The position numbers and the translations under genes are program-made. The notes beneath the pieces are model-generated. The model was not told the origin of the DNA and made no database searches. It worked only from the letters and a program-made list of their open reading frames with translations. Positions 1 through 64,000 of a stretch of 64,000 nucleotides of DNA are shown piece after piece (position 1 is the first letter of the stretch; every line of letters starts with the position of its first letter). The stretch comes from a virus. Where the stretch lies: positions 1-64,000 of IMG/VR virus record IMGVR_UViG_3300009428_000006; one strand, given 5' to 3'.

Positions 1-1394
1 AAAGCACCTACACCATCTCCACCTATCGAATCAAAACTATCTTCCGTAAGCTTCGGACTCCCCTTCTCTGTATATTCAGTAGGTGTCCAATCCGTATATC
101 TAGTCAAATATTCGATAACCTGATTGTTAGATCCAAGGTTATAATGGTTCCATTGTATTCTGGTATATGGTCCTGCAACATCAGTCTCATCCATCTTGAC
201 TAGAGGTGGTTCTGTTAATCCTGCATCATCTTCATAACAGTTAGGTCGTCTAGGCTTCGCCTCCTTAGCAGGACGGGCTTTTCTAGCTCGGACAGCCTTT
301 TGTATCACTTTACCATTATCATCCAATACAGCAGGGCTAGAGAAGCGCTCAGGCTCTTCTGGAACATAATCTGTGGCATCTTTGCCTAACCAGTAGTTCT
401 TAACATTCTCACTAGGATCACCATCTTTCTTGAATGGATTCCAAACAGGTGTAGTTTTATTAGCTGCACCCTCTTCCCAGCACCAGCCAAGAGGTATCTT
501 GGATAGGTTAGTATTCTTCAACATACCTTCACAATAAGTTTCAAAGTTTATTGGAGAACCGCATCCATCAAATGATAATCTGAATGGCATATCTGGTAAA
601 AGCTTATCTTCAATATCGGCTAGGTGTTCATCCCACTTCTTAACAAGACTACGTGCATACTTCTCATCAATAGGAAACCCGTGGATTTCTGACCATGAGA
701 TCCAGTATGCTGCATCCATTTCAGTTTGAAGTGGCCCTGTCCAATCGATATTGCACTCTAATCGATCACGTTCTCTCTCTTCTTGCAGGTAATCGTATAC
801 CTCACATTGGATCTCAACATCTCGCCAACAGCGTCTAAACATATCAATTGAAAAGTTTAACCAATCTTCATGTTCAACCTTAAAGCCGTTTCCTAATCTA
901 ATTGCGAAACTTTCCAAACTGTGAGCCCCAGACTTAGAACCTTCTACTAAGTCTCTATCACAGAATTGTGTTGAGCTTTGTACGAATGTATCCCATCTTT
1001 TCTCTCTTGGAACTACACAATCTAAAAGCATCTCCATAAGAGGGAAATCATATTTCATACCAAAGTGCATGACTTGGATTCCAACATGTTCACAGAAACT
1101 TGGTAAAGCACTTAGTGGGAGAAGCTTAGTATCACTTCGTCCGTGTTGTCTATTGTGACGTAGTAGTGCTCTCTTGTGTAACTTCAGCATTTCATCATCA
1201 ATGAAGTCATAACATGCACCACCTGCTTCTGGAATCTTGTAACATGCCATCCACACCCTGTCCACTTTCTTATGGACAATTAGTTGACCGCCTTTCCACT
1301 CTTTCTTATCTTCCAGAAGACCATTAGCCTCAATATCACCACATACTAAGATATCTTTGATGTTATCTGGAAACTTATATTGTACCTCTGCCAT
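1..1394 (-). CDS. T7-like family A DNA polymerase, N-terminal part (3'-5' exonuclease and thumb region); runs off the window edge
   Basis: Not in the ORF track. ATG at 1394 after GAGGAGG; reads MAEVQYKF...CGDIEANGLL (ExoI)...HFGMKYDFP (ExoII)...AHSLESFAIRLG...RCWRDV (ExoIII). Confidence 0.9.
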   Translation of the reverse strand, partial: MAEVQYKFPDNIKDILVCGDIEANGLLEDKKEWKGGQLIVHKKVDRVWMACYKIPEAGGACYDFIDDEMLKLHKRALLRHNRQHGRSDTKLLPLSALPSFCEHVGIQVMHFGMKYDFPLMEMLLDCVVPREKRWDTFVQSSTQFCDRDLVEGSKSGAHSLESFAIRLGNGFKVEHEDWLNFSIDMFRRCWRDVEIQCEVYDYLQEERERDRLECNIDWTGPLQTEMDAAYWISWSEIHGFPIDEKYARSLVKKWDEHLADIEDKLLPDMPFRLSFDGCGSPINFETYCEGMLKNTNLSKIPLGWCWEEGAANKTTPVWNPFKKDGDPSENVKNYWLGKDATDYVPEEPERFSSPAVLDDNGKVIQKAVRARKARPAKEAKPRRPNCYEDDAGLTEPPLVKMDETDVAGPYTRIQWNHYNLGSNNQVIEYLTRYTDWTPTEYTEKGSPKLTEDSFDSIGGDGVGA

Positions 1395-1399
1395 TACAC

Positions 1400-1421
1400 C
1401 CTCCTCTTAGTTGTTTGGCTT
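1400..1421. repeat. 22-bp direct repeat, copy 1 (CCTCCTCTTAGTTGTTTGGCTT); contains the RBS of the DNA polymerase gene
   Basis: Identical to 1910-1931. Confidence 0.9.
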
Positions 1422-1444
1422 GATTATTATTTAACTAACTACAT

Positions 1445-1720
1445 TCAATGGCTTTTAGTATTGACTAATGAATAATCTACGAATCCACAACAATCTTTCG
1501 ATACAAGTATACCTTCTTTTTCGGCATCCTCTCTTGACATTTCTAAGACCTTTTGTGTATCTTGTGAAACTGTTCCCCAACAAATGCCATCAACCTCTTC
1601 CGACCAACCATCACATGCGTTATCTCTGAAATAATCTAATGAATCTTGAGCTGATTTTTCTGCTTCCAGTGCTGTATCATGTATCTCAAATCCAGCATCT
1701 GGACAATAACTAAAATACAT
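1445..1720 (-). CDS. hypothetical protein (acidic, Cys-containing)
   Basis: ORF with GGAGGA RBS. Confidence 0.7.
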   Translation of the reverse strand: MYFSYCPDAGFEIHDTALEAEKSAQDSLDYFRDNACDGWSEEVDGICWGTVSQDTQKVLEMSREDAEKEGILVSKDCCGFVDYSLVNTKSH

Positions 1721-1750
1721 ACTTTCCTCCTTTTCTCTTAGCTGTTGTGA

Positions 1751-1903
1751 CTATTCCTCTTGAGATAGTTTAAAACCTTCTTCCTCTAAGATATCTTCAA
1801 TGGTACGTACCTTCAGATCTTCTTCCATTGTATTTTCTTCCCTGCCTTCGTAATAGTCCAATGCTCTCAGGATGACCAGTATTTGATCTATCGTTAGTTT
1901 CAT
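1751..1903 (-). CDS. small hypothetical protein (50 aa, MKLTIDQILVILRALDYYEG...)
   Basis: Hand-translated; RBS lies in repeat copy 2. Confidence 0.6.
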   Translation of the reverse strand: MKLTIDQILVILRALDYYEGREENTMEEDLKVRTIEDILEEEGFKLSQEE

Positions 1904-1909
1904 AGTTTA

Positions 1910-1931
1910 CCTCCTCTTAGTTGTTTGGCTT
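1910..1931. repeat. 22-bp direct repeat, copy 2
   Basis: Identical to 1400-1421. Confidence 0.9.
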
Positions 1932-1946
1932 ATTCTTCTTGAGACA

Positions 1947-2444
1947 TCAAGGCTTCTCTATAAGCCCCAATGCGATACCTATTTCATCCTTTTTCAGATA
2001 TTCTTCCAACTCTTCTGCTGGAACTTTCTTACTTTCAAAACTGACCTCTGGGCATGGTCCAGATAAACTCTCAGATGCTGCACGAAGATATGCCTCTTTT
2101 GCTAAACCCTCATCATAAAACCACTCTGATCCTTTATCTCCTCCAAAGATGCCAAACAGCTCAACCTTACCTATATCTGTTTTCAGCTTCTTGATCTCCT
2201 TAGCCGCTGAGATAGCATATTCCAACTGATCCCTGTCTAAGTGGTTCAAGAATGCATAAGTTCCTTGCTTAGCAATAGATTCATTCTCTAACAACCATAT
2301 TACCGTTTTAGCACCTTGTCACATAGCTGAGTACCTTTCTTTATATTCATCTTCTTTAGACATACTTTCCAAGTGGTTAATTTGATTTTCAATCTCCACC
2401 TTAGCATACTCAGTTATTAAATTGATGATATAAGATTCACTCAT
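1947..2444 (-). pseudogene. hypothetical protein interrupted by an in-frame TGA at 2319-2321
   Basis: ATG at 2444 with AAGGAG RBS is in frame with the track ORF 1947..2294: ...ERYSAM*QGAKTVIWLLENES... Confidence 0.6.
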
Positions 2445-2456
2445 ACATTATACTCC

Positions 2457-3766
2457 TTATCTAAATTTACTTATCCACGTACACTTATATTCTGCACGAG
2501 TAATAGCTGTGTACATCCAACGTCTCTTCTCGGAAATACGTCCTTTCATATTCTCCTCTATGACAACAATCTCTCCAAATGAACTCCCTGTCCTTTATGG
2601 CAAGTTATGGAATATCCAAATTCAAAGTAATTCTTAGTCAATTTACCTGTCATAGGTGGATGTTCTTTTCCAAGGAAGTATTCAGGATGTACCTGCACCT
2701 TATAGAACTCTTTTCCAACCTCATCAACAAGATCCATAATAAGTGTATTGTTCTCATATACAACATGTTTAACAAAGACTACAAGGCCATTTACTAGTCC
2801 CATCTCTCTGTTGTTACGTATGCATATGAGCCGTTCACCTACTTCTGGAAATGATCCACTGAATCCTCTATAAGTTCGTATCATGTCGTTATAGAGGTGT
2901 CTGGTCTTATTGTAATAACAAATAACAGTATCAGCATTAGCTATAAGATCTTTATCATTAAGAGCATCGCTACCTATCTTAATCATATCTTTCTTAACAC
3001 CATAGACACCTTTGTCTACATTCTTACCAAGGCGTACATCTGTAGCTACTGATATAATACCGCTCTCTAGAGCTTGTCTGTGTACATGTGTAAGCATAAA
3101 GTCAGGCTCTGACATTACGTTAGGACGCTTATCTTTCTTGTCAGTTACAATAGCGCTGAGCTGTCCAATATCACCTAAATATACGATAGGGATACAAAGT
3201 TCTTCCAAGTCTTGTCTCAAATCATTAGCCAACATAGATGCTTCATCTACAACTATAAGATCTGCACCCACTTCATATCTGTCCTTTTTGATAGGGACTA
3301 ATCGATTACCCTCTGGTAGCCAATTATAAAGTAAGTAGTGCAGTGTGTCGGCAGCAACACCCTTCTTACGAAGGACATCTGCTGCTTTACCTGTATACGC
3401 TGCTGACTTGATATGTGGTTTGCTTCCATCTGGATTTTCAAGGTCAGATAATACTAAGCTCATCAGTGTTGACTTACCTGTACCACTATACCCCGATAGT
3501 ACAACAGGCTTAGCCGTTCCACCTATGTTCTGCTGAACAGTCCACCACTCTTTAATACCATTATAGGCTTCAAGTTGATCATCATCCAGATCAGTTACAG
3601 TTAAACGTCTATGAGTCTTGCTGACAGGGGCTGTAACAGCTTCTATCTGATTAGTAGTATCATTGCATTGCTTAAGTAGTTTACGCCTTTCTCTGTCTCT
3701 CCTACGTCTCTCTGTCCTGCGTTGCTGGGTACGTGATGGAGGAGTTGGATTATTTAATTCATTCAA
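2457..3766 (-). CDS. Dda/RecD-like SF1B DNA helicase with an apparent frameshift near 2586-2588
   Basis: GYSGTGKS Walker A, DEASM, GDIGQL, HRQA, TCHKGQG; motif VI (WMYTAITRA) continues in another frame to TAA at 2457-2459. Confidence 0.88.
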
Positions 3767-3778
3767 AGTTCCTCCTTA

Positions 3779-5680
3779 TTAAACCGCTTTATTGTTAAAA
3801 GAGTTTCCTACCTTTGGAATAAAGTCTTCTTTATCCCGTTCCTTGATAGCAGCTTCAACATCTTTCTTATGTAAGCTAGGGTTGTAACTGAACCTGCCAG
3901 TCTTGGTGTTATATTCTAGACAACCTTTGGTTAGTCCTAATGTACCTGTCTCTCGTATCTTCAGCCACCTGATGAAACGGGTATTGCCATAGTCTTCATC
4001 TTCGTTCCATCCTTCGATAGCTCCAACCGAAAATCCTAACTGAATTATAGACTGAGATCCACGTAATAGATTAGGTGTTATCTCTGCGCCTTTTGATACA
4101 TCCTTTTTTGAATCTCCACGATTAATATGTACGACAGATAGGATATGCACAGGCGTATGTTCTACAAATCTGTATATCTTCTCAAGCAAAGTGTCTATAT
4201 CTTTTCGTTCATCATCTGATCCTGTTACAACAAGAGAGATGTGGTCAAGTATAATAAGCTTGCAACCTTTGGCAACCAAATAACGTATCTTGTTCATAAG
4301 GACATCTGGATCAATTGAACCTGAGTGATCCAAGAACATCATATTATCAATGATCTCAGCTTTTGTCTTTAGCTTATCTTCCAGAGGGATTATCCCAAAA
4401 TCCTTACGGTATTCATTAAGGGCAACACTATTATCATATGCAATATATCGCTGTTGACTCTTAACAACCTTCTCTTCTAGGAAAATATTTCCAACCATCC
4501 AACCATGTTCTGTTGACATGTGATGAGCTATAGCTGTTATAAGGCTTGACTTGCCAGATCCTGCTGAACTCGTCAAGATCGTATGCTCAAAAAGTCGCAT
4601 TCCTTGCATCGGATCTTGCAGATTTGGAAAAGGTAAACTATATCCCACCACAACATCTTTCTCTATATCAGCAAGCTCTAAGTCTTTGCCATCAATAATA
4701 TCAGATGGAGAATATTTCTTAGCTCCGAAGTACATTTCACTATAAATATCTATAGCATCTTCACCACCGATCTTAAGAATATCTGACATATCTTTCTTAC
4801 GGTCAGGGTACTCCATGATGTAAAGCTTATCTACACCAATTATCTGAACAGCAGCTTCTAAGCAAGCTTTGCCTTCTGTGTCAATCTTATAGTTATCACC
4901 TGCCCAGAATACTTTCTGGTATCGAGAGATTTCCTCAATATGATGCAGCAATGCTTTGTGAGCACCTTTTGCACCAGATGGTAAAGAAACTACATCTACT
5001 TCAGATCTTTTGATTCGTCTGTTTGTAGATCTGAAATTCATAGCCTTGTGCAATTGATACAAGGATGCACAGTCTTCTTCACCTTCCACGATTAACAATA
5101 CTTGATACTTGCCACTAAGCAAGTTCCAAGCAAACATGTCTGTACCATTTAAAGTACCAACAGCAGCTCCCCAATCTTTAGGCAATTTACGCATTTTATA
5201 TCCATACAACTCATCTTCTAAATAATATGGATAATATCTTGCCAACGCTCTGCCTGATGAAGTGTCGAATTCTGTTCTGATACCAAATCGTCTATCTGTC
5301 TCAGCAGTGATTCCTCGGCGCTTATCTCCTGAGAAGCCTAAATGAGGCATGTCATCCAGCGTCAGACCTTTGTTATAATTATTATAACCTGAACTGCCAC
5401 CATATGATTTGCGAGCTCTACGGCTTGCCTGAGGCTTCTTAGCGGCCTCTACTTCCTCTTTGGTAAAGTGTTTAGGACATCGGTTGCAATACCCCTTACC
5501 GCTTTCAAAGATCATCATGTGATTACCTGTGCTGTCTCCTCCTTTCTCACGGCAAGCAGGGCAAGCTGTGTTACCAACTATCTCCTCACGCTTTCTACTA
5601 GCTCTACGTGAAGTACGTTTCTTAGAGGCTTGAGATGGAGAAATCGCCTCTTCAAATTCATGTGCATTATTTAAAATCAA
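3779..5680 (-). CDS. T7 gp4-like primase-helicase
   Basis: CPAC...CNRC zinc ribbon, TOPRIM EGEEDC, SAGSGKS Walker A, FLEE, ILDHIS, LRGS. Confidence 0.92.
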   Translation of the reverse strand: MILNNAHEFEEAISPSQASKKRTSRRASRKREEIVGNTACPACREKGGDSTGNHMMIFESGKGYCNRCPKHFTKEEVEAAKKPQASRRARKSYGGSSGYNNYNKGLTLDDMPHLGFSGDKRRGITAETDRRFGIRTEFDTSSGRALARYYPYYLEDELYGYKMRKLPKDWGAAVGTLNGTDMFAWNLLSGKYQVLLIVEGEEDCASLYQLHKAMNFRSTNRRIKRSEVDVVSLPSGAKGAHKALLHHIEEISRYQKVFWAGDNYKIDTEGKACLEAAVQIIGVDKLYIMEYPDRKKDMSDILKIGGEDAIDIYSEMYFGAKKYSPSDIIDGKDLELADIEKDVVVGYSLPFPNLQDPMQGMRLFEHTILTSSAGSGKSSLITAIAHHMSTEHGWMVGNIFLEEKVVKSQQRYIAYDNSVALNEYRKDFGIIPLEDKLKTKAEIIDNMMFLDHSGSIDPDVLMNKIRYLVAKGCKLIILDHISLVVTGSDDERKDIDTLLEKIYRFVEHTPVHILSVVHINRGDSKKDVSKGAEITPNLLRGSQSIIQLGFSVGAIEGWNEDEDYGNTRFIRWLKIRETGTLGLTKGCLEYNTKTGRFSYNPSLHKKDVEAAIKERDKEDFIPKVGNSFNNKAV

Positions 5681-5702
5681 TCAAGCCTCCTTAGTTTATA
5701 TT

Positions 5703-5996
5703 TTACAAAGCTTTCTTCAAGTCTTTCAAGAACTCTACACCTTGTTCCAGATTAGCGCCTAGGTGTTTCCACATCTTAATATCACTCTCAAGAACTTTAA
5801 TCCTTGCATGCACCACTGTGTCTGACTTGGTGATCTTCTCTAGCTGTCCTTTGTAGAAGACTAAATCCTCCTCCATCTCAGACAGTTTAATACTTTCTTT
5901 CTTAATTTTCCCCTCAGTTACGCCTATGAGTGTACTTAGCATTTGTCGCTTAAGTTGTTTCTCTAGTTTAGCACCTTGCTCTTTGCAATCAGTCAT
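5703..5996 (-). CDS. hypothetical coiled-coil protein
   Basis: ORF with AGGAGGA RBS. Confidence 0.65.
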   Translation of the reverse strand: MTDCKEQGAKLEKQLKRQMLSTLIGVTEGKIKKESIKLSEMEEDLVFYKGQLEKITKSDTVVHARIKVLESDIKMWKHLGANLEQGVEFLKDLKKAL

Positions 5997-6049
5997 AAAA
6001 TCCTCCTATTAAAATGTAAAGGTGGGGTACTTTTCCCACTGCTGGTATA

Positions 6050-6072
6050 ATCACATAGGTGCGGTTTAAGGA
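6050..6072 (-). promoter_or_regulatory. candidate phage RNAP promoter (TCCTTAAACCGCACCTATGTGAT) facing the replication genes
   Basis: 22/23 identical to 12987-13009 in the opposite orientation; both head major operons. Confidence 0.65.
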
Positions 6073-6083
6073 TTGTTATTTAA

Positions 6084-6096
6084 TATCAATAACTTA
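6084..6096. promoter_or_regulatory. IHF consensus site TATCAATAACTTA
   Basis: Exact match to WATCAANNNNTTR. Confidence 0.5.
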
Positions 6097-6203
6097 CAAA
6101 CACCCGTTTTACCCTCTTTTTGATAATGATCACAAACTACACTTAGATTCTCTCTATAATGTATACCTTTTGAAAGTATTTAGAACTTATTTACATAAAG
6201 CTG

Positions 6204-6231
6204 TTGACAGCAATCTGAAAACGTATATACT
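6204..6231 (+). promoter_or_regulatory. sigma70-type promoter for the RNAP gene
   Basis: TTGACA-16 nt-TATACT. Confidence 0.65.
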
Positions 6232-6265
6232 TGAACGCATAACCACGTAGGAGGATTTAATTGAG

Positions 6266-8908
6266 ATGAGAGAAAAGCAGTTAGAACTAGAAAAGATGTA
6301 CTTCAATGAAACTACTATCGAAGGTTTTCTAGAGAACTTGGATAATAACCGAGATGCTACAATTCTTGTTGACATGTGTAATCTTGTTGAGGCAGCTATC
6401 AAAAACAAGCATGACACTGTTCAACGTAAGAGAGCATCATTCTTTAAACTTACTAAGGAGTTGGAACATAAAGAAGTTGCATTCATAGGTATTAAAGCTC
6501 TTGTGTCTAGTTTATCAATGGAAGCTTCATTACCTGTGACACGTATTGCAACTAGTATCGGTAACAGTCTTCTTTCTAAAGCAGGGAGATCAGAAGATAC
6601 TTTCTCTAAGGATAAAAAGATTGTAGTTGATTCTGTGTCAGCAGGTATTATGTTATTAGATTTAACATTAGAAGGTCTAAAGCCTCTTAAGTTGTTCCGT
6701 ACAGAACTAGAGCGTATTAGTAAGTCCGTGACAGAGTGGAAAGTCTCTGCAACTGATAATTGGAATACTCTCGTAAATGACAATGAAGAACTATTTGCAA
6801 CTGTTTCAGCTAAGAAGATGCCAATGGTTTGTGAACCTGATGATTGGAAAGACATGATATGTGGTGGATATTTATCAGAAGTTGGTAAAGCAACTAATCC
6901 TTTTGTTAAGGGCAAGCATAAGCATGAGCTTCCAGAGGATGATCGTTTGTTTGCATCTATTAACCATATGCAAAAGACTCCTCACAGGATCAATCAAAGG
7001 ATCTTTGGACTCTACAAGACGCTACAAGCTTCTCGTCCTGATGAGATGGGTAAGTTATTTCTTAATAACCTACCCAAGTCTTTCAATGAACCTTGTCCAA
7101 TTGATAAGGAACTTGATGAACATATCTGGGAGAAGGTAGAAGGTGAAAAGGTTGATAAGAAGACAGGCAAGAAGAAGAAGGCAATGGTTCTTGCTTTCCA
7201 AGATGAAGCCTCTAATGAAAAGCGTAAAGAGTTCTTCAAATGGGTTGACAGGAAAGAAGCATATGTAAAGAAGGTTGCAGGTAAGAAGTCTTTAGATCGT
7301 GCCTTAGAAGCTACCATACAGATTACTGAGATGGTTAAGGAAGAAGATGAGCTATATTGGCCTTTAAGCACAGATGGTCGTAGTCGTGTATATCCTTCTG
7401 CTATGTCAGGTATTAATCTTCAAGGTGCTGATTTTCAGAAGGCTGTTTTGGAGTTCTCTGTAGGTTTACCACTTGATCATGATGGTGATGGCAAGGGTGG
7501 TGAGTATGGTATTATCAAGACCCTTTGTAATCACTGGGGTAACGACTCAGGCAATGGTATCAAGACAGATAAGCTGACTGAACAAGATTCAATAAAATGG
7601 ATCAATGAGAACAATGATTGGATTATTGAATGCTCTGTTAATCCTCTTGAAAAGTGTAAGTGGATGTCTGCTGATAAGCCTTTACAATTCTTAGCTGCTG
7701 CTTTTGAGTGGGCTGCATGGAAAGAATACTTTGCAAAAAATGGTGATTACAAGTTTGTATCTCACTTGCCTGATCCTAATGATGCGAGTTGTACAGGTGC
7801 TCAGATCCTTTCTGCAATGACTAGAGATATTGTCGGAGCTAGACATACAAACTTATGTGCATTACCAGATGCTCAAGATCTCTATATGGCTGTGGCAGGA
7901 AAGGTTCTAGACAACCTTCTAAGCGTTTTTAAAGAAGACCCTATGGCTCAGGATTGGTTAGGTCGAGTTAACGTCTTAGAGCGCCTACAGAACGTCTTAA
8001 ATGGGCAAGAAGATGATATACTTTCATCAAGAACCCAAGAGATGATTATTAGCCGTTCAAAAGAGTTTGACACACTGGAAGAATTATACTTAAATACTTA
8101 TCTAGACTTTGACCGTTTAGAGCAGGTAAGATTAAGCTTTATTATTCGCAACCTTGTTAAGAAGCCAGTTATGGTTAAATTCTATTCAGGTACTCGATAT
8201 GGTAATATCCAACACTGTTCTGAGTTCATTGTTGAGAAGCAGTGGGAGGATAACTTCAGATGTGAAGGGACAGGTCAAGCTGCTAGTTACATGGGTAATA
8301 TGATCTTTGATTCAATCAATCAGGTAATTACTGGAGCTGGTCAGGTGATGGAATGGTTTGTACATGTTGCTGATGTATTGGGTAATTGTGGTAAACCTGT
8401 GAAGTGGACTACACCTATGGGCTTTAAGGCTACAATGGCTAAGTACAAGATGGAGAACATTTTAGTACATGCTGACTTCATGGGTGATGCAAGACTCTTC
8501 ACTGTCAAGCTACCTAAAATGGCTGAGGATAAAAACGGTGTGTTGCAAAAGGTTCTTGATGTAGGTAAAATGAAGTCATCTGTAGCTCCAGATATAGTGC
8601 ATAGTCTTGACAGTTGTCTGGTCCAAGCTGTTGCTTTGAGATGCGAATCTGAGAAGATAGATCACTTATTAATGGTGCATGACTCTCTTGCTGCTCACTG
8701 TTGTTACACTCGAAGATTTAACCGTATTATTCGAGAGGAGTTTATCAAGATATTTGAGGAAGATATCCTTCAGAAGCTTTATGAAGAGTTCCAATCACAG
8801 CTTGATGAAGATCAAAGAAACCTGTTGCTATCACCTAAGCAGTTTGGTATAGTGTATGGAGAGTATGATTTAAATGAAATGTTAAGTAGTGTACACTGCT
8901 TTAAATAA
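6266..8908 (+). CDS. T7-like single-subunit DNA-directed RNA polymerase
   Basis: PMVCEPDDW, DGRSRVY, motif A DASCTGAQ, motif B RNLVKKPVMVKFY, WTTPMG, PDIVHSLD, motif C VHDS; 880 aa. Confidence 0.95.
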   Translation: MREKQLELEKMYFNETTIEGFLENLDNNRDATILVDMCNLVEAAIKNKHDTVQRKRASFFKLTKELEHKEVAFIGIKALVSSLSMEASLPVTRIATSIGNSLLSKAGRSEDTFSKDKKIVVDSVSAGIMLLDLTLEGLKPLKLFRTELERISKSVTEWKVSATDNWNTLVNDNEELFATVSAKKMPMVCEPDDWKDMICGGYLSEVGKATNPFVKGKHKHELPEDDRLFASINHMQKTPHRINQRIFGLYKTLQASRPDEMGKLFLNNLPKSFNEPCPIDKELDEHIWEKVEGEKVDKKTGKKKKAMVLAFQDEASNEKRKEFFKWVDRKEAYVKKVAGKKSLDRALEATIQITEMVKEEDELYWPLSTDGRSRVYPSAMSGINLQGADFQKAVLEFSVGLPLDHDGDGKGGEYGIIKTLCNHWGNDSGNGIKTDKLTEQDSIKWINENNDWIIECSVNPLEKCKWMSADKPLQFLAAAFEWAAWKEYFAKNGDYKFVSHLPDPNDASCTGAQILSAMTRDIVGARHTNLCALPDAQDLYMAVAGKVLDNLLSVFKEDPMAQDWLGRVNVLERLQNVLNGQEDDILSSRTQEMIISRSKEFDTLEELYLNTYLDFDRLEQVRLSFIIRNLVKKPVMVKFYSGTRYGNIQHCSEFIVEKQWEDNFRCEGTGQAASYMGNMIFDSINQVITGAGQVMEWFVHVADVLGNCGKPVKWTTPMGFKATMAKYKMENILVHADFMGDARLFTVKLPKMAEDKNGVLQKVLDVGKMKSSVAPDIVHSLDSCLVQAVALRCESEKIDHLLMVHDSLAAHCCYTRRFNRIIREEFIKIFEEDILQKLYEEFQSQLDEDQRNLLLSPKQFGIVYGEYDLNEMLSSVHCFK

Positions 8909-8971
8909 GAACAAACTTGAGGGTGATAATCAAATCCCCTCTTTTAATAAATAATAGAAGGAATAACTTAT

Positions 8972-9418
8972 ATGACAAATGCAATCAATAATAACAATAA
9001 CAACGTAACTAACACAACTGGCTGGGAAGTAGAGGATATTTTCTCAGCATCATTCATGTTCCCTACAGCTCACTTTAAATCTCAGGATGAGTTAGAGAAA
9101 ATGGATGAATATGATCGTAACTACTTATTTCAAACCTTAATCGAGACAGGCTCTGACTACTTCACTGATATGGACAAGGAGCGCTTACGTAAGGCTGTTC
9201 ATTCAGATAATAAGCTAAGACTGTACTACAACATATTAAACGCTTTACAGTCTAGCACAGACGCTTTAAATGCCACTCAAGAAAGCTGTCTCAATTCAGA
9301 AGAAGTTGACACAGAAGAAATGATGGATCATAATGGTGTTACAATCAAGGATTCTTATCAAGTTGATGAATACTTAGAAGAGGAAGAATTGGAACAATAT
9401 ATGGCTAAATTTGGGTAG
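8972..9418 (+). CDS. hypothetical acidic protein
   Basis: ORF with RBS; Asn run at the N-terminus, D/E-rich. Confidence 0.7.
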   Translation: MTNAINNNNNNVTNTTGWEVEDIFSASFMFPTAHFKSQDELEKMDEYDRNYLFQTLIETGSDYFTDMDKERLRKAVHSDNKLRLYYNILNALQSSTDALNATQESCLNSEEVDTEEMMDHNGVTIKDSYQVDEYLEEEELEQYMAKFG

Positions 9419-9590
9419 GAAACGATCACAAAATCGAGCTAATTATAGGGTAGTTTTAGAAAGTCAATTTTTAGAGTTGCAAGTTATTGTATTCTAAGGA
9501 AAAAACGGACTTCTCTTTCCTTAACCCATCAATACGGCAGTATTCTTATTAGATAATTTATTAAATCAACTCTTAAAAAAGGAGGTAACA

Positions 9591-11072
9591 ATGAGTGACA
9601 AATTAAGGGAGTATATTAAGAAACCTTTTATCCTAAATACTCACAAAGATGTAAGCATAACTGATATATTTGATATAGTAGAAATAGACTCTGATCTTCA
9701 GTTTGTATTCAAAGATCAAGATGAAAAGTCTTCCTTCTGGTATTCTAACTATGAAGTTAGGAAGCTATATGATTATAACAGTTTAAGTATGGAAGTTATA
9801 TTCAGCAGAGAAGGTCTTCCTTTACGGTGTCATCATGCTTATGCTGAAATCTGTGATAGTTTTAAGGATTATTTGTTACTCACTAGAAAGCTTGTATCAG
9901 ATAGGAAGTTGAAGAATACATTGCTTATGTTCTTTAAAAATATAAGCAGACTTAAGTATCACAACAAATATTCACTTAGGTATAGATCTTGTACTAAATA
10001 CTGGAAGTCAGTAAGTCGCGGACTTAGCAGGTCATACTTTATGGAGTTTATAGAGTTTCTTAAATCCAAAGAAGATGCTGTAAGCTTTACAGGGTTTAGT
10101 TTGTCAGGTGAGGCATCTGCAACTAGCTTACTCATTCTTAATCCCAACTTCATAGATTATTGTAATTGCGATAACCCTGTAAAGATTGAAGAAGAGTTTA
10201 GATCAGTGGAGGGAGATTCAGTAGTTATACATAAGGATCATAATTATGATATTATACTTAGCAAAGAGGAGAAGATGATGGCTGGTAAGCTAGAGAAGAT
10301 GATGGACGTGTACAATGAGAAGCTTAAAGAAGTCACTGTAAAGGCTAATGGCTTTGATGTACCTGAGACGTTCTTTCGAAGAGTATTCTCAGGTGATTTC
10401 TCAAGTGGAGGTAGATTCTATGAAACAAAATCCTCTATTCAGAAGTCTCCTGAGTCGATCAGAAAGACGGTTACGATAGATGGAGAGCCTACAGTAGAGA
10501 AAGACTACAAGTACTTACATGTAGCTATGGCATATGAAGAGAAAGGTATTCAGTTTGAGAAAGATCCTTATGATTTCGATTTAGATATTGAAATAGATGA
10601 GAAAGCCTTGTCTAGATGGTGCAAGACAAACGGGGTTAATAGGGGCGCATATGATCCTGTACGTAACTTTAAGAAGACCGTCTTGCTTGTATTGATGAAT
10701 GCTACAGGTGTGGAAAGTACAATCTCAGGTATTCGCTACAATGTAGCTAAAGATTTCTCTAAGAAGTTAGGCTCTAGTCGTAAGTTTGTAGGGATTGTAA
10801 ATGCACCTGTTAAAGAGACTGTTAAGAAAGCTATGGAGTACCACAAGGATATTTCCGAATACTTTTGTTCTGGTGTAGGTATCAGGTTTCAGAATCTAGA
10901 TTCTAAGATGGTGGAGTATTGTATTTCTCAATTCTTGAAAATGGATGAGGTATTGTTTCCTGTACACGATTCATTGATCATTAAATCATCTTGTTCTGAT
11001 AAAGCAGAGCAGGTAATGACAGATGCTTATGAGTTTGTAATGGGTAGTAAGTTAAATTGTAAGATTAAGTGA
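9591..11072 (+). CDS. minimal PolA/T7-RNAP superfamily polymerase (TV-Pol-like), no exonuclease domain
   Basis: GGRFY; motif A-like VEKDYKYLH; motif B-like RNFKKTVLLVLMN; Q-helix FQNLDS; motif C PVHDS. Confidence 0.7.
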   Translation: MSDKLREYIKKPFILNTHKDVSITDIFDIVEIDSDLQFVFKDQDEKSSFWYSNYEVRKLYDYNSLSMEVIFSREGLPLRCHHAYAEICDSFKDYLLLTRKLVSDRKLKNTLLMFFKNISRLKYHNKYSLRYRSCTKYWKSVSRGLSRSYFMEFIEFLKSKEDAVSFTGFSLSGEASATSLLILNPNFIDYCNCDNPVKIEEEFRSVEGDSVVIHKDHNYDIILSKEEKMMAGKLEKMMDVYNEKLKEVTVKANGFDVPETFFRRVFSGDFSSGGRFYETKSSIQKSPESIRKTVTIDGEPTVEKDYKYLHVAMAYEEKGIQFEKDPYDFDLDIEIDEKALSRWCKTNGVNRGAYDPVRNFKKTVLLVLMNATGVESTISGIRYNVAKDFSKKLGSSRKFVGIVNAPVKETVKKAMEYHKDISEYFCSGVGIRFQNLDSKMVEYCISQFLKMDEVLFPVHDSLIIKSSCSDKAEQVMTDAYEFVMGSKLNCKIK

Positions 11073-11079
11073 GGAATAT

Positions 11080-11727
11080 ATGAGAATAGAAGATGAAATA
11101 ATAGAGCACTGTCTTTATTACCTAGAAGAGAAGGATACTAAAAAGGCGAAGTCAGAGGATTGTTTAGATGTGTTAGCGGACTACCTTGAAGATTCTGATA
11201 TAGATTTGAAATACATCTATCATGAATTACTTGTAATCCACCTCTTAGAGAATTATAAAACTAATAGATTAAGTCTTATGGAATCTATTTTTAAAAAGGT
11301 AAGTCCTAAACTTTATCACGTTTACAAACTTATGAAAAATGGTAAGGAGGTCTATATAGGCCAATCTATAAATGTGTCAGCAAGGCTTAAAAAGCACCTT
11401 GACAAAGATTTCGATGAAATACTTATCTGCCAGTGCAGGAATAAGGATGAGATGGATAATTTGGAGAACTACTTGATTCTAAAAATACTGCCTAAGTTAA
11501 ATAACAAGGTGTTTTTAGACAAGGCAAGGTGTTTTGAAGAAAATCCTTTTTCTTTTGAATTTAAAAAATTAGAAGATCTTGATTATGATTTCATACCTTG
11601 TATGTGGAACGTTTCTAAATCTGTAGATAGTGAGAAATACTTATACAGGTATCCGTATTTTGTAAAGAACAAATATAACATAACACCTGCTTGGAAACTT
11701 AGATGTAAAGATAAGGAAGAAAACTAG
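11080..11727 (+). CDS. GIY-YIG domain protein
   Basis: HVYKL...VYIGQS..RLKKH...E...N. Confidence 0.7.
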   Translation: MRIEDEIIEHCLYYLEEKDTKKAKSEDCLDVLADYLEDSDIDLKYIYHELLVIHLLENYKTNRLSLMESIFKKVSPKLYHVYKLMKNGKEVYIGQSINVSARLKKHLDKDFDEILICQCRNKDEMDNLENYLILKILPKLNNKVFLDKARCFEENPFSFEFKKLEDLDYDFIPCMWNVSKSVDSEKYLYRYPYFVKNKYNITPAWKLRCKDKEEN

Positions 11728-11756
11728 TTGACACCAAAAGAAACCTTTAGTAGAAT
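11728..11756 (+). promoter_or_regulatory. sigma70-type promoter
   Basis: TTGACA-17 nt-TAGAAT. Confidence 0.75.
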
Positions 11757-11813
11757 TATATCTATTAAAGGTTTTCTCGTTTCTGAGATACCAAATTGTA
11801 AGGAGAGAGTGTT

Positions 11814-12392
11814 ATGTTTAAAAATATGATATCTGCGGCAGCAAATGTTTTTGAGGTTTTTGATAAAGAAGGTAATTATTTACAGGATGTGACTTTAGTT
11901 GATTGTTGTCACATGGGACGCAATATGCAAGAAGTTTATCATTTCCTTCGTGAAGGGTTCGGATGTACCCTCAAGGCTAAGAAAGAGCTTGGTGATAATG
12001 GTCAGGGTTTTATTGACGAGTCAGGTCATTTCTATAATCGTTCTAATGCTTTTAAGATTGCTACTTCTAGTGGACAACCTTTCAACCCAGAGTATATTCT
12101 TCCTACTAAAAGACTTGATAGTAGTTGTATTAGACATTTCCCAGAAGAAGCTAATCTCTACGATTACGGTAAAGAAAACACTTTTAAATATAGTCTCAAT
12201 CAGAAAGTAAGAGTTCAAGTGTTTAATGCTTTTAAAACAGGCGTTATCGTTAAGAGAAGTTCTTACGAAACCAATCTAGGTATTAATTTTAAATACACTG
12301 TAGAGTATGGTGAAGGTCACGGAAATTGCATAGATGTTTGGGAAAAAGATTTGCACCTTATACAAAAATTACATTTTGTAGGTAAAATATGA
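11814..12392 (+). CDS. hypothetical protein
   Basis: ORF with RBS; QGFIDESGHFYNR motif common in phage hypotheticals. Confidence 0.7.
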   Translation: MFKNMISAAANVFEVFDKEGNYLQDVTLVDCCHMGRNMQEVYHFLREGFGCTLKAKKELGDNGQGFIDESGHFYNRSNAFKIATSSGQPFNPEYILPTKRLDSSCIRHFPEEANLYDYGKENTFKYSLNQKVRVQVFNAFKTGVIVKRSSYETNLGINFKYTVEYGEGHGNCIDVWEKDLHLIQKLHFVGKI

Positions 12393-12865
12393 GCTTATCA
12401 TTCAGAGAGGGACTGCACTTTCACAGTTGGGACATTGTGCAAGAAAGAGAATACCTAGATTACAAACATGAGGAAATGGGCTTAACATTAAAAGACAGAA
12501 TACGGGTTTGTAAAAAGTGTGGTAAGACAGAAAAGCTAGACACTCACTGTTTAGGCTTAAATCCGCCAGAGTATGTAGAAAGCTGGCATGAAATAAAGAA
12601 AGACTCTTGGAGGAAAGAGGATATGAGTAAACACAGTAATAAGCTCAATATAACCGAGTCAAAACTGTTTAAAGATGTAAGTAGTGTGATTGGTAAGGTG
12701 GCTGCATTAGAAGAGCTTACAAGGGCTTACAGGGGGTATACTCCTGCATCAAACTCTCCCCCGTTTAATTGGCAGGAAGGACTTATAGACGCATTTTGGT
12801 GGTTCGGAACACCACAAGGTGGCGATTATTGGTATGATATCTGGGAGAAGGGTGCTGACACTTAA
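12389..12865 (+). CDS. hypothetical protein (CxxC motif; possible internal start at MSKH)
   Basis: ATGA overlap with the upstream ORF. Confidence 0.6.
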   Translation: MSLSFREGLHFHSWDIVQEREYLDYKHEEMGLTLKDRIRVCKKCGKTEKLDTHCLGLNPPEYVESWHEIKKDSWRKEDMSKHSNKLNITESKLFKDVSSVIGKVAALEELTRAYRGYTPASNSPPFNWQEGLIDAFWWFGTPQGGDYWYDIWEKGADT

Positions 12866-12986
12866 GTAAAAATAATAGGGTCATCTAATCTAAAACCTTG
12901 CAGCTTACATACCAATTTTCAACTGGGATCTTGATTAAAATAGTCAAGATCTTTAAAATAGCTAAACTTTTGTTTTATATACATAT

Positions 12987-13009
12987 TCCTTAAACCGCAC
13001 CTATATGAT
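12987..13009 (+). promoter_or_regulatory. candidate phage RNAP promoter (TCCTTAAACCGCACCTATATGAT) facing the ncRNA, packaging and structural genes
   Basis: 22/23 identical to the reverse complement of 6050-6072. Confidence 0.65.
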
Positions 13010-13265
13010 AGGATGATTACTATTTAAACTATCAAACCTAAGTATTTAATCAATTAATTGAATCGAATATGAGAGACTATTCGCATTTCACGTAGACTCT
13101 TTAGGTTATATATTAATACTTCCCAATGGACGATCTGATGCTATTTCATGGATAGCTCATAACAAGAACACACAGATGTTTCATTGGTGAGTAGGTGATA
13201 CTTCAAGTTAATATGGAGATTCACTTTTAGGTGCTTGTTGCTTTATGCCGAGTTACCGAATCTTT

Positions 13266-13312
13266 CAACACCAACCTCTAATAATAATAACAAGGGTTGG
13301 TGTTGCTTTTTT
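13266..13312 (+). terminator. intrinsic terminator-like hairpin
   Basis: CAACACCAACC...GGTTGGTGTTG followed by a T tract. Confidence 0.6.
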
Positions 13313-13329
13313 AAGGCCCTTAAAGACAT

Positions 13330-13745
13330 TTGCTATAAGTAAGTTTTAATAGTTTATTTATAGCGAGCGTTTCGAGTTGGGTGCGCCAGAGGAGCCATTG
13401 TAGGCCAAGCCCTTTACAGAGGGAGGACTTTACAGTAATGCATAGTAAACCGATGACAGCAGGAAAGACTGCAACTATTTAACAAAAAAGGTACTTAGTA
13501 CCAGATACGACTTACGGCTTCTCACGAGTGATTTATTCACCTGAGATTTGCGATTGTTAAATAATTACCATAATGAGGCAGCCCATGCGTAAAAGTACCT
13601 CAGCAAACCTGTAACAAGGTCGAGCCCATGTGCGGTAATGTGTAATTAGGGATATTTCGTAGCAACGTACCAACTGAGAGAGTGCTACCCAGCAGCTTAT
13701 GCTGTATCAGAGCAAGTCTGATCGAAAGTGGTGGTTGGATTTTTT
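13330..13745 (+). ncRNA. candidate large structured ncRNA (unclassified)
   Basis: ORF-free, locally more G+C, many short hairpins (GTGA/TCAC, GAGG/CCTC, ACCT/AGGT, CAGC/GCTG, ATCAGA/TCTGAT). Confidence 0.45.
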
Positions 13746-13759
13746 ATTATTAACTTAAT

Positions 13760-13842
13760 AAGTGACTAGGGTAGCTCCCGAAAGGACACAATCACAGCTC
13801 TATGTCTTGTCACTTTATCATCTAGAGCTGGACACTGTGAGG
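13760..13842 (+). promoter_or_regulatory. structured leader (three-way junction plus pseudoknot) covering the RBS of the HNH gene
   Basis: AAGTGAC/GTCACTT outer stem, GGG-TAGCT-CCC hairpin, loop TCACAGCTCTA complementary to TAGAGCTG and CTGTGA(GG). Confidence 0.55.
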
Positions 13843-13847
13843 TTAAT

Positions 13848-14384
13848 ATGAGTTTTGATTTAAATTGGCTTTTAACGAGGAAGGTCAGAAGTTGTCCTGT
13901 TGAAAGGCTTTTGAGTAAGGTTGAATATGACAAGAACGGGTGCTGGAATTTTACTGGTAAAAAAGATTCTTGTGGATATGGTGTGTTTAAAATTGGTGGT
14001 AGAAGTTTAGGAGCTCATAAAGTTTCATATATACTGCACAAGGGAGATTTTGATCAGACTAAGTTTGAAATGATGCACGAGTGTCATAACAGAGCTTGCA
14101 TAAATCCTTGTCATATAAAGGTTGGTACTCACAGAGAGAACATGAACTATCCTGAGACTAAAGGGAGGATGGTAGGAAGTAAGTACCGTTTGGGTGATAA
14201 TTGCTATACCTTCAACCTCATTGCTAAAAAAGAGGGTGAAACAATGCTCTTCGGATCTAGTTTTCAAGCTCAAAAGCTAGGTCTATCTAGTGGCAGAATA
14301 TCACAATCCTGCAATAATATTAAAGGAAGACTCAGGTATAGAGGTTTTAGATGGGAGTATAAAGGTACTTTATTGATCACATGA
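13848..14384 (+). CDS. HNH homing endonuclease
   Basis: CWNFTG..GYG...AHKVSY...HECHNRACINPCH...N; C-terminal HTH-like segment. Confidence 0.88.
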   Translation: MSFDLNWLLTRKVRSCPVERLLSKVEYDKNGCWNFTGKKDSCGYGVFKIGGRSLGAHKVSYILHKGDFDQTKFEMMHECHNRACINPCHIKVGTHRENMNYPETKGRMVGSKYRLGDNCYTFNLIAKKEGETMLFGSSFQAQKLGLSSGRISQSCNNIKGRLRYRGFRWEYKGTLLIT

Positions 14385-15020
14385 CACTCTTAGAGGACAT
14401 CTCCCTCCACAGGGATATGTGGCGTAGTCAGGATCACGACACCTGATGGACTTAGCTTGAGTCGTGAGACTGCTGCTGAGTTATTTTTAATTAGAATTTA
14501 ATAAGGAGAATATTATGCATGTGATTAAAGAGGGAAGTTTGACTATCTCTACGGAAGACTTTATTGACAATGGATTTATAGGGGTTTAATATGAAAGTTA
14601 AAGGTATGGATAAACTCTTAGAAGAAGGTTTTGAATGTATTCTTGAAATTGAGAGGCTACTCTGTCTTGTAGATTTTAAACTTAAAAATGGAGAGTTTAC
14701 AGGTCCATAAATATAATAGTGGAATTAAATGATGATTATGGACCATTGGTTGGAGATGATCAGAGATTGGATTATCTAGGATAGAGTTTATTGGTGTGTG
14801 ATAACCATCGGCGTAGGATGACCCACAAGCCCGTGAATATCGATAAGAGTTGTTTTTATTATCACACAACCAATAAATTTTAAGCAGTCCTGTCCTCTTA
14901 CGCTTGATTACAAGTATTGATAACAGCCAACTGCTGACAAATATGCCTTTCAAGCCTATCATATGAAGCTCAAATCGTAAAGGCTTTTTTTATAACAACC
15001 ATAACCTACAAGGAGGAACT

Positions 15021-15590
15021 ATGGCTAAAGCTACTAAAGCTAAAAGCGGTGCTGGCTTTGCAGGTATGGACCCTGAACAAGCAGATGCTATTAGGAAGAA
15101 AGGTGTTGCAGCTAGAAAGCGTAACAATGAAATACGTAATCAAAGAATAGCTGAAGCAGATAAGCTACGTGATGAAGCACAGAGACTTCAAGAAGAGGCT
15201 GAACGTTTAAGGCAAGAGGCTGATGATATAGATGGTGAATACACATCTGATCGTTCTAAGAAGAAAAAAGAGGCTGCACTAGTGGCCGAAATAGATGAAC
15301 GATTCCGTGACTCTGTAAGTGCTCAATATCTCAAGATGATTAAGCAACATGCTATTCTAAGAGGGCTTACAGCAGATGAAATAGTTACACCTTCTATGCT
15401 TGCTATGGATATATTAGCAGATCCTAATACCAAATTGAAAGAGAAGCAGGATGCTCGTAGGGAGCTAATGCAGTTTGAGAACTCTAAGCCTGTTGCTAAG
15501 ACAGATGAAACATCTGATGTGGTTGGTAGTGCGGAGGAGGAGATTGCTAAGTTAATGGTGAAGGCAGAAGAATCTTCTCCTAAAAGATAA
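15021..15590 (+). CDS. probable terminase small subunit
   Basis: Helical, charged protein upstream of terL; KGVAARK motif. Confidence 0.55.
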   Translation: MAKATKAKSGAGFAGMDPEQADAIRKKGVAARKRNNEIRNQRIAEADKLRDEAQRLQEEAERLRQEADDIDGEYTSDRSKKKKEAALVAEIDERFRDSVSAQYLKMIKQHAILRGLTADEIVTPSMLAMDILADPNTKLKEKQDARRELMQFENSKPVAKTDETSDVVGSAEEEIAKLMVKAEESSPKR

Positions 15591-15603
15591 TCAAGGAGGT
15601 CTT

Positions 15604-16275
15604 ATGAAATCAAGAGACAAACCTTGCCCTGTTGGAGAAGTTTTCGGAAAGTTAACAATACTTAAAGAGATCGAGCCTCAATACAGAGGCAAGGTCAGAT
15701 ACAGAAGAGTGAGAAGGGTTTTAGTGTCTTGCTCTTGCGGTAGCGGAGAGAAAGAAGCGGATCTAAAAGATGTCAGATTAGGTAAGGCCACCTCCTGTGG
15801 ATGTGCAAGGTGGGATAAGATAATCAAACACAGTGAATCTCGAACGCCTCTGTAAAAGCAATATACAAACATGAAACAAAGATCTAGGAAAAGAAAAGAG
15901 ATAGGAGATGATTGTAACGTGTTTCCAGAGTGGCTAGAGGGAGATGGTAAAGGTTATCTTTCCTTCAAGAAATGGTCGCTAGAGAATGGATATGAAGAAG
16001 GTGTCACCTCTCTTTGCAGAAACGGAGACAAAGGGAATTACGAACCCGATAATTGCAGATGGGCAACTGCCCAAGAAAATACAGAAGAAGCTATTGCGAA
16101 AAGGTTTCTAGTAAAAAGGGTGGAAGATGGTGACTGGAAAGAGATTTACAATTTAGCAAAGTTCTCCAGAGAAAATAATCTGTTAGCAGGATCAATGCAC
16201 AATGTTAAGATAGGAATAGCGACTCAACATAGAGGCTGGATGTGTAGACCATTAGAGGAGAGGGAAGATGTCTAA
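15604..16275 (+). pseudogene. HNH-type homing endonuclease with an in-frame TAA at 15853-15855
   Basis: Track ORFs 15604 and 15871 are in frame: FGKLT...CSCG...SCGC...HSESRTPL*KQYTNMKQR...GNYEPDNCRWAT. Confidence 0.8.
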
Positions 16276-17632
16276 TAATGCACTCTCCTCTGGATCATTT
16301 AAACACCCTTATAGTTTAAAGACGGCAAGATGGATAAGAGAAAAACTTATCATGGAGCAATCTGAAAGTAAAAGGTCAGCATTCTTGAAAGATCTTGAGT
16401 CGATGTTTGGAAACAGGTATGCAGAAGTTCTAAGATACATCTCAAATGATATAAGAATTTTTCTCAGAGACGATCAACTGACACCTCCTTACGAAGATAA
16501 GTCTTGGGTAGGGGCTATATGGTGTACAGGTCGCGGTTTCGGAAAGAGTTATTGTGGAGCGGCTGCCGTTATAGAATTTGCTATACAGACACCAAATGCA
16601 CGTATAGGCCTCTTAGGCCCAACGTTTGCCATGTCCAAGCAAAACATGATTCAAGGCTCATCAGGTATATTAGGACTTTCCCCTATAGGATTTAAACCCA
16701 AGTACAATAAAAGTGATGGTACTTTAACTTGGCCCAATGGTGCCACAGCTAAAGTCTTCTCAGCAGAGAATGGTGACCGTGTTCGTGGGGAAAACTTTCA
16801 TCTTGTTTGGTCAGATGAGTGGGCGTTCTTCAAGAGATCAGCAGGAGATGATGATATATGGGACAATGCTAAGAAGGCACTACGTGCTGGCAGGTATCCT
16901 CGATATGTAATAACCACCTCCCCTCGCCCTATAAAGGGTTTGAAAGATCTCTACAAAGACTCCAAAAAAGAAAATTCCAACATAAGATTTACCACAGGAA
17001 CCACCTTTGATAATTATTCATTGCCACAGTCTTTCATAGATGAGGTTAAGCTTGGAGAAGGCACAAGCCTTTATAACCAAGAAATACTTGGAATGATCCT
17101 AGAAGAAAATCTTGGTGCCATTTTCTCATATGAATCCATCGAAAGGATTAATCTTGATGATGTAGGACTTGATCCTGATAAATATGATGAACGCTATCTA
17201 AAACTAGTAAAGTCTATGGACTCTATAGTTGTAGCTGTCGATCCTAACGTGGTTGAAGATATTAACTCAGATGAGACAGGTATCACAGTTGTAGGTAGGA
17301 AGAATGACAAAGGTTATGTATTCAAAGATGCCTCTCGAAGAGGTAAGATATCTGAGATATATAGAGACATCGTAAGACTATATTATGAATACAATGCAGA
17401 TGCTGTAATTATAGAAACCAACAATGGTGGTGACTTTATACCAGCAGATATTTTCAACATCGACCCAATGGTAGTTGTTAAGAAAGTATTTGCATCCAAA
17501 GGTAAACGTGCTCGTGCAGAACCGATTGGTTTACTATACGAGAGAGGTAAGATATACCATGTAGGTATTCATCGAGACCTTGAAGCACAGATGTGTGAGT
17601 ACAATCCACAGGTGCATAAGAAATCGCCAGAT
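16268..17632 (+). CDS. terL: terminase large subunit, exon 1
   Basis: GRGFGKS Walker A, RGENFHLVWSDE Walker B, TTSP coupling motif, VAVDP nuclease Asp; ends KKSPD. Confidence 0.93.
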
Positions 17633-18865
17633 TATGTTATCGGTCTGGTATCATTAGAAATAGTGATAATTGTAATCTCTCTAATGCAGGAACATCCTTA
17701 GAGCTTTAAAGTACTGTTCACAGATAGTAATATACTGTGTTCACCATTTTGTAACGGAAGTGGGTATAGTGAAAACCTTTAAAGATTGGATAACCAATGC
17801 AGCAAAGTCTCTCAAGAAGAGATGGGCTCAACGACTAACACCTTTAAGGTGTGTAGGTTCCAAGTGGAATCGAAACGGGAGACTCTTAACACGTAATGGT
17901 GAAGATGAAGATATAGTCTGACCTTTATGGAAACATAAAGATGTAATAGGAGCATAAATTATGGACAAAGAAAGAGCAATGGAATTGTACCAAAAGGGTA
18001 GTAAATCTTATAGAAGGATTTATCAACTATGGACAGGAGCTTCTGATGATGAAATATCAGGAATGCATATACATCATAAAGATCATGACCACAGTAATAA
18101 TCATCCAGAGAACTTAGAGTTACTTACTCCTGATGAACATGCTAAGAAGCATGGTTTTATTAACAACTTTGTAATGGCGCAATCTAGAGCGGTAGAAAGA
18201 GCTGCACACCCAGAAGTCAGAAAGCGGGTAGCTGAGAAGATCAGGGGCGAAAATAATGGCAGTTACGGAATATCATTTAGAGATCGTTTTTCTACTGAAG
18301 AGGAATATGAAGCTTTCTGTGTAAAATACAGAAGAGGTAAGAACAATTCTCAATATGGAAATGTAGGAAGGATCTCAGGTGACAAGAGTCCTATGAGGAA
18401 ACTGACACCAGAGCAAAAATAAGCTTGGAGATTAAAGATATCAAAACCTGTCACAGAAGAAGCTTTGATCAATTTAAGGGAAGCAGCCAGAAAGCCTGAG
18501 AGAAGAAAAAAGATATCTGAGAAAATGAAGGGTAATACGTCTAACCAAGTGTTTCAAGATAAGATCAGAAACATGGATGAGGTAGAGCTTGAAAACTATC
18601 TTAAAGATAAGAAACCTTCTTTCATAACTTATGTCAACAATCTTATAAATCCTCCAGAGAAGAAAAAGCCATACGTAAAGCCTCCTCCTAAAACAAAGGA
18701 ACAATCAGAACGAGATCTTATACTTAGATTGAAAGCACTTTCTGATGAAGAGTTCCAAAACAAGATAGACGGAAAAGGTAAGAAATACGTAAACAAGTTA
18801 ATAAAATTAAGAAACACACCTATTACAACTGAGGGATAAACTAAACTCAGTAACAAAGAAAAAAG
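17633..18865 (+). mobile_element. group I intron in terL with an embedded HNH ORF
   Basis: Exon CCAGAU pairs with IGS GUCUGG (U.G at the 5' splice site); P10 AUCG/CGAU; core motifs AATGCAGC, TCAACGACTA and GAAGATATAGTCT; terminal G at 18865; splicing restores SPD-RLDSLVWG. Confidence 0.92.
17961..18839 (+). pseudogene. intron-encoded HNH endonuclease with an in-frame TAA at 18420-18422
   Basis: HIHHKDHDHSNNHPENL...H; NUMOD-like GENN/RKKISEKMKG segments; the two track ORFs are in frame. Confidence 0.82.
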
Positions 18866-19075
18866 CGATTAGATTCCCTAGTTTGGGGACTAACATACTT
18901 ATATCCAAGTTCCATGAGAGGTATGTTTGACAGTGATACTGTAACTGACTCTATGGATACTGGTTCAAAAACTAAAGTTACCGACTTGTATGAAGAATTA
19001 TATAGTCAAGTTGATAACGCTTATAATCCATATAGTTTGATTGGCTTTGTGGATGATGAAGATGTCTTCATGTGA
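18866..19075 (+). CDS. terL: terminase large subunit, exon 2
   Basis: RLDSLVWGLTYL...DEDVFM*; carries the conserved C-terminal nuclease Asp motif. Confidence 0.88.
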   Translation, partial: RLDSLVWGLTYLYPSSMRGMFDSDTVTDSMDTGSKTKVTDLYEELYSQVDNAYNPYSLIGFVDDEDVFM

Positions 19076-19100
19076 AGATATTAAATAAAGAGGAGGATTA

Positions 19101-20645
19101 ATGGCTGAAAGCAACAATGACCCACTAAATACCCTCATTGATAGTCCCGTATTAGATAACGGGAAAGTCCCGAAGCCAGCAGGTGAATCTGATGGTTATG
19201 TAGATTGTAGCCTCTACACGGACGAAAGAAACCCCATACCTAGTCTAAAAACTATAGGTGGAAAGGTTGAGGTATTTAACCAGATGCAGATTAACTCTAC
19301 AATCTCTGGTATTATACTTGCTTTTAAATCATTATGTCAAACTCCTAAACTTATTGTAACTGAAAACCCAGATGACCCTGATAGGGAACGGGCAAGTAAG
19401 CGAGCTAAGTTCTTAGAGGAATGTCTTGATGATATGCAGACACCATTTTCTGATGTAATTGCAGAGATACTTGATATGCTCGCTATGGGCTTCAAGATAA
19501 TGGTTCCTCAATTCAAGGCAAGAACAGGTTACGATAATAATCCTAGTTTTAATAGTAGATACTATGATGGCAAGATAGGTTGGAAATCCTTCCTACCAGT
19601 CAACCCTAAGACTATTTACAAGTGGAACTCTCCAAGAGGGACAGGCTTCCTAGGGTTAACAGGTATCACACAATTATCACCATACGATGCAAAAGAGGTA
19701 GAAATACCTCGCTCTCGTATGTTGTTATTTAGAACTACTGCATCTAACAATGATCCAACAGGTAAGAGTTTACTTGAAGGTGCATACTTAGATTGGCTTG
19801 ACTTAGTTGATGCTAACAAGATACAGATGACAGGTCTCCGTAGGAGCCTTGAGGGTATACCATATGCTCGTATTCATTCTAAGCTAGCCAATGATGCTAA
19901 GAATAACAAGTCCGCTGCTGCGGCTGTACAGGCCGTTAAAAAGGCTGTTCTTAATATTGATGCACGTAAGGATGAAGCATTTATCCTACCAGCAGATAGA
20001 GATGAGCATAATAACCTATTAGCTGAAGTCCGTATTATGGGCTCAAGTGATGGTGGTGGTAACTCTAAGATCCAAGATGCTAAGATTATCATTGATCAGA
20101 AAGAGCAGTCAATAGCTCGTTCAATGCTTGCACAGTTCATGACTATTCAAGGTAAAGGTGGTTCATATGCGTTAAGCAAGAATCAGTCTGAAGTATTCAT
20201 CAATTCACTTCGTGGAATAATGATCCAAATTCAAGGTATTATGAACAATGAGGCAATCCCTCGTTTGTTTGCTATTAACCGTGAAGGTGTTTCAAAGGGA
20301 GATCATTTCTTACCTAAGATTACATTCTCAGAATTTGTTAAAGATGATGTTACAGAGTTCTTTGGTGCATTGCAGAAGTCTATTGAAATGGGTGTGTTTG
20401 AAGTAACACCTCAGATTCAGAACAAAGCAGCTCAGGTTCTCGGTGTTGATAACTCAGGACAGAAGGAAGGACTAGAAAGACGCTTAAAAGAAAAGGAAGA
20501 GTTTAAGAAACAAACTCAAGCCAGTAGTGTTGATAGTGCGGACAGCTCTGATGGTATAGACCCTCCTGTGAATGATAATGATATTCCAGATACAAAAGCA
20601 AGTGACATTACAGATGATACTCTGAAAAACATCTTAGATGAATGA
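19101..20645 (+). CDS. portal protein
   Basis: Follows terL; 514 aa; NDPTGKSLL, GSYALS motifs (DUF935-like). Confidence 0.85.
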   Translation: MAESNNDPLNTLIDSPVLDNGKVPKPAGESDGYVDCSLYTDERNPIPSLKTIGGKVEVFNQMQINSTISGIILAFKSLCQTPKLIVTENPDDPDRERASKRAKFLEECLDDMQTPFSDVIAEILDMLAMGFKIMVPQFKARTGYDNNPSFNSRYYDGKIGWKSFLPVNPKTIYKWNSPRGTGFLGLTGITQLSPYDAKEVEIPRSRMLLFRTTASNNDPTGKSLLEGAYLDWLDLVDANKIQMTGLRRSLEGIPYARIHSKLANDAKNNKSAAAAVQAVKKAVLNIDARKDEAFILPADRDEHNNLLAEVRIMGSSDGGGNSKIQDAKIIIDQKEQSIARSMLAQFMTIQGKGGSYALSKNQSEVFINSLRGIMIQIQGIMNNEAIPRLFAINREGVSKGDHFLPKITFSEFVKDDVTEFFGALQKSIEMGVFEVTPQIQNKAAQVLGVDNSGQKEGLERRLKEKEEFKKQTQASSVDSADSSDGIDPPVNDNDIPDTKASDITDDTLKNILDE

Positions 20646-20653
20646 GGTGATTT

Positions 20654-20956
20654 ATGAGCGGATTTTATTATGATATTAGATTAGTTGATTTAGATCTCAA
20701 CCCATCTCAATTGAATAAGATTAGAGATTATGTCAGAGAAAAGATCCGTGATGTCGCTGCTGTTGATTCGGGGGAGTTTCTAAGAAGCTTAGCTACCCGA
20801 TGGAATAAGAGTACAAAGATACTCACTATTTATTCCCCTCTATCTTACTCAGGTTATATAGAAAGTGGGAATATCAATTATATGTACCATAAAGAGAAGG
20901 TCAAAAAGGCATTAAGTTCTATGGGGCTTAAGCCATCACCTATTCGGTACTATTAA
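20654..20956 (+). CDS. hypothetical head-region protein
   Basis: ORF with RBS in the head module. Confidence 0.55.
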   Translation: MSGFYYDIRLVDLDLNPSQLNKIRDYVREKIRDVAAVDSGEFLRSLATRWNKSTKILTIYSPLSYSGYIESGNINYMYHKEKVKKALSSMGLKPSPIRYY

Positions 20957-20966
20957 CGGAGGTTAT

Positions 20967-21362
20967 GTGTCAGTAATCATACCAGATATCCGTGAGTTTG
21001 ATGAAGAGAAACGACATGTGTTAGGGCCAGTCCTTATCCCTGATCGGTTTGACCTTCACAATGATGGATTATCTAAGAATGAGGTTGAGTATGCTTGCCA
21101 TTATTATAACAAGAATCATTTTGGAAGCTGTGACTTAAATCACATGTTGCAAGTAGACTGTGCAAGGGTTATTGAATCATACATCTTAGAGGTCGATTGT
21201 GAGATTGACGGAGAAACCTTAGTAGCAGGTACGTGGATGGCTAAGACTGAGATTGATAGAACGCATGTCGGAGACGTAGTGTGGGAAATGCTTATCACAG
21301 GAGAATTGGCAGGATATAGTCCTGAGGGCTCAGTTTTTGAGCATAAGGTATTAGAGGAGTAA
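20967..21362 (+). CDS. XkdF-like prohead protease
   Basis: GPVLIPDRFDLHND, H, ESY, GTW, GELAGYSPEG. Confidence 0.75.
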   Translation: MSVIIPDIREFDEEKRHVLGPVLIPDRFDLHNDGLSKNEVEYACHYYNKNHFGSCDLNHMLQVDCARVIESYILEVDCEIDGETLVAGTWMAKTEIDRTHVGDVVWEMLITGELAGYSPEGSVFEHKVLEE

Positions 21363-21364
21363 TA

Positions 21365-22657
21365 ATGGCTGTAGAGCATAATATCCAACAGATTGATGAA
21401 GAAGGTACAGCAGGTAATGTATTATCTGACTATCAAGTACACACAATCAGTCTAGTTGGCAAAGGCGCGTTAGGTCGTAATATTACTAAGTTAAAAAGTA
21501 ATGAAGAATTTATAGAAACTGAGGAGGGAAAAGCTATCATGTCAAAGATTGATAAAGCTAAAGCTCTCGATGCAGAACAGGCTGAATTAGAAGCAGTTGC
21601 TTCAGAGGAAGTTGTTGAGACTGAAAAGTCAAAGTCTGCTGAAGAGCAAACCCCAGATGTTGAAGCTGAGGTGTCTGAGGACGCACCAGAAGAGACTTCA
21701 GAGGTTGAAGCTGTAGTTGAACAGACTGAGGAAGAAAACCCCTCAGAGGATATTACAGAAGCATCAGAGGAAGAATCTGAACCTGTTGAGAAAGCTAAGG
21801 CTAAAGACAAGGCAAAAGAGGAAGACGAAGATGAGGAAGAAAAAGTAGAAGCTGATCCAGAAGGTGAAGAAGAAGATGCAAAGAAAGCGGTTGAACCGAA
21901 GAATGAAGATGAGAAAGTTGAGAAACAGAAAATGTACTCAATGGACGAATATCTAGAAGCATCTAAATCAGCACTTGATGGTATATCTAAGTTGGTTAAA
22001 GAGATCAAAGCTAAAGCGCCTGAAGCAGAATCTTGGGAAGTGTTTGATGTTATATACGATACCGTTTACACAGTAGATGTGGCAACTTGGTATGATGATA
22101 CAGCCACATGGAACAAGGTATGGGATGAGGTATGGGATGAGGTTAATACTCGTACATCTAAAGCTAAATCTTTAAAAGTAGCTGAAGAAGCAACTCTTGA
22201 TGACAAGTTAAAAGCACTTGAAGTTTCAGACCCTGCACTTGCAGCCTTATTCCGTGAGAATAGTCAGAAAGCTTTACATGCTGAACAAGAACGTGAAGCT
22301 GTTATCCGAGCTAAAGCTCGTGAAGAAGGTGCTGAGAAATACAAACGCATCAGCTCTGAAGAGTGTACTACTGATCAGATCACAGACACAATGATTGATT
22401 TGGAAGTTTCTAATCCAGAAGCTTATTCTATTATTGCAAAAGCTTTGGATAATGCATCGGTAATTACATCTGCTGGTGAGTTATTCCGTGATGTAGGTAG
22501 TTCAGATACCGTCAACACAATGAGCCCAGATGAATTTGTAGAAGTCAAATCTAAGTCTTTAGCTGCTGAGAAAGATAAAGCAGGTGAGTCTTATAATATG
22601 GCTGCACTTCGTGCAACTGTACGTCAATCAGATGAATACGTAGCTAACTACGCTTAA
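21365..22657 (+). CDS. capsid scaffolding protein
   Basis: Very acidic, low complexity; N-terminal ISLVGKGA; directly before the major capsid gene. Confidence 0.7.
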   Translation: MAVEHNIQQIDEEGTAGNVLSDYQVHTISLVGKGALGRNITKLKSNEEFIETEEGKAIMSKIDKAKALDAEQAELEAVASEEVVETEKSKSAEEQTPDVEAEVSEDAPEETSEVEAVVEQTEEENPSEDITEASEEESEPVEKAKAKDKAKEEDEDEEEKVEADPEGEEEDAKKAVEPKNEDEKVEKQKMYSMDEYLEASKSALDGISKLVKEIKAKAPEAESWEVFDVIYDTVYTVDVATWYDDTATWNKVWDEVWDEVNTRTSKAKSLKVAEEATLDDKLKALEVSDPALAALFRENSQKALHAEQEREAVIRAKAREEGAEKYKRISSEECTTDQITDTMIDLEVSNPEAYSIIAKALDNASVITSAGELFRDVGSSDTVNTMSPDEFVEVKSKSLAAEKDKAGESYNMAALRATVRQSDEYVANYA

Positions 22658-22702
22658 TGTCATTTGTAAATAAAAATAATAATAACAATAAAGGAGACAT
22701 TA

Positions 22703-23836
22703 ATGTCTGAACAAGTAAATAAAGCTAAAGCCGTTGTTGGTGGTGAAGCTGGTGTAAACGGTCTATCTTCAGTTCACGTAGATAAGCCACTTTCTGATTT
22801 TTCTGTAAAAGTTGTACAAGATGATACACACTTTAAAGCCCGTCAGATCCTAAGTAACTTTAACTCTAAGCATCGTCAAGATATGTACTACTTCTATGAA
22901 CCTGCATATTTCATGATCAATCAGGTTAAAGAACGTGCAGAGGGTGCAGAAGCAGCTAAGGCTAAATATGGCGTAAGTCGTAAACCATTCACTACTAAAG
23001 TATATGCACTTAAGCAGCCAGTTACAGATGAGACTGTAGCAAATGCTGATAAGCCTATTGATCGTATCTATGAAGATGCAGCTCAATTTGTTACTCGTCA
23101 GTTCCTTCTTAACAAAGAGAAGAAAATGGCTGAAGCTATCCTAGCTGATGGTGTATGGGGTACAGATTGGACAGGCCAAGATGCAGCTCTTACTGATCCA
23201 TTAGCTGTTGTAGAAGCAGGTGCTTTCCAGAAGTTCACAGCAGCAACATCTAAGCCTTTAGATGTATTAGATGAAGCTATGCAGACTATCCAGCTTAAAT
23301 CAGGCTTACGTCCTAACACAATGGTACTAACACGTACTGTATGGACAGCCCTTAAGCGTAATGCTTCAATCAAGACCACTAAGCTATATACTAACGGTAA
23401 CTCTGGTTCTGATGATGCTATCATGGATACTATCGCCAGCCACCTAGGTATCATGGCCTCTGACATCTATGTATTAGATGTGGTTGAGCCAGCTTCAGCA
23501 GCTACAATTGATGGCACTACTTACCAAATCACTACTGATGCAGAAGGCTATGCAACTAATGCTGCTGGTGACACAACTCTTGCTAATCAATTTATTGGTG
23601 GTAATGGTATCTTACTTATGCATGTAGATAAGACTTCAAATGGTCAATACTCAGCAACTGCTGCAGTATGTGCTCAGTGGACTGGTTTATACCCTGATGG
23701 TGGTGAACTAGGTAATACTGTGTTTAAACGCTACCACATGGAAGAATTTAGCTCTGAGTTCATCGAAGGCCGTACAGCCTTTAGCTACCATATCGTAGCA
23801 CCTGCATTAGGTTTATTCTTAAAAGATGTAATCTAA
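22703..23836 (+). CDS. major capsid protein
   Basis: Position, 377 aa, HVDKPLSDFSV, RAEGAE, RPNTMV, highly expressed codon style, terminator downstream. Confidence 0.85.
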   Translation: MSEQVNKAKAVVGGEAGVNGLSSVHVDKPLSDFSVKVVQDDTHFKARQILSNFNSKHRQDMYYFYEPAYFMINQVKERAEGAEAAKAKYGVSRKPFTTKVYALKQPVTDETVANADKPIDRIYEDAAQFVTRQFLLNKEKKMAEAILADGVWGTDWTGQDAALTDPLAVVEAGAFQKFTAATSKPLDVLDEAMQTIQLKSGLRPNTMVLTRTVWTALKRNASIKTTKLYTNGNSGSDDAIMDTIASHLGIMASDIYVLDVVEPASAATIDGTTYQITTDAEGYATNAAGDTTLANQFIGGNGILLMHVDKTSNGQYSATAAVCAQWTGLYPDGGELGNTVFKRYHMEEFSSEFIEGRTAFSYHIVAPALGLFLKDVI

Positions 23837-23860
23837 TAGCTTAAAGCTATAATAAATTAT

Positions 23861-23896
23861 GGGCAAGATGGGAACTCCTGTCTTGCCCTATTTTTC
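23861..23896 (+). terminator. intrinsic terminator after the major capsid gene
   Basis: GGGCAAGA...TCTTGCCC followed by a T tract. Confidence 0.8.
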
Positions 23897-23909
23897 GTAA
23901 GGAGTAAAA

Positions 23910-24407
23910 ATGAGCTTAAAAAGAGAAAATCGAGAGTATGATCCTTGGAACACAGGTACACTCTATGTTCTTAGTGAAAAGCTAATCGCAGATGGATATG
24001 AATTAAAGTTCGGTGACGCATATCCAGAGTATTGCCACTTAGCAGTCATGCACACGCATTTCAACAATGGTGTGATAGGTACTAAAGAAGAGCTTGACAG
24101 TCTACAAGGTCATCCTTTAAAGTTGTATATTGACAATGGTTTTATGATGCCAATTGCCATGTTTGTAGCTAACCCATATGAAGCAGTACCGCCTTCAGAG
24201 TTTAATCCTAATATTGATGCAAGTGCATTAGATGAAGATGAAGATAAATTCTATATGGAAAATGCTGAACTACTGAAGAACAAGAAAGATTTGATAGGCT
24301 ATGCAAAGCAATTTAAAATTAACCTACCTAATAAGACTACAGTTAGCATCAAAAAGATGTTAGAGATTTTAGAACAGGAAGCCAAGAAAAAAGGTCTCCT
24401 TGATTAA
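23910..24407 (+). CDS. hypothetical virion-associated protein
   Basis: Position after the major capsid gene. Confidence 0.6.
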   Translation: MSLKRENREYDPWNTGTLYVLSEKLIADGYELKFGDAYPEYCHLAVMHTHFNNGVIGTKEELDSLQGHPLKLYIDNGFMMPIAMFVANPYEAVPPSEFNPNIDASALDEDEDKFYMENAELLKNKKDLIGYAKQFKINLPNKTTVSIKKMLEILEQEAKKKGLLD

Positions 24408-24416
24408 GGAGTACTT

Positions 24417-25184
24417 ATGTCTACAGTTTTAGATATCCCAGAAAGGGATGGACAAGATGGTGCTACACAGTTAGCATATCTAAGATCATATTTAAAAGAT
24501 ACAGAAATAGGGAACTATACATATAGTGACAATCTTCTTATTGAACTGCTGGTAGAAAGTGACCGTGTAGCTGTGTGGCAAGACCTGACAGGCTACTTAG
24601 GAGAAACCCCTTGGAATTACACCACTACAGCACCAATAAGCTATGAGAGTCGTATAAGGATGCTCACAGGTGACACAGATGAAGGTGCTCTTAGGTATAC
24701 TGATTATGACTTACAGGTATTCTTAGAAACTATCCCCCTGCGTTACATTGTTAAACTTATAAACGCAGAGGGAGACGATAGTGTCACTTATCCTACTAAT
24801 GATGTTAACAATCCTATTTATATTGTGCGGAGATACCTCGGAGACACAGATACCAATAATGTGAAGTATAGAGATGCAGACATAACTCAAATGTTATTCA
24901 ACTCTAGACTAGATCCTTTTGCATTTGTTGCAGAAGAGTTATCAAGATCAGCAGGAGAGGTTGTAAGTGATTCCGTTGCATCTGGTGGTAATGATCTTGC
25001 CTCCTTAGATGGTATCTCATTTAGTGAAGAGGGGAAAAGGACAGATAATCTAGTCAGTGATATATCTTTCATCCAGTCTCAAGCCATCACTTCTGTTTAC
25101 TTTAAAAATCCCGTATACGGTTTCTGGATAGACGGTGAGAACCTTGTTGATACAGAATGGGAGAAGTCTTGGTATGGCATATAA
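24417..25184 (+). CDS. head-tail adaptor-like protein with three internal repeats
   Basis: Three copies of RxxxxDT(E/D)xxxxxYxD. Confidence 0.6.
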   Translation: MSTVLDIPERDGQDGATQLAYLRSYLKDTEIGNYTYSDNLLIELLVESDRVAVWQDLTGYLGETPWNYTTTAPISYESRIRMLTGDTDEGALRYTDYDLQVFLETIPLRYIVKLINAEGDDSVTYPTNDVNNPIYIVRRYLGDTDTNNVKYRDADITQMLFNSRLDPFAFVAEELSRSAGEVVSDSVASGGNDLASLDGISFSEEGKRTDNLVSDISFIQSQAITSVYFKNPVYGFWIDGENLVDTEWEKSWYGI

Positions 25185-25563
25185 TAGAGAGGCTTCTCAA
25201 GTTCAAAAGGCTATTCTAAGAGCAGGAGATGGAGCAGAAGCTGTTTTTAAAACAACAGGAGGTACTGACCCTATTACGGGATTTCCTGACGGCACAGGTC
25301 GAACAGAGGTTCTCAACTTTGTAGTTGTCAACTATTCTAGAGAAGATATAGCAAATCCTGCCCTTGCGAATGGTATGCTGAAAATCTTAGTATCACCTTT
25401 AAAAGTTAGTGGAGAAAGTATTACAGATTTTGTAGACCTAGTGGAAAATAAGGGTCTGAAAATCACCTTGCCAGATGGTAAGAAGTTTACAGCTAAGTAT
25501 TCACAAATAACCAGAGCAGATGGTGTCACACCGATTCTTGCTCGTATATTTCTAGGAGCATAA
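25174..25563 (+). CDS. probable head closure/stopper protein
   Basis: Position; DPITG motif; ATG at 25174. Confidence 0.55.
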   Translation: MAYNREASQVQKAILRAGDGAEAVFKTTGGTDPITGFPDGTGRTEVLNFVVVNYSREDIANPALANGMLKILVSPLKVSGESITDFVDLVENKGLKITLPDGKKFTAKYSQITRADGVTPILARIFLGA

Positions 25564-25564
25564 T

Positions 25565-26074
25565 ATGTCAGTATTTGTAGACCTAGATATTAGGTTAAAA
25601 CTGAACACACACTTATACACACTAGGAACAGAGACAGGGGATAATGGCAAAAGTCGTCAACTGGATACATCTGTATATGGATTTCCAGCTTTCCCCACAG
25701 CAGATATATTTGTAGCGGAAGGAGAGAGAGCAGAGAATAAGCCACAGGATAAATCTTGGGTGGAACACTTTTTAGTAAAATCTCCTCAAACAATATACAC
25801 ACCTGCTGGTTGCGGTATCTCAAGAAAAGCATACCAGTATGGTATATGGGTAAAGACACCTTTAGAATATGGATCTGTTTACAATGAAATGATAGCAGGT
25901 CTTATTGAAGAGCACTTCCCCAACAACATGCACATATCTTTAGATAATGGCAATACCCTTACAATTTTAAAAACATATCAACAAGCTACTGTGGTTACTG
26001 ATAGTGACTCAGGTAGGATGTTTAACAGAGTTTTCATAGATTGTGAGAACTACTTTAATAATAATAATAAATAG
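25565..26074 (+). CDS. probable tail terminator protein
   Basis: Position before the tail tube gene. Confidence 0.5.
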   Translation: MSVFVDLDIRLKLNTHLYTLGTETGDNGKSRQLDTSVYGFPAFPTADIFVAEGERAENKPQDKSWVEHFLVKSPQTIYTPAGCGISRKAYQYGIWVKTPLEYGSVYNEMIAGLIEEHFPNNMHISLDNGNTLTILKTYQQATVVTDSDSGRMFNRVFIDCENYFNNNNK

Positions 26075-26085
26075 GAGAATATTCT

Positions 26086-27324
26086 ATGGCAACACTCTTT
26101 AAGGGTGATAACTCTACAATTACATTAGTAGAGGAAGATCAGGGTTGGGCAAAACCACCTTCAAGTTATGCAGGTGGCAAGTTCTTCCAGAATAATGATG
26201 GAAGTTTCGATGAGACACGTGGTACTATTGAATCAGAAGCGAGTACACCTAATGCACAGTTAGACAGTGTTCGACTTGGTAATAAGAATGTAGCAGGTTC
26301 ATTTCCTGTTGAGATTGACCCTGAGAATTACACAGCATTGCTGGAATCCGCTTTGTATGGTGAAGCAACATTAAGTGGTACAGATGTAAGTCTTACCGCA
26401 GTAGATGTTTCTGGTACTAAGAAATTTGAACTTGTAATCCCAATGACAACAGGTGAGCAAGCTACAGCAGGTATCTCTGTAGGTACTATCTTTAATCTTG
26501 TAGTAGAAGCACCACTGGCAAGCCTTTCAGATATTGCAGTAGTTGAATCTGTTACAGCTACAGATGTCACATTCTACTGCCCAGCTCAGAAATCAGAAAC
26601 ACTTGCAACTACCTCTGTAGATCTTACAGTTGAGTCTATTGAGAATATCCGACCTGATCGTAGTATTAAATCTTTCAATGCAGAAGAGATTTTGTATTCA
26701 GAGGATGGTGCAACTATTGCACGATTTATGACAGCAGGTTGTGTAGTTTCTGGTGTGTCTTTTGATCTTCCTTCTGATGCGTCTGCTAAGGCAACATTTT
26801 CAATGTTAGCATCAGGAAAATATGCAGGTCAAGAGTATAGTACATTTGATCCTACACTAACAGACAGTACAGATGCACACACAAGTGTATTGCCTCACGT
26901 AAAATATGACCCACTTGTACTTCAAGATGGTGAATTAATTTCTAACGAAACTAATACACGTTGTATTTGGATGTCAGGGTCTGTGGGTATTGAAAATGGC
27001 ACAGAGACTCACTTCGTAGGTTGTGATTTTGATGCAATTGGTACAGTGTCTGGTAAGTTACGAATCACACTTGACTATGAAGCATTGTTCCAAAGTGAAG
27101 ACGACTTCGTATCTTTCCGAAATGAGAAATACAACAAAGTACTTCTTAAATTGAAAGACCGAGCAAGTGATAAATCTTTAATTATCTATCTGCCAGCCTT
27201 TAAAGCTACAGCGTACACATTGAATAATCCAAACTCTGGACTTGTAACTGCGAGTATCAGTGGCATGGCTACAGTTGATGCAGGAGCTGGAGACAGCCTT
27301 GTTATTGGTGTTTTAAATGGCTAA
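26086..27324 (+). CDS. major tail tube protein
   Basis: Beta-rich, S/T-rich; IESE...RLG..VAG motif; precedes chaperone and tape measure. Confidence 0.78.
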   Translation: MATLFKGDNSTITLVEEDQGWAKPPSSYAGGKFFQNNDGSFDETRGTIESEASTPNAQLDSVRLGNKNVAGSFPVEIDPENYTALLESALYGEATLSGTDVSLTAVDVSGTKKFELVIPMTTGEQATAGISVGTIFNLVVEAPLASLSDIAVVESVTATDVTFYCPAQKSETLATTSVDLTVESIENIRPDRSIKSFNAEEILYSEDGATIARFMTAGCVVSGVSFDLPSDASAKATFSMLASGKYAGQEYSTFDPTLTDSTDAHTSVLPHVKYDPLVLQDGELISNETNTRCIWMSGSVGIENGTETHFVGCDFDAIGTVSGKLRITLDYEALFQSEDDFVSFRNEKYNKVLLKLKDRASDKSLIIYLPAFKATAYTLNNPNSGLVTASISGMATVDAGAGDSLVIGVLNG

Positions 27325-27742
27325 TTCACTTTCAGCGGCTATTAAGGCTACTGTTCGTGAACTGGAGATGATCAAGCAAGACTTGATCATCTCTCATCAA
27401 GTGACTATGTATGAGATTGGAGAGAGGCTTGTTTATTATACACCCTTGAAGACAGGTCTCGCCTCTAATAATTGGAATGTTACAGCAGACGGCACAACAG
27501 AGGCAGAGAGAGGGGCAGGGTTTGAAGGCGGAAAAGGTCTATCATCTTTAAATGCGATTTCATACCAAGTCAAAGATTTATATAAGAAACCAGAATCACT
27601 GTTCTATAATCCTGTAGACTACATATGGGATCTAGAAGCAGGTAGTTCAAGACAGGCTCCTAATGGAATGGTGACACCAACAGTTCCTCAAGTGGAGAAT
27701 ATTTGGATATATAATTTACAGAAGAACGGATTAATAGGATAA
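27317..27742 (+). CDS. neck/tail completion protein (HK97 gp10-like)
   Basis: TPLKTGLASNNW, YNPVDY, LEAGSSRQAPNGMV. Confidence 0.75.
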   Translation: MANSLSAAIKATVRELEMIKQDLIISHQVTMYEIGERLVYYTPLKTGLASNNWNVTADGTTEAERGAGFEGGKGLSSLNAISYQVKDLYKKPESLFYNPVDYIWDLEAGSSRQAPNGMVTPTVPQVENIWIYNLQKNGLIG

Positions 27743-27753
27743 GGAAACATTTA

Positions 27754-28233
27754 ATGGCAAAGTTTGCAATTAGCGGAACACAATTCCGAACAGTTAAGAA
27801 AGATATCAAATTAGATATTATAGGTAAAGATGGCAAGGTACAAAAAGACACTGTGGTAGGTTGGGTAGAGATTCGAGGAGAAGATGATCCTATTTATCAA
27901 AAGCGAGTAGCTCCTCATATCATTGCTTATCAAGAAGATACTGAACTTGCTCGTAAAGAGATTCAAGAGATCAAAGAGAAAGCTGAAAAAGATAAAGTAG
28001 AGGATGTTGATATTAGTGTTCCTCAGGAGAAGTTTAAAGAAGCCATTGAGAGCTTCATGAGAGAGGCTGTAATTGCATCAATTGAAAAATGGGATGAAGG
28101 GTTCTTTGAAGGTGAATACTCTCCTCAGAGAGCTTCTGAGTTGTTCTCAGACCCAGCTAATAATCACATCTATAACCAACTAGCAGCTCTTATTAAGGAT
28201 AGAGAGGCTTTTTTGCCAAGTGCAAGTGCATAG
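27754..28233 (+). CDS. tail assembly chaperone (gpG-like)
   Basis: Upstream of the tape measure gene; slippery site at the 3' end. Confidence 0.8.
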   Translation: MAKFAISGTQFRTVKKDIKLDIIGKDGKVQKDTVVGWVEIRGEDDPIYQKRVAPHIIAYQEDTELARKEIQEIKEKAEKDKVEDVDISVPQEKFKEAIESFMREAVIASIEKWDEGFFEGEYSPQRASELFSDPANNHIYNQLAALIKDREAFLPSASA

Positions 28234-28589
28234 TTGTAGAATGGATAGAATTACACGCTGCACTTGATGTTCCAGTAAGGAAAGGTAAGAAAGTACATGT
28301 TGCCAGAAATGCTCATAAACTCAAAGAAGAGAAGTTTGGTGAAAAGTCTGACTTGTTAGAAAGAGAGCGTAATCTAGACATTTCAGATGTAGGATCATTG
28401 ATTGATCTTTTCTGGGATGTGCATTACCTTAGGGAGCAAAGTACGGACTTAGGAGTCCCTTCTTTTAATCCTACCAAGATGAGGGATCACTTTGAACTCT
28501 CAGGCAGGAAGGTGAGTAAATGGGAATACAAAGTTCTAATGGAAATGGATCTTGCATATAGAGCTACAGTAATAGATAATTATAAATAG
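28209..28589 (+). CDS. tail chaperone -1 frameshift extension (gpGT-like)
   Basis: T TTT TTG at 28209-28215; the -1 frame is open from there through track ORF 28353..28589. Confidence 0.8.
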   Translation, partial: FFAKCKCIVVEWIELHAALDVPVRKGKKVHVARNAHKLKEEKFGEKSDLLERERNLDISDVGSLIDLFWDVHYLREQSTDLGVPSFNPTKMRDHFELSGRKVSKWEYKVLMEMDLAYRATVIDNYK

Positions 28590-28600
28590 GAGCAAAGCTT

Positions 28601-31600
28601 ATGGCTCAAGAAGCCGAACTCAGGATTAAGCATGACAGCGTTGAGAAGACAACATCGGCAATTGATGCTTTAATAAGCAAGCTTGATCAACTAGACAAAG
28701 GTCTTGATAAATTAAGTACCGAGAATAAAGCACAAGAAGCTTCGCAAACTAAATTAAATACAGCACTAAAGGCAGCAGAGATTGCTAGGAAGAAAGCTGT
28801 AGACATGTTAGGATTGCACCAACAAGGTCTTCACAAGCTCAGTGATGCGTATGCAACTGAGCAAGCAGCTATAAAAGCTAGAGAAGTCGCTGCTAAGAAA
28901 GGTATAGAAACAGGAAGTAAAGAATATGACATACTTCTCAACAACATCAAGGCAACAGAGTTAGCAACAACAGCTTCTAAGAGATTAGCAGCAGAGCAAG
29001 CTCAGAAAGTCGCTGAGATGACTAAATCACAAAAGGCAGCAGAGCTAGAGGCACTAGCTCAAGGCAAGCAGACAGCCGCTGAGAAGGCTCAGGAGAAAGC
29101 ACTAGCATCCTCTAATATAGCCAGAGAAACGGCAACAAAGCTTCTCAAGCTAGAAGAGAAAGGTTTAGACAGACTGAGTGATGAGTATGCAGAGGCCAGA
29201 GGAGAAATCCTTGGAATTGAAAGGGCTAAGCAGAAAGGACTTAAAACAGGATCTGATGAATACAACCAGATAGTAAAGAATACCAAAGCCATAGAGCAAT
29301 CTACCGCAGCCAGAAAGCGTCTTCAGAAAGAAACAACAGAAAGCACTAAGGGTGCGAGTAAGTTCACTGACGGACTAGATGATATGGCTAAACAGGCAGC
29401 ACTTGTAGATGGACCATTAGGCGGTATAGCCTCACGACTTACAACCTTAAGTACTATTCTTAAGTCTACAGGCGGCATAGGAGGGGCAATAGCCCTAACA
29501 GGCCTTGGTATAGGTGTTGCATTGTTTACCCAACAACTTTCCAGAGGCATAACAACTGCTAAAGAGTCTGAGGTTGCATTTAAAACACTTGAAGCTCAAA
29601 TAGAGGCAACAGGTAATGCAGCAGGGTACTCAGCTACCCAATTAGACATGATGGCCAGAAACATAGCAAGAGGTACTTTAGACAGTACAGATAATGTAAG
29701 AACTAGTATTCAATCTCTCCTGTCTTTTACAAATGTCTCATCTGCTGTGTTTGAAGATGTCATAAGGAAATCTCAAGATATTGCTATTGTGGCTGGTAAA
29801 TCCACTAAAGAAGTTGTTAATCAGCTTGGCAGAGTGCTGGATAATCCCATCTCTAAACTAGAGTCTCTAAAAGAGTTGAGGATTGATCTTGAAAAAGGTG
29901 ATAAGGATCGGATAAAGAGTTTACAAGTAGAAGGTAGACTTTATGAAGCTCAAGAGATAATCCTAAGCAGAATTAATGAAAGGTATGGAGATATAGCTAG
30001 GGCGCAAGCAGACACCTTAGCTGGAGATCTTGATACGGTCAATCAGCAATGGACAGAGTTGTTCGAAACACTAGGAAGAGGGGCTAGTGGCCCACTCAGG
30101 ACAGTTGTTCAAAACTGGTCTCAATGGCTAGAGCTCGCACAACAACTATCAGAGACAGATGTTGAAACCATGCTGAGAAAGCAAAGAAATGAGATGCAGG
30201 GACTTACCAAGACATCAGAAGACACAGCCAAGCAAATAGCCCTAATAGATCAGCGTCTCGAAGAATTGAGTAAGTCAAGTGATGAACTTAGCCTATCAGA
30301 TGAGGTGAAAAGGCTATCGCTAGAGGCAGGGACTGCTGTTGAGGGCTTCCTTAGGATGCAAGCATCTTGGTTTGGAATAGGTGACGGTATAATCTCCGCT
30401 AGAGAACTTTCTGACAGATTTTATACAGATGAGCAGAAAGAATCTATTTCGCTATTAAGACTTAAAGAAGAATTGGTAGAAAAACAGAAACAGCAAAATG
30501 GTGAGTATTCTAACTATGTATCTCTCCTGACAGATGCACAGCAGAAAGCAAGAGAAACTTCTGAACAAGAACTTGAAAAGCAGAAGCAACTTACAGCAGC
30601 CTTCTTGCAGGCAGGGGATACAGCAAGTGACTACTACCTTTCAGTTAAAGCTGGACAAGATGCATTAACAGAGGCTACGAAAAGAGAACTTGCTGTATCA
30701 GAAGAGTCTCTCTCTAAGATTAAGAATGTTATTGCAGGTGGGAAAGAGAATCTTACAGTTCAAGAAAAAGAGCTAAAGATTATTTATGAGAACATCCTAG
30801 CAACATCTGATCTTACTAGGCAACGTGTAACTTACAACACTGTACTTCAAAAGACCAAATCCCTACAAGCGCAGCAAGATGGTCTTGAAAGAGAAGTAGA
30901 ATTATACAAGGCAACGACAAGTGGTATACTTAAGAACTCAGAGGCTTTTATTCAATTATCAGCTAGTATCAAGACGGCTAATGATATAAAAAGGATAAGC
31001 GGAGAAGTTACTGAAGCACAGACTAAGGCTTTGTATCAATAGAATGTAGAATTACTAAAAGCACAACGTAACCAAGCTGTACTTAATGCATTAAAAGCTA
31101 GTGATGCAAATAGTGCAAACGTAGCTACACTTAATAGGCAAATAGAATTACAAAAACTTTTGTCAACAGGTGTTAGTAAGACATCTTCTGAATACATTTA
31201 TGAAGAAGAGCGTTTAAAAGCTCTTAACACTATCAAGACAAATGCAGTAGCTATAGATAGTCAAGAGTATATGCAATTACTTAAGAACGCAGAGGCAATA
31301 GCTGCTAAAAGATCTGAACTACAAAAGTATCAGGACTTAGCAGATGCAGGTATTAGTTTCTCATCTACAGGTGGTGCTCAGATAGAAGGTACACTAAACC
31401 AACTAACATCGGCACTTCCTGATGAACTTATTAAGCTAGACAATCTTGTAGATGTTGAGAATGGTATTTCTCAAGAAATGGTGGATAAGCTAAAAGAAAA
31501 TCTTAAAGCCACTTTCATGGATGAAAAGAATGAAATACTCATTCCATTAGGTTTCTTTGTAGATGAAGAAGGAGCTATTCAGGCAGCAACAGAGTTAAAT

Positions 31601-32377
31601 CTTCTACAGGAGGAATTGCGGGTTCAGGAAAAAGAACTTAAAGAGTTGTGGCAGGAAGAAGATCTTATAACTGAAGAGCAATATCTGGAAAGAAAGAGGC
31701 AGCTAAATGTAGATTATGAAGATAAGATAACCAATGCTAAGATAGCTGCTTGGGAAGCCACAGCAGAAGCTCAAGCATTATCAAGACAAGGGGAGGTGGC
31801 AGGTGTCATATCTAGTGGCGCTAAGATGTTATCAGCGGTTGCAGGTAACAGTAAGAAGTTGGCTAAGATCTCTAAAGCTGCTGCAATCTTTGAAACATCA
31901 ACGGCACTCGTTCAAAGTATAGCTAAGGCATCAGCAGTAGGTTGGCCAGCCAACATACCTATAATAGCAGAAGCGTTTGCAACAGGTACGCAGTTGGTAG
32001 GTCAGGCAAGATCTTTGAAAGAGCCATCTTTTGCTTTCGGTGGTGTAGATATTCAGGGGGAAGGTACAGGCAGATCAGATAGTATCAAGGCAAATATTGC
32101 AAGAGGTGAGTCAGTAATGACAGCCCCTGCCACAGCTAGATATAAGGATACTCTTGAAAGAATGAATGCTGGATTACCTATCAGACAAGGAGGTGGTAGT
32201 TCATTTACATCTTCTCCAGTTATCAATATCCAAGGGGACGCTTCAGAACGGACTGTAGGTCTTATTGAGTCTAAGCTAAGGGATTATGAGAACAGGGTTG
32301 AACAGATAGCTCAGGGTGTCTCTCTGCAGTCTATACAGCAGGAGAATGAAGTCGGTGGGTTCTTGAACCCGATATAA
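28601..32377 (+). CDS. tape measure protein (about 1258 codons) with an in-frame TAG at 31040-31042
   Basis: Ala/Lys/Glu helical protein; ORFs 28601 and 31160 are in frame with open sequence between; C-terminal FAFGG..G.GTGRSDSI.A.IARGESVM. Confidence 0.88.
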
Positions 32378-32397
32378 CAAAATAAGGAGGAAGATTA

Positions 32398-32784
32398 GTG
32401 GCAATCATTGATCTTCCTTACCAAGATATCATTGATAGAGAATCTGGAGCTACATCTGATAGCTTCGATCTAAATGAGATTGTATATTCTGGTAAGGTAT
32501 CACAACGGACATTTAATGGTCCCAGTATTGAAGCATCTCGAAACTCTATATGGAAAGTCTCATGGAAGCTCTTAGAGTTTGACAAGGGGCAAGGTGTCGA
32601 TCATGATATAGAAGTGGTCAGAGAGTTTTACAAACTGGCGTACATAAATAAGGTAAGGTGGAAACCTTTCGACATACCTCAGACAAGGATCTGGAGGACC
32701 GTACCCAACTCTTATAAAGAGAGTAACACGGCAGGTACAATATTTGAAGCATCATTAAGTTTAGAATACTTATATAACGAATAA
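32398..32784 (+). CDS. distal/minor tail protein (gpM-like)
   Basis: Size and position after the tape measure gene. Confidence 0.6.
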   Translation: MAIIDLPYQDIIDRESGATSDSFDLNEIVYSGKVSQRTFNGPSIEASRNSIWKVSWKLLEFDKGQGVDHDIEVVREFYKLAYINKVRWKPFDIPQTRIWRTVPNSYKESNTAGTIFEASLSLEYLYNE

Positions 32785-32797
32785 AGGAGGAAGGCCA

Positions 32798-33370
32798 GTG
32801 AGCTTAATTACTCATAGAGCAAAAGAGGATCTAGGTGGATTGGTCTACCTACTTACAATTGATATGCGGGATGTGACTGAAGATCCGACACATGTCTTGA
32901 GATTGGTAAATAATTATGGAGAGAATGGAGAGGGTGTTACTTTCCAAACTAACAAGTACACACCTTACCCTTATGAACTAAAGCAGGTTAAGAGATCAGC
33001 ATCTTCAAACACCAATAATGCTAAAATATCATTATCAGATAATGAGGGACTTACTATTTCTAGGTTTATAGATAAAGTAGGGGGCGATCTGCAAGGGGCA
33101 AAAGTGACAGAATTAAAAGTCTACGGAGTATTCTTAGACACATCTCCTGATGCAAACCCCTTGGCCTATGTAAAGAGGCTTGATCACATTGTTGATTACG
33201 TAGAGGATTCAGACACAATAGGGGAGGTAGTTTTAAACACGGTAGATCCTCTTTCTAAAGATGTGGATGTGCCTACTATTTCCTTTACAGCAGGGCTTCC
33301 TAATGGGAGTGTCTCGGCTATTAATATTTTCCCTGCAGTAAACAGGAACATTTCACAAGAGAGAGGATAA
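32798..33370 (+). CDS. minor tail protein (gpL-like)
   Basis: VTFQTNKYTPYP, GDLQGAKV; position. Confidence 0.7.
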   Translation: MSLITHRAKEDLGGLVYLLTIDMRDVTEDPTHVLRLVNNYGENGEGVTFQTNKYTPYPYELKQVKRSASSNTNNAKISLSDNEGLTISRFIDKVGGDLQGAKVTELKVYGVFLDTSPDANPLAYVKRLDHIVDYVEDSDTIGEVVLNTVDPLSKDVDVPTISFTAGLPNGSVSAINIFPAVNRNISQERG

Positions 33371-33371
33371 T

Positions 33372-33686
33372 ATGTACGGATGTGAAGAAGATATAAAGAA
33401 GGAAGCTGTAAACAGATTTCCAGAGGAAATGGTGGGGTACATAAAGAATGGAAAATTCCATGCATTAAAGAACATTTCAACAGATCCTCGGAAAAGATAT
33501 CAACTTTCAGTTGCAGATAAATTACTGGTCTTAAATAATAAAGTAGAGTATCTGGTGCATTCACATCCTAACATGGACCAGCACCCTAGTCAATTAGACT
33601 TACAATCACAAAGATCCACGGGAATCCCTTTCCTAATTATAGGGACAGATGGAAAAAATGTAACAACTATAAAGGAGGTATCATGA
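33372..33686 (+). CDS. JAB/MPN metalloprotease tail assembly protein (gpK N-domain-like)
   Basis: PEEMVG...VHSHP....PSQLD. Confidence 0.8.
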   Translation: MYGCEEDIKKEAVNRFPEEMVGYIKNGKFHALKNISTDPRKRYQLSVADKLLVLNNKVEYLVHSHPNMDQHPSQLDLQSQRSTGIPFLIIGTDGKNVTTIKEVS

Positions 33687-34189
33687 AAAGGCACCCTAGG
33701 AAAAGAGTAGTACAGTTTCATGGTATTTACCAAGAAAAGTATCAAGTTGCTCCTCTGGAAGTATATGCAGACAGTATGTTCAACCTTTTAAGCATTGTTT
33801 TTAAAAGTGCATACCCTGAGCTTCTGAAAGAGAAAGGTTTAAGAATTGCTTTTGAAAATAAAGAAGGTGAACTTACGGAGCTTTTCGATCCTGAACAAGA
33901 GTTACCAGATGAGCAAAGGACAATCCACATTTACCCTGATCCTGAAGGAGCAGAAATACTTACAGTAATAGCCATTGTTATATCTGTAATTTCAATAGGA
34001 CTTTCCTTCCTACTTGCTCCTAAAATAAACACAGACCAAGATACAACATCAGGGTCTAACTGGTCTACACCTGAAAATGTTGTAGGTCAAGGTGGCGCAA
34101 TGCCTGTCATTCTAGGAGAACGAAGAACGGGCAGCAGGGTTGCATCTTTTGGTATAGATTCAGAAATTTATAGGAGCAGATCTTCATGA
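33683..34189 (+). CDS. tail assembly protein (gpI-like, ubiquitin-like fold)
   Basis: HIYPDPEGA, hydrophobic segment, QGGAMPVILGERRTGS. Confidence 0.75.
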   Translation: MKRHPRKRVVQFHGIYQEKYQVAPLEVYADSMFNLLSIVFKSAYPELLKEKGLRIAFENKEGELTELFDPEQELPDEQRTIHIYPDPEGAEILTVIAIVISVISIGLSFLLAPKINTDQDTTSGSNWSTPENVVGQGGAMPVILGERRTGSRVASFGIDSEIYRSRSS

Positions 34190-37100
34190 TAGATAATAAA
34201 AAACCTGTGAGGTCTTTAGAGCAAAAAACAACTAATACAGGGTTTGACAAACCATCTCTTTATGGTGGTTCAGGACTAATAACCTACGGAAGTGATAGTA
34301 ATGCAAACTTTGTAGATGTAGTTTCTGTAGGCCCAATTGAATCTATTGACGAAATGTATATTAATGATGTTAATTTAGATACAGGAGAGTTCCCAAACAC
34401 AGAGATCTTTGTTCACACAGGAGACAGTGCAACAACAGCGTTTGATGGCAATTTCCCTTACGTGGAGAGAACGTATACACTAGGCAAACAAGCAGAGATC
34501 GTAGAAGGGGATAAGGGAAAGGTTTCTACCACCACATTTACCCGATCAGTAAGTGGGGTAGGTGTTTCTGGTGTTCGTATTAATTTTAACACATCTCAAT
34601 TTGTCCACAGAGACAAAGAGAACAGACGCAAGACAGCAGAGGCTGATTTCACTGTGTACCTCCTAGATGAGGAAGGTAATCGTATTAAATCCTCTAAGGT
34701 TGCCAATTCTAAATACTATGCCTCTAATCCTACATCAGTGGGTTGTACAATCCTTGCCAGAGAAGAGGATGTGAAGAGAGTCTGGGAATATGAAGTGGAG
34801 ATGAAGATCCGTGTCAACTTTTATGGAACTACAGTTTCTGGAACATGGTCTGCTTCTACTATTACAGAGCTTTACAAAGAGACGCAATCTTATGAGAATG
34901 TAGCTATGGTAAGTGGCAATGTTGTCGCTAGAGACCTCTCAGGAAGTTCTCCAAAGAGGGAGTATTTGGTAAAAGGCTATAAGGTAGATGTTCCTGTATA
35001 TATAGGAGAGAACAATCTCTTTCTAGGAGAATTCACCAAGGCAGTTTCATATAGCCATGCTTGGAATGCAATGGCCGTACTCGTAGATGAGAAGTGGGGA
35101 GCTGGACTACCCATAGACAAGATAAACGTAACCAGTTTTGTAGAGTTTGATAAATACATTTCTGAGATAATGGCTGATGGTAGTAAGAGATACAGCCATA
35201 GTCAAGAACTCCTGAAGTCAGATAGCTACTTCAGGATTGCTTCTCAAATTGTTGGCGCTGCAGATGGTAAACTATATGAAGACACAAGTGGAAGGGTTGC
35301 TGTCTCAATAGACAGACAAACAGATAAAAGACGAGTCATTACATCTTATGATATTCTTAATGAGAAAGTTAAAAAGACAACCGTCCCAGAGAAAAAGAAA
35401 ACCAACTATGTAGAGGCAGAGTTTTCTGATAAAACCAATAACTACCAGACAACGATTGTTTCTGTACAAGATGACGGTGCCATTGTTAAGAATGGATTAG
35501 TTCAAGAGAAGCTGCAATTAATAACCTGTAGTGACCCTCTAGAAGCAGACAGAACAATCAAAAAGGTACTTGTTAACTCACAAATTGCTGTAGCTTCTTA
35601 TGCCTTCTCAGTAGGCCACACGCATGAAGATATCCAAATCGGAGAGGTTGTAGAGTTATATGATCGAATTTACTCAAGATCTAACTATTGTGGAAAGACA
35701 AGAGAGGGAAGTACCAATACGAGAATAGAGATAGATCCTAGAACACCTATCAATATAGAGGGTATAACTAATCCTAAAATAGTTTTTGACAATAACCGAG
35801 AAGAGCCTATTGAGGTTGATATTTCAGAGTGGACAGATTCTTACATCATCCTTTCAACCCCCTTGGAAGAAGCTCCACTCTCCTTCACATCTTTTGGTGT
35901 AAAAAGTGGAGACACCTTAGGGTTAAAACCTGTACTTATAAAAGTGCTAGGGATCACCAACAACCAAGGTGTTATTCAAGCAGAGGGTGTTGATTACAAT
36001 GATTCTATATTTTCTCACATAGAGGAGGGCACAGATCTCTTAGTCCCTGTTACTCGAATACTTCCAGATCTCCAAGAGGACATCCAAGGACTCTCTCTCA
36101 CAAAGATTACGGCAGGTATCTCTGCAAACTGGGATGATGCAGAAGAAGGTACATATGTTTATTTCTGGAAGAAGTTTACAGGAGATACGGAGAGAGATCC
36201 TAATAACACAGGCATCTTAGTTACAAGTGGTCAAACAAGTTTGTCAAACAATACGTTACCGCTACCATTAGAACCTGCCAGATATGAGTTTTCTGTGTAT
36301 ATATTAAACGAGTTGACAGGTGAAAGCAGTTCAACAAAAAGTGTGAGTATTAATCTGGATATAACAGATTCTGCCACATCTTCAATCCCTCAGCCAACAA
36401 ACTTTGATACAGAGAATGGCCAAGGTACTTATGAAGGGAGCGGATTCACACTAAAATGGGATCAACAAGTTGGAACAGAATCCCCTTATCTAATGGGTTA
36501 TATCCTCCGTATAACGCAGGGTGGAGACACTTTAGAATATAGACTAACAAGTGACTATAGATCTTATCAAGTAACGTCACAGGCGCTTACAGAAGCATTT
36601 GGTGAGAATTATTCTAGAAGTTTCACAGCAAGACTTATTGCATATGATGATACATTAGCATCTGCACCAACTGTTACAAGAATAGTCAACAATGCTGCAC
36701 CTTTGTCTCCAGAGATAACTGTAAGAGTTACAGGAGATATTTTATTATCTTCTAATAGTGGCATACCCGAAGATGCAATAGGCTCTATTGTTTATGTCTG
36801 GGAAAGTTCAGACATAAATTCAGTTAGACCCTCTACAGCATTAGTATTCCGCAGTAACCAAGTTGCGGAAATAGATCTGCCTAATGACACCTTAATATAT
36901 GATAACAGAGATTATGTGTTTGAGGCAGCTTGGATTGATGGTTTTGGAGAAACAGAAACTAACTATGGAAGAGCCCAAATAGCATTTGGCCCTGATGTAC
37001 TTATACCTGAGCCAATGACCTTAGTAAGAGCCAATGCCTACTCTATCACAGGTATTCAAGTAGAGTTTGAACACGATGGTGTTTGGCTGGAAAAGATGAA

Positions 37101-40100
37101 AGTCTATTACAGAAAAACCAGCGAGTCAGGAGAGTTCCTACTAGATGACAGTTACCTTTTTGAAGGGGATGTACGAGTAAGCTATGATGAAGGGACTCAG
37201 TCAGGTACTTTTATTATCGAAGGGCTGGACTATAACAGTGAGTATGAAATATACACCACAGTTTCCAATATATCTAGTGCAGATTCAGAGGCATCAGGGA
37301 CAGTTGTAGGTATTACAATTCCTTACGCTAACGTGGAAGATATTAGAAATGATATTCTTGAGGTTAGGGATGATATTCTTGATGTAAGAGATCAGGTAGA
37401 TGGTGAATTAAAGCCACAGTTGAACCTTGAGACTTTAAGAAGAGAGGAAAGCGATAGAGAGCTTTTCAATACCACTGCTTCACTTGCTGAGTTCAGAAGA
37501 AACAGTAATAGTGAATTCAATACACTCAGAGACGCTACATTTGAAGTGAATCCCGAAACAGGTACAATAGAGCTGAGAGCATATAACTATGCAGATACTC
37601 AATTTACCCAAGCGGGTATTTTAATTGATGGTGTAGATGCAAAGGTCAGTATTAATGCTGGAAAGATTATAGATCTGGGTACTTCTGTTCAAGACGCGAA
37701 TGCAAGTATAGATGTACTTGCAGGTCAGGTAGAAATAAAGGCAAGCTATACAGAGATGACAGAATATGTAAATGGAGCATTGGATGCAATCATTCCTGCA
37801 TATTCTTTTGGATTCTTCAACAGCTCAGAAGGCTGGTCGGCTGTGAATGGAACTATCACCCAAGGAAATAGCTTTATAAGCACAACTTGGGGCGATATAG
37901 AGAATCAAATGCTCAACTATTCAGCAGATGATAATCCTATTATTACCCTCACAACAAAGAGACTATCAGGAAGTGGTTTCACAGGTAACTTAGTTGTAAC
38001 GTTTGATGGAGGTGCCACAGAGACATACACAGCAGCTTTATCACAAGGGACTGTGGGAGTAACAAATGTTCAGAACTTGAACCTGACAGAAGATGCAACT
38101 TACACTGGAACAGTAACAGGTCTGAGAATCATCTTAGGAGAATCTTCTTCTGATGAGTTTGAAGTATCAAGTATAACAATAGGAAAACCCTCTGCTCAAC
38201 TAGAAGCTCTAGATGGAGTAACCGCACAGGTAAATCAGTTAGGTATAGACGTGGACGCTATTGAAGGTCAACTGACTAGTTTTGTCACTACTGCCTTTTA
38301 TGATGAGAACTCGGTAACACTTAACAATGTAACTCAAGTACTAGATGGTGAGGAAGCTATAATCTCTTTGAGAGCAACCCAGCAAGAGCTTGATAATGAA
38401 GGGACGATCACTAAAGCAAACAGCGCGTCTCTCTGGGTAGATGGAGCAAATGCAACCATACGCTCTAATGTGGTTAGTTTCAATGCAGAAGAGGGTGGAA
38501 TTGATGATCAGATCGAGGGTCTCATTGGAGGATTGAACACAGTTCAACAGGAACTCAGCACAATAGATGGTGCTAAGGTTCGATCTAACTTGGTAAGTAT
38601 AAACAGACTAGATACAAAATCTAAAGACTTAGAAGAGCTACAGTTTTATACAGAACTGAAGATACTTGATCAGAAGAACAGGGATCTCGAATTAGGAGAC
38701 TCAGTTGCAATAGTAGATACTCAACTAAAAGCACTCTCTACAGATCAAGGGGCACTCTCTCAAGAGATACTGGAACTAACTGCAGCATCTGGGACCATTG
38801 AAGGGCAGGTAACGGCGAACTCTACAAGAATACAACAAGCAGAGACAGACATTGAAGGTAATGCATCAGCACTAGCAGCACTCTCGACTAAGGTAGAGAA
38901 TGTTGATGGAGATTTGTCACAAGCAGAACTTCTCCTATATTCTGAGACAAACGGATTAGGTGTTGTTTCAAGCAGGGCATATCTCGGTGTTAGTGAGACG
39001 GTTGATGGAAAGACTACGGTTACAGGTATCACTGCAGATTCCTCTACAAATGGATTACGATTCCAAGGTGATGTGGTTCAATTTGATGACTCCTCTGGTA
39101 ATCCTGCCTTGCAATACAGGGCAGATTTGAACAAGTGGGTATTTACGGGTAACGTTGTTGTAGGTGGATATACTGTTGAATCAGAAGATGATATACGTGC
39201 TTTAGATGGAGACACTATCTATGAGGTCTATCAATATTCTGTAGACGGAAGTACTGCATGGCATGACGATTACACCACAGGTGATCTTTTCAGACGTACA
39301 GCTACTGTTACAAATGGTGTTCTTGGTGCTTGGAGGGATGTATCTCGTATTACAGGAAGAACTCCTGCGATAAGCACTAACCCAGATGGATCGGTAACTA
39401 TTTCTAATGGTACAGAAGAAGCCACAATATATGATGGTGAAAATGCACCTATCCCTACGATAACAGATAATGGTGATGGTACTTACACTATTAACAACGG
39501 TGCTGGTGATGTTGTTACCATAAGTGATGGAGAAACCCCTGTTAAAGGTGTGGATTATTTTGATGGCTTAGATGGTAGTTTTGTAAGTAATATATTTATA
39601 ACTTCTTCTACAGGTGCTCCTGCTACCCCTACGGGAGGTACATTCGATGGCACAACAGAGACATTCCCTACGGGATGGCAAGACACACCTTATTTTGTAG
39701 AAGGTGATATCACTTATATTTCAACAACAAGATATTCTCAGCAAAGTAATGGTAGTTGGATCAAAAGTGGGTGGTCCAATCCTGCTGAATATATTATCAA
39801 AGGTGAAGACGGGGCTGATGGGAAAGATGCTTTAGCTAACCTAATAAACCCAGCAGACGAATGGGTGGTTGGCACTAGTGGCTCTCAGGGTGAGTTTATA
39901 CAGTACGGCTCAGAGTTTAATAATAAAGTTGTTAATATAGAAGGTCCAGAAGGAGTTGTAGAACCTGTTTGGGTGAGTGAAGGTACACAAAGTGCAGCAG
40001 CAGGTGGTTGGTCTAAGACTATTTCAGGTGATCCAACAAAATCTTATAGGTTTTCTGTTTGGGCTTATAGAAGGTCAGAATCTGATAGTCGATTATATTT

Positions 40101-41328
40101 TGGTTGTCAGGGCGCTTTGAACCTAGACTTATCTGCTAATAACAACCCCTACTTTAACAGTGATGTTGGTTTACCAGAGGGGTACAAGTGGTATCTTTTA
40201 GTGGGTATTGTCCACGGCAATAATGGGAGTGCTGCACCGAACACTGATACATCAGGCGTTTATGACCCAGAATCAGGAGCTAGGATACAAGGTTTTTCTG
40301 AATTTGTAAATGATACTTCTACTCCAACCTTGCTTCATAGGGTTTACCGAAGAGAAGCTGCAAACTACTATGATACGCGTTTTGCTCGTCCTAGAATAGA
40401 TTTAATAGATGGTAATGAGCCGAGTATTGCAGAATTAATAGGAAGGACCCCTTTAGATGGTCAATCAGGTGCTGGGTTCTACGGTTCAACTTACTCATCA
40501 ATATCATGGACAACATCAACAGCTAACAGCCGATTCTCTGCGTTAGTAGGTCGTAGTCCTGTTAATCTAGATATATTCACGCAAACTCGTATAGATGGCA
40601 CAGACTCACAAGCTAGACAGTACAACGGTAACTCATGGGTAAGTGTAGCTTTACAAGTGAATGGGTCTATTGTTGCAAGTGGTACTATTGCTGGCGACAG
40701 ATTAATAGCTGGTACAGAGATTAATGCCCCTCGCATAGTTGGCGGTGATGTTATAGGTAGTAAGGTTGCCACAGCGGAAGGTACAACCTCACGCACTGAG
40801 ATTGAAGATGATGGAACATATATGATATGGACAGGAAGTGGCACCAAGACCGATAGCAATGCGACATTCTTTGTAAAAAAAGATGGTACTGGTTTTGTTA
40901 GTGGTAGTTTTTTTGCTGGACAAATAATTGAGACTAAATTCAATCAAGGTACTGATAGTGTATCCGTGATTCATAATAGTGCAGGCAACCAAGTTGAGAT
41001 TACTATTAGTAGTAACGGTAGTGGTACTGTTATAGCCAATAACTCACCATCACCTGTCGGGGCAAGCACGTATACACTACCTTACACGGTAAAAAGAGGC
41101 TCGACTACTTTAGAGGCTGGTAATGTAATTGTCACTAGGGTTGTCGAGTATGATGCGCCAGAGGGCGAGTACACAACAAGGGACTATTATAACTTTAGCA
41201 CAACGGTAGTTGATAATGGTACAGCTAGCGCGGCTTACACGTATAGTGTTGTTATAGGGACTATACCTTTAAGTACGGCAACGGAAAAAACTAGCATAAG
41301 AAGTTATGAGGATTTACTTACATCTTAA
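34186..41328 (+). CDS. central tail fibre / tip attachment protein (gpJ-like), 2380 aa
   Basis: VSVGPIE, FN3-like segments, long coiled coil, beta-rich C-terminus; lambda-like M-L-K-I-J order. Confidence 0.88.
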   Translation: MIDNKKPVRSLEQKTTNTGFDKPSLYGGSGLITYGSDSNANFVDVVSVGPIESIDEMYINDVNLDTGEFPNTEIFVHTGDSATTAFDGNFPYVERTYTLGKQAEIVEGDKGKVSTTTFTRSVSGVGVSGVRINFNTSQFVHRDKENRRKTAEADFTVYLLDEEGNRIKSSKVANSKYYASNPTSVGCTILAREEDVKRVWEYEVEMKIRVNFYGTTVSGTWSASTITELYKETQSYENVAMVSGNVVARDLSGSSPKREYLVKGYKVDVPVYIGENNLFLGEFTKAVSYSHAWNAMAVLVDEKWGAGLPIDKINVTSFVEFDKYISEIMADGSKRYSHSQELLKSDSYFRIASQIVGAADGKLYEDTSGRVAVSIDRQTDKRRVITSYDILNEKVKKTTVPEKKKTNYVEAEFSDKTNNYQTTIVSVQDDGAIVKNGLVQEKLQLITCSDPLEADRTIKKVLVNSQIAVASYAFSVGHTHEDIQIGEVVELYDRIYSRSNYCGKTREGSTNTRIEIDPRTPINIEGITNPKIVFDNNREEPIEVDISEWTDSYIILSTPLEEAPLSFTSFGVKSGDTLGLKPVLIKVLGITNNQGVIQAEGVDYNDSIFSHIEEGTDLLVPVTRILPDLQEDIQGLSLTKITAGISANWDDAEEGTYVYFWKKFTGDTERDPNNTGILVTSGQTSLSNNTLPLPLEPARYEFSVYILNELTGESSSTKSVSINLDITDSATSSIPQPTNFDTENGQGTYEGSGFTLKWDQQVGTESPYLMGYILRITQGGDTLEYRLTSDYRSYQVTSQALTEAFGENYSRSFTARLIAYDDTLASAPTVTRIVNNAAPLSPEITVRVTGDILLSSNSGIPEDAIGSIVYVWESSDINSVRPSTALVFRSNQVAEIDLPNDTLIYDNRDYVFEAAWIDGFGETETNYGRAQIAFGPDVLIPEPMTLVRANAYSITGIQVEFEHDGVWLEKMKVYYRKTSESGEFLLDDSYLFEGDVRVSYDEGTQSGTFIIEGLDYNSEYEIYTTVSNISSADSEASGTVVGITIPYANVEDIRNDILEVRDDILDVRDQVDGELKPQLNLETLRREESDRELFNTTASLAEFRRNSNSEFNTLRDATFEVNPETGTIELRAYNYADTQFTQAGILIDGVDAKVSINAGKIIDLGTSVQDANASIDVLAGQVEIKASYTEMTEYVNGALDAIIPAYSFGFFNSSEGWSAVNGTITQGNSFISTTWGDIENQMLNYSADDNPIITLTTKRLSGSGFTGNLVVTFDGGATETYTAALSQGTVGVTNVQNLNLTEDATYTGTVTGLRIILGESSSDEFEVSSITIGKPSAQLEALDGVTAQVNQLGIDVDAIEGQLTSFVTTAFYDENSVTLNNVTQVLDGEEAIISLRATQQELDNEGTITKANSASLWVDGANATIRSNVVSFNAEEGGIDDQIEGLIGGLNTVQQELSTIDGAKVRSNLVSINRLDTKSKDLEELQFYTELKILDQKNRDLELGDSVAIVDTQLKALSTDQGALSQEILELTAASGTIEGQVTANSTRIQQAETDIEGNASALAALSTKVENVDGDLSQAELLLYSETNGLGVVSSRAYLGVSETVDGKTTVTGITADSSTNGLRFQGDVVQFDDSSGNPALQYRADLNKWVFTGNVVVGGYTVESEDDIRALDGDTIYEVYQYSVDGSTAWHDDYTTGDLFRRTATVTNGVLGAWRDVSRITGRTPAISTNPDGSVTISNGTEEATIYDGENAPIPTITDNGDGTYTINNGAGDVVTISDGETPVKGVDYFDGLDGSFVSNIFITSSTGAPATPTGGTFDGTTETFPTGWQDTPYFVEGDITYISTTRYSQQSNGSWIKSGWSNPAEYIIKGEDGADGKDALANLINPADEWVVGTSGSQGEFIQYGSEFNNKVVNIEGPEGVVEPVWVSEGTQSAAAGGWSKTISGDPTKSYRFSVWAYRRSESDSRLYFGCQGALNLDLSANNNPYFNSDVGLPEGYKWYLLVGIVHGNNGSAAPNTDTSGVYDPESGARIQGFSEFVNDTSTPTLLHRVYRREAANYYDTRFARPRIDLIDGNEPSIAELIGRTPLDGQSGAGFYGSTYSSISWTTSTANSRFSALVGRSPVNLDIFTQTRIDGTDSQARQYNGNSWVSVALQVNGSIVASGTIAGDRLIAGTEINAPRIVGGDVIGSKVATAEGTTSRTEIEDDGTYMIWTGSGTKTDSNATFFVKKDGTGFVSGSFFAGQIIETKFNQGTDSVSVIHNSAGNQVEITISSNGSGTVIANNSPSPVGASTYTLPYTVKRGSTTLEAGNVIVTRVVEYDAPEGEYTTRDYYNFSTTVVDNGTASAAYTYSVVIGTIPLSTATEKTSIRSYEDLLTS

Positions 41329-41379
41329 CCAATATTGTGCTATAACAGTATTTCAATAATATATTCAGGAGATTAAAGT

Positions 41380-41700
41380 ATGAAAAATTTATCGTTAGCT
41401 GTTATTTTTTCCTCAGCAATACTGACTGGATGCCAATCCACCTTTATAGAAAAAGAGTTTAACAAAGAGGATCAGTGACAAAAGGTTAAAGTTATTAGGA
41501 CGGAGGCGAGTCAATTTTCAAGAAAAGAAGGCTTTAAAAGGAAAGGTAAAGCAGGGGAAGCTAAATACTATTTAAATGACCCAGAAAATGAGTGTAGGCT
41601 AAACATAATGTCTAAAGGTAAAATAAATCTGGATGGTAAATATGCACTAACATTGGGCCATGAACTTATGCACTGCCTTTATGGTGATTATCACAAGTAA
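41380..41700 (+). pseudogene. lipoprotein with HExxH motif, interrupted by an in-frame TGA at 41476-41478
   Basis: Not in the track. MKNLSLAVIFSSAILTGC lipobox...EDQ*QKVK...GHELMHCLYGDYHK*; AGGAG RBS. Confidence 0.7.
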
Positions 41701-41753
41701 ACAAATGCACAAGGAAGTGTATACTTTAACTAAACAAAGAGGAGAACAAATTT

Positions 41754-42818
41754 ATGTGGTATACAGCTACATCAGCATCAGTCACAAATGGCTCAGATGT
41801 TGTAACAATAACAACTGGAGATGATATTTCCATTGTTCAAGAAAAATCAGGATTGGTCTTTGAGGACTCTAGTCCTGTTGAAGTACTAAAGGCATATATA
41901 GATACAGGGAGCAATAAGGTAATACAGCTAGCAAAGCCATGGCCTTACTCGACAAAAACAAACCAACCACTAGTAGCCTACCCTACAGATGCAAGTTTTG
42001 CAGAAGCTACAGCAGAGTTAAGACGTGTTATAGATACATTATCAGTTGCTAGCACAGTTGAAGCGCAAGAAGGTGCTGATGACGAAAAGATAATGACACC
42101 TTTGAAAACTAAGCAAGCTATTGACTTTAACACAGGCACAGCGGCTAGCAAGAATATTGTAACAAGCACTACAGATACAACAGCAGGAAGGTTGCTTACT
42201 GTTGGGTATGGTGGCTGGGGTTCAGAAAATGCAGGGCCAAGCGTAGGCGTTGATTTTGGTGATGTTAGGCTTCCTATGATGGTAATTCCTGTTGAAATTT
42301 CAGAATCTACAGGAGATTTGCCAGAAAGTAGCGGCTTTGGCACCCTGCTTCCAATTGCAGGTGTTCAAAATAGCACATCACACCAATGGTACTTTTCTAG
42401 ATCTTCTTCAGAGTTGAATAAGATACTGTTTAGAACAAAAAGATCAACCGCAACCCCTTATGAAGATTGGGTTGAAATGTACCACAGCGGAAACACTAAT
42501 TTTAATGAATTTGGTGGTGACGGCGGTGATGATTGGATAGCTCACGGATGGACTAGGAGTTCGGTAAACTGCTACATTGTACTACCTATAAACTCAAAAA
42601 CATCACCTACAAGTATTACCGTTGAGGGCACTTTTAAGATAATAAGCCGCGCTGGAAACTCTGTTATATCATCTGGTATAAGCGATATTATTATGCGACC
42701 ACAGTCAAGCAATAAAGCTGTATTCTTGCAGGTAAACCCATTAGACAGTGTTCCTGTTGATGAACCAATTATACTTTCTACAGATAGCTCGGATGCAAAA
42801 ATAACGGTGAACTTCTAA
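41754..42818 (+). CDS. tail fibre / receptor-binding protein
   Basis: WYTATSASVTNGS N-terminus, MTPLKTKQAI, GTAASKN.VTSTTDTTAGRLLTVGYGG, WVEMYHSGN. Confidence 0.8.
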   Translation: MWYTATSASVTNGSDVVTITTGDDISIVQEKSGLVFEDSSPVEVLKAYIDTGSNKVIQLAKPWPYSTKTNQPLVAYPTDASFAEATAELRRVIDTLSVASTVEAQEGADDEKIMTPLKTKQAIDFNTGTAASKNIVTSTTDTTAGRLLTVGYGGWGSENAGPSVGVDFGDVRLPMMVIPVEISESTGDLPESSGFGTLLPIAGVQNSTSHQWYFSRSSSELNKILFRTKRSTATPYEDWVEMYHSGNTNFNEFGGDGGDDWIAHGWTRSSVNCYIVLPINSKTSPTSITVEGTFKIISRAGNSVISSGISDIIMRPQSSNKAVFLQVNPLDSVPVDEPIILSTDSSDAKITVNF

Positions 42819-43324
42819 TGCTAAAATTCATAAATGATAACGACTTTTTGCTAGTCGATAAATACAAGCAAAACGATGACGGCTCGGTAGGTTGGTCTTT
42901 TAAAGATGGTGATACAACTCATAGCGGCTTTTTACGTGAAGGTATGACGCGTGTTGATGGTGAGGATACTGTTGATATTTGGTCTAAATTTCAGACTCAA
43001 TTATCAAAAGGTAAAATTACTGTCGAAGGTGATACAGACGAAGAAATTGCATCGCGTGAAATTGAGCTGTTTAAAGCTAGCCGTCAATCACAATTAGATG
43101 CAGCAATTGTCACAACATCAACAGGTAAAAACTTCGATGCTAATGAGAAAAGCATTCTACGCTTGCACAACGCTGTGACTTATATTAAAGAGCACAGTGT
43201 AGAATCAATCCCTTGGTCAACAGCGGATGTGGGAAGTGGTGTAATGGTTGAATGTACAGCAGCAGAGATGATTGAAGCTCATAAATTAGCTGTTGAGAAT
43301 ATGACAGATATTTGGTCTAAATAA
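42818..43324 (+). CDS. tail fibre assembly protein (DUF4376-like)
   Basis: FDANEKSILRL...WSTAD; follows the fibre gene. Confidence 0.7.
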   Translation: MLKFINDNDFLLVDKYKQNDDGSVGWSFKDGDTTHSGFLREGMTRVDGEDTVDIWSKFQTQLSKGKITVEGDTDEEIASREIELFKASRQSQLDAAIVTTSTGKNFDANEKSILRLHNAVTYIKEHSVESIPWSTADVGSGVMVECTAAEMIEAHKLAVENMTDIWSK

Positions 43325-43336
43325 TAGGAGTATAGA

Positions 43337-43729
43337 ATGTCTAACAATATCGTATCTAAGTATACAAAGATATATGAAGTAGGTGATATGGATCCAGCAG
43401 CTATGACTGTTGACTCTAGTCTTCCAAATATAACAATAACAACACAACCACTGAATGTTTCAGCAGGTGACACAGGACCCATAGAGAGCGATCCTAATGC
43501 ACTTTTGACTAAAGAGAATGCAGTGGCTAAGGGCTTAATGACAGGCACTGTGAGCTTGGCTGCAAGTCCTCTAGGAACGTTTGAATTCTATGATCTTCCA
43601 GATGGAGAGATAGACTTAGCAGGTCCCAGCTTTATCACAACAGATATTTTAATGTCAACACTAAAACCTACATTTAATACTATCACTGGATCTACTCATA
43701 TAGCAATTACAATTGTGGGGAGATCATAA
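43337..43729 (+). CDS. hypothetical (probably virion) protein
   Basis: ORF with RBS. Confidence 0.6.
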   Translation: MSNNIVSKYTKIYEVGDMDPAAMTVDSSLPNITITTQPLNVSAGDTGPIESDPNALLTKENAVAKGLMTGTVSLAASPLGTFEFYDLPDGEIDLAGPSFITTDILMSTLKPTFNTITGSTHIAITIVGRS

Positions 43730-43739
43730 GGAGATATGT

Positions 43740-44279
43740 ATGGGTACTACTTCTAATTATGGTGTCCCTATAAGTAAAGAATCTATACAAGGGTATGCTC
43801 AGGAAATGACTGGGTGGGTTACATATTCAGATACAGATCATGATGTGGATAATCCATTCGTCATCCTTTCTGATGAGAGACTTGTAATACCTGATAATGC
43901 TCAAGAAGGGATTAGTTCACAGATCCCTCTCGAAACAGATCCTCTATATAACGGCTTAGATAATAAACTCACTCCTCATGAAAACGGAGATGCTTACTTG
44001 TTGAGGATAAGTTTTAAAAGATATACAACCTCTAACACAGGATATGGAGAAATCACACTTGATATAGGTCAAGACGAACCTATTTTAGATATCCCTGTTA
44101 CATTTCCCATAGGTATAGGTGTCAATAATGCAAGGACATTTGTTGTTACAGAGTTACTGTTTTCAGGAACAGATTTCGTGACAAATGGTGGTCAATTATA
44201 TTATGAAAGTGTTAGAGGGAATACATCAATATATGATATCAGATATATGATATCAAGAATACATAAAGCGAGGAAATAA
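43740..44279 (+). CDS. hypothetical (probably virion) protein
   Basis: ATG after AAGGAG; GWVTYSD motif. Confidence 0.6.
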   Translation: MGTTSNYGVPISKESIQGYAQEMTGWVTYSDTDHDVDNPFVILSDERLVIPDNAQEGISSQIPLETDPLYNGLDNKLTPHENGDAYLLRISFKRYTTSNTGYGEITLDIGQDEPILDIPVTFPIGIGVNNARTFVVTELLFSGTDFVTNGGQLYYESVRGNTSIYDIRYMISRIHKARK

Positions 44280-44887
44280 TGTATGTAATTCAGAAAAATT
44301 ATGGAGAGGTTTTACAAAACTATACCAGTTTAAAAAGTTATATACCTTTTGATCAAGAGCCTGTTGTCAAGTCCGTTGCTAGGCTTGATGGGCTTAGTCA
44401 GTATTGGGTATTGAGCCGAGGTATAACACTATATGTCGGCGATGTGGTTACTTTTAAGATTTCGTACCTCACATCAATATCTCGCGTCGCTGAAATGATG
44501 TTTGGTGATAACGGGGTGAATAGGGCCTCTAGGGTATACATAGACTCAGTTACAGTTGATGACCCTGCGGTTGTAGTAAGAGATAACAAGCTAGAAACTC
44601 TTATAGATGGTGTTGACACTACCCAATTTTCTATGGATGGCGGAACACATACTATCGAGTTTTCTGTAGTAAAAGAGTTTTACGTGGATAGTCTGTGCGC
44701 CAACGATAACGGGGCACAGTATTTTTTAAGTGGCTCAATCCATGAGTTTGAAGTAGAGAGAGGGGGGATAATTGTAAATAACATACCACTTACAAATAAA
44801 GAGCAAGGTGCAAACCAACTTGCAACAGTAGGTGATGTCGATGCGTTCATGCCTAACTACACCGATGATGTATGGGAGAGTGTGTAA
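44279..44887 (+). CDS. hypothetical beta-sandwich (lectin-like) protein
   Basis: Beta-rich; LDGLSQY, DGGTHTIEF. Confidence 0.5.
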   Translation: MYVIQKNYGEVLQNYTSLKSYIPFDQEPVVKSVARLDGLSQYWVLSRGITLYVGDVVTFKISYLTSISRVAEMMFGDNGVNRASRVYIDSVTVDDPAVVVRDNKLETLIDGVDTTQFSMDGGTHTIEFSVVKEFYVDSLCANDNGAQYFLSGSIHEFEVERGGIIVNNIPLTNKEQGANQLATVGDVDAFMPNYTDDVWESV

Positions 44888-45177
44888 TGTCAATAGCTAA
44901 TCAAAAATACGCATTCGTAACGCCTGAATCTTGGCAAGAGTCACTAATATCTAGATGGCCTGACGCGCCTCTGTATGGTGGCTATCGTTTATTGGTTTTT
45001 ACAAGGAAAGACTTACCAAAGCTTGAAGCAGAATACTCTGATGTTAAGTTCAAGTATCTAGATCCTGATGAAACAATTAGATCAATAAGTGACTTAGAAA
45101 AGGGTCCATTTATATGCAGCCTTACACAAACACAGGAAATAGTTAAGTACTTCAGAGAATTGGAGGAAAATACATAG
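44887..45177 (+). CDS. hypothetical protein
   Basis: TAATG coupling to the upstream gene. Confidence 0.55.
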   Translation: MSIANQKYAFVTPESWQESLISRWPDAPLYGGYRLLVFTRKDLPKLEAEYSDVKFKYLDPDETIRSISDLEKGPFICSLTQTQEIVKYFRELEENT

Positions 45178-45197
45178 AATAGGATAACGGGAGGAAA

Positions 45198-45713
45198 ATG
45201 CCGACACCTACAGCACAACAGGCTGGTATTTCTTTTGAGGATATAAAGATGATAGTGTGGCTAGTGGGGGTAGTTTTATCTGCCCTTCTAGCTGGATGTT
45301 CTGCCGCATGGTGGTTCAATACCCAACTTTCCAAAACTAGGGAAGATTTATATACCAGAATTAATACAGTAAAGGGTGAGTTGGAGGATACTGCACAAAT
45401 AGTCAGTACCAATGTTACTCATAATAAAGATGACTGTCGTGATACAAAAGAACGTGTCACACTTCTTGAAAGAGATCATCTCCATCAGCAAGAGAAGACT
45501 GATAAGATGGATGAGTCATTAAATATAATCAAGAGTGATCTATCTGCAACAAAGGATAGTGTCATTGAATTAGCCCAAAAGTCAAGAGAAGATACTCTTA
45601 CAATAATGGGAGAGATACGGTCTATGGAAGGACGTAATCAACAACAACTTATGGAGGTAAAGGAGTTCCTAGTTAATGTTGTGAACCAAAATAAGAGAAG
45701 AGATGATAACTAA
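45198..45713 (+). CDS. membrane protein with coiled coil (holin/antiholin candidate)
   Basis: N-terminal TM helix; directly upstream of the endolysin. Confidence 0.5.
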   Translation: MPTPTAQQAGISFEDIKMIVWLVGVVLSALLAGCSAAWWFNTQLSKTREDLYTRINTVKGELEDTAQIVSTNVTHNKDDCRDTKERVTLLERDHLHQQEKTDKMDESLNIIKSDLSATKDSVIELAQKSREDTLTIMGEIRSMEGRNQQQLMEVKEFLVNVVNQNKRRDDN

Positions 45714-46287
45714 AGAAGAATATGAATCACTAGAACGCTCTCAGACGGTCCACAGGACGTTTAATTCACTACTCAGTGTGTTAGTATTAGTTCTTGGTTA
45801 TTTCTTCATACAGGCCGAATTAAAGCCCATATATGAAGACTTATCAGGTATAACTGAGCAGCGTATAGAGAAAGAAGAGACTTCACAGATATTCAATGAT
45901 GAAAGTTTAAGGCTTTGCCAGTACAAAGATTCCTTGGGAAACGCTACAATCGGTGTAGGTCATCTAGTCTTAGAAAGAGATAACTTACCACAATGTATCA
46001 CATCCCATCAGGCAATTGAGCTTTTGATGAAGGATTACAGATATGCTAAGGAGAATGTTGAAAAGCGTTATCCGTGGGCAGAGGGTGAAGGTAAGTTAAT
46101 ACTTGTTAATATGACCTTCCAGTTAGGAGAAAACAGGTTAGCTAAGTTTCAGCAGACACTTCTTCATCTAAAGAATAAGGAATATCAATTAGCAGCAGGT
46201 GAAGTATTAGACTCTGCACTTTACAAACAAACACCTAAGCGTATAGAACGACACGCTGCAAGGATACTGTCATTAAGTAAGACGTAA
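45703..46287 (+). CDS. GH24 phage lysozyme with an N-terminal membrane anchor (SAR-like endolysin)
   Basis: E-x8-D-x5-T triad in ESLRLCQYKDSLGNATIGVG; NMTFQLG; QTPKR. Confidence 0.88.
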   Translation: MITKEEYESLERSQTVHRTFNSLLSVLVLVLGYFFIQAELKPIYEDLSGITEQRIEKEETSQIFNDESLRLCQYKDSLGNATIGVGHLVLERDNLPQCITSHQAIELLMKDYRYAKENVEKRYPWAEGEGKLILVNMTFQLGENRLAKFQQTLLHLKNKEYQLAAGEVLDSALYKQTPKRIERHAARILSLSKT

Positions 46288-46298
46288 GGAGGTGTAAT

Positions 46299-46721
46299 GT
46301 GTTTAAACCTATCCTGTTAGCCCTTACAGCTCTCCTGATGGTATCTTGTGCCTCTCTTAATCCTTTAGATATTCTCAGCCCAGATAAGCCTAGTTTAGAG
46401 GTTAATGCCCAAATCGGCAAGACTAATGAGCAGGAGAAGAACAATATCAAGGTTGAGGAAGGCAAGACTGAGGTCAAGCAGGAAGCTGATTCAATAACAA
46501 ATGATACTAACTATACAGCAGATAAGATTGAGAATATAACCCAAGGGATGTCTAAACTAGAGTTGTTATTATTTGCACTCTTAGCAGGATGGGCAATACC
46601 TACTCCAGCGAAGACATTTGAATTTGTTAAGAGAGTTGTATCGGATACTATAAATATATTAATTGTAACACCAGTCAAAGGGTTTGCAGGTTTTATATTA
46701 AAAGTGCTAGGAAGAAAGTAA
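46299..46721 (+). CDS. unimolecular spanin candidate
   Basis: Lipobox LMVSC, NAQIGK motif and C-terminal TM segment; follows the endolysin. Confidence 0.72.
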   Translation: MFKPILLALTALLMVSCASLNPLDILSPDKPSLEVNAQIGKTNEQEKNNIKVEEGKTEVKQEADSITNDTNYTADKIENITQGMSKLELLLFALLAGWAIPTPAKTFEFVKRVVSDTINILIVTPVKGFAGFILKVLGRK

Positions 46722-46729
46722 TAATATAT

Positions 46730-46758
46730 GCCCAACCGTAATTGGTTGGGCTATTTTT
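46730..46758. terminator. terminator between convergent operons
   Basis: GCCCAACC-GTAATT-GGTTGGGC plus a T tract. Confidence 0.8.
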
Positions 46759-46764
46759 CGAAAA

Positions 46765-47280
46765 TCACTTCTTAAGGTCTTTCTTGTAGAACAAATGATT
46801 GTCAATAGTCACCACAACATTATCTTCACTCGCCCACACAGGACTTACCTTCTTACTGTGATAGAATAAACTACCCTCTGTAATATCCACATAGTGATAA
46901 TCTTCATCTTTAATCCCCAGCAAGTATACACTAATATGTAAGACCTTCAACCAAGAATCTCTATCATATACTTTATCAGACTTACCATCTTTGTGCCAAC
47001 TGAATTGCCAAGGTTGATATACAACATCAACTATTCCATCAGGAAACCTTCCTGAATCAGACCTGTTAAGCGTCACAAACCCTACAGATAAGGCACCAGA
47101 CTGTGACTCTCCACGAGCCTCCCAATATATGTTACAAGCAAGTGCTGTCAAAGGTGTCTGTCTGTCTTTGTAATCGCAATCATGTATGTACTTTGTAGAG
47201 TCACCAGCATTACATGTCATAGATAGTCCTAGAAGTAATGCTGCTAGACTGTAATCGATTATCTTCCTTAAGTTGAGCAA
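46765..47280 (-). CDS. SleB/CwlJ-like cell wall hydrolase (Hydrolase_2)
   Basis: NIYWEARGES, VTLNR, VVYQPWQFSW, HLFY; signal peptide; TTG start after AAGGAGG. Confidence 0.88.
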   Translation of the reverse strand: MLNLRKIIDYSLAALLLGLSMTCNAGDSTKYIHDCDYKDRQTPLTALACNIYWEARGESQSGALSVGFVTLNRSDSGRFPDGIVDVVYQPWQFSWHKDGKSDKVYDRDSWLKVLHISVYLLGIKDEDYHYVDITEGSLFYHSKKVSPVWASEDNVVVTIDNHLFYKKDLKK

Positions 47281-47333
47281 ACGTACCTCCTTAAAATAAA
47301 AGCCCTTAGAACGTGTCTGAGGGCTTCTGTGTA

Positions 47334-47639
47334 TCATCGGTGAACAACATCACCTATTTTTAATTTCAATGCAGCTTCTTTGGTCAGGAACATTTCATCT
47401 GTCATACCTGTGATTCGGTAATTATCAGCTTTCTGAACCTTAATCAATCTCCACCACATATCATGTTCTTTAAAAGGCTTAGTAATAATCTCAATCACCT
47501 TATAAGCCCGTCTATCCTCAGGAGGTTTGTAAGCTATGGGGTCAACAACTTTACGCTGCTTAGCTGTACGTACATTCTCTGCATTGGCAGGAATTACATA
47601 GCCCTTCTTAAAACCTCTTTTACTTGTTACGCCCATCAT
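47334..47639 (-). CDS. hypothetical basic protein
   Basis: ORF in the leftward operon. Confidence 0.55.
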   Translation of the reverse strand: MMGVTSKRGFKKGYVIPANAENVRTAKQRKVVDPIAYKPPEDRRAYKVIEIITKPFKEHDMWWRLIKVQKADNYRITGMTDEMFLTKEAALKLKIGDVVHR

Positions 47640-47859
47640 ACTTCTCCAAAATGTCTTTAAACTTCTCGCAAAGAACTCTATGTTTAGAATCAAATAGACA
47701 GGAAGTGTTTTCTCCTAGATGAAGAGTATATATCGAAATCAGATCATCTAAAAGATCATCCCATTCTTCTACAGCATCTTCTATAAATCTTTCAACACTT
47801 AAGTCAGGAAACCCATCTAAAGTTGTTTCTGCAAGTATTCTCAGTTTTTCATGACTCAT
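47620..47859 (-). CDS. hypothetical protein
   Basis: ORF in the leftward operon. Confidence 0.55.
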   Translation of the reverse strand: MSHEKLRILAETTLDGFPDLSVERFIEDAVEEWDDLLDDLISIYTLHLGENTSCLFDSKHRVLCEKFKDILEKYDGRNK

Positions 47860-48037
47860 AACAAATATCTTTCTTATCAACCTGTTTATATTTTAAAACG
47901 AAAACTTCACCACTGTCCATATCAAACGCTGAGGTCAAAGTACCTTCTCCTCCTTCATCTTTCAAACTGGTAATGTATAAACGTCTTCCTACTAAATCTG
48001 TTAGTTCAAATGTCTGAACTTTTGATAAACTAAACAT
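47849..48037 (-). CDS. hypothetical protein
   Basis: AGGAGG RBS. Confidence 0.55.
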   Translation of the reverse strand: MFSLSKVQTFELTDLVGRRLYITSLKDEGGEGTLTSAFDMDSGEVFVLKYKQVDKKDICYES

Positions 48038-48047
48038 AATAATCCTC

Positions 48048-49388
48048 CTACTTAATAGTTAAATCTGTCTCAGCAACTCGTGACACAATGAATTGCAAAT
48101 CAGACTTGTTAGCTTGCTTAATAAACTCAGCATATGTAGTCTTGTCTAAAGCTTCGCTGTTGTCAATAAGAATTAATCCTAAATCACCTGCTGACAGCTT
48201 AGCAAGTTCGATTGCCAATTTAACACGGCTTGCTGTATTGAGTGTTTCAAATGGTACACCATCTAACGTCAGAATGCTATCTTTAATCTCTAAACCTTCT
48301 ATAGGAAGATTAGAACACAAGTCTTGCTTATAGTTCTGTAAGCTCTCTAGTGCACCTGTAAAGCCATCAGACTGTTTCTGATACTCTTTCACCTTAGCTT
48401 TCCAATCGTTCACCTGACGCTGTGTGTTTGCGTATATGCCTAGTTCTGACAACTCTTTAGACAACTGCTGATTACGTTCTTGTAAATCATCAGCCTTGGC
48501 TAGTTCAGCTTCAACAGCAGCCTCAGCTTTCGTGTCACGCTCTGTAGAGAGACTTCGTAAGTCACCCTGTAGGCTAGCCTTGTTTTCTTTTAAATCATCA
48601 ATCTGTTCGAGGAGCTTTTGAATATCAGCCTCTACAGCTAACACTTCATCCTCTTTAGCAAGTAATCGCTCTGAATACTCTTGACGAACATTACGACCTA
48701 CTTTACGAGATGCAGATTTAATATTCTCCATAGCTTCATTGTTTTGTGCAATTTCATCTTCAATCTCAGAAGTGCTAGGAATTACCTCGGGCAATGTAGC
48801 TTGTAATTGCTCATAAGTTGTCTTGGCTGTTTTAAGATCACGATTGATACCTGTACGCTCAGTGAAGATTTCTTTAGTAGCTTGATCAAGAATCGTCAGT
48901 GCATGTTCATCTGTATCCCAAGTTTTACCTGTGTATTCTTCCATTAGCTTATTATCCACAGACATAGGTGTAGCTGCTAGTACAACATCAACTAACTCTT
49001 TTGGATTAGCACTCAGAAGTGAGAGAGGGTTAACACTGTTAGGATTAAATAAACCTTTAAGCAGTTTAGCTGGTGATGACAATGTACTATAGCTATCTGT
49101 GCCAGCAACCTTACCTTGCAATTTAAGCTTATCACCTTTCTCAGTATACTTACGCTCAAGCTTCATATCACCTAAGTCTAGAGTGACTTGACCTGAATCT
49201 TCACCATTGCGTAGTAAGCGGGTGTAATCTGAGATACCTAAGGCAGCTTTTACTGACTCTAGTACACTTGTCTTACCTTGACCATTTGTGCCACTAATTT
49301 CAACTACATTACCTGTAGGTGTGATTTCTAGATCCTCAATGCCTAATAAATTACTGATATTGATTTTACTTACTTTTAAATTACCCAT
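48048..49388 (-). CDS. SMC/Rad50-like ATPase with a central coiled coil
   Basis: GTNGQGKT Walker A, coiled coil, ILIDNSEALD Walker B/D-loop. Confidence 0.85.
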   Translation of the reverse strand: MGNLKVSKINISNLLGIEDLEITPTGNVVEISGTNGQGKTSVLESVKAALGISDYTRLLRNGEDSGQVTLDLGDMKLERKYTEKGDKLKLQGKVAGTDSYSTLSSPAKLLKGLFNPNSVNPLSLLSANPKELVDVVLAATPMSVDNKLMEEYTGKTWDTDEHALTILDQATKEIFTERTGINRDLKTAKTTYEQLQATLPEVIPSTSEIEDEIAQNNEAMENIKSASRKVGRNVRQEYSERLLAKEDEVLAVEADIQKLLEQIDDLKENKASLQGDLRSLSTERDTKAEAAVEAELAKADDLQERNQQLSKELSELGIYANTQRQVNDWKAKVKEYQKQSDGFTGALESLQNYKQDLCSNLPIEGLEIKDSILTLDGVPFETLNTASRVKLAIELAKLSAGDLGLILIDNSEALDKTTYAEFIKQANKSDLQFIVSRVAETDLTIK

Positions 49389-49651
49389 TATTGTATCTCC
49401 TCTTCAACCAATGCTTCCAACTCTTCAAGTACCAATGACTCTAAAGGTTTTTTCAGATCCTCCAAAGAGTCAGGGTGATAGCCTATTCCAATCATATATC
49501 CAGCATTAAACATAGATCCCTCTGTTGATTTAAGAAAATCTGTATACTCTTCTAATGGTATCCCCATGTTATTATCGTCTACCATTTTGTGCATCCCTTC
49601 GATGGCTAATTTGATATATTGCTTGATATCTAGCTCTGGTAAGTTCTTCAT
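49388..49651 (-). CDS. hypothetical protein
   Basis: ORF in the operon. Confidence 0.6.
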   Translation of the reverse strand: MKNLPELDIKQYIKLAIEGMHKMVDDNNMGIPLEEYTDFLKSTEGSMFNAGYMIGIGYHPDSLEDLKKPLESLVLEELEALVEEEIQ

Positions 49652-49654
49652 ATC

Positions 49655-50221
49655 CTAAATCTCCTCTGTTCGTTCATCTAAGGCTTTCTTAGCCAATGTC
49701 TTTAATTTACTAATCAACGTCTTCTTCTTAACCGTTGAGATATATTCTATATCAGGTGAGATGTTGATGTCAACCATTGCTTGATTAAATATTTCAACAA
49801 ATCCATCAATATTATAGAGAGGTTCTAATCGACTCATAACTTGGTCTACATTATAACACTCACCTTTATCTGTCTCAATCATGTAAGGAAGTTTACTTGT
49901 AGTAGCCACAGGAGCTTGGAAGGAGCGCTGTACTGGATGTTCGTTACTTACCCTTATACTTTGTACTGGTTGCTGAGAAGCCTCGTCTGAGCTTGCCACA
50001 GGAGCTTCTGGTACATTACCTTGCAGAATATCCATCACCTTCTGAGTAGACAGAGGATTACGTCCGCAAATGTTCTTACCCTCTGGTGTATTGAGTAGCC
50101 ATTCTACTTCGTCATTCTTGAAAAAGGACATCCACTTATTCACAGGCATATCATTTACTCCACAGATGTGAAGCATTAGCTCTCCTTGGCGTTTGATGTT
50201 TGGTGTATTCATGTTTAACAA
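49655..50221 (-). CDS. hypothetical protein
   Basis: ORF with RBS. Confidence 0.6.
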   Translation of the reverse strand: MLNMNTPNIKRQGELMLHICGVNDMPVNKWMSFFKNDEVEWLLNTPEGKNICGRNPLSTQKVMDILQGNVPEAPVASSDEASQQPVQSIRVSNEHPVQRSFQAPVATTSKLPYMIETDKGECYNVDQVMSRLEPLYNIDGFVEIFNQAMVDINISPDIEYISTVKKKTLISKLKTLAKKALDERTEEI

Positions 50222-50226
50222 TCTCC

Positions 50227-50781
50227 TTAATTATAATAAACTTTAATTGCTGTACAACCGTGACTTCTGAACATTGTATTGTTCTTCTCACAATCATCTA
50301 TGCAGACAATGTTACTTGGTTCTACAATCTCAGTCAAGCTTTTTATGAAACCTTCTTTCATATTTACAGGCTCAAGGTGGTTATCAGAATGACGCATAAA
50401 TATCATATCAAACTTCACTCCCCATTCTTTAAGCTGCTTTTTAAGTATCTCAGCGGCTTTCTGAGAGTATGTACAAGAAGTTAATACCATTACAGCATGA
50501 TCACCATAGAACTTGTTAGCTACGCTTATATTGCCCCAGAGAGGTGTGTCTGTATCTGATGCATCATTAAACTTTGTCCAAGCTGCATTTGCATTCCCTT
50601 CTGAGAAACACTTGATGCGCTCTTCTTCTGTTGGGATAAGGTGCAGACGGTCTTTAGCCTGTCTCACACAGCCATCTATGTCTAGTACCAAAGTCTTCTG
50701 ATTCAGTATGTTAAGTAATGATTGTGATGATGGTGATTCTACATCATACTCTGTGCCGCTGATTGTGATTAATTTAAACAT
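50227..50781 (-). CDS. HAD-family phosphatase (PNK 3'-phosphatase-like)
   Basis: LDIDG, LT, MR...K, IDD. Confidence 0.8.
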   Translation of the reverse strand: MFKLITISGTEYDVESPSSQSLLNILNQKTLVLDIDGCVRQAKDRLHLIPTEEERIKCFSEGNANAAWTKFNDASDTDTPLWGNISVANKFYGDHAVMVLTSCTYSQKAAEILKKQLKEWGVKFDMIFMRHSDNHLEPVNMKEGFIKSLTEIVEPSNIVCIDDCEKNNTMFRSHGCTAIKVYYN

Positions 50782-51271
50782 TGTTATTCTCCTTCTTAAG
50801 TCTTAAATATTTGTGTATTTCAAATCCTGTATAATTTGTTTGATGATGTGACCATTCATTTTTGAAAAGGAAAGTTCCTTTATAATAAGTGTCTGCCTCT
50901 GGAAAGATCTTATAAATATATGTCCAATATACCGTCTCCACATACTCCTCAAACAACTTATAGATCTCAGCTCCACCAATAATAAATACATCTTCTGTCT
51001 CGGCAATCTTGAGAATCTTTTTATAATCATTACATCGTAAGAAGCCTTCACAACCATTTTCATAAGGTTGGCGAGTCATTATAATATTCACCCGATTAGG
51101 CAATGGTTTTCCATTTGGTAAACTGGCTGCTGTCTTTGAGCCCATCACAACCACCTTACCATCTGTCACCTTCTTGAAGTGCTTCAAGTCCTCAGGGATG
51201 TGCATCAGTAGCTGATTGTTCTGGCCTAATTCTCCATTTAAGCCTGTTGCTAATATCATAGATAATGGCAT
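50774..51271 (-). CDS. folA: dihydrofolate reductase
   Basis: PEDLKHFKKVT, VMGSKT, PLPNRVNI, IIGGAEIY, ADTY. Confidence 0.93.
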   Translation of the reverse strand: MPLSMILATGLNGELGQNNQLLMHIPEDLKHFKKVTDGKVVVMGSKTAASLPNGKPLPNRVNIIMTRQPYENGCEGFLRCNDYKKILKIAETEDVFIIGGAEIYKLFEEYVETVYWTYIYKIFPEADTYYKGTFLFKNEWSHHQTNYTGFEIHKYLRLKKENNNV

Positions 51272-51558
51272 TATTTATTCTCCTTTTTGATCTTTTCAAA
51301 TTCTTCACAATACCAATTATAAATGTCATCCAAATTCAAGTAAAGTACCAGATCAGAAGCATCTTCGTCAAGTGTAATTACAACTTTAGCCACGTGTCCT
51401 GAAAAGTGTACTTGGGTAATTTCATAGTCAAAAATAAGTGTACGTTTTCTTGATAAAAGTTTCTTGAAAGAGTCTTCACGTTGGAAAACACATTCAATTA
51501 GTGTCTTAGTTGTTTTCTGCATTTGCACAAAATCATTAGGTGTAATAGTTGGTTTCAT
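51271..51558 (-). CDS. hypothetical protein
   Basis: Translationally coupled ORF. Confidence 0.55.
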   Translation of the reverse strand: MKPTITPNDFVQMQKTTKTLIECVFQREDSFKKLLSRKRTLIFDYEITQVHFSGHVAKVVITLDEDASDLVLYLNLDDIYNWYCEEFEKIKKENK

Positions 51559-52136
51559 TATTCTTCTCCTTTTAAAGTCTTCTTCAATTCAGACATCATA
51601 CCTGAATTTGAAATATGTGCAAGTACATTGTTAAACGTTTTCTTAATCTTCACTCCCGACTCTTTATACATCGCAGATACCCACCAGTCTAAATCAGAAA
51701 TCACTTTGTCTTGCTTTTGAATGATAGACAATTGTGTGTTTAGCGTATTTGAAAGAAGACTAACAAGCATCTCTGGATTTCTAGCTAAGTATGTTTTAGC
51801 TGTAATCTTATCTGTGTATACCTCTGGAAGAAGTGGAAGTATTGCTTTTAAATCTACAGTTCCTAATCTTTCTCCGAACAAGTTAGATTTCACAGGATTA
51901 TCATACCCATTCTCAGAAGAAAGAAGTAGAGACAGTGTAACCTTTTCTCCTGATGTAAGTCGCAAGGCAGAGATACATATGGTACAAAGTTCACCTTCAA
52001 GTCTCTTAGAAGACGCTGTGATGCTGATTTTAACAGAGCAGTCACTCCCACTTGTTGATGTAGCCTTAGAGAGGATATTACATCTTTTGTTAAACTCTAA
52101 GTTAAAAGTTTCGAGATCATATTTTGATTGATACAT
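51558..52136 (-). CDS. hypothetical protein
   Basis: First gene after a sigma70 promoter. Confidence 0.6.
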   Translation of the reverse strand: MYQSKYDLETFNLEFNKRCNILSKATSTSGSDCSVKISITASSKRLEGELCTICISALRLTSGEKVTLSLLLSSENGYDNPVKSNLFGERLGTVDLKAILPLLPEVYTDKITAKTYLARNPEMLVSLLSNTLNTQLSIIQKQDKVISDLDWWVSAMYKESGVKIKKTFNNVLAHISNSGMMSELKKTLKGEE

Positions 52137-52171
52137 AGTTAAATTACTCTTTGTTCGTTGTTGGTGAGGTG

Positions 52172-52200
52172 ATTATGAGGGAAGGTGATGAGGTTGTCAA
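52172..52200 (-). promoter_or_regulatory. sigma70-type promoter
   Basis: TTGACA-17 nt-CATAAT. Confidence 0.65.
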
Positions 52201-52219
52201 CACCTTATTTGGAATTAAT

Positions 52220-52979
52220 TTATAGGTATTTCCAATCTGGGAAATTTTTAGATTTACACCTATGTGTCACAGTCCCTTTTGAAACTTGGTAATATTTTGG
52301 CAACTTCTACCATGTTCTTGAATACTTTACCTTCAATCGAGACACCTACCCAACAGCTCTTGTTCTCCTTCCCCGTATGAGCTCTCCTCAATTTTTCTTT
52401 AGTCTCCTCTGAATGAGATTTTCCAAAGAAAGCGTTCCTCTCTCCCTACCTGCTACTTACATGGCAGTTGAAGCATAAAGAAGATGTTTTCTTCTTATCC
52501 TCACCACATTCGCATTTGTCCCATATCAGATTGTAATCTGTAGCAATACCACCTTTCCAGTTAGGGTTATAACTTCCCCTAAAATCAACATTTCTCCAAG
52601 GATCCTCTTCTCCCTCTAAACTGTGTAATCTTTTCATAGTGTCTGATATTCTTGTTTTAATCTCCTCTTTGAGTGGGTGGTTTGTAAAATTATCACCACC
52701 TACTGCGGATCTCCCTATATTGTAAAGAGTCCCCTCTGTAGCATGGTCTAGTACCATTTGCTCATGCTCTTTGTATAAAGGACCACTATATGTTACTTGT
52801 ATCTCAAAATCTGCTTCACAACAATTGTTGTAGTCTGCTTGAAGATTCATGTTATGATGGGTATTCATTTTCAGATAGTATTTATGCTCTGACCATCTTT
52901 TATCAACATTTGTTGTTGATCCTACATATCCCCTACCTGTTCTTTTGTTAATTATTTTGTAAGTGTAACCTACCATCAT
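52220..52979 (-). pseudogene. I-TevI-like GIY-YIG homing endonuclease, free-standing, with an in-frame TAG (52446-52448) and a frameshift near 52295-52298
   Basis: YTY...YVGS, GDNFTNHPLKEEI, CECG..CFNC zinc finger, *GERNAFFGKSHSEETK, then HTH-like YYQVSKGTVTHRCKS..W.Y in a shifted frame. Confidence 0.85.
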
Positions 52980-53815
52980 GCCACCATCTCAAACAAGATC
53001 TTGCCCTGATGCTTATAGTTAGAGATTGTAAAGTAGTCTCTTGCATGATTAGGTAGTAAAAGATCATCAAAGGTTTTAACCCAATCAGAGATTTCTATAT
53101 TAGCTATTACTTTATCAGGCAATCTAGATAGTTGTTCTCTCACAGCCGCTACATGTGAACCATAGATATGAACATTCACCATATTATGTTTAACCTTCCC
53201 AGCTTTAAGACCTGTGATATGAGAGAAAAACTTAAGTAATAAATAACACTGTAGACTATTAAAATTAAGACCACATCCATAATCGACGGAGCGTTGATTA
53301 CTCTCCAGATGAAGTGTGTCGCCTATAATTGTAAATGTGTGACGATACATACAAGATCTTAGTGCCGCTTTGCTAAACAATTCAGGTTTCCAAAAGTCAA
53401 TAACAAGTCCACGATCGTCACAGTGGTTATTTAGTTTATTAAATAATTCAGGAAGTTCACTAGGATGAAGACCTGCTCCGTAAACAGCACCTAAATGGTT
53501 TTCACCAAGACGATGTGGATTGTTAAGCCAAGCCTCTGTCTCATTGGCATTCCCATACCAAGTCTTAGACCCAATATTATCAAACTGATCTGCCCACTCA
53601 TATCTTCTTAAATATCCCAGCATCTCAGCCCAAGCACTTACTGGAAAAGATTGCTTGGTGGTTAACAAAGGAGGAGGATTGTTGCCTACATCATAATAAA
53701 ACGTGTGTTCTGGGATTGTAATGCAAGTTTCTCCTGTTCTTTTGTTTAAAATGGGTGTCCCTTCTTTTAAGATCTTCTCACCAAGATCCAAATACTGCTC
53801 TTCATAACTTTTCAA
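52976..53815 (-). CDS. thyA: thymidylate synthase
   Basis: PLLTTK, LGAVYG, DDRG, ALRSCMY, QRSVDYGCGLNFN, HIY. Confidence 0.93.
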   Translation of the reverse strand: MKSYEEQYLDLGEKILKEGTPILNKRTGETCITIPEHTFYYDVGNNPPPLLTTKQSFPVSAWAEMLGYLRRYEWADQFDNIGSKTWYGNANETEAWLNNPHRLGENHLGAVYGAGLHPSELPELFNKLNNHCDDRGLVIDFWKPELFSKAALRSCMYRHTFTIIGDTLHLESNQRSVDYGCGLNFNSLQCYLLLKFFSHITGLKAGKVKHNMVNVHIYGSHVAAVREQLSRLPDKVIANIEISDWVKTFDDLLLPNHARDYFTISNYKHQGKILFEMVA

Positions 53816-53816
53816 A

Positions 53817-54014
53817 TCACTTCTCCTCTGAAATAAGATAATTGATATAACTTACACATTCCGACACACATCCTCCTTTGGAAGGATCCCCTACTGAATG
53901 CTTTAAGTCACCATCATGAAAAATATCACCGTAGAAGTTCTCACTCCCTTGAGACACTTCAATGACATATCCTTTATAAATTATAATATCATCTAACATT
54001 TCACTTCTCCTCAA
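53817..54014 (-). CDS. hypothetical protein
   Basis: Short ORF in the operon. Confidence 0.45.
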   Translation of the reverse strand: MRRSEMLDDIIIYKGYVIEVSQGSENFYGDIFHDGDLKHSVGDPSKGGCVSECVSYINYLISEEK

Positions 54015-54798
54015 TTTTCTTAAATAATTGACACATCATATCATAACTCAAATCAGCTTTCACCGAGAAAGTATCTAAAGCTTCTGACATGATAACTGTA
54101 GTGCAAATAAGATTACTCAAATCAACCTTAGCCGTCTTATCTTTAATCCATAATGCACGTTCTCTTACATCTTCAGGAAGTGGTCGTTTAGTTACTTCAC
54201 ACTTCTTACGAGTAAGGGTACGTTTAAATTCTGAGAATGTCAACTCCATGTTTACTTTTAAGTCTACAAGAAGTTGCTTACCAAACTTAGAATACATTTC
54301 AGCAAGATATACTTCCTCTAGCTTTTCCTGCAATTCTCTGTGAGCCTGAGCTGCTTTCATGTTCTCTTGGTGCAATGTATCACCTAAAGAAAGATACGGC
54401 TTCTGAGCCTCTCTGAGAGCCTCTGTGTTGGACAACAATTTACCTATTCGAGCAATCACAGAACGGTAAGCAAGGTCTGCATCTTCAATGTTGTGACCTA
54501 ACTGGAAATAGTTATTCTTGAGCATGTTCGCTGTGCTATTGGTCCAAACGCAGTTACTGAGTGAATAACCTTTAGAGTCATCTAGACGCTCAATGGTGGG
54601 TCGGTTGTCCCACAGTTGCCCTTTCTTTGGTGCATCATACTCAAACTGCTTATTAGAATAGAAACAGTTTACAGACTCTTTGAGCTTGTAGAATCGGTAA
54701 TACTCTTCTAATGTGAAGTCGAAACTAATAGCTCGTGGGATACAAGAGGCTTTCTTGTTCTCATACTGATCCACGATATATTTAGGAATATCTGTCAT
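54001..54798 (-). CDS. T4 Srd-like / degenerate HNH-fold protein with a duplicated domain
   Basis: RAISFDFTLEE..CFYS...PTIERLDDSKGYSLSNCV; second copy MELTFSEFK...CEVT. Confidence 0.55.
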   Translation of the reverse strand: MTDIPKYIVDQYENKKASCIPRAISFDFTLEEYYRFYKLKESVNCFYSNKQFEYDAPKKGQLWDNRPTIERLDDSKGYSLSNCVWTNSTANMLKNNYFQLGHNIEDADLAYRSVIARIGKLLSNTEALREAQKPYLSLGDTLHQENMKAAQAHRELQEKLEEVYLAEMYSKFGKQLLVDLKVNMELTFSEFKRTLTRKKCEVTKRPLPEDVRERALWIKDKTAKVDLSNLICTTVIMSEALDTFSVKADLSYDMMCQLFKKIEEK

Positions 54799-54799
54799 A

Positions 54800-55150
54800 T
54801 CATTTAGCTCCTTTCATCTCTTTAGTCCAATCCACAACACATACGTTGTACCATGCATTCTTAAATGATTTGATTGCGTCTTCTTGATCATTGTTGAAGA
54901 ATGAAGACTCAACACGCTTTGTTCGAAAAGATGCTAATAACATAGGACGAATGATAGGAGCTTTACGAAGAATATCTGTAACAGCTTCATGTCCCATGTC
55001 ATTTGTCTTGTGACGTAAGATTGCGGCTCTCTCAGCGAAACGTGCTTCCATAATACATAGCTTGTGAATCTTTTCTTTAGTATCCTCTGAGATTGCTAAG
55101 GCATGTGTAGATGCTAAAAGTGCTGCTGTCAATATAATTGATTTAATCAT
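54800..55150 (-). CDS. hypothetical exported protein
   Basis: Signal peptide MIKSIILTAALLASTHALA. Confidence 0.65.
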   Translation of the reverse strand: MIKSIILTAALLASTHALAISEDTKEKIHKLCIMEARFAERAAILRHKTNDMGHEAVTDILRKAPIIRPMLLASFRTKRVESSFFNNDQEDAIKSFKNAWYNVCVVDWTKEMKGAK

Positions 55151-55161
55151 TGTTTAATCTC

Positions 55162-55632
55162 CTAGTTAGTTAATGATTCGATAGTATACACCTTTTGCAG
55201 AGATTGCAACACTTTTATTGAATTAATTAAATTATCATAATCCTCAGGAGAATTGATTACATATTCTGAATCTTCCCAAAGGAAGACTACACCCTCTTTA
55301 TGGATGCACAGAGAGCCGTCAACAGTTTTACAATCATCAATAAGGTGTTGGTATGGCAATTGTGATTCAGACTGTTCTGGTAAGGCTGCGGAACTCTCAG
55401 AGGGAGATTCATTTGTAACCTCTTTGAAGAATTTGAATTCATAAGGAGAGATAAGTCCTAGGTCTGAGATATTCTCGTTTATTAGCATACCATTATGATT
55501 GATCTCTCCAATGAAGAATTCACAACCTACATCCTCTAGGATTGAACTGTTACAGGCATGGCTACTGAGATAGCCTTCTTTGTCAATAAGTTTAAATGTA
55601 CGTAGTTGTGAATCGTTGTTAGTTGTGGTCAT
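55162..55632 (-). CDS. hypothetical protein
   Basis: AGGAG RBS; sigma70-like promoter near 55680-55708. Confidence 0.6.
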   Translation of the reverse strand: MTTTNNDSQLRTFKLIDKEGYLSSHACNSSILEDVGCEFFIGEINHNGMLINENISDLGLISPYEFKFFKEVTNESPSESSAALPEQSESQLPYQHLIDDCKTVDGSLCIHKEGVVFLWEDSEYVINSPEDYDNLINSIKVLQSLQKVYTIESLTN

Positions 55633-55826
55633 AGTTGTTCTCCTATCTAGTAGTGACAGTATTTCCTGCCGATATGAGAATATTAATATAAGAAGATTAT
55701 GGTGTCAATAGTTAATTTGATAATTCACAGGATATTGTGAAAATAGTTGGAAATGGCAGATTATTGGAAAGTTTTCATAGTGGATTGTGAAAAGGCACAG
55801 AGGGGGGCTTGCTGTGCCTTGAAGTA

Positions 55827-56393
55827 TTAGTTAAAGAAGTTAAGTATTCTATTCAAGCCCTCAACTGTATTTGTATTGTACACAGGTATATCATTATCCA
55901 GTGCAAGCTTCATTGCTGTCCTAGTGCCACCCTTCACCAGTGGATTTTGATTACTTTCAGGAACTCCCCAGAGAACTACAAAATCACTAGGGGAATTAAG
56001 ATCCTTTCCTAAGATTTGATAAGGATTTCTACCATGCAACAATTTAGCTGCATCAGAACACTTGTCCGAAGCAGGGTGAAGGTTTTCTGCTAGAGCTAAT
56101 CCATCTTCTCTATTATCAAAGTCCTCAACACAGAGTATGCCATACCTATTCTTGTTCTTACCACTAAAACCCTGCCAAGGTATATATACCTCTTGCAAGT
56201 CCTCTACCAAAGTGCGAGGTGATCCAGCCTCTCTTATGAACCTTTTAACACCCTCTTCAAGACAAGCATCTGCGCCTCTGGCTGCACCTGAGCGGCCTTT
56301 GAAACCTTTACTGGCAGCTTTGTATGCAAATTCAATAAGAACCTTCTGGGCGCTCACTGGAGTGCTTCTGCTACCTATCATTGTATAGATCAT
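55827..56393 (-). CDS. DprA/Smf (SLOG) fold protein
   Basis: IGSR, SGAARGAD, RNPYQILG...SDFVV, GGTRTA. Confidence 0.75.
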   Translation of the reverse strand: MIYTMIGSRSTPVSAQKVLIEFAYKAASKGFKGRSGAARGADACLEEGVKRFIREAGSPRTLVEDLQEVYIPWQGFSGKNKNRYGILCVEDFDNREDGLALAENLHPASDKCSDAAKLLHGRNPYQILGKDLNSPSDFVVLWGVPESNQNPLVKGGTRTAMKLALDNDIPVYNTNTVEGLNRILNFFN

Positions 56394-56394
56394 G

Positions 56395-57228
56395 CTAAGC
56401 TCTCCCGTGATTAATATGGAAACCATATAATCTTTCTGCATCTTTCCTCGCGGAAACAGCTTCTTCTATTGTACAAAACTCACCTAAGTGTATGCTCTTA
56501 TAGTCTACCGTGATAGTTGCTCTGAACTTCTCACCTGATCTGCACACACCTATGTATCCTGTTTTATTATTCTTAGATACTCTTGTGTTTCTATTGTTCT
56601 CAGTTGAAGTAGCTATTCTCAGGTTAACTCTTCTATTGTCCAATGGATCACCATTTATATGATCAACTATTTCACCTTCTTTAGGTGAGAGAATCAATCT
56701 ATGTAACAAAGACATCTTTCCTCCACCTGTCCTGCTTGCAACATATCCCATATTGGTCTTGTGCCAGAAAAATGGAAACACGTATTTGTAATAATCAGTC
56801 TTGTCTACTTTGATTTCAAAATAGTTTTCTTCTGAGGAATTAAATATCTTAATAACAAGGTGTTCTCCAGACCCTTCTGAGATTTCTCTTACCTGACATC
56901 CGCAGACATTCTTTCCTTGGGAAATATCTGTAGCCTTCAGTTCTAAGAAAGATCCGCAATTCTTACAAACACAGTCATAGTATCTTTTACTTTTATAACT
57001 GTAGAGATATTTACCTACAATGACCCTCTCTTGCTCTGTGTTCGCTATGTTTGTATAGCAATAGCAACTTCCTTTATATCTATTCACTTCTGCCGAGATC
57101 ATAGTCTTTTCTTTCTCTCTTCCGCAAGGACATAATACATTCCAAGCAATTTTGCCTTTCCTGTTTTCTGCCCTACTTATAACCATTAACCCGTTTACTT
57201 CTTTCCCTGTTAAGTCTTCACACTGCAT
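56395..57228 (-). CDS. HNH-AP2 homing endonuclease
   Basis: LHRLIL...VDHINGDPLDNRRVNLR...N; AP2-like GYIGV...FRATI..HLGEF...A..AR. Confidence 0.9.
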   Translation of the reverse strand: MQCEDLTGKEVNGLMVISRAENRKGKIAWNVLCPCGREKEKTMISAEVNRYKGSCYCYTNIANTEQERVIVGKYLYSYKSKRYYDCVCKNCGSFLELKATDISQGKNVCGCQVREISEGSGEHLVIKIFNSSEENYFEIKVDKTDYYKYVFPFFWHKTNMGYVASRTGGGKMSLLHRLILSPKEGEIVDHINGDPLDNRRVNLRIATSTENNRNTRVSKNNKTGYIGVCRSGEKFRATITVDYKSIHLGEFCTIEEAVSARKDAERLYGFHINHGRA

Positions 57229-57289
57229 ACTTCCTCTCCTCTTGAATAAAGGCCCTAGTCATGAAGAGCAGGGTCTTGGAATATTGAAC

Positions 57290-58351
57290 TTATTTCTTAT
57301 AATACCTACTTTTGAGATAGGCAAGATCTACAAACATAGGATTGAAGCTGCCATTCTTCACATTGTGTTGGACAACAATTCCTCTCCAGTGATGGTTGCC
57401 CTGATAGCCTTTATACCCCTCATCATGCTCATAGTATGCACCTGCAATTATTGCCCACTGCTGAGTCCCTGATGCGGGAAGAAATCTTGTTGCCACATCC
57501 AGTGTTTGCTTGTGTCCCATGCAGAAACTCTCTCCTACATTTTTAAGCACATTCATAGCCATACCACCATACGGCTTCCCTGACATAGGGTTTGCCATAA
57601 AGTGGCAATAACTCACACCGTTAACAACTACAGGCTTCAAGAAGTCGTATACTTCCCACCCCATGTCTTTGTATCTTAAGTTGTCATAGCTAAGAAACCC
57701 TTCTAGCTCTGGATTATCATTAACATGACGCATAATCCGTTCTTCGTGATTTCCTAGTGTTATCAGCATCTTAGGCTTATATTGTACTTTGCCCGTTTCC
57801 TCTCGCTGCTTATCTTGTAACTCCTTCAAAGGACGTAAAAGACGGTTCATGCCTTCTATAGATGCCTCTATATCCTTTTGTACACGTTTGCCCTCTGCTT
57901 TGCCTTTACCTTTGTCATAGGAAGATAGACTAGGCATGTCTGCATGATCACCTATATGGATGATGACTTCTGGACGCTTGTCTATAATATAATCACCTAA
58001 CCATTCAAGATATGACATATCTATATCAGGTTTACACTGAGTATCTGGTATCATAAGATGAGTGACATCCTCTCCTACCTCTGTGACAGTTTCTATATTG
58101 TACACATCCTTTTTAATATCAAATATATTTTTTAAGGTAGATTTGACAACCACAGACTTAGTAACCTTTACCACACACCCTTCTTCCTCACCCAAGTCAA
58201 TAATACCCTTGCGAATATAATATCGAATAGTACTCTCCCGACTCTCCTTACCAAGCACCTCACGAGCAGCACCACGAACTGTGCCACCATTACGTAAGTG
58301 TTCTTCAATCTTAACAATCTGCTCTTCAGTTAATTTAATCTTCTTGCTCAA
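57290..58351 (-). CDS. calcineurin-like metallophosphoesterase with an N-terminal HTH
   Basis: IPDTQ, GDHAD, LGNHE, H, GHKQ. Confidence 0.85.
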   Translation of the reverse strand: MSKKIKLTEEQIVKIEEHLRNGGTVRGAAREVLGKESRESTIRYYIRKGIIDLGEEEGCVVKVTKSVVVKSTLKNIFDIKKDVYNIETVTEVGEDVTHLMIPDTQCKPDIDMSYLEWLGDYIIDKRPEVIIHIGDHADMPSLSSYDKGKGKAEGKRVQKDIEASIEGMNRLLRPLKELQDKQREETGKVQYKPKMLITLGNHEERIMRHVNDNPELEGFLSYDNLRYKDMGWEVYDFLKPVVVNGVSYCHFMANPMSGKPYGGMAMNVLKNVGESFCMGHKQTLDVATRFLPASGTQQWAIIAGAYYEHDEGYKGYQGNHHWRGIVVQHNVKNGSFNPMFVDLAYLKSRYYKK

Positions 58352-58371
58352 AATGTTCTCCTTAGTTGTTA

Positions 58372-58776
58372 TTATTTTACTTTTATAAACCGATCTTTTA
58401 CCTGAGCCTTGGAATAAATGTTTCCACCAATAATGAAGTCATATTCATTAAAAGCGTACTTTATCACTTTATATTCCTTTTTAGAAGCATCAAGTTTATT
58501 AATAACAATATCACCAACACTGATACCACCTTCAAACTTTTTGATCTTCTCATCCAACTCATCACGCTGCTCCTTAAGTAAATCTAGTTCAGACTTTAAT
58601 TTGCGGTAGCAATACTCATCATAGAAATATAGAACCCCTGTTTTTACCATCTCAGTATTATGCCAAGATGTGTTAGAAAATATCTCAACCTCACCACCAT
58701 CCAGCACATGTTCAACTAGTTCTACTTGTTCAGCACGAGACAGTTCACCAAACTTCTTATATTCTTCACTCATCAA
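58372..58776 (-). CDS. hypothetical protein
   Basis: ORF in the operon. Confidence 0.55.
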   Translation of the reverse strand: MMSEEYKKFGELSRAEQVELVEHVLDGGEVEIFSNTSWHNTEMVKTGVLYFYDEYCYRKLKSELDLLKEQRDELDEKIKKFEGGISVGDIVINKLDASKKEYKVIKYAFNEYDFIIGGNIYSKAQVKDRFIKVK

Positions 58777-58976
58777 TCTTCTCCTTTTCCGTTACCTTCT
58801 TTGACTAACTCATACAGTTTACATTCTAATTCTATGTGTGACATCAGTAATGCGTGCAGAAAGCCATTACCTGTCTCATTCTTCCAAAGTTCTCCATGTC
58901 TAAATATCTCTATATTTCCATTATCATAAAGTACTTCATATTTACCATTTTCTAGTGGCAGTGTAAACTTCATCAA
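58773..58976 (-). CDS. hypothetical protein
   Basis: ORF with RBS. Confidence 0.55.
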   Translation of the reverse strand: MMKFTLPLENGKYEVLYDNGNIEIFRHGELWKNETGNGFLHALLMSHIELECKLYELVKEGNGKGED

Positions 58977-59060
58977 TCTTCCTCCTCCTCATTAAAAGAT
59001 AATAGAAATATTAGTAGCCATATGACTAATGTAAAGTATACAGCACTCATTGTATTTCTC

Positions 59061-59291
59061 CTACTTATTAAATATAAATTTATCAGTTCTGCCCTTGTCT
59101 AATACATATTCAAGCAGTCCTTCTTCTAAGTTGTGACCATTAAAGCATACTCCTTTTACGAGTGCAAGTCTTTTCTCAAAATCAGGATCAACCTTCTTGG
59201 GCTTAGGCTTGCAATCATGATCAGCTAGGTGATACTTTCCATTAGTTTTCTCCCACTTTACAAAGTCTCCACATTCACGACAGTTTGGCAT
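59061..59291 (-). CDS. hypothetical zinc-binding protein
   Basis: CRECG...HDC. Confidence 0.55.
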   Translation of the reverse strand: MPNCRECGDFVKWEKTNGKYHLADHDCKPKPKKVDPDFEKRLALVKGVCFNGHNLEEGLLEYVLDKGRTDKFIFNK

Positions 59292-59436
59292 AAAACAATC
59301 TCCTAAGTTTTGTTACGCACTCTTCACAGACTACCTGTAGTGAGCACACAGCAACGATAATGAAAAAGATGACACATAGTACCAGTGCAGCTAGAAAGAA
59401 GCTTACAGTTGCACACAGGGCTTTTAAAGGGTGCAT
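59275..59436 (-). CDS. small membrane protein
   Basis: Long hydrophobic stretch; ATG at 59436 after GGAGG. Confidence 0.5.
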   Translation of the reverse strand: MHPLKALCATVSFFLAALVLCVIFFIIVAVCSLQVVCEECVTKLRRLFYAKLS

Positions 59437-59437
59437 A

Positions 59438-59665
59438 TCACACCGCCTCCCAATCATATATATTCTTAATCTTCTTAGCCACAAAGCTTCCCATTGAATC
59501 AGCACCTTTCAATTCATCAATTACATCTACTGGTACACTTGCATAGCAATACACTTTATCATTATATTTAAACTCAATCATCAATTCTTCCATTTCATGA
59601 TTATACATGATGGTTTTAATATTGCTAGAGTTTGCTGTGATGTGTTCAATATTTGGATTAGTCAT
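59438..59665 (-). CDS. KTSC domain protein
   Basis: SSNIKTIMY...LMIEF....YCYASVP......L..ADSMGSFV...IK. Confidence 0.85.
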   Translation of the reverse strand: MTNPNIEHITANSSNIKTIMYNHEMEELMIEFKYNDKVYCYASVPVDVIDELKGADSMGSFVAKKIKNIYDWEAV

Positions 59666-60104
59666 TTAGTGAGCCCTCTTTTGTACGAATAAGATAGAGT
59701 TCGTCTTCTCCATATACACTTCTGAATCTTCCATAGTCATACCATATGCCATCCAGCTCTACAAACAGTGTTTCACTATACATATGATCTTCTAAATTAG
59801 TCACCAGATAAGCACCTCTTGTGAATTCCTCATCAGTAGAGTTAACTATTTCTACCTTATCACCTTCTTTCATTTTAAGCTGCTTCCAGTTCTCTTTCGT
59901 GATACGCTCTCTTGCCTCCACAGCAGGACTGTAATCAACTTTCTTCAACTTAGGCTGTGATAGCTTAGGTATTGTGGTTAAACGTGACAGAGCTACTGTG
60001 TGAGCCTCTAAAATAGATTCTGCATGATGTAATTGCTTCTTCAGTTTTGCAACTACTTCTTTATCCTGCTCAATTGTTTCTAATAAGTTGTATACTTGTT
60101 TCAT
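59658..60104 (-). CDS. hypothetical protein
   Basis: ORF with RBS. Confidence 0.6.
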   Translation of the reverse strand: MKQVYNLLETIEQDKEVVAKLKKQLHHAESILEAHTVALSRLTTIPKLSQPKLKKVDYSPAVEARERITKENWKQLKMKEGDKVEIVNSTDEEFTRGAYLVTNLEDHMYSETLFVELDGIWYDYGRFRSVYGEDELYLIRTKEGSLND

Positions 60105-60107
60105 AGT

Positions 60108-60350
60108 TTATTCTCCTAATTTAGCAACCACTTGTTGAGCTTTTTCTGGTGTCAGTTTAAATGTAATCCCATTACTAATACATAGTCCTAGAAATTCATC
60201 TGCCTTCATCTGATCTAGTCTTGTTAGAATAGTTTTCTCACATCCTCCAACCATTGCCAGTAGTCCTGCTAGATTAGCTATTTCCCATTCAGCTTTTGAA
60301 GTCTCCTCTGAAGGATATCTCTTTTCAATTATTGACATAATACTTAACAT
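60108..60350 (-). CDS. hypothetical protein
   Basis: ORF with RBS. Confidence 0.55.
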   Translation of the reverse strand: MLSIMSIIEKRYPSEETSKAEWEIANLAGLLAMVGGCEKTILTRLDQMKADEFLGLCISNGITFKLTPEKAQQVVAKLGE

Positions 60351-60352
60351 AC

Positions 60353-60880
60353 TTATTCTCCTAATTTATAACACTGATTTAATCTCTTTTCAGATAGATA
60401 CTCGATCAATACATCTCGGCCTATCACGTAGCCTTCTTTAGTTGTCTTCAACTTAGTACGGTAATGATCGTTGTTCAACCCTCTCCAGTACAAGCACATA
60501 TCATACATCTGACCTGTCACCTTTGTCAATGTATCTTTGATAAAGATGTAAGTAGTGATATCTTTATTAACACGTTCATACTTAATTTTAAGGTGACGGC
60601 TTAAAGAGATAGGCTTAGTTGTTGCACCTAACAAGCTCTGATCAAACCCAGACTTATTTGTACACCACCTGTAACCTTGCATGTTATCTGGAACAATTGT
60701 ACAATCTTTTAAATCAAATGAACCTATATTAGTAAAGTAATAGCCTCTTTTAATATCCTTGGGAGTTAACACATGGTAAGAGTTTTGCAATACACGCGGC
60801 CTATTGGCTCGATTTTGATACTTGGAAAGAAGTACATCCTCTTTCAATTTTACTATTTGTCCTACTAGGAAATTGTTCAT
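60353..60880 (-). CDS. hypothetical protein
   Basis: ORF with AAGGAG RBS. Confidence 0.6.
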   Translation of the reverse strand: MNNFLVGQIVKLKEDVLLSKYQNRANRPRVLQNSYHVLTPKDIKRGYYFTNIGSFDLKDCTIVPDNMQGYRWCTNKSGFDQSLLGATTKPISLSRHLKIKYERVNKDITTYIFIKDTLTKVTGQMYDMCLYWRGLNNDHYRTKLKTTKEGYVIGRDVLIEYLSEKRLNQCYKLGE

Positions 60881-60890
60881 AGTTTTCTCC

Positions 60891-61028
60891 TTAACTTAAT
60901 TCAATACGCTCTAACAGGTCTTCATATTTCTCAACCATATCTGGATTGCAATTCTCTTCTTTCAGTTTTTTAATGAAGTACTCAAGTGCTGCCTCTATTT
61001 TAAACTTTTCATAGTAATCAAACTCCAT
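60891..61028 (-). CDS. small hypothetical protein (45 aa)
   Basis: Hand-translated MEFDYYEKFK...; GAGGAG RBS; follows a promoter. Confidence 0.55.
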   Translation of the reverse strand: MEFDYYEKFKIEAALEYFIKKLKEENCNPDMVEKYEDLLERIELS

Positions 61029-61059
61029 AATACTCTCCTCAATAATTAATTTCACATCC

Positions 61060-61088
61060 AATATAATTTAATTGTGATTTTCTGTCAA
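61060..61088 (-). promoter_or_regulatory. sigma70-type promoter heading the leftward accessory operon
   Basis: TTGACA-17 nt-TATATT. Confidence 0.65.
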
Positions 61089-61221
61089 CAACAAAATCAC
61101 CTAATCTGGATCTGCCCACAAATCACACCCTAGGGTACATAAAAATTTGCCAGAGCGATCTTAGTAAAACTCAAAATCTCAATTCATTTTCAGTTTCCAG
61201 AATCAGTAAAATTCTGACTTA

Positions 61222-61330
61222 AATGAGAATCATTCTCATTACGCTGGAATGCTAATGCGATTAGCTATCATTTAGATTTAACTTTGTAAACGAGAATAGT
61301 TTAGCTTTGTAAATGAGAATTAATCTTGTT
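61222..61330. promoter_or_regulatory. cluster of Fur-box-like sites
   Basis: Perfect 9-1-9 palindrome AATGAGAAT-C-ATTCTCATT (61222-61240) plus three degenerate copies. Confidence 0.55.
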
Positions 61331-61739
61331 TACTGGCGATCGCCCACCCTTCATTCCTCCTGAAAATGATTAAATCATTTGGACGTTAAAGGGAAGCGCT
61401 GCCCGTGTGGTTTGGGAGACTTTCAGCTTTAAGCTGATATAACCAAGTATATAGATCTTGTCGAATAGTGCAAGCGGTTTATACAATTTATTTGTAATTA
61501 ATTTAAATCAAATATAACAAGCTGTAAGCGGCTGTAACGGGCCTTAGTTAGATAGATAGGTCATTGCATTAGATTATTATTAAAAGGCTCAGGATCGGTT
61601 ACAGGACGCTTGATTAGGTTATTGATAATCATTTACATTAACAGAATATCGCCCACTCTCTATTGATTCCAAGAGCTTTAAACTTAAGTTTGCGTTATCT
61701 GCCGAGCCGCCTTCTAACCTGTTATCTGTTACGAACTAT

Positions 61740-61773
61740 AAGCCCTTACACTTTAAATTGCAAGGGCTTTTGT
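61740..61773. terminator. terminator-like hairpin
   Basis: AAGCCCTT...AAGGGCTT followed by TTGTT. Confidence 0.55.
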
Positions 61774-61781
61774 TGATTAAT

Positions 61782-61949
61782 TTAATATTGACCTGTAGGT
61801 AAATAATCACTATTAACCAACCTTGTTAAAACTGCCTCTGCATTAGGTAAAACTTTAATACCTTCTACACCAATCGATTCTAAAAGCTTTACATCATTAT
61901 AACCCGCTACAGGTGATGCATACTTAAAACTACTTTTCATAATAAACAT
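61782..61949 (-). CDS. small hypothetical protein
   Basis: Hand-translated MFIMKSSFKYASPV...; own TTGACA/TATAAT promoter near 61993-62022. Confidence 0.5.
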   Translation of the reverse strand: MFIMKSSFKYASPVAGYNDVKLLESIGVEGIKVLPNAEAVLTRLVNSDYLPTGQY

Positions 61950-62133
61950 AATCTTTACCCTTTTAAATAATATTCTCTGTTTGTGTACCGCTATTATATA
62001 AACAAACGTTTTACCCTGTCAACAAAGATCACCAATATTATTAAAAATAATTCTTTAATAAAATTGTTTTCAATAGTTTAAAAATAGTGTACCTTTATAC
62101 GTATTGAAACAACTTAAACAAAGGCTTTATATT

Positions 62134-62358
62134 ATGAAACAGATTAATCCAACTTATGATCAGGTGTCTTATATTATAGACAGGTTTAACCTCGCACAAT
62201 GCTACAACGGTGCAAACAGTGAACATTACCAAAACTATGATCACTGTTACTTTTACACCTGTTCACGTTCGCCACAGGGCCACATGGTTACGCATGTATG
62301 TGATAATTTAGCAAATGTTATCAAACAGGATAAATTAATTTCACATTTAATTAAATAA
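62134..62358 (+). CDS. hypothetical early protein
   Basis: ATTATG start context shared with neighbouring genes. Confidence 0.55.
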   Translation: MKQINPTYDQVSYIIDRFNLAQCYNGANSEHYQNYDHCYFYTCSRSPQGHMVTHVCDNLANVIKQDKLISHLIK

Positions 62359-62437
62359 AAGCTTGCGTTTAAATTATAACACTGTATATTAGTATTCATC
62401 GGCTCACAGGGAGCCACTATTTAAAGGGGTTTTATTA

Positions 62438-62569
62438 TGAAAAAGATAGACAACGTTTGGCATATATGCCGTGATGGTTGGGTTTTTGAAGTTGCAACAC
62501 AATCAGAAATAGTTGAACATGTGTTTAACGGGTTAACTTTACAAGAGTTTGAAAAGAGTTTTAAATAAA
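62438..62569 (+). CDS. small hypothetical early protein (about 43 aa)
   Basis: Hand-translated MKKIDNVWHICRDGWVFEVA...; upstream TTGCGT/TATATT promoter. Confidence 0.5.
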
Positions 62570-62652
62570 CACTTGCAATTATAATCTACTTGGATTAAAA
62601 TTTAATAACTGGCTGGCAACGGGTTAGCCACTTTTAAGAATAAGGTTTTATT

Positions 62653-62913
62653 ATGCAAACTTTCGAAGATGTTAACGGCGTTGTGGTTGGTGGTTTTTCT
62701 TGTAAAGTCTGCTTGATTGATCCTAACGGGAGTATAGTTAACTATAAAATAGTACCTGACAGTGCAGACTTTAAGTCTATAGCCGATGATATGAAATTTA
62801 AAATTTTATCAGAAAAGCTCGGTAATGGCCAGCTACTGAGGGATCGCCCTGACTTAATCAGATCTTTACACGGGACAGGTAACTGGGAATTAAAGATTAT
62901 ATCTTTAAAATAA
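62653..62913 (+). CDS. hypothetical early protein
   Basis: Own TTGCAA/TAAAAT promoter. Confidence 0.6.
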   Translation: MQTFEDVNGVVVGGFSCKVCLIDPNGSIVNYKIVPDSADFKSIADDMKFKILSEKLGNGQLLRDRPDLIRSLHGTGNWELKIISLK

Positions 62914-63000
62914 ACACCAAAAAAGCGGTTGACAGCTCCCAACGTTAACCGCTACAATTAACACTCAATCAAAAATTATATTATTAAAAGGTATTACATT

Positions 63001-63267
63001 ATGAATACATTAAAATTCTCTACCCGCCAACAGATGCGAACTTTTGTTAAACGTGTTAACCTATGCACAGGTAAAAAGCTTTTCAAGTCTACAAGCGGGA
63101 AAGATGGTTGCGGATCTTGGTTAGCTCACAAGGTTATTAAAACAAACACATTGCAAGCTCCTTCAAAACCTGCTAAAGTTCAATCACTAGCTTTTAATGT
63201 TCACGGCTCGGCTATAGTAGTGACTCACAAGCGTTCTATAGCGGCTAGAGTGGCAGTAATCGCTTAA
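63001..63267 (+). CDS. hypothetical basic early protein
   Basis: Own TTGACA/TACAAT promoter near 62929-62958. Confidence 0.6.
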   Translation: MNTLKFSTRQQMRTFVKRVNLCTGKKLFKSTSGKDGCGSWLAHKVIKTNTLQAPSKPAKVQSLAFNVHGSAIVVTHKRSIAARVAVIA

Positions 63268-63343
63268 CTAATACAATGACAGCCTTGTGACGTTTAAACA
63301 GCTCACAGGGCTACACAATAACGATTTAAAAGGATGGATTGAA

Positions 63344-63502
63344 ATGGGTAGAGTATCACCAATGAAACGAACAAAAAACACAGCTAAAACGGTACGAATT
63401 GATCGCAAACGTACACGCAAGGGCCAAGATCTAGCAATGCAAGCAGATAGGGCGAATAAACGGGCAGATCAATTTGTAGAGTTTGAAAAAGAAAACGATT
63501 AA
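63344..63502 (+). CDS. small basic protein
   Basis: ATG after AAGGATGG; Arg/Lys-rich. Confidence 0.45.
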   Translation: MGRVSPMKRTKNTAKTVRIDRKRTRKGQDLAMQADRANKRADQFVEFEKEND

Positions 63503-63516
63503 TTCAAAATAAAGTG

Positions 63517-63545
63517 TTGACAGCGTAAACTGTATAAAGTAGAAT
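63517..63545 (+). promoter_or_regulatory. sigma70-type promoter
   Basis: TTGACA-17 nt-TAGAAT. Confidence 0.75.
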
Positions 63546-63603
63546 TACCTTATTGAAACAAAACGCCACTAACGGCAAATTACATTTTAAAAGAGATATT
63601 ATT

Positions 63604-64000
63604 ATGACTACATTATCAGAAATTCGCAAAACTATCATCATTAACAATGATCACCTAATTAACGCCAAGGCTGCAATCAAATCTATGACTAATGATCCTC
63701 TGTCACACTTCGAAGATGTTATTACAAGTGATTATGAGGCAATGCTAAATGGACATTACGAGGATCATCTAGACGATATAGAATTTCTATGTGGTGAATT
63801 TCTATGTGGTGAATATGCATCGGACTTAATGCAAAAGCATGATCCTGTTATGTTTCGTTGCGGTTTAAATGATTTTGCTGATAGTTTTGATATTATGAAT
63901 TTAGACGAATATATTGATCTAGAATCTGAGGTCGAAGAGTTAGAAAAAGAAATAGCTGGACTTACGGAAGAGTTAGAAGAGTTAGAGAATAACTTAAATT
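63604..64000 (+). CDS. highly acidic early protein (truncated by the window)
   Basis: MTTLSEIRK...DPVMFRCGLNDFAD...EELEELENN; contains a 15-bp tandem duplication. Confidence 0.7.
   Translation, partial: MTTLSEIRKTIIINNDHLINAKAAIKSMTNDPLSHFEDVITSDYEAMLNGHYEDHLDDIEFLCGEFLCGEYASDLMQKHDPVMFRCGLNDFADSFDIMNLDEYIDLESEVEELEKEIAGLTEELEELENNLN

Follow-up and report, generated by a model that had tools for sequence, protein, structure and literature searches.

The question raised by this locus is what a third polymerase-like gene would do in a phage that already encodes a T7-like single-subunit RNA polymerase (RNAP) and, by its initial annotation, a T7-like DNA polymerase. In the window, that is the whole 64,000-nucleotide stretch of viral DNA that was analysed, an ORF of 493 amino acids had been read in the initial annotation as a TV-Pol-like polymerase of the PolA/T7-RNAP fold without an exonuclease domain, which might prime replication or drive specialised transcription at an element just upstream of its gene. 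The ORF is real (9591..11072, + strand), starts behind a strong ribosome-binding site (AAGGAGG, 7 nt, then ATG) and contains all of the motifs originally listed for it, which are conserved among its relatives. The T7-like DNA polymerase of the same annotation does have a phrog_17 match, but is present as a truncated N-terminal fragment only, and PF00476 has no match in the record. The mini-polymerase gene and its surroundings are as follows:

3..1394, - strand: T7-like DNA polymerase, N-terminal fragment cut at the window edge (phrog_17, 2e-31)
3779..5680, - strand: gp4-like primase/helicase (phrog_239, 1e-125; DnaB_C)
6055..6095, - strand: leftward-pointing canonical element of the promoter-like type (AAGTTATTG, 14 nt, TCCTTAAACCGCACCTAT), in the interval that separates the replisome operon from the RNAP gene
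6266..8908, + strand: T7-like single-subunit RNAP (Pfam RNA_pol, 3e-64), outside the conserved neighbourhood of the mini-polymerase family
9591..11072, + strand: mini-polymerase ORF, 493 aa (ORF call, RBS; PHROG 4756 member, homologue of ICP1 ORF100)
11080..11727, + strand: GIY-YIG homing endonuclease, inserted just 3' of the mini-polymerase gene and not found in the sister phage L005
12960..13010, + strand: canonical promoter-like element, rightward, preceding an ORF-free region and late genes

The neighbours of the mini-polymerase gene in the window are the RNAP, a small acidic ORF and the GIY-YIG endonuclease. The N-terminal part of the primase/helicase gives a weak Toprim signal (E 0.016), which lies below the Pfam cut-off.

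Fold and active site of the mini-polymerase

Sequence searches of Pfam, NCBIfam and the PDB returned no named family for the ORF protein or its distant members, and the family HMM had zero matches among all PDB sequences. PF00940 (RNA_pol) was not matched in Pfam even at E<=1, whereas the neighbouring true RNAP matches it at 3e-64. The full-length AF2 model of the protein is confident (pLDDT 84.5) and has full-length matches in BFVD with TM 0.6-0.76. The best 50 PDB matches obtained with Foldseek are all family-A polymerases (E down to 3e-6), and the best 14 obtained with VIA, an aligner independent of Foldseek, are PolA DNA polymerases or T7/mitochondrial RNAPs (Z 9-12.9 over ~230 residues). 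Both fold searches place the polymerase fold, a right-hand domain whose palm is RRM-like and whose fingers are inserted, at residues ~205-493, and family-A enzymes of the repair type (Pol nu, Pol theta) are among the best matches alongside replicative ones. An exonuclease domain is absent by both Pfam and fold search. Judged by model and sequence together, the protein ends in a minimal polymerase of the PolA/T7-RNAP superfamily, which takes up its C-terminal ~290 residues and has no exonuclease, and we hold the fold and family identity of the protein to be nearly certain. The exonuclease-less polymerase of PolA/T7-RNAP fold proposed at the outset was borne out by both aligners, and the two catalytic Asp residues, D305 and D460, are invariant. 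The core and the codons of its key residues are located as follows:

10206..11069, + strand: polymerase core (palm, fingers, reduced thumb), delimited by fold searches, invariant residues and residue maps to single-subunit RNAPs (ssRNAPs) and TV-Pols
10413-10415: R275
10503-10505: D305
10662-10676: R358 and K362
10698-10700: N370
10890-10904: Q434 to S438
10965-10970: H459-D460

These residues belong to the motifs GGRFY (R275), VEKDYKYLH (D305, H310), RNFKK...N (R358, K362, N370), FQNLDS (Q434, D437, S438) and VHDS (458-461; H459, D460). Seven residues, R275, R291, D305, Y327, K362, H459 and D460, are invariant in all 125 diverse representatives, and a further five (H310, R358, N370, D437, S438) are kept in at least 90% of the same set. 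The triplet D325-P-Y327 is invariant in the close clade, with the P and the Y kept in at least 90% of the family, and D325 is inferred to be the conserved fingers Asp of the TV-Pol paper (PMC2579912). In the model, R275 is placed on a hairpin (262-278; 262-267/274-278), D305 on strand 299-306, R358 and K362 on helix 356-370 and D460 on the turn 458-461. Profile alignment with hhalign pairs R358/K362 with R628/K632 of the RNAP and H459/D460 with its H805/D806, while R275 aligns with R235 of the family of gp030, a TV-Pol of the Microcystis phage Ma-LMM01. On sequence grounds, the core keeps the template-contacting Arg of the hairpin, both metal-binding Asp residues and the RxxxK nucleotide-binding helix. 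Since D305, D460 and the other catalytic residues are invariant in the family, the mini-polymerase is probably active.

The positions that govern the choice of sugar are unusual. In the hhalign alignment, N370 lies opposite Y640 of the RNAP and Q434 opposite H779, both of which are invariant in the RNAP alignment. In T7 RNAP, Y639 and H784 are the readers of the ribose 2'-OH. The mini-polymerase therefore has N370 and Q434 instead of the ribose-sensing Tyr and His of ssRNAPs; Gln at the latter position is presumably the residue type of PolA DNA polymerases. Furthermore, a His occupies the position of the steric-gate Glu of PolA DNA polymerases. We lean towards a primer product of DNA or of mixed composition, as these residues would suggest.

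Kinship with TV-Pols and single-subunit RNAPs

The ORF protein matches PHROG 4756, a group of unknown function, at 1e-89, and its family comprises 4,148 clusters at 50% identity, with ORF100 (gp100) of ICP1 among the members. The best 150 relatives span 125-562 aa and none of them is a helicase-length fusion. Several phages carry two copies of the gene, and ICP1 isolates have two divergent ORF100 alleles, with 33% and 27% identity to the 493-aa query.

TV-Pols are predicted primase-polymerases of phages and mobile DNA (Iyer, Abhiman & Aravind 2008, PMC2579912). Sequence comparison supports them as the nearest described relatives of the mini-polymerase, in agreement with the likeness first suspected. 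The family HMM finds Ma-LMM01 gp030 (E 4.6e-4), which adjoins transposases as in the 2008 paper (PMC2579912), and profile-profile comparison with the gp030 family gives a moderate link (76% probability, E 2.3e-5, 101 columns). A link of similar strength to the T7-like ssRNAPs is obtained by profile-profile comparison with hhalign (70% probability, E 4.2e-5), which supersedes an hhalign comparison with a single RNAP sequence, where motif C alone was aligned at 6% probability. In sequence, the family sits between the TV-Pols and the T7-like RNAPs.

The mini-polymerase resembles the TV-Pols (PMC2579912; Ma-LMM01 gp030) in its minimal exonuclease-free PolA-type core with two catalytic Asp residues, in the beta-hairpin with an invariant Arg (R275), in the RxxxK fingers helix (R358-K362), and in the D-x4-H of motif A and the K...N of motif B that are common to both. 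The thumb of TV-Pols is described as two antiparallel helices; the model shows one long helix (225-246) ahead of the hairpin and, at 78-123, a helical hairpin. The mini-polymerase differs from the TV-Pols in that neither a D5-like helicase nor a resolvase, integrase or transposase neighbours its gene, that its motifs B to C match ssRNAPs equally well, and that its N-terminal domain is predicted to be alpha/beta and winged-helix-like, whereas that of TV-Pols is described as all-helical. With the T7-like RNAPs it shares the H-D-S of motif C.

The N-terminal domain and the upstream gap

A gap of 172 bp (9419-9590) precedes the mini-polymerase gene. Together with the N-terminal domain, it is divided as follows:

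9419..9515, + strand: distal part of the gap, carrying AAGTTATTG (9481-9489); 95-97% identity to L005
9518..9537, + strand: TCCTTAACCCATCAATACGG, a degenerate version of the canonical promoter-like 18-mer box; in L005 the box reads CCTTTACCCATATATAC
9538..9590, + strand: proximal leader, AT-rich (about 24% GC), with the RBS; the window and L005 sequences are unrelated
9591..10205, + strand: N-terminal domain, residues 1 to ~205, alpha/beta (separate model, weak fold matches, fast divergence)

The N-terminal domain, which has zero matches in Pfam, was modelled separately with a pLDDT of 84.7 and a pTM of 0.84. Its fold matches are weak and below significance (Z<=5; Foldseek E>=0.036), and almost all of them are winged-helix DNA binders; these weak matches suggest that the domain is probably of the winged-helix type, a predicted DNA binder. 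At the protein level the domain evolves about five times faster than the core: between the window and L005 it has 72.5% identity, compared to 94.5% for the core, and 55 nonsynonymous and 52 synonymous codon differences, compared to 16 and 57. The N-terminal domain and the ~80 nt 5' of the ATG diverge jointly in this comparison of two alleles, the 80 nt before the ATG being unrelated while both flanks are 90-97% identical. Such co-divergence could reflect relaxed constraint combined with a small recombination patch.

The upstream strings pointed out in the initial annotation were found where it had placed them, and the variant promoter architecture that it described is real, with exact copies of the canonical form near 6 kb and 13 kb. 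Two exact copies of TCCTTAAACCGCACCTAT are present (6055-6072, - strand; 12987-13004, + strand) against 0.03 expected. The pattern TCCTTAAMCC, picked after the data had been seen, has three exact copies, all intergenic and the third at 9518 (0.2 expected; none of 100 shuffles reaches three). AAGTTATTG occurs only at 6087 (- strand) and 9481 (+ strand), each time 5' of a box in the same orientation. Compared to the canonical element, the 9.5-kb copy has ~15 more spacer bases and a degenerate box; the canonical boxes differ from this box at more than 3 positions, and strict 20-mer, 13-mer and 17-mer searches match the 9.5-kb site only. The 6055..6095 element has an identical copy at the syntenic site in L005. 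As to whether homologues keep a similar motif upstream, a check proposed at the outset, the position of the 9.5-kb element is conserved in L005 and the window-type box is also found in contigs of three other studies, but the box of L005 itself is different.

De novo k-mer motif searches returned coding bias and RBS-like motifs only, structured RNA was not detected in the gap (fold z = -0.42; no Rfam match), and the gap has no direct repeats or iterons. By sequence, positions 9481-9537 hold a degenerate version of the phage's promoter-like element, followed by an AT-rich stretch. This element may be a candidate target site of the mini-polymerase, or simply the promoter of its gene. GC skew reaches its minimum at the 6.1-kb junction; it follows the direction of transcription and hence cannot place an origin.

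Proposed origin priming and its alternatives

The recurrent neighbours of the family over 29 loci are PhoH-like, TerL and gp4-like primase-helicase genes, and in several loci, as in the window, a primase-helicase lies within a few kb of the mini-polymerase homologue. In 16 of 28 loci the next gene upstream is encoded on the other strand, and in 25 of the 28 the gap before the polymerase gene measures at least 110 bp; family members are usually the head of an operon at a divergent junction. At the sequence level, there is no family-wide conserved downstream ORF, nor a conserved SSB-like or helicase partner adjoining the gene. The weight initially given to the adjacent RNAP gene gained no support: the RNAP adjoins the mini-polymerase only in the window and its closest relative L005, and ICP1 reportedly lacks an obvious RNAP.

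Origin priming is the best reading of the mini-polymerase, whose link to an origin is circumstantial. In the ICP1 literature, the initiation of replication is described as unsolved, and early bidirectional (theta) replication has its coverage peak 'near the 60 kb position' (PMC7145576). ORF100 of ICP1_2006_E (58,951-60,618) coincides with the ~60 kb peak at a resolution of several kb, with coordinates that may be reference-dependent. This coincidence, the divergent junctions and the co-divergence of the N-terminal domain with the leader lend circumstantial support to the origin-priming role suggested in the initial annotation. In the proposed mechanism, the polymerase would be guided by its N-terminal domain to a specific site at, or close to, the early (theta) origin of replication. 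There it would make or extend the first leading-strand primer, and the T7-type replisome encoded nearby would then take over synthesis. Such a role would parallel that of T7 RNAP at the T7 primary origin and the job predicted for prim-pols and TV-Pols. Taken as a whole, a two-domain enzyme that includes an origin-priming function has, in our estimate, just short of an even chance of being the correct description.

Several points weigh against origin priming. In ICP1 there is no gap before ORF100, as ORF99 overlaps its start, so that an adjacent cis element is not universal. In addition, the phage apparently already has a primase of the Toprim type besides its RNAP, and a third priming activity is thus not obviously needed. 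The lack of iterons in the gap and of a conserved SSB-like or helicase partner, and the restriction of the co-divergence to two alleles, are further observations on this side.

The motif likeness to the RNAP of the phage is striking (RN(L/F)xKK, (H/Q)xLDS, VHDSL, GR(V/F)Y and D(L/P)Y) and, together with the ssRNAP profile-profile match (E 4.2e-5), raises the alternative of a very small specialised RNA polymerase, in which the N-terminal domain would read a promoter, perhaps the variant box, so as to direct the enzyme to transcribe a subset of genes or a non-coding RNA. The position of the gene in many relatives, at the head of a rightward block about 5 kb before the terminase, and the lack of an obvious RNAP in ICP1 would fit this account. 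We nevertheless consider it rather unlikely, because the RNAP-invariant Tyr (T7 Y639) and His (T7 H784) are replaced by Asn and Gln, PF00940 is unmatched, a full-size RNAP with two canonical elements is already present in the phage, and the box occurs once only in the 75-kb record, which leaves no set of matching promoters to form a regulon.

An accessory primer-dependent DNA polymerase without site specificity, acting in gap filling, repair, lesion bypass or recombination-dependent replication, would make the upstream element a mere promoter, in keeping with its nature as a degenerate promoter-like copy. Pol nu and Pol theta among the best fold matches, the presumed PolA-type Gln at position 434 and the label 'DNA polymerase' given to homologues by a few depositors agree with such an enzyme. 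This explanation is unlikely, as it leaves the conserved, faster-evolving extra N-terminal domain, the recurrent position at divergent junctions and the ICP1 origin coincidence unexplained, while the HDS of motif C, the His at the steric-gate position and the reduced thumb are unlike processive DNA polymerases. Finally, a non-replicative nucleotidyltransferase or a counter-defence or takeover factor (tailing, signal nucleotide, decoy DNA/RNA synthesis) is also unlikely: the fast N-terminal domain and the two divergent ICP1 alleles are typical of arms-race genes, and the duplicated copies and the location in an early, hypothetical-rich region point the same way, but the enzyme keeps the Arg of the hairpin, the RxxxK helix and, before motif C, the Q/D residues, all of which fit template-directed synthesis.

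Extended to the whole family, the preferred origin-priming reading would make PHROG 4756/ICP1 gp100 an unrecognised class of origin-specific initiator polymerases, supplying the first primer of the leading strand at the theta origins of ICP1-like, FelixO1-like and related phages, a possibility that we put forward tentatively and with more doubt than belief. A member of this class would be a single polypeptide of ~430-550 aa, with a rapidly diversifying DNA-recognition head and the smallest self-sufficient core of the PolA/RNAP type. If true, the class would replace T7 RNAP in its role and explain how replication starts with a T7-type replisome but no RNAP, a start that is unsolved for ICP1 and many such phages. 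ICP1 is a phage with well-developed genetics, and its ORF100, at the mapped early-replication peak, would be the candidate initiator. Assigning a function would provide an annotation for thousands of phage proteins of a family that has no Pfam or NCBIfam model. The sequence position between TV-Pols and T7-type RNAPs, combined with the unusual sugar-choice residues, bears on the divergence of DNA and RNA polymerases within the PolA/T7-RNAP fold, and a polymerase of this fold that is small and site-specific could become a useful enzyme.

The primary origin of T7 comprises the promoters phi1.1A/B and an AT-rich region just 3' of gene 1. T7 RNAP, of the same superfamily as the mini-polymerase, starts de novo at this promoter-like box and AT-rich stretch after its own gene and hands over to the T7-type replisome. 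The mini-polymerase differs in being about half the size, in lacking a PF00940 match and the Tyr/His ribose sensors, and in an N-terminal domain that is unrelated by sequence. A second comparison is provided by the CcPol-MP/PolA-SSB primases of SCCmec and Bacillota elements, in which an A-family polymerase domain is made a primase by an added DNA-binding module; they are the sole known biochemical precedent for de novo synthesis by a PolA fold outside the RNAPs (PMC7581432, PMC10061031). Their DNA-binding module is a separate OB-fold protein encoded downstream, followed by a helicase and serine recombinases, whereas the mini-polymerase belongs to a lytic phage, has no downstream partner conserved at the sequence level and carries its candidate DNA binder as a fused N-terminal domain. 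RNAP II of phage N4 (PDB 6dt7) is likewise a T7-like polymerase of reduced form that does not recognise promoters on its own, but it is a true RNAP of two subunits and a weaker structural match (Z 7.2, compared to 9-12.9).

Fold and active site of the mini-polymerase

The product of the ORF at 9591..11072 (+), here called the mini-polymerase, hits PHROG 4756, a group of unknown function, at 1e-89, and sequence searches of Pfam, NCBIfam and the PDB gave no match. From 20 homologues, AlphaFold2 produced a confident model (pLDDT 84.5, pTM 0.77). The top 50 Foldseek matches of this model in the PDB are family-A DNA polymerases only (E from 3e-6). With an aligner independent of Foldseek, covering 48,161 chains, all 14 top places are taken by PolA DNA polymerases and T7/mitochondrial RNAPs (Z 9-12.9, with unrelated folds starting below Z 7), the match spanning approximately 230 residues within model residues 205-493. 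An exonuclease domain was absent from these fold searches. The initial annotation had proposed an exonuclease-less polymerase with palm motifs, to be rejected if the fold proved not to be PolA-type or the Asp residues varied among homologues. Neither was observed: D305 and D460 are invariant among 125 representatives reaching down to ~21% identity.

R275, R291, Y327, K362 and H459 are likewise invariant in this set, and G274, H310, P326, R358, N370, D437 and S438 are at least 90% conserved; in the 20 close homologues, the invariant residues are D305, H310, R358, N359, K362, N370, Q434, D437, S438, H459 and D460. In the model, R275 sits on a beta-hairpin and D305 where a strand ends; a long helix carries R358 and K362 and finishes with N370, and a beta-turn holds H459-D460. 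The predicted positions of the catalytic residues are those demanded by the superfamily. The identity of the protein as a minimal polymerase of the PolA/RNAP fold with an added N-terminal domain, distantly similar to the TV-Pols and belonging to a large unnamed phage family, is secure, and its conserved residues suggest that it is probably active.

The phage family and its relatives

With clusters formed at 50% identity, an exhaustive HMMER search recovered 4,148 of them at a threshold of E<=1e-3, of which 1,490 also pass E<=1e-10; residues ~232-493 are the common core. By tblastn, homologues were found in 286 phage records, including phages of Vibrio (ICP1, eugene 12A10 and qdvp001 among them), Rheinheimera (Barba), Aeromonas, Shewanella, Pseudoalteromonas, Klebsiella and Pseudomonas. 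Nearly all are labelled 'hypothetical' and a handful of records or clusters 'DNA polymerase'. BFVD models of relatives align across the full two-domain length (TM 0.6-0.76), and the N-terminal domain therefore belongs to the family architecture. Several large Vibrio and Pseudoalteromonas phages hold two matching places and thus paralogous copies (qdvp001, VPMCC14, vB_CoeS_P1, S4-7, J2-1, P018-4 and 5P1b). The ICP1 homologue is ORF100, for which isolates split into two classes, one 33% identical to the query (E 1e-29) and the other 27% (E 4e-12), as in MW794152.1 58419-59021 and NC_015157.1 54046-54771. This suggests that two divergent alleles circulate in one phage lineage.

In Microcystis phage Ma-LMM01, the single place matching the family HMM is gp030, a 506-aa hypothetical protein adjoining two transposase genes. 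The TV-Pol element of this phage, a member of a PolA-type family, was described in 2008 with such neighbours (PMC2579912). Profile-profile comparison with the gp030 family gave a probability of 76% and an E of 2.3e-5. The 101 aligned columns are collinear; they begin at the Arg of the hairpin and extend across motif A, where both families have D-x4-H, to motif B (K...N). The match to T7-like RNAPs is about as strong (70% probability, E 4.2e-5, 141 columns) and covers motif B to motif C. There, the RNAPs have an invariant Tyr opposite N370 and an invariant His opposite Q434, which we take to be T7 Y639 and H784, the residues that sense the ribose 2'-OH. PolA DNA polymerases carry Glu at the D+5 position, whereas the mini-polymerase family has His. 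Taken together, these matches and residue differences make the family a distinct lineage between TV-Pols and single-subunit RNAPs, with a sugar specificity that is not readable from the sequence.

Gene neighbourhood and upstream elements

Genes around the mini-polymerase
3..1394 (-): DNA polymerase (phrog_17), N-terminal 464 aa only, cut by the contig end
2558..3766, opposite strand, diverging from the RNAP: Dda-like helicase
3779..5680, opposite strand, diverging from the RNAP: gp4-like primase/helicase
6266..8908: T7-like RNAP, upstream of the mini-polymerase (Pfam RNA_pol 3e-64)
8972-9418: 148-aa Asn-rich acidic ORF, between RNAP and mini-polymerase
9591..11072 (+): mini-polymerase, 493 aa
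11080 onwards: GIY-YIG endonuclease, downstream of the mini-polymerase

The mini-polymerase start is preceded by AAGGAGG at 7 nt and by a gap of 172 bp. The acidic ORF has no family match in Pfam or PHROGs and is kept at 90% in the sister phage L005. A T7-like DNA polymerase had also been annotated; here it is only a fragment, because the contig ends within its gene. The whole IMG/VR phage record to which the window belongs (75 kb, ~78% complete) has no match to PF00476 (DNA_pol_A), so that the family to which the main replicase belongs is not readable here.

The endonuclease gene and the next gene (PHROG-839), at 11080-12392, are both missing from L005, where a homologue of the 158-aa ORF at 12389-12865 directly follows the mini-polymerase; this segment looks like a mobile insertion. 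Near-consensus sigma-70-type promoters (11/12 matches) lie at 6204-6231 ahead of the RNAP gene, at 9306-9334 within the end of the acidic ORF and ~260 nt ahead of the mini-polymerase, and at 11728-11775 ahead of the PHROG-839 gene, the last overlapping a 15-bp hairpin. A partly palindromic TTATGGTGATTATC-like motif occurs in several intergenic gaps (8918-8932, directly after the RNAP stop codon; 41679-41693; and weaker copies).

An RNAP lies beside the mini-polymerase in the window and L005 only. The counts across the family rest on crude ORF calls made in this analysis. Of 28 loci, 16 have an oppositely oriented upstream neighbour, making the mini-polymerase gene the first after a divergent junction, and 25 have an upstream gap of at least 110 bp. 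Eleven loci carry a PhoH-like gene upstream and on the other strand, and TerL lies ~4-5.6 kb downstream in eight (its start is 5.2 kb downstream in the window). Since the family loci have no conserved downstream partner at the sequence level, the arrangement of the PolA-SSB primase type CcPol-MP (PMC7581432, PMC10061031) does not apply.

Canonical elements (TCCTTAAACCGCACCTAT with an A/T-rich upstream half)
6055-6095 (-): leftward, toward the replisome operon
12960-13010 (+): rightward, toward the late region
L005 1300-1370 (-) and 6968-7038 (+): counterparts

The 75-kb record holds two exact copies of TCCTTAAACCGCACCTAT (0.03 expected) and, beyond these, only a degenerate copy at 9.5 kb. The claim that the gap upstream of the mini-polymerase is a variant of this repeated promoter architecture was upheld: its box at 9518 is the third of three matches to the 10-mer TCCTTAAMCC, all intergenic, and AAGTTATTG, occurring only twice, lies each time upstream of a same-orientation box. 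At 9.5 kb, the upstream half is retained, but the copy has ~15 extra bases and a degenerate box (CCTT.A--CCCAT..ATAC); an AT-rich leader (24% GC) comes next. L005 has three boxes at syntenic places; both canonical copies are identical to those of the window, whereas the degenerate box differs. A plausible role for the canonical elements is that of promoters for the RNAP encoded by the phage itself. The gap itself contains no RNA structure, Rfam family or iterons.

Co-divergence and a possible origin role

Folded alone, the N-terminal domain gave a confident model (pLDDT 84.7, pTM 0.84), with a helix-strand-helix-helix-strand-strand topology at residues ~104-195. Listings from both search methods are nearly all winged-helix DNA binders (CodY-C, MarR/SarA, PadR, CAP, ORC, RTP and eS10), none a significant structural match (Z<=5; Foldseek E>=0.036), and a DNA-binding winged helix is the probable fold.

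Identity to L005 is 98% for the RNAP, 95% for the primase-helicase (over the 415 residues present in L005) and 86% for the mini-polymerase.

Sliding-window identity to L005
9373-9512, distal gap: 95-97%
9512-9591, proximal gap: 40-55%
N-terminal half of the mini-polymerase ORF: 60-85%
polymerase core: 90-97%

Synonymous changes are similar in both halves of the gene (52 N-terminal vs 57 core), whereas nonsynonymous changes number 55 in the N-terminal 200 residues vs 16 in the core, approximately five-fold more per codon. These profiles indicate that the N-terminal domain and the DNA directly upstream diverge together, which, in a comparison of two alleles, would be the pattern expected of a recognition domain and its site; relaxed constraint is an alternative. 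The window-type allele was also found, with few changes, in contigs from three other studies.

In ICP1, early replication proceeds in both directions from a peak in coverage 'near the 60 kb position' (PMC7145576). In ICP1_2006_E, ORF100 lies at 58,951-60,618, with a divergent junction closest to it at 57.5-57.7 kb. The coincidence of ORF100 with the peak, at kilobase resolution, is the strongest of the independent hints at an origin role. ORF100 also has no gap of its own, its start being overlapped by ORF99. Among the possible functions of the mini-polymerase, origin-specific priming is the best supported, with about an even chance of being correct; its rivals are a role as a specialised small RNAP, as an accessory DNA polymerase, or outside replication. 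Two observations count against an essential general priming role: a weak Toprim signal in the gp4-like protein (E 0.016), and the RNAP that this phage itself encodes. Any role of the mini-polymerase would accordingly be specialised.
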